A DNA stretch of 64,000 bases from Octopus vulgaris. Lineage: Eukaryota. The notes beneath the pieces are model-generated. The model ran no database searches. It was not told where the DNA came from and saw only the letters and a program-made list of their open reading frames with translations. The stretch lies in the NCBI GenBank assembly GCA_951406725.2, contig OX597819.1, positions 48,732,001-48,796,000 of the forward strand, read 5' to 3'. Position numbers and translations under genes: made by a program. Every line of letters starts with the position of its first letter. Positions within the stretch are counted from its first letter, which is position 1. Of this stretch, positions 1 through 64,000 are shown in pieces.

Positions 1-135
1 TATTAAGGATGCCTTCCTTTTACCTTTTTCTTTCACTTGTTTTAGTTATTAGACTCTAGCCATGCTGGGGTACTGCGCTGAAGAATTTTTAGCTGAATGG
101 ATTAATTTACATTATTTACATTATTTACATTTGAT

Positions 136-306
136 GCATACGGTGTAGTCGTTAAGAGCGTGGGCTACTAACCTCAAGATTCTGAGCTCGTTTCCAGGCA
201 GTGACCTGAATAATAATAATAATAGCCCGTGGGCATATGGTGTAGTCATTAAGAGAGTGAGCTACTAAACCCAAGATTCCAAGTTCGATTCCAGGCAGTG
301 ATTTGA
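136..306 (+). mobile_element. Two tandem tRNA-like SINE heads (136-208, 231-306), each followed by (AAT)n
   Basis: GGTGTAGTCGTTAAGAGC A-box-like and GTTCGATTCC B box; the two copies are clearly similar; no complete cloverleaf or acceptor stem. Confidence 0.7.
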
Positions 307-336
307 ATAATAATAATAATAATAATAATAATGATG

Positions 337-404
<68 letters not shown>

Positions 405-406
405 TA

Positions 407-449
<43 letters not shown>

Positions 450-468
450 CGATGACGATGATGATGAT
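306..468. repeat. (AAT)n(GAT)n compound microsatellite
   Basis: Directly visible. Confidence 0.97.
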
Positions 469-1351
469 GTTGCTATTGTTAACATATGCTATGTTAACAA
501 CAAACAAGATATCTGTCAAATGTGAATAATGTAAATAATGTAAATAATGTACATAATTCCTCATCTCTTAAATATAGAACTGAATGAATTAACCCTAGTA
601 CTTCATTTTCTTTTTAAGCCTAGTACTTACTCTATTAGTCTCTTTTGCCAAACTGCTATGTTACAGGGTCGTAAACATAACAACACTGATATGTATGTAT
701 GCAAAAATGCATACATACATATATATATATTTGACGGGCTTCTTTTAGTTTCTGTCTAGCAAATCCACTCAAGGCTTTGGTTGGCCTGAGGCTTCAGTAG
801 AAGGTGTCACGCAGTGGGACTGAACCTGGAACCATGTGGTTGGGAAGCAAGCTTCATACCACACAGCCATGCATATTTATTTATATTTATGTTTATATGA
901 GAAAGTGGATATGTCTGTTTGGACATGTGTGTTTGAATGTTTATAAAATCTATAGATTCATATACACGCATACTCATACACATACACACACATGTAAACA
1001 CACACATTCACACTCTGATGTTCATTCATTTATATATGTATTCTACACATGTATTCATGTCTTTATCTAAATATGAGTAAAGAAATAGTTGTCCAAACAG
1101 TAAGACATATTTTCTTATAATCTATAAATCTAAATGCACATATACAGAGAGGGAGAGGGGGAGGGAGAGAGAGAGAGAGGGAGAGAGATGGGGAGGGAGA
1201 GAGAGAACAATAAATGCGAGCATATACATGTATATATGCACATACAGAATATATCTATATCACAATATCTTCTCAACCATGTTAATATATTTATATGTGT
1301 GTTTCTATGTATGTGAGTGTGTATATGTGTGTGTGTGTGTCTACAAATTTG

Positions 1352-1590
1352 ATAGCTGTCCACTCGTGACTGAATAATACCATCAATGACCATGAAGATC
1401 ATTGTACGCTCAAACAAATTTACACTTTACACTTTACACTTGCGGCTCCACTGGTGACTAATGAACCCAGCCCTTGGTAACCATACATGTCCACAGATAT
1501 TGCAGACCAAGCCTCTCCCCCATTCACTATACTGTCTTTGTGTTTTTGCACAGCTTACTTAAATTCTGCATGAAGCAAGAAAAATGTGTG
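1352..1590 (-). mobile_element. RTE LINE 3' end fragment (decayed C-terminal zinc finger plus 3' UTR)
   Basis: Minus-strand translation HAEFK*AVQKH...LVCNICGHVWLPRAGFISHQWS; similar to 17918-18130. Confidence 0.7.
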
Positions 1591-1754
1591 ACGATAGGTC
1601 TTTGTTGGATAGTGTCAATTACTGCATCATTTACAACCGACTTGTGGTTTTGAAGTTCATATAAGATATGTCCATGTGTGTGTGCGTGTGTGTATATAGG
1701 TTTGCATAGGTATGTGTGAGTGTGTTACTGTACATACACACACATATATATAGT

Positions 1755-1940
1755 TGAAATTTATAGGAAAACAAAAGACTAAGATAGGTGTATGAACAAC
1801 AAGCAAGTGTATTAGCTTGACGTTTCGGAAAATGAAAAAAAGTCTCTTACATTTTGAGCCTATGCTCTTCAACAGAAAGGAATAAGAGAAAATAAACAGG
1901 GAGAGAATCAAGAAAAACTTGTAGATTTAGTAGTCAAGCA
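1755..1940 (-). mobile_element. Penelope-like pseudo-LTR fragment with decayed minimal hammerhead-like motif
   Basis: Reverse complement of 1842-1879: cttt CTGTTGA A GAGC atag GCTC AAAA TG TA agag; related copy on + at 23030-23300. Confidence 0.45.
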
Positions 1941-1966
1941 TATATGTATGTATGCATGTATGTATA

Positions 1967-1996
1967 TACCCGGGCAACGCCGGGTATCTCTGCTAG
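1967..1996 (+). mobile_element. Helitron 3' terminus
   Basis: Hairpin TACCCGG-gcaacg-CCGGGTA followed shortly by CTAG|T; similar hairpin at 19205-19223. Confidence 0.65.
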
Positions 1997-1998
1997 TG

Positions 1999-2032
<34 letters not shown>

Positions 2033-2038
2033 TATATA

Positions 2039-2539
2039 CAAGGTTTCCTAGAATTAACTATTTCAATGAAATTGGACAATAATTTAGAAAACTGACTTTT
2101 ATTCATGTTTGTCATGTTTAATACATGTAAAAAGTGCATAAATTTGAAATTTTGTTTATAATTTTATGTTCATTCATGTTGGATTCCTCTTATCTGTCTA
2201 TGACAGCTTTTTTTTTTTTAGCTGCAATCATTTTCTCTGCCACCATCTCCAGGATAGAACAATAGTTTAGCTGAACTTTAAGAGCACATTCAGTTAGTAG
2301 TGCAGGAGATAACTCTAGAAATGCCTCAAAATGTGTTTCACAATACTAAAGATGGATCTGAAATTTTGCAGGGATACAGATGGAACACAGGTTGAGAATT
2401 TTCAATAAAGTTTTGATGTAAGATATATAAATCTGTTCGTTTTGGTATCATAATAAAGTAATAAACATGAAATTCTGTCAGTTTTTTCATAAATTTGTCT
2501 GATTTCATTGAAATAGATAGTTAATTCTGGGATACCCTG
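2039..2539. mobile_element. Tc1/mariner-type MITE (~500 bp)
   Basis: ~60-bp imperfect TIRs CA(A/G)GGT(T/A)TCC(T/C)AGAATTAACTAT..., flanked by TA on both sides. Confidence 0.8.
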
Positions 2540-2580
2540 TATATATGCATCAAGCCTAACTGTGTTTATCTGCTCCCCCC

Positions 2581-2613
<33 letters not shown>

Positions 2614-2620
2614 CATATAT

Positions 2621-3095
2621 TATGGTTGCCCCCTCGTTATCAAGTATGGCCATTGCACGAAGCTTGACTGTTACTGGTGCTGTGATCGAATGTGACTTTT
2701 TAGCCCAGCTAAAGATCTACAATGTCTTGTACAGAATTGGCAACTAAAACCTTTACCGGTAATAGCCAGCTGTAGTTGTAACTGGGCTTCATGTACCTTT
2801 GCATGTTGTTTAAGTCCTCCTGCCGAATTACACTCTCTTCCACATGCCCAACAGATATGATTAGTATGGTGTGTTACACCACCACCAGTGGCCAGGTTGT
2901 CACTCATCTGTCTCGCTTTATGACTACGAAGATGACTCTTGAGTCCAGCTTTATTGAGGCAGGGTCTTGCACAGACATTGCATGTCAGCATCAAAGGAAG
3001 ACCCTTCCCATCTGGAAGTGTAACAGCGATGCCCTTCCTGACATCCCTCCTTACTTTCTCATGTGCAACTCGAGATTTCTCAAAAGTGGCTGTCC
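2621..3095 (-). mobile_element. 5'-truncated RTE LINE 3' end encoding three tandem C2H2 zinc fingers (ORF remnant 2671-3093, still open)
   Basis: ATFEKSRVAHEKVRRDVRKG followed by CNVC..KSHLRSH, CWAC..KQHAKVH, CQFC..KSHIRSQH; short 3' UTR GGCCATACTTGATAACGAGGGGGCAACC; the ORF-track start is only (TG)n microsatellite. Confidence 0.7.
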
Positions 3096-3136
3096 AACAC
3101 ACACACATATACATACATACATATTATACATATATA

Positions 3137-3285
3137 TGATGGGCTTTTTTAGGTTTCTGTCTTTTAAATCCACTCACAAGGCATTGGCCAGTCTAAGCTA
3201 TAGCAGAAGACACTTACCCAGGGGCGCAGTGGGACTGAACCTGGAATGAAGTGGTTCAGAAGAAAATTTCTTACCACACAGCTAC
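3137..3285 (-). mobile_element. SINE A head
   Basis: Matches 43478-43636. Confidence 0.8.
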
Positions 3286-3862
3286 ATCACTAGCAAGCTA
3301 GCAGAATATGTATGCATGTAAATATGGTATGTATGTAAACATACATGTACATGCACACGTACAGACACAACACACATATCTAAGTTTGTGGGTGTGCAAA
3401 TGTGTGTAATATTTAAGGAGATGTGTACCTTGCCAACTCATTTATTTGGTATATGTATCATAGTTCTATCTTGTCTTTTTCATGCTTATCCCAATGTATA
3501 TCTGATACACAATACTTGATACCCAGTATGTAACTTTAGAAGCACATTTTTTTTTTATTGTCAGTATACTCTTGGCATTAACTGGTTGCATCAAAGGAAG
3601 ATATGTACTTGATTTCAAACAAAACTAAGCTTGTAACACACTTTTAGCTTATACTATTTTTTACGCTCACACACACACACATGCACGCACACACATCATG
3701 TCCTCCTCCTCCTCCTCATCGTTATCATTATGTTCCATACTGGCCTGTTAGGACTGTGTCGTGCTCCAACACCTGTCTTGTTTTTGCATGGTTTCTCAAG
3801 CTGGATACACTGAGAGAAAGGGTGGGAGACTGATATACATAAATAAATATATGTATACATAC

Positions 3863-3938
<76 letters not shown>

Positions 3939-3947
3939 ATATATATA

Positions 3948-4052
3948 GAGGCGCAATGGCCTAGTGGTTAGGGCAGCGGACTCGCAGTCGCAGGATCGCG
4001 GTTTCGATTCTCAGACTGGGCGTTGTGTGTGTTTATTGAGCGAAAACACCTA
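3948..4052 (+). mobile_element. SINE family C tRNA-derived head (3'-truncated)
   Basis: TGGCCTAGTGG A box, GTTTCGATTC B box; matches 27843-27945. Confidence 0.8.
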
Positions 4053-4058
4053 AAAAAA

Positions 4059-5100
4059 TATAAATGGAGTTAAACGCAGGTGGTATTCTAATTCTTTTAC
4101 TTCCAACACATGTTTCAAAGATATCACTGGTATCATTCCAAAGGTTATAGTTACCCTGGTAGCAAAAAATCTATTTATCTATTTTTTCCATGTGAATTGT
4201 TAACAAGGGAAAAATACACACATCTATCTATCTGTCTATCTATGTATCTATTTATCTATCTATCTATTTATCTCTCTCTCTATCTATCTATCTATATCTA
4301 TATATATATATATATCCATATATATATAGTGCCGGTGGCACACAAGAAATCTATCCGAACGTGGCCGTAGTCAGTACCGCATCGACTGGCCTCCGTGCTG
4401 TGGGCACATAACAAACACCATCCGATCGTGGCCGTTCGCCAGCCTCCATCTGGCACCTATGTCGGTGGCACATAAAAACACCATCCGAAGACCCGGCAAG
4501 ACTAGTCAGGCCATAACTCGTGGCCCTTACCTGGGACGTAGTCAGTCCACCTGTGCTTACCTTCCTTCTTGTGACACTTGTGAAGACCTGTTGAGGCGAG
4601 TGAAAATCAAAACAAATCAAAATAGATGAACATCAATGGAATCTGTATCTTTGTGGCACGTGGCACACAAGAAAACCATCCGAACGTGGCCGTAGCCAGT
4701 ACCGCATCAACTGGCCTCCGTGCTGTGGGCACGTAACAAACACCATCCGATCGTGGCCGTTTGCCAGCCTCATCTGGCACCTGTGTCGGTGGCACATAAA
4801 AACACCATCCGAGCGTGGCCGTCTGCCAGCCTCGTCTGGCACCTGTGTCGGTGGCACATAAAAAACACCATCCGAGCGTGGCGTTTGCCAGCCTCGTCTG
4901 GCACCTGTGTCGGTGGCACATAAAATCACCCACTACACTCTCGGAGTGATTGGCGTTAGGAAGGGCATCCAGCTGTAGAAACACTGCCAGATCTGACTGG
5001 ACTGGTGCAGCTTTCGGGCTCCCCAGACCCCAGTTGAACGGTCCAACCCATGCTAGCATGGAAAGCGGACGTTAAATGATGATGATGATGACATATATAT

Positions 5101-5148
<48 letters not shown>

Positions 5149-5211
5149 ATATGTATAAATGGAGTTACATGCAGGTGTTATTCAAATTCTTTTACTTCCA
5201 ACACATGTTTC
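4059..5211. repeat. ~58-bp direct repeat pair (4059-4116 and 5154-5211)
   Basis: TAAATGGAGTTA...CTTTTACTTCCAACACATGTTTC occurs twice with about 4 mismatches. Confidence 0.85.
4329..5090 (+). mobile_element. RTE LINE 3' UTR copy with ~62-bp tandem units, internally rearranged
   Basis: Units at 4329-4487 and 4660-4930; ORF-end-like GAAGACCCGGCAAG at ~4488; tail CCCATGCTAGCATGGAAAGCGGACGTTAAA(TGA)n; homologous to 58680-59302. Confidence 0.85.
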
Positions 5212-5610
5212 TTGTATCCCTGTCGTAAGGTTTTACTTCCACATACGCCACCTTAATTTAATTTGACCTTAGTCGAAAGACATCTGTTGTTGTGTCCTGT
5301 CATTTGTATTTGTGTAACTTTCTCTGTTTTTTTTCTGCCCTTGTTTTCGTATACATTCGCTGTTTTCTTCCTTTCTTCCAAGGAATCTAATGCTCTTAGT
5401 TTTTTCTTGGCGTTGGCCACATTGGAGCAATCTCGAATATAACCAGCCGAAATTGCAAAGATAATCTGGAACTCGACTGAGGAAAGAAAACTCCGAATGA
5501 CCCGTCTTTGTTTTCTTTGTATCGTCGATCTGGATGTTTTGTTGTCAGTTTCTTGTATCACCTAACTGTCAGGTTGTTTTGCATTCTTGTCCCATTTTGT
5601 AATTTTTTAA
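5212..5610 (+). repeat. Unclassified interspersed repeat (LTR/pLTR-like); related copy on - at 24240-24590
   Basis: Shared blocks TTCGTATACATTCG, CAGCCGAAATTGC, GACTGAnGA..CGAATGAYCCGTC, TTCTTGTCCCA. Confidence 0.6.
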
Positions 5611-6315
5611 TAAATATATGCACATAAATAGATACACATATAATCCTTTAGGACAGTTTTCATTTCTCCTTCACATTACCCATTTTTGTCTAGTCTTGTA
5701 GCCCCAAGGCTTTACGTTGTATATGTATTATCATTATTAATTGTTGTCGTCGTGTGGCCCTAAGCCTTTATTCTGTTGATTGTTTTCTCCCCTGTTCATC
5801 CACAAATGGTTTCATCTTGAGCCCGTTTCATTTTATTTGTTATGCTTAGGCCCCATTCCCAGGAAGTTTCTTGTTGGTGCCTCCAGAATGGAAGCAATAT
5901 TACTGATAATGGCTGAAATTGTATTTGACCCTCTGGCCGATAACTGATAAACTATTGGTGACCTGTCCTTCTGTGTTTTCTCTCTGTCAATGCATTTAGT
6001 ATATGTTCGTTTGTTTATTTACTATATGTTTTTTTAATTATATAGATAGGTAGGTCATATTTTCCATTTATCTTTTTATTTAATCCTGAAATATATATAT
6101 TTATATATATATATATATAATTATACACACACACACACACATGTGCATATATACACACACACATGCGCATACACTCACACACACATATACATAGATATAT
6201 ATGTAAAAACATATACATATATTCATATATACACATACTTAACATATATATGTATATATATATGCATATGTATATTACACACACATATATATACATATGC
6301 ATGCATGTAAGTATG

Positions 6316-6368
<53 letters not shown>

Positions 6369-7117
6369 AACATATATATTGCATATATATATATATATAT
6401 ATATATGCATACATATGTGTACAAGTTTCTGTATGTATGTGTGTGTGGTTTGTGTATATGATGGATTTTCATGTGGTTTACATCCACCAGTTTCACTCAC
6501 AAGGCATTGGTTAGTAGGAGACACCTGCCTCGTTGGATGGAATCCGAAACCACTTGCTTCTAAACTGAACTCTACAATCACACAGTCATGCTTGTGCATA
6601 CATACATAATACATACGTATGAAAATATACATATATTTACACACACACACACACAATAATGGTAGTATATTAAATGTCAAGGACATAAAAATTTCTGACT
6701 AGAGAAAATTATATTGTGAGAGTAAAAAACAAAACAATATTAGTCACTAATTAGTGTTTTGTTCCTCCCTATACTAAATATGTTAACACCAACTTAAATA
6801 TTGTTTTTTACACCAAAAATATATTTTATCGTTCATATACTTCATTTTTTTTTCCTCTCAACCTAGGCAAGTATTATTGTGCCTACAATTTACTGAGGAG
6901 GTCAGGACTTATAAGACCAAATCATGTTTGAAGTTTTTTCTTGAGCTTGCAAAAATAAAAATAAAAATTCAAAATATTATTATTATTCTCCTTCAAGCAG
7001 GTACAACAAAGATGCATTTTCCTAGAGTCAAAGCTTAATGTTGTTTTGTACCAAATAATTTTTCCTAGCAAGCATTTTAATTCTCATAACATTAAAGATA
7101 TCCACATTAAAGGTATG

Positions 7118-7550
7118 CAGTGATATACCTCTGGAAAATCCTGGAATGACTTGTACTACACTTTGGCATTGAAATAACACAATGCCAGTGCATAAGGATT
7201 CCAGCATTGCCATTAAAATACAGGACTAGATATTGCAATAGCTTGGGTTTCGAGGGCCCACAGCTTTTCAGTATCCTCCTCAAGAACCTGAGAGTTTCAA
7301 TATCCTCCCCAAGAACCCAAGAGCATTGTGTGGATGAAAGTATCTTCAAAACAAAGCTGGGTCTCCTCTTGTCAAAGATTCTGGATGCGTCTGTATCACA
7401 GCAGGAAACATAGTTGAAGGTTGCAGCATCAAAACTCCCTCATTTACCAAATGTCGCATATCAGAGAAGATTTCAAGTAGTGGGGGTTTAGCAAAGCTAA
7501 TAGTGGTACCCCAGCATGGCCACAGCCCTTGAGCTGAAACTAGTTAAAGA
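7118..7550 (+). mobile_element. APE-type LINE 3' end (CR1/L2-like group, clade uncertain), decayed
   Basis: RYAVIYLWKILE..NSLGFEGPQLFSIL..FKTKLGLLLSKILD..AASNSLIYQM; terminal CCCCAGCATGGCCACAG..CTGAAAC. Confidence 0.7.
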
Positions 7551-8159
7551 GTTATTAACTTAACTATTTTTGTTCTATGCAGATGGCATCTAAGAATAAT
7601 GTATTCTCTAGACATTTATATGACATAGTTGATTTGGTGCAATAGTGACATTATTCTTATTTTTGTATTCGGGATATTTACTCATTTTCTTTAATGTTTT
7701 AGATCATTATCTATAACTTCAAAACCAAATGAAGTTTATGGAACATCTGCCCTTTGATAACAAAGAAGATCCTGTATTTTTTTTTTTTTTTTGACTAAAG
7801 CAGACAGCATGAAGCATGTGTTAGAAGTATGCCATAATACAGTTTAGAGGACAAAGAGAATCTTCTTCATTCAGAACGTAAGATGTGTAATGTATGAGAC
7901 CAAAGCATGGCTTGAAAATATAAATAGTAATGACAAAGTACTTGCAAATAGTTGGATGAATGAGGTGAATATAATATGGCTTGCTTGAGGTGTGTAATAT
8001 TAATCTTGAAGATAATGTTTTAATGTGTAAAGAAAGTGTTTAAAAATTTGGGAAACATTTTGTGAGACGATTGAAAATAAAAGAAACTGTAATGTACGAT
8101 GATAAAAGGTGTGGAATGGTGTTTTACAGAGTAAACATATAATCGTCATTGTTGTTGTC

Positions 8160-8470
8160 ATCATCATCATCATCAATGTCATCATCATCAGCATCATTTA
8201 ACATCCATCTTCCATGGTGGCATGGGTTGGACAGTTTGACAGGAGCTGGCAAACCAGAGGACTGCACCTAGCTTCACTGTCTGTTTTTACAGCTAGATGC
8301 CCTACCTAATGCCAACCACATTACAGAGTGGACTGGGTACCTTTTATGTGGCACCGACACTGGTGAAAAATGTTTTGGTATAGTTTTCATGGCTGAATGC
8401 CCTTCATAATGCCAACCACTTTACAAAATGGATTGGGTGCCTTATATGCAGCATCAGCTCTGGTGAGATT
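8160..8470 (-). mobile_element. RTE 3' UTR-type repeat, truncated
   Basis: (CAT)n, TTTAACATCC..TTCCATG, GATGCCCT..CTAATGCCAACCAC block present twice. Confidence 0.75.
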
Positions 8471-8739
8471 AAAGAAAACCTAGAAGAAAGGAAATTATGA
8501 TGATTTTTTTTTATAAATGACAGTTTTAACATATCTAAAATTTATCTAAAAGAAAATTTCTTAAAATTGGGAATAATGATCAAAATGGTGAAATGTCTAT
8601 TACGTCGTGCAGAAGTTTTTTTTTTGTTTGTGTCAACAGTGGTGGTGCCCCAGCATGGCCGCGGGCTTCGGGCTAAAACATTTTTAAGGATTTTTTTTAA
8701 GGATGATAATAAATAAATCTCTCTGTGTGTCTGTGTCAG

Positions 8740-9260
8740 CATTCCACCAACCCCACATACTATTACTTGTATCATCATCACTGTTGTTGTCATCTTCATC
8801 ATCATCATTAACATCAACACTGCCACCACCAATATCACCATTATTAACAACTACAGCAACATAGCTACCACCACTATCACTATCATCACTATCATTATCA
8901 ACAACTACACTACTGCTGCCTCTATCATCATCATCATCATCATCAACAACATCAACATTGCTACCACCACAACCATCATCACATTCACCTCTATGAGCAG
9001 CAGCAGCAACAGCACCATCACTATGATCATCGTCACTGTCATCAACAGCAACACTGCCACTACCACTATCATCATCATCATTACTGCCACCACTACCACC
9101 ACCACCAACAACAACAACAACAACAATGTCGCCACCGCAACCACCATCATCATCGTCATCATCATCAATGAAGACACTGACAGCAACCACCACCACTGTT
9201 GTCATCGTCATCATCATTGTGATCATTGTCAATGCCACTGTTGTGATCATCACTGTGGTT
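8740..9260. repeat. Mixed CAN trinucleotide low-complexity tract
   Basis: CAT/CAC/CAA/CAG runs. Confidence 0.9.
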
Positions 9261-9621
9261 TTGTGCCCTTTTTCCATGCTGAGTTGGGTTCTTAGATAAC
9301 TCTATTGTAACCTTTTATAAACTGTCACACACAACATTGAGGGAAAAACTAAAGAAAGGCCATTAATTTCTTCTCTTGTTGTGTGACAAGCTTCTTACTT
9401 CTGGTTTTCATGGTTGACTGATCTTCCTATGCCAACTACTTTACAGCATCAACCAGATGCATTTTATCATGTCACCTGCACAAGAGAGATCTATTTTTGT
9501 TCTTTTAATTCTTTTACTTGTTCCAGTCATTGGACTGCAGTCATGCTTGAATCACAAACTTGAAGAGTTTAGTCAAATAAATGGCCTCCTGTACTTATTT
9601 TTAAAAGTCTGTTATTTATAT

Positions 9622-9785
9622 AGGTGCAGAAGTGGCTGTGTGGTAAGAAGCTTGCTTCCCAACCACATGGTTCCGGGTTCAATCCCACTGCATAGCACTT
9701 CAGGCAAATGTCTTCTACTATATCCCCAGGCTGACCAAAGTCTTGTGAGTGGCTTTGGTAGACGGAAACTGAAAGAAGCCCGTTG
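9622..9785 (+). mobile_element. SINE A head
   Basis: GTGGCTGTGTGGTAAGAAGCTTGCTTCCCAACCACATGGTTCCGGGTTCAATCCC. Confidence 0.85.
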
Positions 9786-9789
9786 TTTC

Positions 9790-10075
9790 ATCATCATCAT
9801 CACCATCATCATTGATTAATATCCATCTTCCATGCTAGCATGGGTGGGATGGTTCCACAAGAGCTAGCCAAACCAAAGCCTGCACCGGACTTCTGTAACT
9901 GTTTTGGCAAGATTTTTACAGCTGGATGCCCTTCCTAATAACAACCATTCAGCAGAGTGGACTTAGTGCTTTTAATGTGGAACGAGCACAGGCAAGGTGA
10001 GTTTTGGAAAGGTTTTTACGGCTGGATACCCTTTCGAACACCAACTACTTTACTGTGTCGACTGGGTGTTTTTAA
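9790..10075 (-). mobile_element. RTE 3' UTR-type repeat, truncated
   Basis: Same tail motifs as 8160-8470. Confidence 0.7.
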
Positions 10076-10082
10076 GTGTATC

Positions 10083-10116
<34 letters not shown>

Positions 10117-10240
10117 TATATACATGTGTATATATATATATAGTTTACACTTTATTTATTTATGGACGCTAAATGATGATGATGATGATGATGATATATA
10201 CACATATATATATGTGTATACATACATACATACATATATT

Positions 10241-10803
10241 CGAAATCGAACCAAATTTGATGACTTGCACCCATGCCAATCTCCCTTCATTGGACACTAA
10301 ACTCTGCTTGCGAAGACCTGTTGGGGCAAGGGAAATCGAAATTGAACCAAATTCGATGTCTGGCGCCCGTGTCAGTGGAGCGCTACCAGCTCCATCCGAG
10401 CAGGATCACTGCCAGAGCAGCTGTCTGGCTCACGTGCCGGTAGGTACGTAAAAAGCACCATCTGAGCGAGATCGTTACCAGCGTCACCTCAATGGCACAT
10501 GAACAAAACGTTTAAGCGAGGTCGTTGCCAGTGCCACTGGAATGACTCCAGTGCAGGTGGCACATAAAAAACACCATTTCGAGTGTGGCCGTTGCCAGTA
10601 CCACCAGACTGGCCCTCATGCAGGTGGCACGTAAAAGCAGCCACTACACTCTCGGAATGGTTGGCATTAAGAAGGGCATCAAGCTGTAGAAACTCTGCCA
10701 GATCAAGATTGCAGCCTGGTGCAGCCATCTGGTTCGCCAGTCCTCAGTCAAATCGACCAACCCATGCTAGCATGGAAAGCGGACGTTAAAAGATGATGAT
10801 GAT
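10241..10803 (+). mobile_element. RTE LINE 3' UTR copy with ~5 diverged tandem units
   Basis: Collinear with 58750-59302. Confidence 0.85.
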
Positions 10804-10813
10804 ATGTATATAT

Positions 10814-10845
<32 letters not shown>

Positions 10846-11057
10846 GTATATACATATATATACATATATATGCATATATATAATATTAGGGAGTATAACT
10901 ACAAACTTACAGGGAAAAATTCAATTTAGTATTAAATCAATTTTCACAGTATAAATATATAAAATATGAATTAGAGATAAAACCACTATTATGCAACTCA
11001 AACAATGATAGATATAAACCAATACATAAATAACAAATAATATATATAATTAATATA

Positions 11058-11105
<48 letters not shown>

Positions 11106-11106
11106 C

Positions 11107-11139
<33 letters not shown>

Positions 11140-11153
11140 ATATATATATATAT

Positions 11154-11214
<61 letters not shown>

Positions 11215-11261
11215 CAAAAAGTATAAAATGAATGATAAATATAATATAATAAGTAAAAACA

Positions 11262-12033
11262 CTAAGTACTGATTCTGATGTTGGCTTCCTGATGGAGTAT
11301 GCCAGGTGATGCCAAGGCCTTGAATAAAATCATCCAGGGGGAGGACCAGTTCTATCTTGGGTGCCTTCTGCCAACTGTAGCAGCTACTGTCATGAAGTTG
11401 AAGGAGGCCAAGTTGAAAATCTCCTGTACTGCAGTCCTCTGCAAAAAGTTTGGGGCTCCTCCTAGAATACCTGGAGTACCAGCTGGCCACTGCCTCTACC
11501 CCAAGTTTTGCCTGTTCTGGCTGGAGCAATATAATAACAGCCAGGTTAGCAGAGTAATGAATACCATGGAGACCAATGAGGAGGGCAGTAGTACCATCAG
11601 TAATTAGGATGAGGAAGATGATTTCTTCAGCAACATCACTCGGTTCCAGGAAAGCAGGATCCACAGGTCACTAAAATCTGAGGTGCAGAAATTGGTGAAG
11701 ATCTCGCTGAAGGAGGTCCTAACTGAACTCGCATTTTTGGGTGAGCAGGTCATGATTGACCTGATCACCAAATATAACACTGCCATTCCATCCAGTGCTG
11801 CAGTTGAGCACCTGTTCTATAAGCAAAGATATTTTGAGGGCCAAGAGAGCCACCCTGTCAGATGGTAACTTTAAGAGGCTGATGTTTATGAAGGGCAACC
11901 AGCATCACATCAAGGCGATTGAAAAGGCCCAACCAGAGTAGTACACATTGACCATCATCTGATCTTGGCATGTTTTTTTAGTTAGTGGATTAGCAGTTGG
12001 CGAAACTAACTTTTTCGTTAGTTGTGCCCACCA

Positions 12034-12036
<3 letters not shown>
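11262..12036 (+). mobile_element. hAT transposon 3' half, frameshifted transposase remnant
   Basis: KYNTAIPSSAAVEHLF..KRATLSDGNFKRLMFMK (hAT dimerisation motif); ends in TGCCCACCACTG TIR-like sequence. Confidence 0.8.
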
Positions 12037-12076
<40 letters not shown>

Positions 12077-12367
12077 ATAGTGTGTGATTTGAGAGAGATT
12101 TGGTTGTTATTTCTAGTGGATCGAGCAACAGCATAAATAGTCCATCATTAACTCAAATATGGTGGTGATGGGTGGGGGGTGCATGTTGTTTACAACATGA
12201 AGTAATTTGTTTGGAATAATTTACTAAATTTATTCTAAAAGTATGTCAGGAAAATTAAGTTTGTATCCACATCTGTAAATCATAAAAAGCAAAATGAAAA
12301 AAATTACACAAACAAGCACCTACTATAGGTATGTCTCTAGTAAGACAGTCTGGTAACTAAGTAAGTA

Positions 12368-12517
12368 TTTATATATCATATATATATATATATATATATT
12401 TATATAAAGTATGGAAGTAAATATATGTGTGTGTGTGTGTGTGTATAGATATATGCATAATATATAAATACAAACACACACATATGTATAATGTATACAT
12501 ACACACATATGTATGTT

Positions 12518-12562
<45 letters not shown>

Positions 12563-12643
12563 GCACACATACATATACATAATATATAAATGCACACATA
12601 TGTATAATGTAATACATACACACATATATGTGCGTATAATGTA

Positions 12644-12716
<73 letters not shown>

Positions 12717-12726
12717 CATACATATC

Positions 12727-12769
<43 letters not shown>

Positions 12770-12836
12770 ATCTGTGTATGAATATGTGTGTGTGTGTATA
12801 TATATATATATATGCATGTATACATACACAAACTCA

Positions 12837-12891
<55 letters not shown>

Positions 12892-13001
12892 TATATATAT
12901 GCATACGTATATGCATCTATATACACATACATATATGCATATATATACATTTATACATACATACATGTATATATATTTATGTGTATGTATATGTATGTAT
13001 G

Positions 13002-13044
<43 letters not shown>

Positions 13045-13068
13045 ATATACATGCATACATACACACAC

Positions 13069-13135
<67 letters not shown>

Positions 13136-13211
13136 TCAATTACTTGTCTTCTGACCTGCTTATCTATTTACCAATCTGCATATACACAAGCATAAACACA
13201 TACATCCATAC

Positions 13212-13246
<35 letters not shown>

Positions 13247-13345
13247 TGTATGTATGTATGTATGTATGTATGTATGTATGTACGTATGTATGTATGCATG
13301 TATGTATGTGTGTGTGTGTATGCATGTATGTATGTATGCATATAT
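12368..13345. repeat. ~1-kb compound (TA)n/(TG)n/(TATG)n microsatellite
   Basis: Directly visible. Confidence 0.95.
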
Positions 13346-13598
13346 TTATGCTTATATGTAGGTAGATATCATTATTACATCAAACACAGCATGGAAGCTA
13401 AACATTCAGTATACTGAAACACACCTATAGGTTTTAAAACATATATCATCTTGCTAACCCCATGATTCATTTCACAGTAAAACTATATATGCTTTAAGCA
13501 TAAATATACCGTGCTATACAAAATATGGGGTATACATGTATATCTAAATGGATAGACACATACTCAGATACTCATGCATGTATGCAGATACAAACACA

Positions 13599-14861
13599 CA
13601 GGGTGCGGTGAATAAATTGCTGTCTACATCGATGGCATTCCGTCGGTCACGACGACGAGTTTTCCAGATGATCCGATCAACGGAACAGCCTGCTCGTGAA
13701 ATTAACGTACAAGTGGCTGAGCACTCCACAGACACATGTACCCTTAACATAGTTATCAGGGAGATTCAGCATGAAACAGAGTGTGACAAGGCTGGCCCTT
13801 TGAAATACAGGTACAACAGAAACAGGAAGAAAGAGTGAGAGAAAGTTGTGGTGAAAGAGTACAGCAGAGTTCATCACCACCCCCTGCTGGAGTCTTGTGG
13901 AACTTTAGGTGTTTTCGCTTAATAAATACTTACAACGCCTGGTCTGGGAATTGAAACCGCAATCCTAAGACTGCGAATCCGCTGCCCTAACCACTGGACC
14001 ATTGTGCCTCCATGTCGCCTACATTACGCAAAAATGAAAATAACACTGACATCTCATTTTAACGAACATATTTACCAAAATAACATAAAGATATCTTGAA
14101 ATACTGAAGAATAAATTTATTTAATAAAATTGCCATTGGCTTCAACCACAGTCTTGAAATAACTTCAGAATTTCGTGCAACTCTTCTGGACGGCCTCCTT
14201 GTTTAAGTTGGTGAATGCTGCCATAATCCTTGCCTTCAGTTCATCTTTGATATTACAAGGAGTTTTGTTGATCTTTTGCTTAACTGCACCCCACACATAA
14301 TAATCAAGGGGTTTTCAGTCTGGGGAGTTAGGCGGCCAGATGTTAGGGGTGATTAGGTCATAGAAATTTTCTGACAGCCATGATTGAGTTCTGTATGTGT
14401 AGCATGGTGCAGAGTGCTGTTGCCAGACTCAGGATCTTCCAGCAGCCACCCTCTTGAGCCAGGGTAGCACTACCTCCTCTAGGCACTTGATGTAAGCCTT
14501 TGTGTTGAGTCTGAGGCCATTTGGGAAGATGAATGGAGGCATAACGTCGCCATCACTTACTGATCACTCCAAACATCATGATGTTGAGTGGATGTTTGAT
14601 TTTTATCACTCTCAGTACATGTCCTCAGATTGCATTGCTTTCAGTTTGGTATCGAAACACTCTGAAAGGTTTGTATTGGAGCTTCCAGCATGAATGCCAA
14701 GCAGTATAGCATGTCATTTCCAAATTTCTGGCAAAGTTTATCTTACAGACGGTGTCCGACTGACCCTACTATACTTTGTTTCCAACAAAATCAAAAACAA
14801 ACAATGTGCATGTATGAAATTAAAAAATATAAAATGGTGACAATTTATCCATTGCCCCCTG
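13599..14861 (-). mobile_element. maT-like (DD37D) Tc1/mariner element, internally deleted, carrying a SINE insertion
   Basis: TIRs CAGGG(T/G)GC..ATAAATTG; minus-strand QQHSAPC..TQSWLSENFYDLITPNIWPPNSPD*KPLDYYVWGAV..VVEANGNFIK. Confidence 0.8.
13632..14011 (-). mobile_element. SINE C, full length, inserted next to the TIR of the maT-like element
   Basis: Matches 27843-28196; degenerate TSD ending CTACAT on both sides. Confidence 0.85.
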
Positions 14862-15004
14862 TACATACATACGTACATTCATACAGACAGACAGAAAGCT
14901 GACACATACATACACACATGTATACATACATATCTCAGTTTGTTTGTCTGTCTATATAAATACACACACATACACACACATATATATATATATATATATA
15001 GATG

Positions 15005-15065
<61 letters not shown>

Positions 15066-15176
15066 TACACATATGCATGGGTGGACAAATGAAAGAAAAA
15101 TGCACTCAACACATTTAGTAAGAGTAAGACAACAAAAGAATGAAAGAGACCTCGATATTATGCAAATAGAGGAATT

Positions 15177-15342
15177 TATAATATGTGACAATTATTTGGT
15201 AGCCATGAAAAAACTCCAAGTTTCAGATATCAGGGCGGAAACCCATGCTGGCATAACTGAAGAGATGCCGGCGTAGGTTTCTGCCCCAACATCCGAAACT
15301 CGGAGTTTTATCATGACTACCAAATAATTGTCACATATTATA
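15177..15342. repeat. Fold-back palindrome (~78-bp arms, 10-nt centre) with hammerhead-like core; PLE pLTR-like
   Basis: TATAATATGTGACAATTATTTGGTAG / CTACCAAATAATTGTCACATATTATA; CTGAAGA at 15257, GAAA at 15295. Confidence 0.8.
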
Positions 15343-15347
15343 TTTAC

Positions 15348-15423
<76 letters not shown>

Positions 15424-15718
15424 TTGTGAAGCATGTCCATATATTCACAGTAATCAATTGTATGTATGTAGATATTTTATTTTAAATGAAACATAGAAAG
15501 CATTTGAAATTTTTGGTGAATTCTGTTTGCAGAGTAATTATATATCAAAACAAAAGACTGGAAAAATTTGGTATATTTTGAATTCCATTTTGCACATGTG
15601 TGTGTGTTTGTACACATAGGTATACTTATAGAAAAACATTTCTGCAATTCTTCAGACAAAGATTTAAAAAAAATAATACAAAATTACACTGGATGAAGTT
15701 ACAAATTATAGTGTAAAT

Positions 15719-16074
15719 AGGTCTTACAGCTGTTTCCGGGATATTTTATATATCCCTTCATCGGAGACGGTGTGAGAAAATGGTTAAGCAATAGTTATTT
15801 TAGATAAGATATCAAATAGAGAGTGAAGTGGAGGAATGAAAATAGACATGAGATATGCAGGGATATTGCATCTGTAGATCCATTATATGTATACCATTCT
15901 GCCTAAATAATGGATCTACAGATGCAATATCCCTGCATATCTCATGTCTATTTTCATTCTTCCACTTCACTCTCTATTTCATATCTTATCTAAAATAATT
16001 ATTGCTTAACCATTTTCTCACACTGTCTCCAATGAAGGTATATATAAAATATCCCAGAAACAGCTGTAAGACCT
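15719..16074. repeat. Fold-back palindrome (~168-bp arms, 20-nt spacer) of a Penelope-like pLTR
   Basis: Arms 15719-15886 and 15907-16074 are reverse complements with few mismatches. Confidence 0.92.
15721..15768 (-). ncRNA. Minimal type I hammerhead ribozyme-like motif (second copy on + at 16025-16072)
   Basis: gtct CCGATGA a GGGATA tataaaa TATCCC g GAAA CAGCTG TA agac: stem I gtct/agac, stem II, palindromic stem III; core reads CCGAUGA instead of CUGAUGA. Confidence 0.6.
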
Positions 16075-16393
16075 TTTATTTATAAATGTTCTAAAATATT
16101 TCACAGCCTTGGATTTTTATCTCATTCTGAAAATTTTTATATATACACATGCTGATATATGACCTATGTTGGACTCTTCGTTCACATAATCACAGAAACT
16201 CAAGCTTAACTATAGTCTGTCCATAGCACTTACTCAGCATTACCTGACACCTTTGCATCTTATTGACACCATTACCTCTTATAACATCTATGTGTGTGTA
16301 TATATATACTACTAATATAGGATGAAGTTTTTTTACAGAAAAAAATTTCATCAAAAAAGTGGCAGCATATTAAAATACCTTTAAAAGTTAAAA

Positions 16394-16627
16394 TTATAAA
16401 CAAGGGCAAAAGAAAATTACTTCTATGCCAATATGCTGATAACAAACTTTTAAATCGTCAATTTCCACATATTATATACCCACTACAGAAGTATGTTGTG
16501 CTGAAATCAAGGAAAGCTAGCCAACAGAATTAAAAAAAAAAAGTTCATTATTTCTATATTGGGCGATTTAAAAGTCTGTTATCAGCATATTGGCATAGAA
16601 ATAATTTTCTTTTGCCCTTGTTTATAA
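16394..16627. repeat. Inverted repeat, ~69-bp arms (16394-16462, 16558-16627)
   Basis: TTATAAACAAGGGCAAAAGAAAATTA.. and its reverse complement. Confidence 0.88.
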
Positions 16628-16629
16628 GT

Positions 16630-16725
<96 letters not shown>

Positions 16726-16788
16726 GTATATGTATATATATATATATATGTATATGTATATACACATACACATATATTATATATACTA

Positions 16789-17100
16789 GCACACCATTGG
16801 TTATGATGACAAAGATTCCAGTTGATCCCATCAAAGGAACAGCCTGCTCATGAAATTAATATGCAAGTGGCCAAGCACTCCCCTAACACATGTGCCCTTT
16901 TTGTAGTTCTCAGGGGATACAACATGACACACAATGTGACATGACTTGCTCTTTGAAATACAGGTATTACTCATTTTCACCAGCTGAGTGGACTGGAGCA
17001 ACATAAAGTAAAGTGTCATTCTGAAGGACATATGTGCCACTGAGAATCATGATTTTAAGATCTTCAGCTGAATACCCTAACCACTAAGCCACATGCCTTC
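16789..17100 (-). mobile_element. SINE C-related variant
   Basis: Shares the 3' body GGAACAGCCTGCTC..GAAATTAA with 13632-13810; different middle segment. Confidence 0.7.
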
Positions 17101-17129
17101 TCTCTCTCTCTCACTCTCTTTCTCACTCT

Positions 17130-17166
<37 letters not shown>

Positions 17167-17179
17167 GCATGACTTTATA

Positions 17180-17291
17180 GGTGCATGCGTGGTAAGAAGC
17201 TTGCTTCCCAACCACATGGCTCCGTGTTCAGTCCCACTGTGTGGAACCTTGGGCAAGTGGATTTGGTAGACGGAAACTGAAAGAAGTCAAT

Positions 17292-17329
<38 letters not shown>

Positions 17330-17601
17330 TGTGTTAGTCCCTCCACCATTGCTTGACAACCACTGTTGATGTGTTTAATTCTCTGCAACTTAGCTGTTCG
17401 GCAAAAGAGACCGTTAGAATAAGTACTAGGCTTGCAAAGAATAAGTCCTGGGATCGATTTGTTTGACTAAAGGCAGTGCTCCAGCATGGCTGCAGTCAAA
17501 TGGCTGAAACAAGTAAAAGAATATATATATATATATATATATATCTTATATTCTTTTATATGTTTCAGTCCAAAGGCTGTGATGGTGGAGCATTGGTATA
17601 T

Positions 17602-17660
<59 letters not shown>

Positions 17661-17892
17661 TATATGTGTGTGTGTGTACGGGTGTGTGAGTCTGTGTTTG
17701 TCCTCCCAACATCACTTGACAACCGATGATGGTGTGTTTACATCCACATAACTTAGCAGTTCAGCAGAAGAGACCGATAGAATAAGTACTAGGCTTATAA
17801 GGAAGAAGTCCTGGGGTTGATTTGCTCTACTAAAGGTGGTGCTCCAGCATGGCTGCAGTCAAATGACTGAAACAAATAAAAGAATAAAAGAA
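17180..17892 (+). mobile_element. SINE A plus a second tandem tail copy (17670-17892)
   Basis: Head, (TG)n, then the tail GCTCCAGCATGGCTGCAGTCAAATG.CTGAAACAA twice. Confidence 0.85.
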
Positions 17893-17917
17893 TATATATA
17901 TATATATCATATATATG

Positions 17918-18515
17918 TTGGCTGTCCATTCATGATCAAGGAAGATCATCACTGACTATTAAGAACAGCGCTCTCAGAGACAAATTTATGCTTTACTCCT
18001 GTAGCTCAGCTGTTGACTAGTGCACTCAGGCCTTTGTAAACATACACATCCACAGATATTGCAGACCAAGTCTTCTCCCATTCCCTATACTGGTGGTGCA
18101 TTTTTGAGCAGCATACTTAAATTCTGCAAGAAAAATACATGTTTTAAAAACACACCTTTTTATGCTTGTTTTTTTCATTGGTGATGATGATATCCATTGC
18201 ATTCCCAGTTAATCTCCCATGTTTCACAAGCTTTCAATGAAGACTTTTCACTATCTTTAAATTGTTATCTTGGTTTCTGTTGGGGGCTCTTTCCACCAAC
18301 CACTTCACCATATAGCATCTGCACAGGGATCTTCTGATCATTCACTCAAACAAGGTATCCATTCTAAAATATATGGTGCTTGTGCACCGTTTCTTCAATG
18401 CTCTGGACATTATCTCCCCTCAAGACTTCCTTGTCTGGAGTCTGCAAGGACCAGCAAACATTCAAAATGTGTGTCAGACATCTCTGATGGAGGCATTCCT
18501 GATGCTTGTAAAGAG
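17918..18515 (-). pseudogene. Decayed RTE LINE ORF C-terminus plus 3' end
   Basis: HQRCLTHILNVCW..DKEVL..SIEE..DQKIPVQMLYGEVVGGK..KPR*QFKD..SSLKAC..WE, then LVCNICG finger; several stops. Confidence 0.8.
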
Positions 18516-18726
18516 TCTATGTCTCTGTCTTTCTCTCTCTCACACACACATGCGCACATGCACATGCGTGCATGTATGCACACGTGCAGGCATATACAGC
18601 ACGCATGCACACTCACACATCTATATAAATTGGAAGACATTGAAGAGCTTTTTCTGGAGAGAAGAGCCATGTGCAGGGCCTTCATAGTGCTTCTGGAGCT
18701 AGAGAGATTGATTTGGATGATGCCAA

Positions 18727-19233
18727 TCTCTATATCTATAAATGGCAAAATGTCTGTGAATCTGTGTGTCTGTGTGTCTTTTATACAAATCCACAGTTTT
18801 TCATGTTAAAGGCTTGCATTTTCTATGGGCTTTCAAAACTGTCTGAGGGTTGTTGTGAAGATCTTTTCATCTCCCCAGTCACCCCAGAAAGCCATTAAAA
18901 AATCGATAAACTGACCCCTTATGGCCATAAGTAATTTTGTGGCCAAATTCGAGTTTTTCACTTTCTTCTGCCTCCTTTTTTGTCCGACTAATGGCATGTG
19001 CACAGTCCCACTAATTTTCCATGATTATGCCATTCCAGGTATGAAAACCGAAGTCCAATGAATATTAATTACTCTCATAAAAAGGTCCAACTAGCTCATA
19101 AACAACAAAACTGGCCCAGGCTGAAATGTGATAAGAAACTTAGCTCTTGATTTAGTGAGAAACTTTTACTTTGACCCAGCAACGAACAACAAGCACTAGC
19201 ACTAGACCTGGCAACGCCGGGTCATAGTGTCAG
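18727..19233 (+). mobile_element. Non-autonomous Helitron
   Basis: 5' TCTATATCTATAAA; 3' hairpin GACCTGG-caacg-CCGGGTC before a decayed CTAG. Confidence 0.6.
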
Positions 19234-20022
19234 TCTCTCTTAAAAAGCAGATGGGGAAACACAGTCAGGGAGTTGACACTCTGGAAAGGAAGGACTGGTG
19301 AAAGCAGTAAGTGTAAGGTGTATGTGGTAGTAGTGGTAGTAGTGGTGGTGATAGTAATGGTGATGGTGGTGGTGGTGGTGGTATTTACAATATGGGTGAT
19401 GAAAGGATGAGAGACAAGTAAGACAGATAAAGTGACATGAAACTAGTCAGCTCCAAGAGAGTAGAGGCCACTGTAGTAGTAGCAGAAAATCCAGTAGGAG
19501 AAGACTGGGGTTACTGAAGAAACTGCACATCTGTTGATATTTATTTTGAACTATTGTGTTTCATGAATTTAGAAAACAAACAGTTGGGTGCAGAAGAAGA
19601 AAATAAAAGCAGGAATGAGGAAGCCTTAAGCCTTGTTATTTCTGGGTGTGTCAGGAATATTATCCTGTTAGCTGTTCTTGCACATTTCACAATAATTGCC
19701 AAAAAAGGGAATTATGAGGACATTTCTGATAGTTTCCTTCAGTTTTATGCTTAATCAAAATTTTTGCATACACATGCCAAACCTTGAAACTTAGTCTGTT
19801 GTTGTCATTGTCATTGCTGACACTGCTGTTGTTCTTGTACTTTAGCCCTGGGTCAGTTCTGATTGAGCAAACTTCTCACCAAAGACATTCCAACTGTAGC
19901 CATCTTGACATTATTTCAGATATTGCATATCCAGGACTATATCAGTTAACATGTCTCTTTGTTTTCATAGACAGTAGGGATTTGATTTGAGACAGATTTG
20001 GTTACTATTTTTAGTATGTTAT

Positions 20023-20530
20023 ATCATCATCATGATCATTGTTTAACGTCCGTTTTCCATGCTAGCATGGATTGGATAGTCTGACCAGGGTCTGGGAAGC
20101 CAGGAGACGGCACCAGGCTCCAGTCTGATCTGGCAGTGTTTCTACAACTAGATGCCCTTCCTAACGCCAACCACTCCTTGAATGTAGTGGGTGCTTTTTA
20201 TGTGCCACTGGTACAGGGGCCAGAGGAGGCTGGCAACGGCCACGATTGGTTGGTGCCTTTTACATGCCACCGGCATGGAAGCCAGCCAAAGTGGTGCTGA
20301 CATCGGCCACGTTTGGATGGTGCTTTTTATGTCCCACCAGCTCAGGTATCACATCTACAATTCCATCTGATTTTTATTTTGATGTTGATGTACTTGACTC
20401 AATAGGTCTCCTCAAGAACAGCAGGTCACTCCATGATCCAAGGTAAGCACCACAGGCTGTCATGTGATCCAAGGTACTTTGAATAAGCTGGGCTGGATGT
20501 GTGAAGGTGATGTAGGATACAGAGCCACAT
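20023..20530 (-). mobile_element. RTE 3' UTR copy with 3 tandem modules (20190-20340)
   Basis: GGTGCTTTTTATGTGCCAC-like motif three times; standard tail. Confidence 0.8.
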
Positions 20531-21154
20531 AAATTCTCTATGCCTCATTTGCAGCATTTAATCAGGATAAAAAGTAAAACAGGACACTCTACATGATACA
20601 GGGTAATCTTGTCAGTGACCAGGCTGCAATTCATGTGATGAAAATTTTGACACTGAATAACAAGTAATAAACATTTACGGGAAATTAACAGTCTTTATGT
20701 GTTTATCAAGTAGCTAATATGTATCTTCCATGCTGCAATCATTTTAGTTTCAACACACAGTCTTGGATCAAATCACTCGTCTGGCAAGTATGCCTCTGGA
20801 AAAGCTGTTATACATTTAATTATATTAATCTTTCATTCAGCAAGTTTGCATCAATTTTATAGAACACAGTATTGTTTGCTAAAAGCAATTGTTTCCTTTA
20901 GTTAGTATTCAGACTACTATCCTCCTCCCTCTACTCTCCTTCTCATTGTCGTCATCATTAGTGTCAGCATCAGCATTGTCATCATTGACATTGGCAGCGC
21001 AGTTGGCAGCAGGAGCATTGGTGGTGGTGGTGGCATTGTTTTAACATCTATTTTTCCATGCACACACAGGTGTAACAAAAATATGTTGAAACAGAGTTTC
21101 TACAGCTAGATGCTCTTCCCATAGCCAACCCATCTTGCTTTTAAGTGGACTTAA

Positions 21155-21300
21155 GTTCATTTTCAGCACTTGATGCTTTGGGAACCAGACAAAAATTGCT
21201 GCAGCTCGGCTGGGATGAGTTACCCCACCCTCCATATTCACCAGATATTGCTCTTTCGGATTTCCACTTATTCAGGTCTCTGCAGAATAGTCTTAATGGT
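21155..21300 (+). mobile_element. Fragment of deleted mariner family
   Basis: TRQKLLQLGWDELPHPPYSPDIALSDFHLFRSLQNSLNG; same deletion junction as 22438-22975. Confidence 0.85.
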
Positions 21301-21446
21301 CAAATAACAAACATCCAAGACATGATTTTGGTAGTAGACTGCAAGCAGTTGACACTGCCATGAAGCCATTGTTTACAAATCAGTGAAAGCAAGAAAAATA
21401 TGGAGTCACACAAAAGCACACATGTGCATATAATCACACACATACA

Positions 21447-21750
21447 CACTTCAAAGCGTCCCAGCATTCCTGCCACTTTTGGAATTCAGTCTGGAAGTTG
21501 TTTTCCATAAGCAAGTTGAGGGCCTTTTGCAATTCCATCTGGATCATGACAACAGTGTGAAAACAGCGGCCTTTGAGCTGCATTTTTATCCTGGGGAAGA
21601 GATGGAAGTCTACAGGTGCTAAATCTTGCAAATAGTCCAGTTACAGAAGCAATACCATGTTGGTTTTGGTGAAAAACTCACAAATGAGGAGAGCTTGGTG
21701 TCAGGGTGTATTGTTATCATGGATAATCTAGTTCTTTGCGCTCCACAAAT
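21447..21750 (-). pseudogene. mariner transposase C-terminal remnant (irritans-like)
   Basis: HDN..YLQDLAPVDFHLFPRIKMQLKGRCF..FQKWQECWD. Confidence 0.8.
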
Positions 21751-22437
21751 CCTTGTTCCATGCTGACAAGGGTTGGATGGTTTGATAAAGATCTTATTTC
21801 TTTATTGCCCACAAGGGGCTAGACATAGAGGGGAGAGACAAGGACAGACAAAGGGATTAAGTCGATTACATCGACTCCAGTGCATAACTGGTACTTAATT
21901 TATTGACCCCAATTGATGAAAGGCAAAGTCGACCTCGGTGGAGATGGGTCCAAGGACTGTATTGGGCTCCAGAGTCTGCTTTGGTATAGTTTCTACAACT
22001 GATGTCCTTCTTAATGCCAACCACTTTACAGATGTACTGGGTACTTTTTTTACATTCTACTGACACTATTGAGGTCACCATGTAGCTCACAAGTCTACAA
22101 AACCTGATGAGTAGGGTAGTGTGTCCTTGTGTTAGATCAAAGTTAAAGTATGAGAGAAGAGGTTAGAGTAGAGCAGGTTATTGAAGAGGAGCTACATTGC
22201 TACTCACATTTAGGAGAGAGAGAGAGAATGAATTGGTGTTATTTTCTAAGAGATAGATAGTGGTGATGAGGTGTCCAGGTGGCATCTCAAAGTATGAGGT
22301 GAGTAGTTGTGATTGGGGATATATATTGGTATATACACACACATACTACCACCCAGAGGATATATATATATATATATATCCTCTCATAAACTTTTTACTC
22401 ATGCACATGCTTACCCACACATATACACATGCATGAA

Positions 22438-22975
22438 TTGGATTGTCCGGAAAGTTTGTGCCGATTTACAGTAGCTTACCTTTCAACTTATTTAGAACAT
22501 AGTTGAGTCCATAAAATAGGATTTAACCTCCATTTAGATCACAGTTTAAGCAGTATCTTTCCGAGGAATAAGGTTTATGTTCCTATAACCTGTGTTAATT
22601 CTGTAGCCCTTTAAAATGGAAGATAAGAAAATTCATTTTCGGCACTTGATGCTTTGGAAACCAGACAAAAATTGCTGCAGCCACCATATTCACCAGATAT
22701 TGCCCTTTCGGTATTCCACTTATTCAGGTCTCTGCAGAATAGTCTTAATGGTAAAAATTTCAATTCCTTGGATGACGTTATAAGATACCTTGATGAATTC
22801 TTTGCCATGAAACCACCTCAATTCTGGGAAGAGGGTATTTTCAAGTTAAAGGAAATATGCAGATGCATTGTGCAACAAAATGGTTCGTATTTGGTTGATT
22901 AAAAATGTAATGGCAAGTATTTATTGACCTTTTTCTTTCATTTAAAAATTGGCATGAACTTTCTGGACAGCCCAA
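22438..22975 (+). mobile_element. Internally deleted mariner (~540 bp) with both TIRs
   Basis: ~30-bp TIRs TTGG(A/G)(T/C)TGTCC(G/A)GAAAGTT; MEDKKIHFRHLML joined to TRQKLLQ..PPYSPDIA..IVQQNGSYLVD*. Confidence 0.9.
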
Positions 22976-23029
22976 TATTACCCTCATATATAGACATATG
23001 CTTGTGCACACACACACACACACTTTAGA

Positions 23030-23300
23030 TAGGTCACTGTCATCTCCCTTGCTATCAATAACCCTTCCTTTCAGTCAACTGAACATGTGAAACCATTAAT
23101 TCAAACATATTTTTTCTTTCTGTTTTTTTTTCTCTCCATGTTTTCTTTCCTCATTCCTTTCCGTAGAAAATCATAGGCTCAAAATGCCAAAGACTCTTCC
23201 AGTTTTCCTGAGTGTCAAACTAATATACCTCCTTCGTTGTTTCTTCACCTGTCTCTGTCTTTTGTTTTTTGCCTTTTTTATACAATTTTGAACCATATAT
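23030..23300 (+). mobile_element. Penelope-like pLTR fragment related to 1755-1940
   Basis: Shared CATAGGCTCAAAATG..AGACT and ..TCAA(A/G)CTAATA.AC blocks. Confidence 0.45.
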
Positions 23301-23719
23301 ATATATATGTGCAACTTTTACCTGAGGAAACGAACACTATATTAATATTCCCCTTAAAATCCATGGATTTTGCAAATCATATTTGTAATATCCTATGGAT
23401 GGGGAATACAAACAGCATCTAAAGCATGGAGTTTACGAAAACGTATATAGCAATGCATTAAAGGATTTATGAATTTCCATCAAGAGTTCTTATTATTATA
23501 TTCATCCTACACACTAGACTAATAACCTTCCCATTAATTTACTCTGGAAGATGGGAACAATAAGTGGTCAGTTGAATAAATAGCATAGGAGCTTTTATGT
23601 GTGCACTCAAACACATTTCACATAAATGGACTTAAAGCATATGTATATATATATATATGTATACATATTTAAAAGCTTTTGTCAAAATTACTTGATACAG
23701 TTACAATGTTTGAAGAAAG

Positions 23720-23859
23720 ATTTTTTAAAAAGTTATTAACTATTTAAAAAAGATTTTTGTATTTAGATAACAAGAAGTCACCAACCTTTAGGAGAGAAGT
23801 TTATGTACAGTGTGTTATCACTTTTGTTGTTCAACTTTTCAAACATAGCTGTTCTGAGC

Positions 23860-23895
<36 letters not shown>

Positions 23896-24017
23896 TTATA
23901 CATATACACGTTACCCCAGAACATATTATACACAGACTTCTTCCCCAAAGGTTAATGACATTCTATTTTCGATATAAAAAATATCTTTTTTAAATAGTTA
24001 ATAACTTTTTAAAAAAT
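23720..24017. repeat. Inverted repeat, ~97-bp arms (23720-23816, 23920-24017)
   Basis: Outer ~34 bp perfect (ATTTTTTAAAAAGTTATTAACTATTTAAAAAAGAT); inner part diverged. Confidence 0.85.
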
Positions 24018-24603
24018 GTTATATATATGTTAAATAAAATTCCTCACAACCTTTTCTTTGTTGTCTCATTTTATTTAACATATACATGCTTATACAAGAC
24101 CCGCATTAGACTTCTCAGTTGTACCATTATCAAACCAAGAGTTTAACTATGGTCCTTCCATAGCACTTACATAGTGTTACCTGCCAACTTGGGTCTTCTG
24201 GATACCAATATCTCTCATATATATATATGTATAAAAAATATATATAAAAATACAAATTGGGACAAGAACGCAAAACACTCAAATAGACGACACAAAAAAT
24301 GGACGGATCATTCGAAGCCTCTAATCTTCAGTCAAGAACCGGATCATCCTCGCAATTTCGGCTGATTAATCTTGAGATCGCTCCGATCCGACCAGCCCCA
24401 AGGAAAAACTAAGCTACGAGCATTACATTTCTTGGAAAAAGGATCGAATGTATACGAAACAAGGACAGAAAAACAGACGATGCCACACGAATATAAATAC
24501 AAAAAACAATAATAGTAATAACAGGACAAAAACAGCGGGGTGTCTTATGACTTTAGACAGTTCAACTTAGCTTAGCTGGCGTATTTGGAAAATATATATA
24601 TAT

Positions 24604-24745
24604 AACTTTGAGTTTTGGATGCCGAGGTGGAAATCCATGCCGCCATCTCTTCAGTTATTTGGCCGGCGGCGTGGATTTCCACCTCGGCATCTGAAACTCG
24701 GAGTTTTATCATGGCTACCAAATAATTGTCACATATTACATTTAC
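24604..24745. repeat. Fold-back palindrome, same family as 15177-15342
   Basis: Arms 24604-24644 and 24665-24705; tail GAAACTCGGAGTTTTATCATG(G/A)CTACCAAATAATTGTCACATATTA shared. Confidence 0.85.
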
Positions 24746-25333
24746 ATATATATATGGCTAGGAAGCAAACTTCTTAAACAAACAGCCTAAGTACTGTAAA
24801 CATCTTTACATTAATCTTTGGAAGGCCTGCAAAGACTACAGACATAACTCTTTCTTTCAGACCAAACCTTCAGATGAAATATATAATTTCCTTTTATATC
24901 TAAAGAGAAAATTGGGAAATGTGAAGTCGTTGTTCTTTGTCATTAATTTCTGAGCTACTAGTTGTGGCATTCATGCTAATATTTTTCCAGTTCTCACAGT
25001 TATATTGGCTCTGTAAGCAAAATTATCATGACTTAGCCATATGGGAGTGAAATATGATCTAAAGAATTCAAATAAATCCTACACAATAACAATTTTACAA
25101 CATATTCTGGAATTTCAACCAAGCTTCATTTCAGCCTTGTTGTATTTTCCCTCTAGACAGCATCTATGACACTCTCTTGTAACAGGATACACATCATGAT
25201 ACAGTGTATGTAAGTGCATATACATATGTATGTTTATGCATGTACATGAGAGTGTATATATATGTGTGTGTGTATATGTATGCACACACACACACACACA
25301 TGAGTGTAATATGGCTGTGTGTCTGAATGCGTA

Positions 25334-25383
<50 letters not shown>

Positions 25384-26207
25384 CACATACATACAGACAT
25401 ACATACATACATACATACATACATACATGTACAAACATGCATAAACACTTATATACATATATTTACATACACACACATTTATATATTGACATGTGTATCA
25501 TCTATAGTACCATACACAAACGTACACACTTATACATATTCACACGTATACATAGACATACGTATATATATATATATATACACACACGTGTACATACATG
25601 TACAGGAAAAAAAAAAAGAGAAAATATACAGAAACATATAGAGATACTTATACATACACACACATACATGCTAACACACAAATACATATATATACATACA
25701 CACGTGAGTGCATGCACGGACACTTAACAAAACCACACATACGTGTATGAGAGCACATGTATATAATGTGTGTATGTGTATATATGTTAATTATATGCAT
25801 ACATTATATATATATATTTTTTTTTTTTCCCCAAAAAATTTGTATTTCTCAAATAGTCACTTGGTGCATTGAAAAATATACAAAACATACGTTCGCTTTA
25901 CTTTTATTTCAAAGTTATATATTTTTTTATTTTTTTAAATATATATTTATTGATTTGTTTATTTAGAAAAAAACAGTAAAATAAACATTATAAAAAAAAA
26001 TTTAAAAGAAGAAGAAAGAGAGAAAATGTGTCTCTAGTTTCATAACAAGATTATTTGCTCTGAACAAGAACTTAATATTTGGATCAACTTTGATGTAAAA
26101 CTTCTTTGATTTAAAACTAAATTTACGACAGCGTTAATGAATTATCACAAACACATAAATATGCAAAAATACACATTCACACATATACATTCATACATAC
26201 AAACACA

Positions 26208-26239
<32 letters not shown>

Positions 26240-26269
26240 CATTCATACATGTGTGCATATATGTATATA

Positions 26270-26311
<42 letters not shown>

Positions 26312-26346
26312 AGATACAGATATAGCTGCATATGTGTGTATATGTC

Positions 26347-26397
<51 letters not shown>

Positions 26398-26515
26398 CTT
26401 ATCTACCTGTCTGTCTCTCTCTCACTCTCTCTCTCTTGCTGTCTTTATGTACACATGCACACACATATACATATCATCACCATCATCATTGTTTAATGTC
26501 TGCCTTCCATGCTAG

Positions 26516-26629
<114 letters not shown>

Positions 26630-26827
26630 GCACATACATACATACACAAATTTATAAAATGATAATTATTTTAGAAGTAGATTTGAATCTAATTTCTACA
26701 AATGATGACAATCTCACATAAAATTTACTTTTTCTCTTTTTTTCTGTCCTGCAAACCAGGTTTGGTTTTTTCTGAACCTATGAATGTCATTAAATGTTTT
26801 TGAATACAATATGAGAGAAGGAAAGAA

Positions 26828-26905
<78 letters not shown>

Positions 26906-27093
26906 AATTAGAAAAAGTAAGAAAGAAAAAAATTATGACACATTAATTAAACTCAAAAATTGTTTTTCTTTTTTAATTGAATTAGACAATAGTAAACATA
27001 CTGCTATTTTATGTGTGTATGTGTGTGTGTGCAAGTGTGAATATCTATGTATATATATGTATATATGTATGTGTGTCTATATATATATGTACG

Positions 27094-27143
<50 letters not shown>

Positions 27144-27254
27144 AATACATACAGACACATAAACACTTTTATACCTACATACATACATACAGATGCATTC
27201 ACATATCACTGATACTTTCAAATAAATGGAGCCTGTCAGAAATTTTACATTCAG

Positions 27255-27318
<64 letters not shown>

Positions 27319-27619
27319 GGGATGGTATTATTAAAAACCATCACGAGTGGCAAGTGATATTATATATTGTAGAAACAATGGATAACGAAGGTAGAGTATA
27401 GTAGGAACATTATTTATTCCAATGTTCATTCCTCCCTTGCAGGTGGAAACTATACAATAAATTATGGTACATCCCATGGCATCTTCAGGTGATGCAAATC
27501 AGTTCTCCATCACATAAGTAATGTTTTTAACTAGAGCATGTTGATAGTAAGTTGTATCTAAAATAGATTTTTAATTTTAAGTTATATACATACATACATA
27601 TACATACATATATGTATAC

Positions 27620-27690
<71 letters not shown>

Positions 27691-27842
27691 AAATGAAATA
27701 ATGAGGGTAGAAATTGATATTAATCAATTAAAGCTAGTGGGTTAGCATATCTTTAGCATATTAGGAATCTACTTAGGTCGTCATTCTTCTTAATTTGTAT
27801 GTATATATATATATATGTGCGTGTGTGTTTGTGTGTGCGTGT

Positions 27843-28196
27843 GGAGGTCAATGGCCCAGAGGTTAGGGCAGTGGACTCGCGGCCATAGGATCACAGTTTC
27901 GATTCCCAGACAGGGTGTTGTGAGTGTTTATTGAGCAAAAACATCTAACACTCCACGAGGTTCTGGCAGTGGGCGGTGGCGAACTCTGCTGTACTCTTCT
28001 GCCACAACTCTCTCTCACTCTGTATTTCAAAGGCCCAGTCTTGTAACACTCTGTGTCATGCTGAATCTCCCTGAGAACTATGTTAAAGGTACACGTATCT
28101 GTGGAGTGCTCAGCCACTTGCACATTAATTTTGCGAGCAGGCTGTTCCGTTGATCAGATCAACTGGAACCCTTGTCATCGTAACCGACAGAGTACT
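27843..28196 (+). mobile_element. SINE C, near full length
   Basis: A/B boxes; body matches 13632-14011. Confidence 0.85.
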
Positions 28197-28224
28197 AAAA
28201 TATATATATATATTTATATTCTGA

Positions 28225-29175
28225 TTCCTGTCCCATGTGAGTATGCCCGGCACTTTACCACCATCTCTATCCTAATGTCTCCCACTCTCTCTCTCCTTCT
28301 CCTGCACTTCCCTCGGGTTGGGTAACCATATATCTCCTTTGTGAAAGCACACCTGTTTCTGTCTTCATTCCTGATCTCGCTCTCTTGCTCTTTCTCTTAC
28401 TGGCCAGGTAACCTTGTACCTCCTCTACAGCAAGACACCTGTTTCTGTCTCCTTTTATCATCTGACACAAGATCACCTCTGCCAATGCCCCCTCCCTCTC
28501 AAAAGATTTTTGTCTTGCAAGTTACTTGGTGATCCTGTCAGTGCAGGTGCTACTTAAAAAGCATCCAATCCACACTGTAAAGTGGTTGGCATTTGGAAGG
28601 GCATGCAGCTGTAAAATCCTTGCTAAAACTGACCTCATCTGTGCTTCATCATCATCATCATTTAACGTCCGTTTTCCATGCTAACAAGGGTTGGACAATT
28701 TGACAGAGGACTGGCGAACCAGATGGCTGCGCCAGGCTCCAATCTGATCTGACAGAGTTTCTACAGCTGGATGCCCTTCCTAACACCAACCACTCCGAGA
28801 GTGTAGTGGGTGCTTTTGTGTTCCACCAGCACGAGGGCCAGTCTGGCGGAACTGGCAACGGCCACACTCGAAATGGTGTTTTTTACATGCCACCTGCACA
28901 GGAGTCAGTCCAGCAGCACTGGCAACGACCTCGCTCAAATGTTTTGTTCACGTGCCAGTAAGGCAACACTGGTAATGATCATGTTCAAATTGTACTACTT
29001 AGAAAACACTAAGTCCACTCTCCTGGGTGGTTGGTGTTAGAAAGGGTATCTAGCATACATATCTTGCCAAAACAGTCACAGAAATCTGGTGCAGGCTTCT
29101 GCCTGGTCAGCTCCTATCAAACTGTCCCACCCATGCCAGCATGGAAGGCGGACATTAAACAATGATGATGATGAT
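28225..29175 (+). mobile_element. RTE 3' UTR-type repeats with an opposite-strand copy nested at 28646-28990
   Basis: Plus-strand tail motifs at 28540-28630 and 29010-29175; minus copy starts with (CAT)n at 28646. Confidence 0.7.
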
Positions 29176-29224
29176 TTATATATATGTATACACATATATA
29201 TAGGCATATAAATATATATGTATG

Positions 29225-29600
29225 TTTATATTGTTATATATTTGGGGATAGTCATCATTGCCAATATACACATGCACTATTTATTTGATCTATACCTTAA
29301 CTTTATTATTGCCACTAGTTTATTTGTCAGAGTTCTTTTGTCACACATTCTGTGACCTCTTCAATGGCTTGTCTACAAGTCAATACTGTCTCTTACTTTT
29401 TGTGTTAGCAGTATAATATAGTAGGAAAATGAACTACTGTGATCTTACCGTTAATTAACATGTATGCAGCAATTGCCAAGAAACTTAGTGGGTATTTAAA
29501 CAATATATTTGTGGATAGTTAATGCATTGGATGTAGTACTGATGAAACATCAATAAATTTTGAAAAATGCATATACACCTATTATCTATATTTTTCTATC
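29225..29600 (-). mobile_element. Decayed Penelope-like 3' end / pLTR
   Basis: Reverse complement reads LNT..KFLGNCCIHVN-like end (frameshifted), then TTGAAGA GGTCAC agaatgt GTGAC AAAA hammerhead-like remnant. Confidence 0.4.
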
Positions 29601-29620
29601 TTCTATTGCATAGTTTACAT

Positions 29621-29805
29621 CAGTGGTCTCCAAAGTGGTTAATATCAACCCCTGGGGGTCGACGGGACTATTCAAGGCGTCGATAAATGCACATCTACTT
29701 AATTATTATTACTATTTATTTATTTTCTTGTACATGCCTGGGGGTCAATGAGAAATCAAGGATTCCATGAAGAGGTCGATGGTCTAAAAAGTTTGATGAC
29801 CCCTG
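29621..29805. mobile_element. hAT (Charlie-type) MITE
   Basis: TIRs CAG(T/G)GGTC..CAAA; perfect 8-bp TSD GTTTACAT (29613-29620, 29806-29813). Confidence 0.9.
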
Positions 29806-29916
29806 GTTTACATAGACATATTCGCATATGAAATGTAGCTGACAGTGCTGGCTCTGAATTCTATAGAAAATCTATAATGATAAAGTTAAAAGTGATATAT
29901 ATATATATATATATAC

Positions 29917-30268
29917 TTTTCTACTCTTTTACTTGTTTCAGTCATTTGACTGTGGCCATGCTGGAGCACCGCCTTTAGTCAAGCAAATCAACCTCAGGAC
30001 TTATTCTTTGGAAGCCTAGTACTTATTCTATCGGTCCCTTTTGCCAAATTGCTAAGTTACGGGACGTAAATACACCACCAGTGTCAAGTGATGTTGGGGG
30101 AACAAACACAGACATACAAACATACACACACACACATATATACGATGGGCTTCTTTCAGTTTCCGTCTACCAAATCCACTCACAAGGCTTTAGTCGGCCC
30201 AAGGCTATAGTAGAAGTCACTTGCCCAAGGTGCCATGCAGTGGGAATGAATCCGAAACCATGTGGTTG
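29917..30268 (-). mobile_element. SINE A
   Basis: Collinear with 43226-43605. Confidence 0.88.
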
Positions 30269-30465
30269 ATAGCCCATGCTATGAAGTGGGTGGCATTAAG
30301 AAGGGTACCAGCTGTAAAAACTACACCAAAGCAGACAGTAGTGTTTGGTGCAGTTCTCTTATGTGCCAGGTCCAGTAAAACTGTTCAACATATGAGATGA
30401 CGATGAGGAGGAGGATGATGATTATGTGTGTGCATGTGTATGTGTGTGTGTATATATATATAAAA

Positions 30466-30722
30466 AACGATAAACGTTGCCCTTTTCAAGCCTAGCCAGG
30501 CTCATGGGCCCAGTTTCCCAGTCTCTGTGGTGTATGTGTTCCCCCCAGCTGGACGGGACGCCAGTCCACTGCAGTGTTCCTCAAGAAACAGGAAGAGAGA
30601 GTGAGATAAAGTTGTGGAGCCCCGTGAAACTTTTTAAGTGTTTTTGCTCAATAAACACACACAATGCCCAGTCTGGGAATTGAAACCGCGAGTCTGCTGC
30701 CCTAACCACTGGACCATTGCAC
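30466..30722 (-). mobile_element. SINE with family-C head and V-domain-like body
   Basis: Head as in SINE C; reverse complement TGGACTGGCGTCCCGTCCAGCTGGGGGG..GAAACTGGG resembles the V-SINE domain. Confidence 0.65.
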
Positions 30723-31302
30723 TTTTGATCTTCTGTGAGCAAACAAGGCACAAATTTTGCTGCAACTCTTTTCATTTGAAATTCTTTCCTCAAAATTCAT
30801 TAGCAGGAGCTCCAGGACACATGTCATATCAACAAGTTCGGTAATTGTTTGGCAATGGTCCTCCAAGAAAAGTTCATGAATTTCGTGATGTTTTCATTTG
30901 TCCAGTGGGATCAGCAATTGCCCTGAATATGGTTGGTCTTCAAGTGACAAGTGACCATTCCTAAAGTGTGAAAACCACTTGTAAACCTGTTTCACTCATA
31001 GCAGTTTCCTTGTAAGCTGTTTGAAGTATGACAATTGTTTTGGCTGCCATTTTCCCCAGCAGAAAGCAGAATTTCACAGAAGCACACTGTTCCTTCATTT
31101 CAGCCATTGCAAAAGTCAATGAACAGGAGAGGAGCACTGCAAAGCAAAGATGCACCTCGTGGCAGTACAACATCAATTGACACTGCCAGTCAGAAGACTG
31201 ATGCCTAAGGGTTGTATCAAGTGACTTCTAGTGACAGAAGCCAGAACAACAATGGGCTTGTACTACAAAGAATGTTTCCGGTTACTTTTGAGTACCTCCT
31301 CG
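30723..31302 (-). mobile_element. mariner 5' half (irritans-like) with TIR
   Basis: TA|CGAGGAGGTACTCAAAAGTAACCGG; MAEMKEQCASVKFCFLLGKMAAKT..MKRVAAKFVPCLLTEDQK. Confidence 0.85.
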
Positions 31303-31304
31303 TA

Positions 31305-31585
31305 TGTATGGCCTAGTGGTTAAGTTGTTGCACTACAATAATGAGATTTTGGTTTCAATTCCTGGACTGGGCTGTACTTTGTATTCTTGAGCAAAACACT
31401 TCATCTCACATTGCTTTGACACTTGATGGGTGGCACACCATGCACTTGTACAAGTAATGTCGATTTGATGGAGAGAGTGAGCTAGTGCGCAGCACGAACA
31501 TTTGATCACTATAAACAAATCATCTGTCCATGTTGTTCAGTAAAAAATTGCAGAAGCTTCTTTCTCAGACCCAAGAGACTATTAT
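31305..31585 (+). mobile_element. SINE family D (second copy at 58137-58428)
   Basis: TGGCCTAGTGG A box; TTCTTGAGCAAAA.ACTTCATCTCAC CORE-like segment; GCACGAACATTTGA.CACTAT shared. Confidence 0.75.
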
Positions 31586-31684
31586 TCTATGTATGTATGT
31601 ATGTATGTACGTATGTGTGTACGCATGCATATACATGCATATATATGTATTTTTGTACATATATATGCACATATGTATATCATT

Positions 31685-32002
31685 ATTCAGAGAAAGGGCC
31701 AGTTTCTAACTTAGATCCAAGGTTCCTTCATTGGAATTTCAACAAAAACAATAGGTTATTTTATGTTTGCATGTATGTATATGTGCAGATTTGTATGTTT
31801 TGTTTTATGTATGTATTTTCATGCATATATTCACATATCTAGAGATATATACTTAAATGATAAACTTTTGGAAAGTTTTACAGATTTTTACAGTTCCAGT
31901 GATGGATTGGATCTGTAGTCTTTGAATCAGCTTTCTCTTTTCTGGTTTTGAGAACCCTAATTTCTTAAGATTGGTATTTAGGCAGTGTTTTACATATCCC
32001 GG
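31685..32002 (-). mobile_element. 3' end of a retroelement with a restriction-like-endonuclease-type C-terminus
   Basis: GYVKHCLNTNLKKLGFSKPEKRKLIQRLQIQSITGTVKICKTFQKFII*; related peptide LQVQSISGIVKICKTFQRF on + at 34203-34281. Confidence 0.65.
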
Positions 32003-32029
32003 TGTATGTATGTTTGTATGTATGTATGT

Positions 32030-32401
32030 ATCTTTTATCTCTTGTTTGTTTCAGTCATTAGACTGTGACTGTGCTGGGGCACCACCTTGAATGATATAAG
32101 TTGAATGAATCAACCCCAATACTTAGTTCTTGTTTGTTAAGGTTGGTACTTATTCCAACAGTTTCTTTTTGCTGAAGTGCTAAGTTGTCAATCAGGGGCG
32201 TGCGGACAATCACAGACGCAAAGGCACACACACACACACACACACATATGTATATATACAATAGGCTTCTTTCAGTTTCCATCTATTAAATCCACTCACA
32301 AAGCTTTAGGTTATAGAAGACACTTGCCCAAGGTGCCATGCAGGGAGACTGAACCTGGAACCATATGGCCGGGAAGCAAGCTTCTTCCCACACAGCCATG
32401 C
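32030..32401 (-). mobile_element. SINE A
   Basis: Tail, (CA)n, head. Confidence 0.8.
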
Positions 32402-33265
32402 CAGCACGTATGTATGTATGTATGTATGTATGTATGTATGTATGTATGTATGTATGTATGTATGTATGCATGTATGTATGCATGCATGCATGTATGTATT
32501 ATGTATGTATGTATGTATGTATGTATGTAGGTAGGTAGGTATGTATGTATGTTATGTCTATATCTATCCATCTATCTACGCGCGCGCACATACACACACA
32601 CACATCGAATCAGAATTATGGAAATAATGCAGACAATTTTTTTTTCAAAGAACTCATTTAGAATTGAATGTAGGACACATTTTATGCATTTAAACTAAAC
32701 GTCCAGACACAAAGAACAGACAAAACGAGGTAAAAGCAAAAATGCACAAAACAAAAACATAACGGTGTAACTGGTGCAAACACTTATACGAAAAAATTAA
32801 CATTGTCATTATTTTTTTTTTTTTGGTTATGTTTATTATTTTGCAATTGATTCTTGCCGATAAAAATCACAACAAAAAGTAGACATTCTCGTGATTATTA
32901 CTTATATATAAAACAACAACATCAACAAAAAAGTATAAAAACTTTCCTCTCGATTATGCCTAGTCAACCAGCCAAGCATTTAATGTCTCTGTCTGCGGAG
33001 ATATTGTGTAACAACAGCAGCGATAGCTGTAGTTGTGGTCATGGCTACAACGGCAGACGTTTGAACAAAATGGAGTGGAGAGGTTGTAATAATGTAATAT
33101 TGTCCAATCATTTGTTAGACATTCAAACAAATATTCTTTATTTCACTAATATTGATTTTTATTTTTGATTAGGCACAAGGCCATTATTTTTTTTTGTTAT
33201 TTTCATTTTCTATTTATCTATTCATATGTGTGTGAGTGTGCGTGTGTATGTATAAATATACATAG

Positions 33266-33299
<34 letters not shown>

Positions 33300-33330
33300 T
33301 ATATATACACACACATATATATACATACAG

Positions 33331-33445
<115 letters not shown>

Positions 33446-34281
33446 TATATTCAAATATACATGCATGTATATATATACATACGCACACATACACATGTAT
33501 TTATGTACGTATAAATTGTTTGAGACAGGTGAAGTTTATTGAATCAACACAGTATATTTGTTGTTGTTGGTACTTGTTCTATAAACCTGCGGGAATCAAA
33601 GGCAATAATGGCTCCAATGGGGATTTAAAACTTGACGTACCAACTACTGGGTTAGATAAAGTGTTATGTTGTCATATTTGCTTTTACCAGTCTCTTTTAA
33701 GTTACTTTAATATTGATATCTGATGTTGGCAATACAGCTACAACTTTTCAAATGAACTGGGTTAGAACGGGATATAAGACTATGTGGACGAATCGATAAA
33801 AAGAAACATACATACATGCATACAGGCATGCATGCATGCATGCATGCATACATACATACATACATACATACATACATACATACATACATACATACATGCA
33901 TACATACATTCATACATACATACATACGTACATACATACATAGGTATGGCTGTGTGTTAAGAAGTTTGTTTCCCAACTACATGGTTTCAGGTTGAGTCCC
34001 AATGTATGGCACCTTGGCCACGTGTCTTCTACTATAGCTCCAGATTGACCAAAAACCTTGTAAGTGGATCTGATCAATGGAGACTTGAAAGGACCCTGTT
34101 GTATATATGTATATGTGTGTGTGTGTGTGTTCAGTTCATAGAAAAGTAGATGAAAAACGACGATGATGGTAATGATAATAGCAATGATGATGATGATATA
34201 TACACAAAGAAACTGTTACACATCCTCCAAGTTCAATCTATTAGTGGCATTGTGAAAATTTGTAAGACTTTCCAAAGATTT

Positions 34282-35125
34282 GGCTGTGTTGTAAGAAGTT
34301 TGCCTCCAAACCACATGGTTCCAGTTAGTCCCACTGCATGGCACCTTGGGCAAATGTCTTTTACTGTAGCCTCAGGCCAACTAAAGCCTTGTGAGTGGAT
34401 TTCGTAGCAAGGCAAGGAAACTGAAAGAAGCCTGTTGTATGTGTGTGTGTGTGTGTGATCATCATCATCATCGTCGTCATTGAATGTCTGCTTTCCATGC
34501 TGGCATGGGTTGGACAGTTTGACTGAGGACTGGCAAGCCAGGAGGCTGCAGCAGGCTCCAATTTGATTTGGCAAGGTTTCTACAGCTGGATGCCCTTCCT
34601 AACACCAACTATTCCGAGTGTAGTGGGTGCTTTTTACGTGTCACTGGCTCAAGAGCCAGGCAGGTGGTACTGGCATTGGCCATACTTGAATGGTGCTTTT
34701 TACATACCACCGGCATGGAAGCCAGTCATGTGGAACTGGTATTGGCCATGCTCAAATGGTGCTTTTTGTGTGCCACTGGCATGGGTGCCAGTCAGGTGGC
34801 TCTGGCATCGGTCACGATTGAAGGGTGCTTTTAAATGGGCCAGTTGTGCGGCACTGACATCAACCACAACTACGATGCTAGTGTCATATGTATGTGTGTG
34901 TGTGTATGTCTCTGTGTCTGTGTTTGTTCTTCAGCACAACTTGACAACTGTGATTGATTTGTTTACATACTTATTAACTAGTGGTTTGACAAAAAGAGAC
35001 CAAGGGAATAAGTACTAAGCTTAAAAAAAAAAAATCATGGGGTCAATTCAGTCAAGTGAGAAATTCTTTGAGGTGGTGCCCTAGCATGGCCACAGTCTAA
35101 TGACTTGAAACAAGTAAAAGATAAG
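34282..35125 (+). mobile_element. SINE A with an RTE 3' UTR copy (34457-34880, minus) inserted in its internal (TG)n
   Basis: Head 34282-34438, tail 34890-35125. Confidence 0.8.
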
Positions 35126-35179
35126 ATTTCATAAGCAAATATATGCACATGCTTGGCTGTGTGCATATGTAAGGACATT

Positions 35180-35558
35180 CTTTTATTCTTGGCTGTGCTG
35201 GAGCACCGCCTTTAGTGGAAAAAATCGACCCGGAAGTTATTTTTTGTAAGCCTAGTAATTATTCTATCGGTATCTTTTGTTGAACCGCTAAGTTACAGGG
35301 ATGTAAACACACCAGCACTGATTGTCAAGTGATGGGGGGGGGGGATAAACAGACACATAAACATACACACACACAGATACACACACACACACATGCACAC
35401 ACACACACATGTAGGGCTTTTTTCTACCAAATCCACTCACAAAGCTTTGGTCAGCCCTATGCTATAGCAGAAGACATTTGTTCAAGGCACCACGCAGTGG
35501 GACTGAACCCAGAACCATGTGGTTGAGAAGCAAGCTTCTTACCACACAGCCACTCCTG
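35180..35558 (-). mobile_element. SINE A
   Basis: Tail, (CA)n, head. Confidence 0.85.
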
Positions 35559-35809
35559 CATACAAAAAGTAATCATGTACACATGCTCATGCACAAACAA
35601 TTAAGTCCTAAAGAGACATGTTGCAGAGAACATAAGTGCAGATGCATATACATGCATATATACACACACTAACTCAACAGTATATTTACAAAGCCATGAA
35701 ACTTTCTTTAACACAAAAACTTTTGTTGCTTTGTTAGTGACTAGCTTGAACTCCATTAAGAAGAACTTCAATAAGTCTCAAAGAATAACACAAACATACA
35801 TATTTACAT

Positions 35810-36422
35810 ACACATACATAAATATATATATATATATATAGATAGATATATACATACTCATACATATATACATGCACATACATACATATATACATACATA
35901 TATATATTCATACATATATACATGCATATATATATATACACATACGCATACATACATACATACACATACATAAATACATACATATATACATATATACATA
36001 TACATATATACATATACATACATAAATATATACATACACATACATAAATATATACATACACATACATAAATATATACATACATATATATACATACACATA
36101 CATAAATACATACATATATATACACATACATGCATACACATACATATATACATACACATACATACATACATTCACATACATAAATACATACATATATACA
36201 TACATACACACCTACATATATATATTTATATATATATACACATAAATACATACATACATATATACACACATACACATATATACATTCATACACATAAATA
36301 TATGCATACACATAGATACATAAATGCATACATATACATACATATATACGTATATATACATACATACACAGCTATACACATATGCATGCATGTGTGCATA
36401 CACACACACATGCACAGACATG
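35810..36422. repeat. Degenerate (TACA)n/(TA)n microsatellite
   Basis: Directly visible. Confidence 0.93.
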
Positions 36423-36714
36423 TACTAGTTGACCAGATCTGGAAAGGAGGACATTGTATATGTCGTAGAATTGTAATAACAACAATAAACATGTCAAATT
36501 GTGTAACATATTGTTAAGGAATTTGTTTGGGTTCCTCTTTTCAACAATAGAAATTATGACTTTGACAGATAAATAAATAAATAAATGATAACAGGTTGTT
36601 GTTAAGAAGATTGCCTTGTAAACACATCGTTACAGGTTCAGTCCCACTATTTGGCACCTTGGGTATGTGTTTCCTACTATAAGTTAAATGAGCTGAAGAG
36701 AGATTGAACTAATT

Positions 36715-37022
36715 ATCATCATCATCGTCGTCATTGTTTAATGTCTGCTTTCCATGCTGGCATGGGTTGGATGGTTTGACTGAGAACTAGCAAGCCAGAA
36801 GGCTGTACCAGGCTCCAATCTGATCTGGCAAGGTTACTACTGTTGGATACCCTTCCTAACACCAACCACTCCGAGAGTGTAGTGGTTGCTTTTTACATGC
36901 CACTGGCATGATGGCCAGTCAGGCAGTACTGGCATTGACCACGCTTGAATGGTGCTTTTTATGTACCACCGGCATGGGAGCCAGTCAGGTGGCACTGGCA
37001 ATGACTGCACTCAAATGATGCT
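36715..37022 (-). mobile_element. RTE 3' UTR copy with 2-3 modules
   Basis: Standard tail; GGTGCTTTTTATGTACCACCGGCA. Confidence 0.8.
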
Positions 37023-37149
37023 AATGTCAATGTTAATGTACTAGCAATATGTGTATTAGATTTATATTTACCTGTCATTAGTGTATTGTGTTTGTGTTGT
37101 TTAATTGCACCTTTTCTTCACAGCCAGTCTCCACATCACAATGGCATAT

Positions 37150-37740
37150 TCTTTTATTCTTTTGCCATGGCCATGCTGGAGCACTGCTTTAAAGGATTTT
37201 TAGTCAAAGAAATCAACTCCAGGAATTATTCTTTGTAAGCCTAGTACTTTTTCTATTGGTTTCCTTTTGCTGAACTGCTAAGTTACAGGGACGTAAACAC
37301 ATCAACATTGGTTGTCAAGTGATGGTGGGGGCAAACACACACACAATAATATATATATATATATACTATTGTGTCTGGGGAGAGTCATTCTCTTTTAGTA
37401 CTTTTATAATTTAACACACACACTGGTAAAATTTCCACTCATTTCCTTCTTTATTTTTCTAAAATTTAATTGCATCTTGCAACCTTAGTCAACAACTATT
37501 GAAAAGGTTGCAAGACGCAATGGAAACAGAATATGCTTCAACACACGAACTCACATAAAGAATTTTGCAAACCAAATCCAAAAACGAAATGTATATATGT
37601 GACGGGCTTCTTTCAGCTTCTGTCAACTAAACCCACTCACAAGGGTTTTGTCAGCCCAAGGCTATAGTAAAAGACACTTGCCCAAGGTGTCACCATGTGT
37701 GGTTGGGAAGCAAGCTTCTTACCACACAGCTATGTCTGTG
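37150..37740 (-). mobile_element. SINE A with a ~230-bp insert (37365-37595) containing an 18-bp inverted repeat
   Basis: Tail 37150-37345, head 37600-37740; IR at 37469-37486 / 37504-37521. Confidence 0.75.
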
Positions 37741-38192
37741 CCTAGTGCAAAAAAAACAAAAATTATCTTTTCTGCTTTTAGCATTACATTCAAATCTTTG
37801 GTCGACTCTTAGTTAAATATAATAATTTTAGTTAGCATTCATCTAAGAATCTTTAAACAAGAACATGAAAAATTTAAAACATCAACCATTCTCCATTGCA
37901 ACAATGAACAGCTTCCTACTCATGTATGTTGACGTACATGTTTCATACAATTTGAGCAGGCAGGAAGTTGCAAGTTTAAAAATATAAAACATACATCGCA
38001 TAGTATGCAGCCACCATGTTATAAATTAATTTTTATAAAACTAAACTTTATGTTGGTGTTATTATTATTTATAAAACAGAGTATAGAATATGAAGAAGTG
38101 AGCATTGCACAGCCTTCACATCCTGTTTGACCATGGTTGGTTCCAATAATTATTTTAACTAGTCATATATGTCACAATATTTCTACTGCTGA

Positions 38193-38408
38193 AAGGTGGC
38201 AAGCTGGCAGAAACGTTAGTATGCTGGGCGAAATGCTTAGCAGTATATCGTCTGTCTTTACATTCTGAGTTCAAATTCTACTAAGGTCAACTTTTCCTTT
38301 CATCCTTTCAGGGTCAATAAATTAAGTACCAGTTGCGTACTGGTGTTTATTTAATTGACTGGCCCCCTCCCCCTAAATTTCAGGCCTTGTGCCTAGAGCA
38401 GGAAAGAA
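38193..38408 (+). mobile_element. SINE family E (Nin/Deu-domain-like), full length with TSD
   Basis: CCTTTCATCCTTTCAGGGTCAATAAATTAAGTACC core; ~17-bp TSD AATAT(T/A)TCTACTG(C/T)TGA. Confidence 0.85.
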
Positions 38409-38529
38409 TATATCTACTGTTGACCAAAAATATATTGCGATTACCATAGAAGACTATGATGTCTTCATCCACCAGTTATACAAGACAGAGAAGGATTACA
38501 TTTGATTATCATTTGAATGAAATATTAGT

Positions 38530-39052
38530 TTAAAATTTTGACACAATGCCAGCAAGTTTGGAGGAAAGGGTAAGTTGTTTACATCGACCCCAGTGCTCAA
38601 CTGGTACTTATTTTATCACCCTCAAGAGGATGAAAGGCAAAGTGAACCTTAGTGGAATTTGAACTCAGTCTATAAACATGGATAAAATACTGCTAAGTAT
38701 TTTGCCTGGCATGCAAATAATTCTGCCAGCTTACTACCTTAACTGACACCGAACATTAAGAATATGCAAAAAAGTCATTTTGGTTTGGTTTGCTTGACAT
38801 GTTTTTTAATTTCTTTGAATTATCATTTTATTTTTTTATCCCAAATCACTTATAATATGTGTTTTCTTCAAACTATTTAATTTACTATCTTACATCGACC
38901 CCAGTGCTCAACTGGTACTTATTTTATTGCCCTCAAGATGATGCAAAGCAAAGTCAGCCTTGCTGGAATTTGAACCCAGACTCTAAATACGGACGAAGTG
39001 CCACTTAGCATTTTGTCCAGTCTGTTTACGATTCTGCCAAATCACGGCCTTC
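38530..39052 (-). mobile_element. Two further SINE E copies (38530-38740, 38890-39052)
   Basis: ACATCGACCCCAGTGCTCAACTGGTACTTATTTTAT in both. Confidence 0.8.
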
Positions 39053-39142
39053 CAAAGAATGAAATATTAAAAAAAAAAACAGAAAATGAACAAACGAAGA
39101 AAAAACTAACAAATATCTGAGAACTTATTGAATACTGTTTAA

Positions 39143-39364
39143 CCCTTTCATTACCGTATTTATTTTGAGATGCTCTGTGTTTCATTAAATTAATTTTAAA
39201 TATAACAAAGAATTTAGTAAAATAACTTAGTTATCATTAAGCTAGTATTGGGAACATAAATTATGACTGAGGTTTGGCAGAAGATTTTAATTCAATACTT
39301 ATGTAAACAAGACATTTGTACTAGAGAGCCAGGGGTGGTTTTGGCCGGGTTGGTATCAAAAGGG
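39143..39364. mobile_element. piggyBac-type MITE
   Basis: TTAA|CCCTTT...AAAGGG then T+TTAA; closely similar copy at 57082-57303. Confidence 0.85.
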
Positions 39365-39779
39365 TTTAATGTTTGGAAAGTTGACATTTACCATAGCCAT
39401 ATAACTAACATATCAACAACAAACACTTAAAACCAGATATGAATGGCAACACCCCTGTCAGAATTCATATTTCACTAAAAATCTTTATAGGAGTAGATCA
39501 ACAAATAGTTTACTCGTAAATTACAAACATTTTAGCTGTAAATAGTAAATAATTAGAATGGTGATTCAGTGGCACCCATAAGCAGTGACTTTCTAACACA
39601 AGCAAAACACATGTGTGTTGCTAACCATTATTATTAAATGTCATAAGTCTTAGAAAGAAATATGTAAAAATTTTAATTCAGAAAGTGTTCTTGTGCCCTC
39701 TTCTCAACCTTTTTCTCTCAAGTTATGTTGGTTTAATTAAAATGTATTTGAAAACAATTTTTTTTTGTAACCCTTTAAG

Positions 39780-39825
<46 letters not shown>

Positions 39826-39917
39826 TATCATCACCACCACCACCACCACTACCACTACCACCACCACCACCACTACTATCATCATCGTTGTCGTCATCAT
39901 CATCATCATAACCATCA
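39780..39917. repeat. (CAT)n/(CAC)n microsatellite
   Basis: Directly visible. Confidence 0.95.
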
Positions 39918-40644
39918 TTTGACGTCTTTCTTCCCTGGTGGCATGGGTTGGACAATTTGACAGGAACTGGCTACCCAAAGGACTGCACCAAGTTCCACTG
40001 TCTGTTTTAGCATGGTTTTTACAGCTGGATGTAAAAAATGATGTAAAATATATATTGGTTAAGTAAAAAATATTCACCACAGAGTGGTCATTATTTCATA
40101 CTTAGCCAATATAAGGTGACAGGCTTTGTGTCATTTTCATGTGCAAAAAAATGTGTGATTTCAGAATTTTGTAGAAGTTGTGAATATAATAAATTATATG
40201 AGAATATTAAATGTTTAGAATCAGCAGATTGTGATTTGCATTCAAGAATTATGCACAAGACCTTTGAGAAAGTGGAAAATTTGTCATACCTCCATAGGAT
40301 TTGGTGATATCGTTTGCATGTATGTTTATTATCATGATATTTTATCATCTTATTTCATGTCAATCTACCAGTGTCAAGACTGACACCTCGATAGACATTG
40401 TGAATGTCCTCATCAAATACTGTCAGCTTGCACAAGACGGTCATGTTCTCTAAGAGCTGCTTAGGTATAGTAATTGTCCAACCAATCAAATTAGTTAGAC
40501 ATAGAGTTTTTATGGGTTCAACTTGCTTCGTTAAAACTCCTGCAATCTGTTGACAAATTAATTTTTGTTTTCTTTGTCATAACAATCTTCTTTTTTTCTT
40601 CTTTTCCCTTCAGGAATACTTCTGCACCCCCAAGAACCAAAGTA

Positions 40645-40740
40645 TTAGCTCTGTTAATTGAGCTTAAAGTTAACTCTAACTACTGAGCTCAATGTTAGCT
40701 CCATTTATTGAGCTTAGTGTTAGCTCTGTTTATTGAGTCT
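40645..40740. repeat. 25-bp minisatellite, ~4 units
   Basis: TTAGCTCTGTT(A/T)ATTGAGCTTAnnG units. Confidence 0.85.
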
Positions 40741-40864
40741 AGAGAACAATTCTTCCTCACATCCTCCTAGTACTTATTTCTCTACAAGGCACTCCAGTTT
40801 TTTGATAAAGACTTGACTTTCTGATGCAAGTTTCACAATTGTAATACTTTTAAATAGAAGCCTA

Positions 40865-41228
40865 GTCATTTTGGCTGCAGCACCGCCTTTAGTCAAGCAA
40901 ATCGACCCCAGGACTTATTCTTTGTAAGCCTAGTACTTATTCTATTGGTCTCTTTTGCTGAACTGCCAAGTTATGGGGATGTAAACACACTAGCATCAGT
41001 TGTCAAGCAATGTTGGGGGGGGGGGACAAACAGACACACACACACATATATATACATATACATACAATGGGCTTCTTTCAGTTTCTGTCTACCAAATCCA
41101 CTCACAAGGCTTTGGTCGGCCTGAGGCTATAGTAGAAGACACTTGCCCAAGGTGCAATGCAGTGGGACTGAACTCAGAACCATGTTGTTGGTAAGCAAGC
41201 TACTTACCACACAGCCACTCCTGCGCCT
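40865..41228 (-). mobile_element. SINE A
   Basis: Collinear with 43226-43636. Confidence 0.88.
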
Positions 41229-41526
41229 CCTATGCTAAAAATTGTTTTAGAAAACTGGCGTGAAACTCATCAATCACAAGTTGTCCAAGTTAATAAAGCT
41301 TTTTGTTTGGTTCACATAAGTCTGTTGTGAATATATTAACTAATTCTTTCCATGAAACCAGAACTGCATATAAGAAATTTAAAGTAAATTCTGTTTCACT
41401 TCAAACCATTGGGGAAGTTACTTCAGAGAGAATGAATTGGTTGCTGCAATTTACTCCAGCTTTGAAGTTTGTTATAGAGATAAGTGAAAAAACAAACTGG
41501 CAATTCCACCAGTCTTCTCAATCATA

Positions 41527-42220
41527 TCTTTTACTTGTTTCAGTCATTAGACTGTGGCCATGCAGGGGCACAGCCTTGAAGGTTTTAGCTGAGCAAATTG
41601 ATTCCAGTGCTTATTTTGCTTTTTAAGTCTGGATCTTTTGCTAAACTGGTTAGTTACTGGGATGTAAACAAACCAACACTAGTTTTCAAGGAGTGGAAGA
41701 TGGGGGACAAACGCAAGTGCAAAGGCACGCTTGCATGTGCGCACACACACACACTCACACACACTCACACACACTCACACACACATACAAACACACACAT
41801 TATGGGCTTCCACACAGTTTCTTATTTCTTTATTGCCCACAAGGGGCTAAACATAGAGGGGACAAACAAGGACAGACAAAGTGATTAAGCTGATTACATC
41901 GACCCCAGTGTGTAACTGGTACTTAATATATCGACCCCAAAAGGATGAACGGCTAAGTCGACCTTGGCAGAATTTGAACTCAGAACGTAACAGCAAACGA
42001 AATACCGCTAAGCATTTCGCCTGGTGTGCTAATGTTTCTGCCAGCTTGCTGCCTTCCACACAGTTTCTATTGACCAAATTCACTCACAAGGCATGGTTAG
42101 CCTGGGGGTTATTGTTAAAGACACTGGCCAAAGATGCCATGCAGTGGGACTGCAGCAAAACAACTTCTTAACCATACAGTGGGACTGAACCAAAACAAGC
42201 TTCTTAACCATACAGCCAGG
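41527..42220 (-). mobile_element. SINE A hosting a SINE E insertion (41822-42055) with 15-bp TSD
   Basis: TSD CTTCCACACAGTTTC at 41807-41821 and 42053-42067. Confidence 0.85.
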
Positions 42221-42404
42221 CTTTGGATTTCTGTAACTGACTTACAGACATCATTGTATTGAAGTACCAAAGTATGTACTGCACATACTGATTTCAACAT
42301 AGAATACTTTGCACTGAGCACCTTCTTCGGAGAATCTATCCGTGCTCTTAAACTTTTGTCTCCATTGTTCTTGTACTTTTCATTATTTGTAATTTTTTTT
42401 AAAG

Positions 42405-42870
42405 CCAAGTACTTATTCTATTGGTCTCTTTTGCCAAACTGTAAAGTTATAGAGACAGAAACACACCAACACTAATTGTCTAGTATTGATTGGGGACAAA
42501 CACAGGCACAAAGACAACCACACACATATGCGCATGCGTGTGCACACACACACACATGCAATCACACACAGCAAAGATAAGGTAAAAACTACAGGGCAAA
42601 GGTAAGGTAAACTACAACTTTGCTTTGTTTTACCTTTTATAGTTTACTTTGTAACTTCTCACATTTTTCCAGCCTTACACAACAAATCTCTTTAAAATAT
42701 ACATAGATATACTTCATGGGATGCTTTCAGTTTCCAATTGCCAAATCCACTCACAAGGCTTTGATTGGTCCAAGGCTACAGTAGTAGACACTTTCCCAAT
42801 GTTCCACATTATGGAACTGAACCTGGAACCATCTGGTTGGGAAGCAATCTTCTTACCACACAGCCATACC
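42405..42870 (-). mobile_element. SINE A, interrupted
   Basis: Tail 42405-42520, head 42715-42870. Confidence 0.75.
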
Positions 42871-43141
42871 TTGCACCTGTTATATGATTTATATTTTTGA
42901 GAACATCATTAAACTTTATAAATTCTTTGTAGCTTTTAAAAGGTATGCACATGCCCTGCTGTACTTGATTCAGTTACTTTTCCTGTCCAGTGACTGTCTA
43001 TAATTTTCAGAGTCAGAAATTGATCATTCTTTTTGCATTTTATCAAATAAAGTAACACATTTGATGGAAACAGCTTGAGCTGAAGAAATTTGTTTGTCAA
43101 AATTATTTTAGATCACTTTAGACAACAGCTTCCTAGATGTA

Positions 43142-43772
43142 CAGTAATCCTTTCAACTATCGTGGGTGCTATGTTTCAAAACCCTCCGTAATAGGTGAAC
43201 ATCCACGAAGTAGAAACAGTACTGTACTCTCTCTTTACTCTTTTACCTGTTTCAGTTATTTGACTGCGGCCATGCTGGAGCACCGCCTTTAGTCGAGCAA
43301 ATCGACCCCAGGATTTATTCTTTGTAAGCCTAGTACTTATTCTATTGGTCTCTTTAGCTGAACCGCTAAGTTACGGGGATGCAAACACATCAGCATCGGT
43401 TGTCAAGCGATGTTGGGGAGACAAATACAGACACACAAACACACACACACACACACATACATATATATACATATATACGACGGGCTTCTTTCAGTTTCCG
43501 TCTACCAAATCCACTCACAAGGCTTTGGTCGGCCCGAGACTATAGTAGAAGACACTTGCCCAAGGTGCCACGCAGTGGGACTGAACCTGGAACCATGTGG
43601 TTGGTAAGGAAGCTACTTACCACACAGCCACTCCTGTATATTTTTCTTTTATTATTTTTATAATCTGTATATATTTATTTTATTATAAATCAAAACAAGA
43701 CCATAGAGGAATCAATGTAAGCTTAAATAATAAACTGTGATAGGTGAACTACAATATGGTGAGGAATTACTG
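43142..43772. mobile_element. pogo/Tigger-type MITE hosting a SINE A
   Basis: TA|CAGTAATCCTT...GAGGAATTACTG|TA; subterminal ATAGGTGAAC near both ends. Confidence 0.7.
43226..43636 (-). mobile_element. SINE A, best-preserved (CpG-rich) copy
   Basis: Complete head, (TG/TA)n and tail. Confidence 0.92.
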
Positions 43773-44555
43773 TATTAAAGTTCAAACTCCTTATGGAGAG
43801 AGTGGCTTATTATACATAATTGAACAATCTCTGCACTTTAGAAACTACAGTCATAAATAACCAGTTGTTTACACCAAATGTGAATGTCTTGGCATTATTA
43901 CATACTCAAAACAAAACAGCAGGCTGGCAGAATCATTAGCACACCAGACAAAATGCTTAGCAGTTTGTCCATCTGAGTTCAAATCCTGTTGAGGTCAACT
44001 TTGCTTTTCACCTTTTAGAGGGTGGGGTCAATGCAATAAGTACCAGTTGAGCACTGAGGCCAATGTAATTGACCTCCCCCATCAACCAAAATTTCAGTAC
44101 ATGTGGTTATGGTAGAAAGGTTTATTATGCACACAAAACATTTATTCAAGTTGCTTATTTGCACTGCTTACTACATGCAGCAGTAGAACTTCAGATTTTT
44201 CAATAATTTCTGTTTCATATTTTGTTCCTTTTTTCTGTGCATATCATAGATAGTCAACTGTGACTCTTTTCATGCTTTGCTACCCCAGTATTGTCAATAC
44301 AAAGTTTACATCTAACTGTCTTTTGAGTTACTTTCCTTGTGACTGGTAGGAATGTCTCCGGCTATTTTGTCTCATCAGCTGCATCTTGTTATTTAGCCTC
44401 TGATGGATGTTTTATGACTAAGTTCAAGTCCATTTCTACACAGTGTTGTGTTCTTGGTTACTGATGAATCAGATTCTGTTTCTTTAATTGACTGTAGGAC
44501 CTATTAAATTGTGATACTCTTAAAAATAGAACAAAATGTTTTCTTTTTCTGTATC

Positions 44556-44773
44556 TTATTTCTTTACTGCCCACAAGGGGCTACACACAGAGGGGACAAA
44601 CAAGAACAGATAAATTGATTAAGTTGATTATATCGACCCCAGTGTGTAACTGGTACTTATTTAATCGACCTCGAAAGGATGAAAAGCAAAGTCGACCTTG
44701 GCGGAATTTGAACTCAGAACAAAGTGGCAGTATTTTGCCCGGCGTGCTAACGTTTCTGCCAGCTCACCGCCTT
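44556..44773 (-). mobile_element. SINE E with alternative tail, 15-bp TSD
   Basis: TSD TTTTTCTGTATCTTA at 44544-44558 and 44774-44788. Confidence 0.88.
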
Positions 44774-45275
44774 TTTTTCTGTATCTTACAATGAAGCACA
44801 TCTGCTGAATTTTTCTATGATGGTACTAGTTTGGTTCTAATCGAAAAATTACTATTTTGTGTGAGAAACTAGAACATTGACATCAATGTGTTTGAGAAAT
44901 AAATGATTGAAATTACTTGATATGAAATCTTACCTTCAACAAAGTACATGTAGAATAAAGAGTCAAACCTACAGCTTAATTTTTAGTAATTGTCTGCTTG
45001 TGACATGTTACACTTTGTAACTTGTAGGCATCAGGTCAGTTGTTGTGATGTTATTATTGTATTCTGAAAAGGTAATTAACTAACAGATAGCATGAATGAC
45101 AAGACAGAGCACAGTAGCTCCATATGCTTATGCTTTTTTGTTTTGTTTTTCCAGAACTTAGTAATTCTATATTTGCTGGCAAATGTGAAATAAATACATT
45201 TCTAATTGTATATTGTTCGCATGGAAAAAAAAAAGGAGAAAACTACCAAATTAATATGTATGTCTGTCTGTATGT

Positions 45276-46062
45276 ATCATCATCATCATCATCATTTAAC
45301 GTCCGCTTTCCATGCTAGCATGGGTTGGACGGTTCAACTGGGGTCTGGGGAGCCTGAAGGCTGCACCAGGCCAGTCAGATCTGGCAGTGTTTCTACAGCT
45401 GGATGCCCTTCCTAACGCCAACCACTCTGAGAGTGTAGTGGGTGATTTTATGTGCCACCGACACAGGTGCCAGACGAAGCTGGCGAACGGCCACGCTCGG
45501 ATGGTGTTTTTATGTGCCACCGACACAGGTGCCAGACAAGGCTAGCAGACGACCACGCTCGGATGGTGTTTTTATGTGCCACCGACACAGGTGCCAGACG
45601 AGGCTGGCGAACGGCCACGCTCGGATGGTGTTTTTATGTGCCACCGACACAGGTGCCAGACAAGGCTAGCAGACGACCACGCTCGGATGGTGTTTTTTTT
45701 TATGTGCCACCGACACAGGTGCCAGACGAGGCTGGCGAACGGCCACACTCGGATGGTGTTTTTATGTGCCACCGACACAGGTGCCAGACAAGGCTAGCAG
45801 ACGACCACGCTCGGATGGTGTTTTTATTGTGCCACCGACACAGGAGCCAGATTAGGCTGGCGATCGGCCACGATTGGATGGTGATTGTTACGTGCCCACA
45901 GCATGGAGGCCAGTCGGTGCGGTACTGGCTATGGCCACGTTCGGATGGTTTTCTTGTGTGCCACCGGCACTGGTACCACAAAGATACAAATTCCATTGAT
46001 GTTCATCTATTTTGATTTTGTTTGATTTTCACTTGCCTCAACAGGTCTTCACAAGTGTCACA
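45276..46062 (-). mobile_element. RTE LINE 3' UTR copy with expanded tandem array
   Basis: Reverse complement of 4570-5090 with extra units. Confidence 0.9.
45441..45970 (-). repeat. 62-bp tandem array (8 units plus a partial) with AB alternation
   Basis: Unit starts at 45451, 45513, 45575, 45637, 45703, 45765, 45828, 45891, 45957. Confidence 0.95.
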
Positions 46063-46200
46063 ATCGTCATCATCATCATCATCATCATTTAACGTCCATG
46101 CTAGCATAGGTTGGATGATTTGACTGAGGTCTGGCGAACCAGATGGCTGCACCAGACTCCAATATCTGATCTGCCCTTCCTAACGCCAACCACTTCAAGA

Positions 46201-46239
<39 letters not shown>

Positions 46240-46244
46240 GATGT

Positions 46245-46552
46245 ATCTTCTCTACAGCAAGATGCTTATCTCACCAGCTGGTACAAAGTCACTTCCCTGA
46301 ATACTATTCCCAACTGAGGGGGCTTTGTCTTGCAAGTTACTTGGTAACTCAGTCAGTGTTGGTGCCACATAAAATGTATCCAGTACACTCCTTACTGTGG
46401 TTGCCATTAGGAAGGGTATCCAGCCATAGAAGCCATGCCAAAGCAGACAATAAAGCTTGGTGCAGTCCTCTTGCTTGTTAGCTCCTGTGAAACCATCCAA
46501 CCCATGCTAGCATAGAAAACGAACATTAAATGATATTGAGGATGATGATGAT
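46245..46552 (+). mobile_element. RTE 3' UTR-type repeat, single-module subfamily
   Basis: Similar to 28420-28630; standard tail. Confidence 0.75.
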
Positions 46553-47849
46553 GTGGACATTTATATTTAACAAGTTCTTGCACACTATAACATTGAGTGC
46601 TTAGCACAAATACAAACATGCATACACACACACACACACAGAGGCACAAATGCAAATTACTGGATTATCCAGTAATTTTTTTTTTTTTTTGCTAGTTAAT
46701 TTTGTCTTCTCTCCTGGTGCTGTATGAACAGTTAATGTTGTTTTAGAGTCAAGCTTTGACTACTATTTCAAGCATGATGGTATCTCTTAGATACCCTTAA
46801 TTATAATTTTAATAATAATTATTACCTTTTGAGGTTTTTATTCCCATGCTGGCCACCTGATAGGAGTGGTATTTTAAATAACGAACTTATTCTTATTTAT
46901 ACAAATATATACATATATAACCCATGCTAGCATGGAAAGCAGACGTTAAACGATAATGATGATATGATATATATAAAAAATGTAATATACAAATAAATAT
47001 CTAAATATAAACCATCCGATTTTCTGAGTACCTCATTTCTTCTAATATACATACATATATATGTATATGTGAATTTTTGTATGTACATTCACACACATAC
47101 ATACTTTAAAATATTTGAGCCAACAAACAGTGCAGTCACTTGACCTCTTAGTAAAAAAAAAAAAAACTAAAACAGACAAATTCCATCAAACACACCCAAA
47201 AGTTTAAAAACAAAGAAAAGACTCAGTGGACTGTGATATACAGAAAAATACAGGATAGTTACAAATGGAATGCCTTTGATTATAAAGTCTACATGGTCAA
47301 AGCAGATATGGGGCTACACAACACCTTTAGAATATTTGCAAAACAGTAATAATGAACTAGTAATTTGGAAATGGTTAATCATTTGTATGAATAGTTCTAA
47401 GAGCAACAACAACAAAAGCTTGATTCTGATGTATTTTAAAGGTTTCTTATTAGCAATTTATATGGCTAGATCAAAGCACTCCATTCTGTATGAACCTTAG
47501 TAAATCAAATGACTATATACATAATGTAAGCCAAAACCTTCAAAAAGGACTAAGTTCATTGAAGTTTCAAACAATATGGTTTCACTTGTCTCTTGCCAAA
47601 ATTTTGAAGCAAGTGTTATAAAGAAATTTCAACCATCTAGCTACATGCACAAATGCACGCAACATCTCTTCTCTCTCTTTCACACACACACACAAACGCT
47701 TTTCCCCCTCTTTCCTCTCTCTCTCTCTATATAGGTATATATGCATATATACACCAATATATAAGTTCATGTACATGTGTATGTATATATGTATATATTG
47801 TATATATATGTGCATATGCATGTGTGTGTGTGTGCACACACGTGTATAT

Positions 47850-47976
<127 letters not shown>

Positions 47977-48845
47977 GATAGATGGATAGAGAGAGAGAGA
48001 GACATTCAAATACATACACATATATATGTATATATGTGTATGTATACACATATGCACACACTCGCACACGCGCACACACACATACATACACATTTATTTA
48101 TATGTATATATATATATATACACACACACACATACACACACAGACATATATTTAATATTTGTTCTCAGATTTTGGCAACCTCTGGAAAGTGAAACCATAC
48201 TGTTTGAGAATTCATTGATTTATCCTTTTGAGGTTTTTACTCTATGAGTAAAAAAAAAACCCTCCTCCACATACATACACAAACTCCCACGTCGACACAC
48301 ACACACACACACACGCACACACACAATATGCACATACACATGCATACAACTTTTGAAATCGATTTTTGTACTTTTATTTCAACCTACAAAATCAGTTACA
48401 ATATACCTCTCATCTCTTAAAAGTGGTTACTCACTAATCCTATATCAACATCATTATCATCATGATCATGATGTTGATGATGATGATAATAATGATGATG
48501 ATGATGATCATCATCATCATCATCATCATCATCCTCATCATCATTACAATCATCATCATCATCAACCTCAAGTTTGAAATCATGTTACTATTTAGCTTTG
48601 CATGCTTATATGGTTTACACCTCTCAGCCTTTGCCAGTATCTCAAGGATGATGGAAACACCTCTGAGTTACTTTTCATAAACAACAATCACTAATAAAAT
48701 TTTTGTGGAACTGAACTTTCCTGTAACTTGTTCTGCCATGTCATCTCTCCTGCAATAGCATTAGCAACCATTGAGAACTTTTTAAAAAACAGTGTTACAT
48801 CATTATTATTATTATTATTATTATTGATGATGATGATGATGATGA

Positions 48846-49027
48846 TCAGACACATACATAACGAAAACACCAGGACTTATGAGTATACATAACATAGAGA
48901 AAATAGCACAACTAGGCACCACACACATCCTACTTAAAGCACTTTCAATACAGTGAAAATAACATAAAAACAAACCACAGCACATACTCAAGGCACACAG
49001 TGAAAGCATGTGATAAAAATATGACTA

Positions 49028-49060
<33 letters not shown>
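48846..49060 (+). mobile_element. R4/Dong-like LINE extreme 3' end
   Basis: DTYITKTPGLMSIHNIEKIAQLGTTHILLKALSIQ*; (AAT)n tail. Confidence 0.7.
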
Positions 49061-49097
<37 letters not shown>

Positions 49098-49098
<1 letters not shown>

Positions 49099-49893
49099 TC
49101 CTGGGCTTGGTTAAAAAAGAGGCAATTAAACAAAGAAGCAGAAAGCCTAATTGTAGCAGCCCAAGATTAAGCGCTAAAAACAAACAACTTGAGAAAAAAA
49201 TGTATATGAAAAGAATGTGTCAGAGAAATGTAGAACCTGTGGAACTTGGAACAAGACAGTGGTACACATTGTGACAGAATGCCTCAAGTTGGCACAGGAA
49301 GAAAATAAAAATGGAAGCACGACCAAATTGTAAAAATTATACACTGGATATTGTACCAGAATGGGGGTTTGAAGCTGGAAACGCATGGTACAATCATCGA
49401 GTCAAAAGAGTAGTGGAGTTGGAGAAATATAAGATTTTGTAGGACTTTCCTATTCAAATGAACAAGAAATTAGAAAATAATAGACCAGATATAATGATTG
49501 TAGATAAGGAAAAGTGAAGGTGCTTACTTATTGACCCATCATGCCTGTTTGATTTCAGGATTGTAAAGAAAAACAAAAAAAAGTACACTCCCTTAAATTT
49601 GAAATAAGAAGAATTTGGAGTATGTGAACAGTAAAGGTCATGCCTATAATAATTGATGCATTGGGAACAGGAAGCCAAGATATAGACAAATTTCTGAAGG
49701 AGATTAAAATAGAATGCCTGGTAGAGCTTCTACAGAAAGTTTGCCTCTTATGGACAGTGAGGATTATCAGGAGGGTTCTAAACTCTTGAAAGACTGCTAA
49801 AAACTTGTGGATACTTATGGTTACAGGTAGTAACCCGAACCTGCTATCCACATAATTCCTACCAGGAATAAGACCGAACCTAAGCCAAACCAA

Positions 49894-49926
<33 letters not shown>

Positions 49927-49933
49927 AATAAAT
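49098..49933 (+). pseudogene. R4/Dong-clade LINE 3' part: CCHC knuckle plus restriction-like endonuclease, decayed
   Basis: SWAWLK..ESLIVAAQD..KCRTCGTWNKTVVHIVTEC..HD..IL*DFPIQ..NRPDIMIVDK..LLID..PIII.ALGT..LQKVCLL.T.RIIRRVL; (AAT)n on both sides. Confidence 0.85.
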
Positions 49934-49935
49934 AA

Positions 49936-50137
49936 TCTTTTCTACTAAAGGCACAAGACCTGGAATTTTAGTCAATTACATCAACCCCAGTGTTTCACTG
50001 GTACTTAATTTATCGATCCCAAAAGGATGAAAGGCAAAGTCAACCTCAGCAGGATTTGCACTCAGAGCGTAAAGATGGATGAAATGCCACTAAACATTTG
50101 CCTGGTGTGCTAATGATTCTGCCAGCTCGCTGCCTTA
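49936..50137 (-). mobile_element. SINE E (further copies at 43920-44120, 50505-50819, 52915-53125, 60165-60365)
   Basis: Nin-like core GGATGAAAGGCAAAGTC. Confidence 0.8.
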
Positions 50138-50159
50138 ACAACAACAACAACAACAATAA

Positions 50160-50490
50160 CAACAAGAGCATTCAGAGAGTGCAAACCTCTGCCAAGGCAA
50201 CACCAATGTCCTCTCAACAATTACCCAGAGATGATTTTAAAATGCGAATATCTGAAATAAACTTGGCTGCTCTCACAAATGCGAATACTAAAAATGAACC
50301 CAACTGCTCTCAAAAATTAACTAAAAAATAATCCAGAATCCTTGTCCGATACTGGATTAATCCCCAAATCTTATCAGTTTGTACCAGTCACAAGGCCAAA
50401 TATCCCTGAAAGTTTCATCCGAATCCATCTCACGGTCCTTGAGATATCTTGTCCATGGACAACCAAACAAACATGACTGTAAACAATACT
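50160..50490 (+). mobile_element. Helentron-associated (HINE/DINE-like) non-autonomous element
   Basis: AACAAGAG start; AAGTTTCATCCGAATCC..CTTGAGATATC..GGACAACCAAACAAAC..AAACAATAC layout. Confidence 0.5.
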
Positions 50491-53400
50491 ATAGTTATAG
50501 TATAGTAAGAGGATGAAAGGCAAAGTCTACCTTGGCAGTATTTGAATTCAGCACATAAAGATAGATGAAATGCCACAAAGTATTTTACCTAGCTTGCTAA
50601 CAATTCTTTTCTACCCTAAGCACAAGGCCCGAAATTTTTGGGGAGGGGGCCAGTCTATTAGATCAACCCCATTATGGAACTTGTACTTAATTTATCGACC
50701 CCGAAAAGATGAAAGGCAAAGTCGACCTTGGTGGAATTTGAACTCAGAATGTAAAGACAGACGAAATACCGCTAAGTATTTTGCCCGGCGTGCTAATGTT
50801 TCTGCCAGCTTGCCACCTTAACTGATTCCAAACATTTATTTCTTTATTGCCCACAGGGGGCTAAACATAGAGGGGACAAACAAGGACAGACAAAGGGATT
50901 AAGTAGATTACTTACGTTAAAAAACAATTTTAGAATGATTTTTTTTCTGTCAAAACGCTAAAAATAACTGACCAACAAAAAAAGAAAAACTAACCAAGAT
51001 TCAGCCAAATCAAAAGATAAACCCAAATACTAAGTGAATAAAGATGAACCATCCCACTTCCATTGCGTGCGCACATGCACACACACACACACGCACACAC
51101 ACATTCACATACCCCCCTTTTACATACACACATATATTCACACAGAGTTGAAACGCTGTTTGATTTATTTTTTCAGCAAACAATTTTCATCATCCCACTA
51201 CCAAGTATGACATCACCCCTTCCTTCCTTATTCATCTATTACCCCTTCCTTCCTCATTCATCTATTACCCCTTCCCTTCTCATTCATAAACACAATAGTA
51301 GATTATCTAGGTAACCATGGGAGCTATGAAAAACTACAAAGCCTAGCAACACCACCAGATCATTCTACACATCTGTATAATTTTTCACACAATTCCACCC
51401 AGCCGTTTGACCAAGAATCTCAAGATAAGAAAGAATCGCCCATGTCAAATTTATATGTATAGATATAATAAAAAAAAACGTGTTGTAAATAAACAAATGA
51501 TCATATACTAAATACACAGGCAAACAGAATACAGAGAAGGTCACCAACTCCTGTCGAATTTTCCATTTGTCATCTTTTTTATTTAATCCTGAGAATATTA
51601 TTTATGTAATGTACGAACTCCTTAATTTATTACCCATATGTGTTTAGTGCTTGTTTTTATGTTCTGGTATATTAAAAATAATCTTACATTAAATAATTTT
51701 GCATTAATCTGAACTCTATACTTTTGTAGGGGACAAATTCATTGTCCCCTACAAGAATAATATTGACAGTGACTTCAAAGTTTCAGCCAACTAAGCCATC
51801 ATCAAACTCGTGAGGGTCCAGTTTGGGGTCATAGCGGTGAGGATCCAGTTCGGTATTTCTGGAGTAGTGTGGAGTGTGGAGTGACCTCTTAGTTACCGTT
51901 ATCCCCAGGCCCATTTTGACCCAGAATGGAAGTACCTGCCAGAATCTCATCCAGGGGTTAAATACATTTACCAGAGATAGTGTTGTTTTTGACAAAACCA
52001 TGGCGAAGGCAGCTCTTCCAAGACAAAGATATTCTATTATAAAACTTGCTGTCAAATCAGTACCAACCATCTTGCAATGCTTGTCACTGGAAGCTACTAT
52101 GGTGACTGAGAAAATGGCAAAAGTGTTGTACGGATTTTTGCCGCTTAAATCCAATGACGCACAGATGTCTCACTATCTTTTGAATATGAGACGGCTATCA
52201 TCTGATTATATTAATACATTATATCAAATTATGTTCTATTAACTGAAATGGTGGAAAGAATTCTGTGACTATTGAGAAAGTAAAAAATAAAAAGCAAAAA
52301 CAAAAAAAGCCCAACTAACACTACAAACAGGATTTCTAAATGAAATTGATATGTATAATTTTAGGGGACTTGAAACTGAAATTGATTTAGCTTATCTAAT
52401 GAAGTAAATTGTATTATAAGTAGAGTTATATTGGGCAAAAGGAATGAAGTGCATTTGAAGCAAAAATTTTGGGTGGTGAAGGGGCAAAAAGAAATATAAT
52501 TGGTTAAGCATAAATATCTGTAAAAAATCTCAGATTGATTCCAAAGAGGTTGCTATAGTAATAGAAATATTTGTTTTGCTTACTCTAATTATATGTATGT
52601 GATATAAAGACCAGAGTGTGCTAAGAGGAAGTTGCTAATATATCTGAGAAAAAGCTGAATTGAAATACAAGTAGGTATAGGTTTTAGTACAATGATCAAA
52701 TAAGAAATGGAAGGAAGTGTCTGACTATGTAATAATGAAATTACAGTGTCAAATTAGCTATTTAGCCATTCAAAATCACACAAAAACTGTTAACTTCAAT
52801 TAAACATTTATTATTTAGTGTTGAAATTTTCAGAGCACCAGCTGTGACTTGGTCACTGTCATGATTCCAATGCACCAATTTTTGTGTGTTTTAGAATGGC
52901 TAATTTGTGTTTATCATGGCAGAATTGTTAGTAAGATTCTAAATGCAAAATGCTAAGTGGTATTTTATCCATCTTTACATACTCAGATCAAATGCTGCCG
53001 AGATTAACTTTGCTTTTCATCCTTCAGGGTCAATAAATTAAGTACCTGTTGTGCACTGGGGTTGATGAAATTGACTTAGTCCCTCCCCTGAGCTTGCTGG
53101 CTTTGTGCCAAAATTTGAAACCAATATGTGTCTTTGATGCTGTAATTGTTTTATTTTCAACTCATTGTTTCAGATCAAATGATTTGCCTGGCAAGTACAC
53201 CTCCAGAATATGTGATAAGGTTGTTACGAAAAATATTGAGTGTTCAAAATGCAATGGGATGTATAAAGCTGTAGGTACTTGCATGGAAACTGTGGGAGTA
53301 ATTTGGGTCCAAATTAAATTTATGAGTGTAAGTAGGTTTTAATATGTTGGTGAATAAATTTTGGTAGGGTTTTTGTACATTGGTCGAATAAATAAATAAA

Positions 53401-53673
53401 TGAGAAGTGCAGGAATAAGTATTTTGATACAAGAAAGAATGCTATGTGGGTTATCTATTATGAAATATAATGTAAAGTGGATATGGATATGATTTTCATG
53501 GAGTAAATTAATGACTAAATGGCACAGGTCTAATTAAGTAAATTGTGGATTATTGTTAATATATTGTGTTATAATATGCAGGATATTATTGAAGGAAATA
53601 ATAGAGGAAATATCTGGGGGTGGTTAGAAGACAAAGGAAAATGTAATTAGTTGAGAATAAAACAATATTTGTA

Positions 53674-53744
53674 TGTGTTTGTGTTTTTGCTTGTGTGTTT
53701 GTGTTTTTGCTTGTGTGTTTGTGTTTTTGCTTGTGTGTTTGTGT
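53674..53744. repeat. 20-bp tandem repeat x3.5
   Basis: TGTGTTTGTGTTTTTGCTTG. Confidence 0.9.
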
Positions 53745-54469
53745 GTGCATGTGTGTGTGTATGTGTGCTTCTATGTGAGTTTGATTAATTAAAAAGGAGG
53801 TTATTGTTGTTGTAGCCCTATCCATTACGTTCAGTCTAATTATCTGTAGGTAGTAATTTATTCATATGCTGGAATGGAAGTTATATATACACCAGGGGTC
53901 AATATTGGATTCAAAATACAAGTGGTTATAAGTTTTAGCAGAATAATCAAACAAGTAACAATAGTATGTATTTGACTATTATACTGCTGCTATATAAAGT
54001 AGGGAAGTGTGCAAAATATAATATACTTTACAAGGTTTTAAGTACTTTAGAAGTTGCTAGAGTAAATTTGTGCTTGAAATCAAATTTAATTCAAACCAAT
54101 TGTGTGGGTTGAGCCATCTGGTTCGTCAGTCCTCAGTCAAATCGTCCAACCCATTCAAGCATGGAAAACGGACGTTAAATGATGATATACAGTGTCAAAT
54201 GGATGTTTTTTTTAATGGTTAAATATATGATAAGCTGAGACACAGTTATATCAGCACAAAAAATACCATGTAGTTTATCAAATGAGAAGTTTTGATTTAT
54301 GATGTAAAGATTTATAATGTAAATATGGTGTACTTAGTATTCGTTAATGATTAATTGATACTTTAGATGGTTATTATTCAGTTATCATGGTTAATCTACT
54401 CTGTTAGAGTAGATTAAAGGTTGAAAATGTCATGAGAAAATGACAAAAGACCAAGAGCTGTGGTGATTT

Positions 54470-54763
54470 GTGGTACTTGAGAACATGTATTAAGCCAAGT
54501 AAAATCACAGCCATCTAAACATACAGGCTTGTCTGGTGCCACATAAAATGCACTTATGCTAGTGCTGCATAAATGCACCCATGCTGGCAGTATGTAAAGA
54601 GCACCCAGCACACCCTGTAAAGTGGTTGGTAGTAGAAAAAGCAACCAGCCATAGAAGCCATACCAGGACAGACAATTGGAGTTTGCACAGCTCCCCAGCT
54701 GGCCAGCTCCTGTCAAACCATCCAACCTACGCCAGAATGGAAAACATTAAATGATGATGATGA
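54470..54763 (+). mobile_element. RTE 3' UTR-type repeat with three ~25-nt compact modules
   Basis: Modules at 54531-54606; standard tail. Confidence 0.75.
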
Positions 54764-54790
54764 ATGTTTTAAATGTTTTATGTGAGCAAA

Positions 54791-55132
54791 GTTCCGGGTT
54801 CAGTCCCACTGCATGGCATCTTGGGCAAGTGTCTTCTTTTCTACTCAAGGCACAAAGCCTGAAATTTTGGGGGAAGATGCCAGTCAATTAGATCGACCCC
54901 AGTACGCAACTGGTACTTAATTTATTGACTCCAAAAGGATGAAAGGCAAAGTTGACCTCAGCGGAATTTGAACTCAGAATGTAAAGACAGATGAAATACT
55001 GCTACGCATTTCACCCGGTGTGCTAACGTTTCTGCCAGCTCGCTGCCTTGGGCAAGTGTCTTTTACTATAGCCTCAGCCCGACCAAACCTTTGTGAGTGG
55101 ATTCGGCAAACAGAAACTGAAAGAAGCCTGTC

Positions 55133-55164
<32 letters not shown>

Positions 55165-55410
55165 GTATGTATATGTATATATTTATGTATATGTGTATAT
55201 TTGTGTGTTTGTGTTTGTCCCCCTAACATTCTCTTGACAACCCATGTTGGTGTGTTTATGTCCCTGTTACTTAGCAGTTTGGCAAAAGAGACCAATAGAA
55301 TAAGTACTAGGCTTACAAAGAATAAATCCTGGGGTCCATTTGTTTGACTAAAGGCAGTACTCCAGCATGGCCACAGTTAAATGAGTGAAACAAATAAAAG
55401 AATAAAGAAT
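54791..55410 (+). mobile_element. SINE A hosting a minus-strand SINE E (54836-55049) with 16-bp TSD
   Basis: TSD CTTGGGCAAGTGTCTT at 54820-54835 and 55047-55062. Confidence 0.88.
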
Positions 55411-55755
55411 TCTGAGTAATGGTTAAGGAGAGGTGTGTGTACAAAGAGGATTTTCAGACTTTATGCTGTAGAGAATTGATAGCCTTAATTTTTTTTTGTT
55501 CTTGTTGCTTATGTAGAACTAATATTTTTTGATTTGAGATTCCAAATAAAATTTTAACTGTATGCCACTTCTGTTTTCTTTATAAAAGATATAAGAATGC
55601 TTGATTTTGAATAAATTTTCAGTCTGACTGATTTATGATATAGATAAGATGTTCATTTTTCCAGTAGCACACTGATGAACAGAATATAATATTAATTAAT
55701 AAATGAATGACAAAAGAACAGGAGTTACATAATCACTTTCATTAGTTTATAGCTA

Positions 55756-56233
55756 ATACATACATACATGCATGCATGCATACATACATACATACATACA
55801 TACATACATACATACATACATACATACATACATACATACATACATACATACATACATAAATGAATATGTACATATGTATGTACACACATAAATATATATA
55901 CACAGAAGTGTACATACATATGATATACATACATATGTATGTACATACATACTTATGCATATACTTACATACATATACATAAATTATGTACATATGTACA
56001 TACATACAGATGTATATATGTATGTACTTACATACATATACTTATGTATGTACATATATATTTCTGTACATGCATACATACATACATACATACATAAATA
56101 CATGCATGCATGCATGCATACATGCATACATACATACATACATACATACATACATACATACATACATACATACATGCATGCATGCATGCATACATACATA
56201 CATACACACAGGCATACATACATATTTATATAT
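55756..56233. repeat. (TACA)n/(TGCA)n microsatellite
   Basis: Directly visible. Confidence 0.95.
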
Positions 56234-56444
56234 AACTGTCTGACAACAAACATACTGGTTTAATGTGCAAATAACTATTATTAAAATAGTTAAGTAGTGA
56301 GACCATCAAAATTTGAATCTAGTATATTTGACAGAGCAATAATAAAGAAAAATAGAATTTAATATAGCATGCTTACACACATGCATACACACATACAGAT
56401 GCATGTGGCACTCACCTGTACACAGAAGCACCTCTTCAGCAACT

Positions 56445-56920
56445 CTGCACATTACATTATTCAAAAGGTTAAATTTAAACATCACAGTTGATATGAATTT
56501 AAGCAGAGTTAATTTCTTACACATAACTCTAAATCTAGGTATTGGCAAATATTACCCTTATTGTAAACCTAATGAGAAATGCCAACATATTAATATGGAT
56601 TCCGACACCCTTCAGAGTTTTAACAACATTAGTAAATGCATATCAAGCTTATCTTTTGAGAAGGAAACCTTAAGCCATGCTGTTCTTTATTATGAGGATG
56701 TATTAAAAGATAGTGTCTTCAAAAATAAAATACATTGCACACAAAACAATAATAATATTTATAAATTCAGAAATATGAAACAAAATATCATAAATATAAT
56801 CCTTCTTTTAGATTAAATGTTTGTTCCAATGTTGCCTGCATTTTCTTAAATTATATAAAAAGCATTTCCCCTTGGTCATAAATATCATGAGATCTTTATT
56901 AGAATAAGAAAAAAGAAAAA
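56445..56920 (+). pseudogene. Penelope-like element reverse transcriptase (thumb/linker) remnant
   Basis: LFKRLNLNITVDMNLSRVNFLHITLNL..YYPYCKPN..NISKCISSLS..YYEDVLKDS; after frameshift PSFRLNVCSNV..KHFPLGHKYHEIF. Confidence 0.8.
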
Positions 56921-57081
56921 CATTAAAGTGAGACTTGGTTGCACCCAAAATTTTGTTGCTTCTATACCAGTATAAACCAAACAGACTTCGAGTGTGAACA
57001 TACAAATCTTCTCACCTCTATCTAATCTGAAAAGCTCTAATGTTTGATTTCTCAAGGTTGCTTGTGCTTTTAAAACATTAA

Positions 57082-57303
57082 CCCTTTCGTTACTGTATTT
57101 ATTTTGAGATGCTCTGTGTTTTTCTCAATAATTTTATATATAACAAAGGATTTAGTAAAATAACTTAGTTATCATTAACCTAGTGTCAGAGACCATTAAT
57201 TGTGACTAAGGTTTAGTGGAAGATTTTAATTCAAAATTTATGAAAACAAGACATTTGTACTACAGAGCCAGAGCCAGTTTCAGCCAGGTTGGTAACAAAA
57301 GGG
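57082..57303. mobile_element. piggyBac-type MITE
   Basis: TTAA|CCCTTTCGTTAC...GTAACAAAAGGG|TTAA. Confidence 0.9.
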
Positions 57304-58136
57304 TTAAGTTATTGAGCTAAGATATGTCTTACAGATAACAACAAAGCAAAAAGCAATGTAGGGTTTAATGAAAGTCTCTTTCAAAGTTTATTCTTGTTAC
57401 ATATGTATATATTCAGACACCCTGAAAGACATCATATCAATTCACTATCAAAATATATCTGGAGCTCCAAGGATAGTCATATTAACAATTATAGAACTAA
57501 TTGATCTATTAGAAATTCATATCCCTCTCAATTAATTGTACTAGAAAGTGTGAACTGCTCTTCTTTTTTTCTTTTTTTTTTTTTTTTTGAGAAGAATATC
57601 ATTCTGTTACAGCATTTTGCAATTTTAAACAAAATCTTTGAAATACTGAATTCTTTCAGACATTTCTATTGCTATTTAGTGAGAAGTTTCTAGCTATAGG
57701 TTAACTAAAATAGTTTATTTCCAACATTATGGATTTGCCATAGCTTGAAAGATAGCCACATATTATAACAAGTATTAATTTATTCATCAACTCAAAAGTT
57801 TTAACAATACCCACTACCCTTACTCATGTGTGTTTTATACACTTGATACTGAAGGCATGAAAGCATCACAAATTTTTGTATGTGAAAATATGAAAATATT
57901 ACATGTTTTGGTCTTATAAATTGAACAAATGAATGTATACTACTTTTTCTAACATTTTTTAACAACCAATCAAATTGCTATATATTGACAACTTATTATA
58001 TTTTTCGATGTATTTGAAAATATTTTTGCATATATATTGTTAAGCTACTCATGTGAATAATCAGGAAGATGAAATTCATTTTTACAATTGATGAAACAGT
58101 TTCTAATAATAGGTGTGTGTGTGTGTTTGTGTGTGT

Positions 58137-58428
58137 GAGGTAACATGGCTTAGTGGTCTGCACTGACAATCTAGTAATCATGATTTCAATCCCTAGACTG
58201 GGTTGTGTGTTGTGTTCTTGAGCAAAATACTTCATCTCACGTTGCGCTGCAATCACTTTGACACCTGACGCACGGTACACAGTGCACCTCTTCAGCCAAC
58301 ATTGATTTGATGGAGAGACCGAGCTAATGTGTGGCACGAACATTTGACCACTATGAACAAATTACTTGTGCAGGTAGTTTAACAAAAGCCAAATGTTCAT
58401 TCGTCGTCTTCAACAAAAGGGTCCATCA
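58137..58428 (+). mobile_element. SINE D
   Basis: Matches 31305-31585. Confidence 0.75.
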
Positions 58429-58445
58429 TATATATATATATATAA

Positions 58446-59302
58446 AGCATCAGATGTGGTGTGCAAGAGAGACGACTGCGCTGGTATGGTCATGTGGCGA
58501 GAATGGATGAGGATAGCTGTGTGAAAAAGTGCCACACCCTAGCGGTTGAGGGAACCTGCGGAAGAGGTAGACCCAGGAAGACCTGGGATGAGGTGTTGAA
58601 GCACGACCTTCGAACTTTAGGCCTCACTGAGGCAATGACTACGACCGAGACCTTTGGAAATATGCTGTGCTTGAGAAAACCCGGCAAGTCAAGTGAGACC
58701 ATAACCCGTGGCCTATGCCAAGGGTGTAACCAGCCCACTTATGTGTACCTTTCCTTCATTGGACACTAAGCTCTGCTTGCAAAGACCTGTTAAAGCAAGT
58801 GAAATCGAAATCAAATGAAATTCGCAAATTCGATGACTGGCACCCGTGCCAGTGGAGCACTAAGAGCACCATCTGAGTGTGTTCGCTGCCAGAGCAGTTG
58901 TCTGGCTTCCATGCCGGTGAAACGTAAAAAGCACCATTCAAATGTGATTGTTACCAGTGTCGCCTTACTGGCACTTGTGCCAGTGGCACGTGATAAACAT
59001 TTAAGCATGGTTGTTGCTATTGCCGTTGGACTGGCTCCTGTGCAGGTGGCATGTAAAAAACACCATTTGAGCGTGGCTGTTGCCAGTACCACCTGACTAG
59101 CCCTCGTGCCGGTGGCATGTAAAAGCACCCACTACACTCTCGGAGTGGTTGGCATTAGGTAGGGCATCCAGCTGTAGAAACTCTGCCAGATCAGATTGGA
59201 GCCTGGTGCAGCCATCTGGTTCACCAGTCCTCAGACAAATTGTCCAACCCATGCTAACATGGAAAGCAGATGTTAAACGATGATGATGATGATGATGATG
59301 AT
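58446..59302 (+). mobile_element. 5'-truncated RTE LINE: ORF end (to ~58696) plus complete ~600-bp 3' UTR with 5 diverged tandem units
   Basis: VQERRLRWYGHVARMDEDSCVKK..VEGTCGRGRPRKTWDEV..DL..; frameshift; DRDLWKYAVLEKTRQVK*; (GAT)n tail. Confidence 0.9.
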
Positions 59303-60700
59303 ATATATATATATATGCATGCTTCCATATATACATGCAGACTGCTAGATAGACAGACAAGCAAACAGACACATTCACAAACATGTATGTATATATTTAT
59401 GTATGAGTGTGTATATTTTATTCCTTTGTTCTATTTTACACACACATGTATATTCAGTCTAACTAAAAAAGTGTATTTCCAGAAACAATACACGTCAGTG
59501 AATTAATCATTAATTTCCTTAATTCTCCAAGATATTTGATTCTTGTATCTAATAAGAAAATCCCTTTAAGCCAATTACTTGTACTTCTAAATTTTCTTGT
59601 TCAAACTTTCTTGTATCATTGCACTCTGATAAAATCTTTTGAAGAACAAAGTGGAAATTGAACAAATAGTTTTGTTACTTAGGATTATATAGGAGAATAT
59701 TCACATTCTTTCTATATCTGTTTCTACTTGTTAAAACAATTCTTCTTGGTAACTTAACTGTTTGAGTCTTTCAATAGTTAATCCCCCTTCTCCTTTAAGT
59801 AATCCCCCTAATATGCTCAGGTATCTTATTTGCATGGAAAGTGAATCAGTAGGTTTATTAAGATTAGATATTGTTGAAGATAGAGCAAGTTAGAGATAAA
59901 GAGTTCCTGAATGTGAAGTTTAAAACTATATAGGTAGGTTTTGATATGTTATCTAGTTCAGACTTTCTGGGGACAGATGTGTTCATGTTGAATGCTATGT
60001 ATTATTTCAGATAAGTCTGGGAATGCAACATATGCTTACTGGTAATTTCAATAAAAGAAGTTAAATGATTGAGATGACTTGTATTTTTCAGTTTAATATT
60101 TCTTTACAGACAAAAGTCCTGTTGAAGAGAGACAGAAATAATCGTATACTAAATATTAATTTCAAATTTTGGCACAGGCCAGCAAGTTCAAGAGAGGTGC
60201 TACATCGATTATATCAACCCCAGTGCTCCACTGGTACTTATTTTATTTACTCTGAAAGGATGAAAGGCAAAGGTGACCTTGGTGGAATTTGAAGTCAGAA
60301 CTTAAAGATGGACAAAATGCCACTAAATATTTTGCCTGGTGTACTAATGATTCTATCAGCTCATTGTTTTAATTGTGTATTAGATATTAAAAATTACTGA
60401 TTTGAATTTCAAGAAAAGGTTTCTAAAATGAATGGCTTACTGACAATAAATTATAATTCAACAGCTGAGACATTAGTGCATTTGGAGGAGCATTGTGTCC
60501 AAGTAGAAACCTATTGTTGTGCAGCCATACATAACATGATGTAGCATCTGGCGCCTGCATGGTAAGAAGTTTGCTTCCCAATCACATGGTTCTGGGTTCA
60601 GTCCCACTGCATGACATCTATTATAGGTTCAGGCCAACGAAAGCTGTGTGAGTGGATTTGATAGTTGGAAACTAAAAGAATCCCATCATATATATTTATA

Positions 60701-61967
60701 CAGGGGTTGGACAAAATAATGGAAACACCTTAAAATTTCAAACAAATTTATTTTAATATGGGTAGGACCACCTTTGGCAGTAATTACAGCTTGACTTCTA
60801 TGAGGTATGGACTTGTGCAAAGTTTGAATTGTTTCCAAAGGAATTTTTGTCCATTCTTCAGCTAAAACTGTCTCCAGTTCTTGGAGTGATGATGGTGGAG
60901 GATACCGACTCCTTACTTGTTTTTCTAAAATACGCAATAAATGTTCAATAATATTGAGATCTGGGGACTGTGGTGGCCAGATATAATGTTCAACTTCACT
61001 AGAATGTTCCTCGTGCCATTCAATAACAACTTTAGCTATGTGAGTTGGTGCAATATCATCCTGAAAGATTGTGTTTCCCTCTGGAAACAGTTCTGCAACC
61101 ATAGGATGAATTTGATCAGATAAAATGCTTAGTTTTGACTATTAATTCTGCCACGAAAAGAAACCATTGGGCTGGTGGATTTCCAAGATATAGCATCCCA
61201 GATCATCACAGATCCTCCTCCATGTATAACAGTTGGAAGAAGGCAGTCTGGGTCAAATACTTCTTTTGGCTGTCTCCACATGTATACTTGGCTGGTGATC
61301 AGAAATAAGGTAAAGGATGACTCGTCCGAGAAAATAACATTCTTCCACTACTCTAGGAACCAATTCTGTAAGTTCTTACTCCACTCTAAACACATTGCAA
61401 TGTTTGTTTTTGAAAGTTGTGGTTTTCTGATTGCAGCCCTCCTGTGAAATCCGGCTTTGTGCAGCTCCCGGCAAACAGTTTTTGTGGAAACTGGGTTCTT
61501 GAGGTGGTCATTAAGCTCTATAGTAATTTTGGAGCTATACTTTTGTGATCCTTTCTAACAATTCGCATAAGAGTCCAAAGGTCCCTATCTGAAAGTTTTG
61601 GTTTTCTTCAGGAGTTTTGTTTTGACAAGGAAGTTTTTCCCTCTTTCTCAAAGGCTATCATTACTTTCGAGATAGTACTTTTTGATACACCAAACATTTT
61701 GGCTGTTTTCGTTACATTAGTGCCTGCCATACAAGCACCTACAGTTTGATCACTTTGAAAGTACGATAGATCTGTCATTTTAATGAATTTTAATTACCTT
61801 TTTCTGATGATATCTGAACAGAAACAGCAATTTTAGCAAAACATATGAAGCAACACTAATAATAAATCAAAAAACATAAAAATAAACAAGCTTTTGATGG
61901 TTTTATAGATATTTCAAAATTATCATGCTATGATGCTAAGTCTTTTCATTATTTTGTCCAACCCCTG
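60701..61967 (-). mobile_element. Full-length Tc1-family transposon, DD36E (Incomer-like), transposase inactivated
   Basis: TIRs CAGGGGTTGGACAAAATAATG, TA TSD, 1267 bp; ATG at ~61778; IFSDES..FQDD-x36-E (WPPQSPDLNIIE); internal stops and a frameshift. Confidence 0.92.
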
Positions 61968-62149
61968 TATATGTATATGGTCAAACCATCCAACCTATGC
62001 TAACATGGACAATGGAGTTTAAATGATTATGATGATGATAATGTATATATGTGTGTGTGTCTTTTTGTATGACTGTTTGTAGGGTTGGTGTGAGAGGCCA
62101 GATCTGGCCAGTTTGAACATAAAACATGTAGAATATTCTGGCAGGATAT

Positions 62150-62652
62150 TCTTTTATTCTTTTACTTAGAAGGTTTTTTAGTCAAAGAACTCAACCCCAC
62201 GACTTATTCTTTGTAAACCTAGCACTTATTCTGTTGGTCTCTTTTGCTGAACTGTTAAGTTATGGGGATGTAAACACACTAATATCAGTTGTCAAGTGAT
62301 ATATATAAAGGCAGTGAGCTGGCAGACACGTTAGCATGCTGGGCAAAATGCTTAGCGGTATTTTGCCTGACTTTATGTTCTGGATTCAAATTCTGCTGAG
62401 GTCAACTTTTCCTTTCATCCTTTCAGGGTCGATAAATTAAGTACCAGTTGCATACTGGAGTTGATCTAATCAACTGGCCCCTCCCCAAAAACATTTCGGG
62501 CTTTGTGCCTAGAGTAGAGAAGGATATATCCAATCTACTCATAAGGGTTTGGTTGACCTGAGGCTATAATAGAAGACATTTGCCCAAGGTGCCATGCAGT
62601 GGATTGAACCTAGAACCATGTGGTTGGGAAGTAAACTTCTTACCGCACAGCC
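62150..62652 (-). mobile_element. SINE A hosting a plus-strand SINE E (62308-62525)
   Basis: Tail 62150-62300, head 62530-62652. Confidence 0.8.
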
Positions 62653-64000
62653 AGGCCTGTTTAAATGCCAAAGGGTTAAATCAACTTCACTTTTCTCATT
62701 TTGAGAATGATGACAAAATAAATAAATAAAACAAAATAAAATTGTATAATGGCAACATAAATCTTAGACGTGAGATAACAAACTCAGTAGATGTTTCAAA
62801 CAGCAATTTTGTGGCTCATGACCTTGAGATGAATCACCAGAACAAATCCTGAGTAATAGACATGTGATAGATCGAGGAGGTTTATTCTGCAGTAACACAC
62901 TATAGTCCCTTTCTTTCTTTCTTTTAGATGTTTGGTGACTGGAAGAGAATCTGGCCATAAAAGTAAAAACAGAAATCAATAAAAAAAAAAAGCGACTGAT
63001 AGTCTGGAAAAACAATGAAAAATGATTCAATGACTTAGTCTTATGAATTGTAATCCTATCAAGTTCACTTGCCTTTTCACCTCTCAAAGGTTTGATGAAG
63101 TGTCCCTGCCAGAGATTGTACTTGTACTATAAGTTTCCCACAGCTGTTCAACAATAAGTTGGTTCAGGTTATTGAACAACAACATTAATAATTCCTCTGA
63201 CTTAGACAGATGTTCTGAATCACAGTTTAAATGTCTCCAGGTTTGAACAGAGCAAATTTGGAGCTGTAGCTATGGACTAGTAAAAACTTGGGAAATTAAT
63301 GTCTATCATGGGAGGGGAAGAACCACCAGATGCTACATCCTATTATGTATGGCCGCACAACTGTAGGTCTCTAGTTAGACACAGTGCAAGAAATTATAAA
63401 TATAACACCAGCTCTTTTTTGACATTTTGTGTATGAGCCAAAGAAGAGGCCTTTACATGGTCATTCGATCTGCTAGAAATAACAGTCAAATCTCCCAAAC
63501 ATAACAACTTACCATCGTAAAAAAGGAAGGAGACATGTGTATCCAAATCTAGGGTTAAGTATTCCAAAATACATTGTACTTTAAACACAGACAAGATGAT
63601 TATAAGCTATAATTATAGCTTAAACACTATTGATCATGTCTGGTTAATCATTGCTGGCCTGGTGCTAATCTGGGGCTAAAGAATAACGACTTTTTGTATA
63701 AGTCTATATCTGGTATCTATTTTAATCAAACTAAGAGAATGAGAGCTCTAATCTTCACAGAATTGACAGCAATACCGTTTGGTACTAAAAGAGGAAATAT
63801 AAGTGATCCAAACTGGTTTTCTATTTCTATAACAATACAGCATTAAGAACAATAGCTTTTTTGAATTCAAGAACAGCATCTATTGACAATATATTGTTTC
63901 TATAAAAGAGAGGTTGTATGAAAGTGTCTTTCTTAAATAAGATGGAGCATGGCAGGGAAACATTCAGTTTTAAATCAAAGAAAAGATGGATTTAATGTTA

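Follow-up and report, generated by a model that had tools for sequence, protein, structure and literature searches.

The stretch analyzed here (the window) comprises 64,000 nt of the Octopus vulgaris genome (contig OX597819.1, positions 48,732,001 to 48,796,000). At 45277..46063 (−), the window carries the 5′-truncated 3′ end of a young RTE-type LINE, represented by its 3′ UTR only, the 5′ part of which is 98–100% identical to at least 40 places in the 2.8-Gb genome. In longer copies, the array region sits 3′ of the stop codon of a 1014-residue endonuclease-reverse transcriptase (RT) frame with Pfam Exo_endo_phos and RVT_1 matches above the cut-off and a PHD match below it (a weak PHD finger), confirming the LINE context proposed in an earlier note on this DNA, which had described the region as an RTE LINE 3′ UTR. 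In the longest copies, the 5′ part (~750 nt) showed no second long ORF. Copies of the LINE terminate in (GAT)n, and their 5′ truncation point varies. A single long ORF for APE endonuclease and RT with no separate ORF1, a short-tandem-repeat 3′ end, and 5′-truncated copies all fit membership of the RTE clade, a label resting on general features of the clade, the single ORF and the microsatellite end. The ORF has 1921 homologues at E ≤ 1e-50, nearly all of them unnamed among the 120 listed, and no relative was recovered from viral or prokaryote collections. Repbase/Dfam presumably already list the LINE family itself. At two other loci (L475 and L005), we noted an inverted LINE segment on the 5′ side, consistent with twin priming or with opposed neighboring insertions.

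The array consists of nine cores at 45441–45971 (−), with TRF reporting a 62-bp period (×7.3) over 45441–45896, so that TRF and motif agree with the ~62-bp units and nine modules previously noted at 45441..45970. Each 62-bp unit comprises a linker, a GCCAG/CUGGC hairpin, and a 25–26-nt core of the form N-GUG-Y-N-GGUG-S-CAC-N-UAAAA(A)-(G)CACC, the sequence of which allows two crossing stems (5 + 4 bp, or 3–4 + 5 bp) with loops of 1/0/6–7 nt. Dinucleotide shuffles of one unit yielded this geometry by chance in 52 of 5000 cases, and the antisense strand yielded none. Following the element upstream from its (GAT)n microsatellite end (45277..45295, −), a conserved tail domain (45295..45440, −; about 145 nt after the terminal core) holds two conserved predicted stems and also occurs in lineages and elements without the core. 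The terminal 25-nt core (45441..45465, −), a predicted H-type pseudoknot, forms the 5′ edge of a block conserved across lineages and is adjoined by the GCCAG/CUGGC hairpin of the terminal unit (45469..45484, −), which lies in a spacer that probably represents an older, degenerate version of the core. Six internal intact modules follow (45503..45842, −; cores starting at 45503, 45565, 45627, 45689, 45755, and 45817), in which two unit types alternate to give a 124-bp higher-order repeat. The two oldest modules (45880..45971, −) are degenerate, with stem 2 broken in both of these 5′-most cores (45947–45971 and 45880–45905), leaving seven of the nine able to form the predicted pseudoknot. Four spacers aligned to a natural core better than letter-shuffled sequence (8, 14, 42, and 62 of 5000 shuffles), and given this resemblance the 62-bp unit is likely a dimer of an older 26-mer. 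A 189-aa plus-strand frame running across the array was taken as a by-product of the repeat.

Related arrays lie elsewhere in the window. These include a 5-module array of a slightly older subfamily of the same lineage (4660..4930, +), a 3-module array of an older A subfamily (20190..20344, −), a lineage-D array of 65–67 bp units with the ORF end upstream (58840..59130, +), a decayed lineage-D array (10360..10642, +), and a single lineage-F core with junction base C (46355..46380, +). The cores recovered match the earlier counts of 5 modules at 4660–4930, 3 at 20190–20340, and 1 at ~46355; the roughly 5 modules claimed at both 10360–10642 and 58840–59130 are about 5 by eye but 3–4 by motif. 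Two other frames were also seen. A 150-aa frame found by eye at 60686–61138 (−) resembles, judging from its motifs, the C-terminus of a Tc1/mariner transposase. At 2671–3123 (−), the end of a frame carries several C2H2 zinc-finger-like motifs and may be a remnant of a different LINE family, for instance the zinc-finger RTE of PMC9115989.

Fetched loci of the same genome, together with the window, yielded 412 distinct tails and 900 cores. The terminal core is found in eight lineages (A-young, A-old, B1, B2, C, D, E, and F) with diverged proteins and largely different upstream UTRs, and the ORF-end pieces of B1, B2, C, and D, which are decayed copies, share about 35–93% identity with protein P0001 (mostly 55–85%). 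Across 15 representatives, column identity is 0.98 in the inner core and 0.92 in the tail, compared to 0.67 in the six columns upstream, such that conservation begins at the 5′ edge of the core. The A-run anchor places lineage E in just 1 of 21, and the states given for this lineage come from a separate comparison. The core has been duplicated in five lineages with differing unit lengths (26 bp in B2; 26 and 47 bp in C; 62–67 bp in A and D; and 99 bp, including the tail, in B1), while E and F carry one core each. In lineage C (L311–L340), the UTR upstream of the cores holds tandem, partly duplicated copies of the ORF end, and this lineage thus duplicates more than the core. On a rough estimate, the genome holds 2 × 10^5 tails and 5 × 10^5 cores (970 kb yielded 70 tails and 220 hits to the motif, from which a background of 23 hits per 400 kb is subtracted). 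The genome-wide dispersal of the module claimed previously is supported.

The core is not universal, given that some elements use the tail without it. In the old lineage G, the tail is present and the core absent (24 hits to the pattern, three of which were misprinted at the edge of a locus), and most of 120 metagenome loci likewise have the tail without the core, in elements of about 270 bp with a sharp 5′ start; no core was found in the 80 nt inspected at the 120 loci. The tail had no match in viral contigs, and Rfam returned nothing on 10 of the 120 metagenome loci. Contigs of four of 20 runs (organisms A, D, and F) cover all 30 bins and are uninformative on expression or RNA ends. The metagenome elements (L121–L240, e.g., L159:1178–1415) appear in their own right as retroposed units that have the tail and the motif at the 3′ end in common with the LINE; they may be headless SINEs or 3′ fragments produced by processing or self-cleavage.

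Module number is highly variable. Copies about 1% apart carry 4–16 modules, with a mode of 8 in copies picked by the 5′ part (range 4–16; 26 of 26 complete) and a mode of 5 in those picked by the tail (range 4–9; 24 complete arrays of 40), the window copy being counted in both sets. The earlier claim that module number varies among copies therefore stands on near-identical copies elsewhere in the genome and not on the window copies alone, which belong to different LINE lineages and so do not by themselves show copy-number variation. The two unit types occur in the same alternating order at many loci, indicating that both were already present in the source element. Among eight copies sharing one ORF-end haplotype (27 of 35 rows kept), we counted 5, 8, 8, 8, 9, 9, 10, and 13 modules, and module number therefore changes per copy, at insertion or after. 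Partial-unit indels were present in 11 of 50 complete arrays, compared to 5 indels of at least 5 bp in 29.7 kb of ORF, and in L011 and L035 the deletions lie between TGGCAC repeats. Between two segmental duplicates (L036 and L037; 99.6% identical over 7 kb), the arrays are distinguished by small indels and a 37-bp deletion, which points to an assembly error or to change after insertion.

The extreme case is locus L421, where a 26-bp core is repeated 141.7 times (142 cores, 95% matches, with higher-order repeats) within an old element about 79% identical to its query; this array apparently expanded as DNA after insertion. Three minisatellites lie within 10 kb at L421, namely the core array (26 bp × 141.7, 848–4528), a 67-bp array (×8.7, 5325–5905), and a 22-bp array (×102 or more, 7737–10000), the latter two being of other origin and within 6 kb of the core array. 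The repeat that encloses the 67-bp array is, we presume, SINE-like. The LINE arrays also behave like ordinary unstable minisatellites.

Several features of the core favor the crossing stems. Both GUG (GTG) and both CAC triplets are nearly invariant, and the pseudoknot alone uses all four, the nested pairing of RNAalifold leaving two of them unpaired. Depending on the lineage, the single loop-1 base, previously noted as variable, is C, U, or A. At the junction, lineages A, C, D, and E have a G that adds to stem 1, and B1, B2, and F have a C that adds to stem 2. For the outer pair, we found C-G, U-G, U-A, or A-U by lineage; the A-purine mismatch at this position in E and F counts against the fold. 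In B1 and in unit D-2, stem 2 has undergone C-to-U changes that keep G-U pairs. The summed helix energy is steady across five examples at −14.3 to −16.0 kcal/mol, compared to −3.1 to −8.3 kcal/mol for the best nested fold, and the knot would outcompete the latter with loop penalties under about 7–11 kcal/mol. Paired columns are also less variable than unpaired ones, with 0.2 extra states per column in hairpin stems, 0.44 in pseudoknot stems, 0.86 in linkers, and 2.2 in hairpin loop ends (12 unit types). The difference was significant by permutation over the 12 unit types (p = 0.0004; p = 0.007 against linkers only) and over the eight internal types alone (p = 0.0005; p = 0.013 against linkers only). 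This test is to be read in light of how the units were collected; cores were profile-selected, internal cores with a profile that favors intact ones, the hairpin stems lie outside the detection profile but are required by the parsing pattern, and the unit types share ancestry.

Covariation, which had been put forward as a check on both stems, was not significant. Changes on both sides of a pair were found in 6 cells compared to 3.5 in shuffled alignments (117 of 500 shuffles as high; 23 representatives), the inner pairs being invariant, and fifteen terminal regions gave no covariation signal (194 of 500 shuffles). Overall, 87.9% of cells are paired in the pseudoknot compared to 86.2% when shuffled (17 of 500 shuffles; 23 natural representatives), and a plain 6-bp hairpin reaches 87.0%. 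The alternation of U-A and C-G at the outer pair, previously pointed out, sits on two CpGs and is explained by CpG decay; of 143 cores from clusters whose source had CG..CG, the 130 that were tabulated gave 22 compensatory and 23 non-compensatory double decays, and we rejected the alternation as covariation. Because the core is nearly self-complementary, nested folding joins neighboring cores into a 14-bp duplex (−40.9 kcal/mol, compared to −33.6 kcal/mol for local folding, with pseudoknots outside the model), and adjacent cores may form pairs with one another rather than knots. The array as a whole folds no better than its shuffles (z = −0.70), under a program (ViennaRNA) that cannot score the knot, and co-transcriptional folding may favor local stems. 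The compact H-type pseudoknot module of the earlier note is therefore upheld in that the core can form it and its paired positions are the more conserved, but not as regards covariation.

These results bear most directly on an alternative that dispenses with the pseudoknot, in which conservation of the core reflects primary sequence or simple hairpins, the array being a neutral minisatellite that derives from a transposon. The non-significant covariation, the variant pairs accounted for by CpG decay, the inter-unit duplexes that win in nested folding, the decay of the oldest modules, and the growth of a 142-core array in an old copy beside arrays of other origin would all be expected of such a minisatellite. 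Even so, the stems of internal units, too, evolve more slowly than linkers, and the junction swap and three-state loop-1 base fit two stems. Furthermore, what would be the loop of a simple hairpin (GGU) is nearly invariant and complementary to the invariant CACC. We therefore regard this alternative as rather unlikely, and the pseudoknot fold as plausible. As for the module itself, we consider it real, a conserved and probably structured part of the 3′ UTR with unusual repeated amplification.

A second alternative is that module number is itself selected, more pseudoknot-hairpin modules offering more protein-binding sites and sources with longer arrays transposing more. Duplication of the one core in five lineages, at a unit length particular to each, and the conservation of stems in internal units would fit selection for more modules. 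The most homogeneous subfamily (21 copies, 0.8% from its majority) has a mode of 8 modules, compared to a mode of 5 in six copies without the X unit, but the latter group is heterogeneous and its greater age uncertain. Against this idea, the single-core lineages E and F were also abundant, homogeneous arrays grow by mutation alone (as in L421), and stem 2 is lost in the oldest modules. On balance, we find it doubtful that module number is selected. We are equally doubtful of its broadest form, that a LINE clade has evolved a multivalent protein-binding RNA scaffold, multiplied independently in five lineages as more modules win retrotransposition. If this were true, roughly half a million structured modules would lie in the host genome, seeding long minisatellites.

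Finally, it is very improbable that the module acts as a nuclease block (xrRNA-like), self-cleaving ribozyme, or ribosome roadblock. Its geometry does resemble luteoviral-size knots followed by a hairpin, a layout proposed for the coremin xrRNA (PMC10321173, in part), but the coremin loop consensus (YGAD or YGNNAD) is missing, the stem-1 loop being N-GGUG, and, according to the same source, Xrn1 was not stalled by BWYV-type knots, whether or not a second hairpin was present. Among 150 mapped 5′ ends, 80 fall within arrays (including a few internal deletions and other-lineage rows), where they spread over all phases at 2–14 per 7-nt bin (about 8 expected). The fullest bin (14 of 80) lies at the core start, but no sharp cleavage or roadblock site was present among the 80, which argues against a ribozyme or an Xrn1 block. 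A luteoviral −1 frameshift signal is equally out of place, given that cores start at least 158 nt past the stop codon and that none has a slippery heptamer placed upstream, the sole heptamers being A-runs within a loop. Rfam, another check proposed earlier, gave no match on the array (E ≤ 10) or on three long copies (E ≤ 1) except microsatellite noise. The nuclease block, self-cleavage, and ribosome roadblock of the earlier note are thus not borne out.

Twister, HDV-like, and hammerhead ribozymes were likewise without an Rfam match on the array or the three long copies, while the same tool detected twister-P1 at other loci of this genome. These twister-P1-like motifs (L241, L242, L244, and L246; 1501–1556) have a best E-value of 1.8e-7, under the Rfam cut-off, and show that other RTE families in this genome bear twister-like motifs, a point in favor of a ribozyme; since the matches lie at loci other than the module, a twister origin was rejected. 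In L246, the motif lies 5′ of an endonuclease-RT frame. The domain directly after the twister-like motifs resembles the tail domain of the array-bearing LINE, hinting that a single RNA domain serves some RTEs at their 5′ end and others at their 3′ end. Twister motifs are reported at RTE 5′ ends in excerpts of PMC8501958 and PMC7761336, and excerpts of PMC11662667 give no activity for the cephalopod twisters tested in that paper.

The reading we prefer, held with even confidence, is that the endonuclease-RT protein of the element reads an RNA signal to which the knot of the terminal core belongs, and that slippage made the arrays. The conserved 26-nt core would fold as a compact H-type pseudoknot, and the protein of the element would recognize the terminal core and the downstream stems as reverse transcription starts. 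In several lineages the core would then have been tandemly duplicated by slippage between short direct repeats, probably at GCACC/TGGCAC microhomologies, either at the reverse transcription step or afterwards at the DNA level. The partial-unit indels, the deletions between TGGCAC repeats, and the spread of 5–13 modules on one ORF-end haplotype speak for slippage. Extra modules would be tolerated, mildly constrained spare copies decaying from the 5′ end rather than a tuned device. Of the three roles suggested in the earlier note, an RT/RNP platform would fit best, by analogy with the 3′ UTR pseudoknot of R2, which is the closest working model.

VNTRs and minisatellites that derive from transposons (e.g., the SVA VNTR and the 3′ UTR repeats of Ogre) have a tandem unit within a retroelement that varies between copies and can expand to long arrays after insertion; the LINE unit differs in being centered on a conserved core with a predicted structure and in having been re-duplicated at several unit lengths. 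In R2, the 3′ UTR has a pseudoknot-hinge-stem that the R2 protein binds and without which insertion fails (PMC12180492, in part). As in A-clade R2, the LINE has a non-LTR 3′ UTR in which a (predicted) pseudoknot and a close stem are conserved across diverged elements. R2, however, is site-specific whereas the array-bearing LINE is APE-type, and its knot is single and within about 65 nt of the primer, compared to 1–16 cores lying about 145–170 nt from the 3′ repeat in the LINE; structure and binding are proven in R2 and predicted in the LINE (PMC12180492). [quoted passage not shown] In size (about 26 nt), very short loop 1, and A-rich loop, the predicted H-type knot is like those of BWYV and PLRV, loop 1 being 1 nt in the LINE core (2 nt if the first stem-2 pair is open) and 2 nt in PLRV (PMC5416846 and PMC10321173, in part). 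The A-rich loop could sit in stem 1's minor groove. Unlike the luteoviral frameshift knots, the core lies in a 3′ UTR with no slippery site, and base triples are only conjectural. RTE-2_OV of Octopus vulgaris is also a single-ORF LINE of the RTE clade, with a C2H2 zinc finger and a mostly microsatellite 3′ UTR (excerpts of PMC9115989), unlike the PHD-like finger and 800-nt 3′ UTR with predicted structure of the array-bearing LINE. No description of the element or motif was found in the openly searchable literature (subscription papers, Repbase, and Dfam being outside this scope), including the accessible portions of PMC5786205, PMC9115989, PMC11662667, PMC6007223, PMC3747384, and PMC5416846. 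LINE 3′ recognition structures and transposon-derived VNTRs are known kinds, and the module is a variant of them.

RTE LINEs are widespread and often horizontally transferred, and their recognition of their own RNA has, to our knowledge, been little studied beyond predicted hairpins. In Octopus vulgaris, one 26-nt LINE motif seeds arrays of 2 to 142 copies, and the naturally occurring versions with 1, 5, and 8 modules make it testable what the RTE protein reads and whether module number alters transposition.
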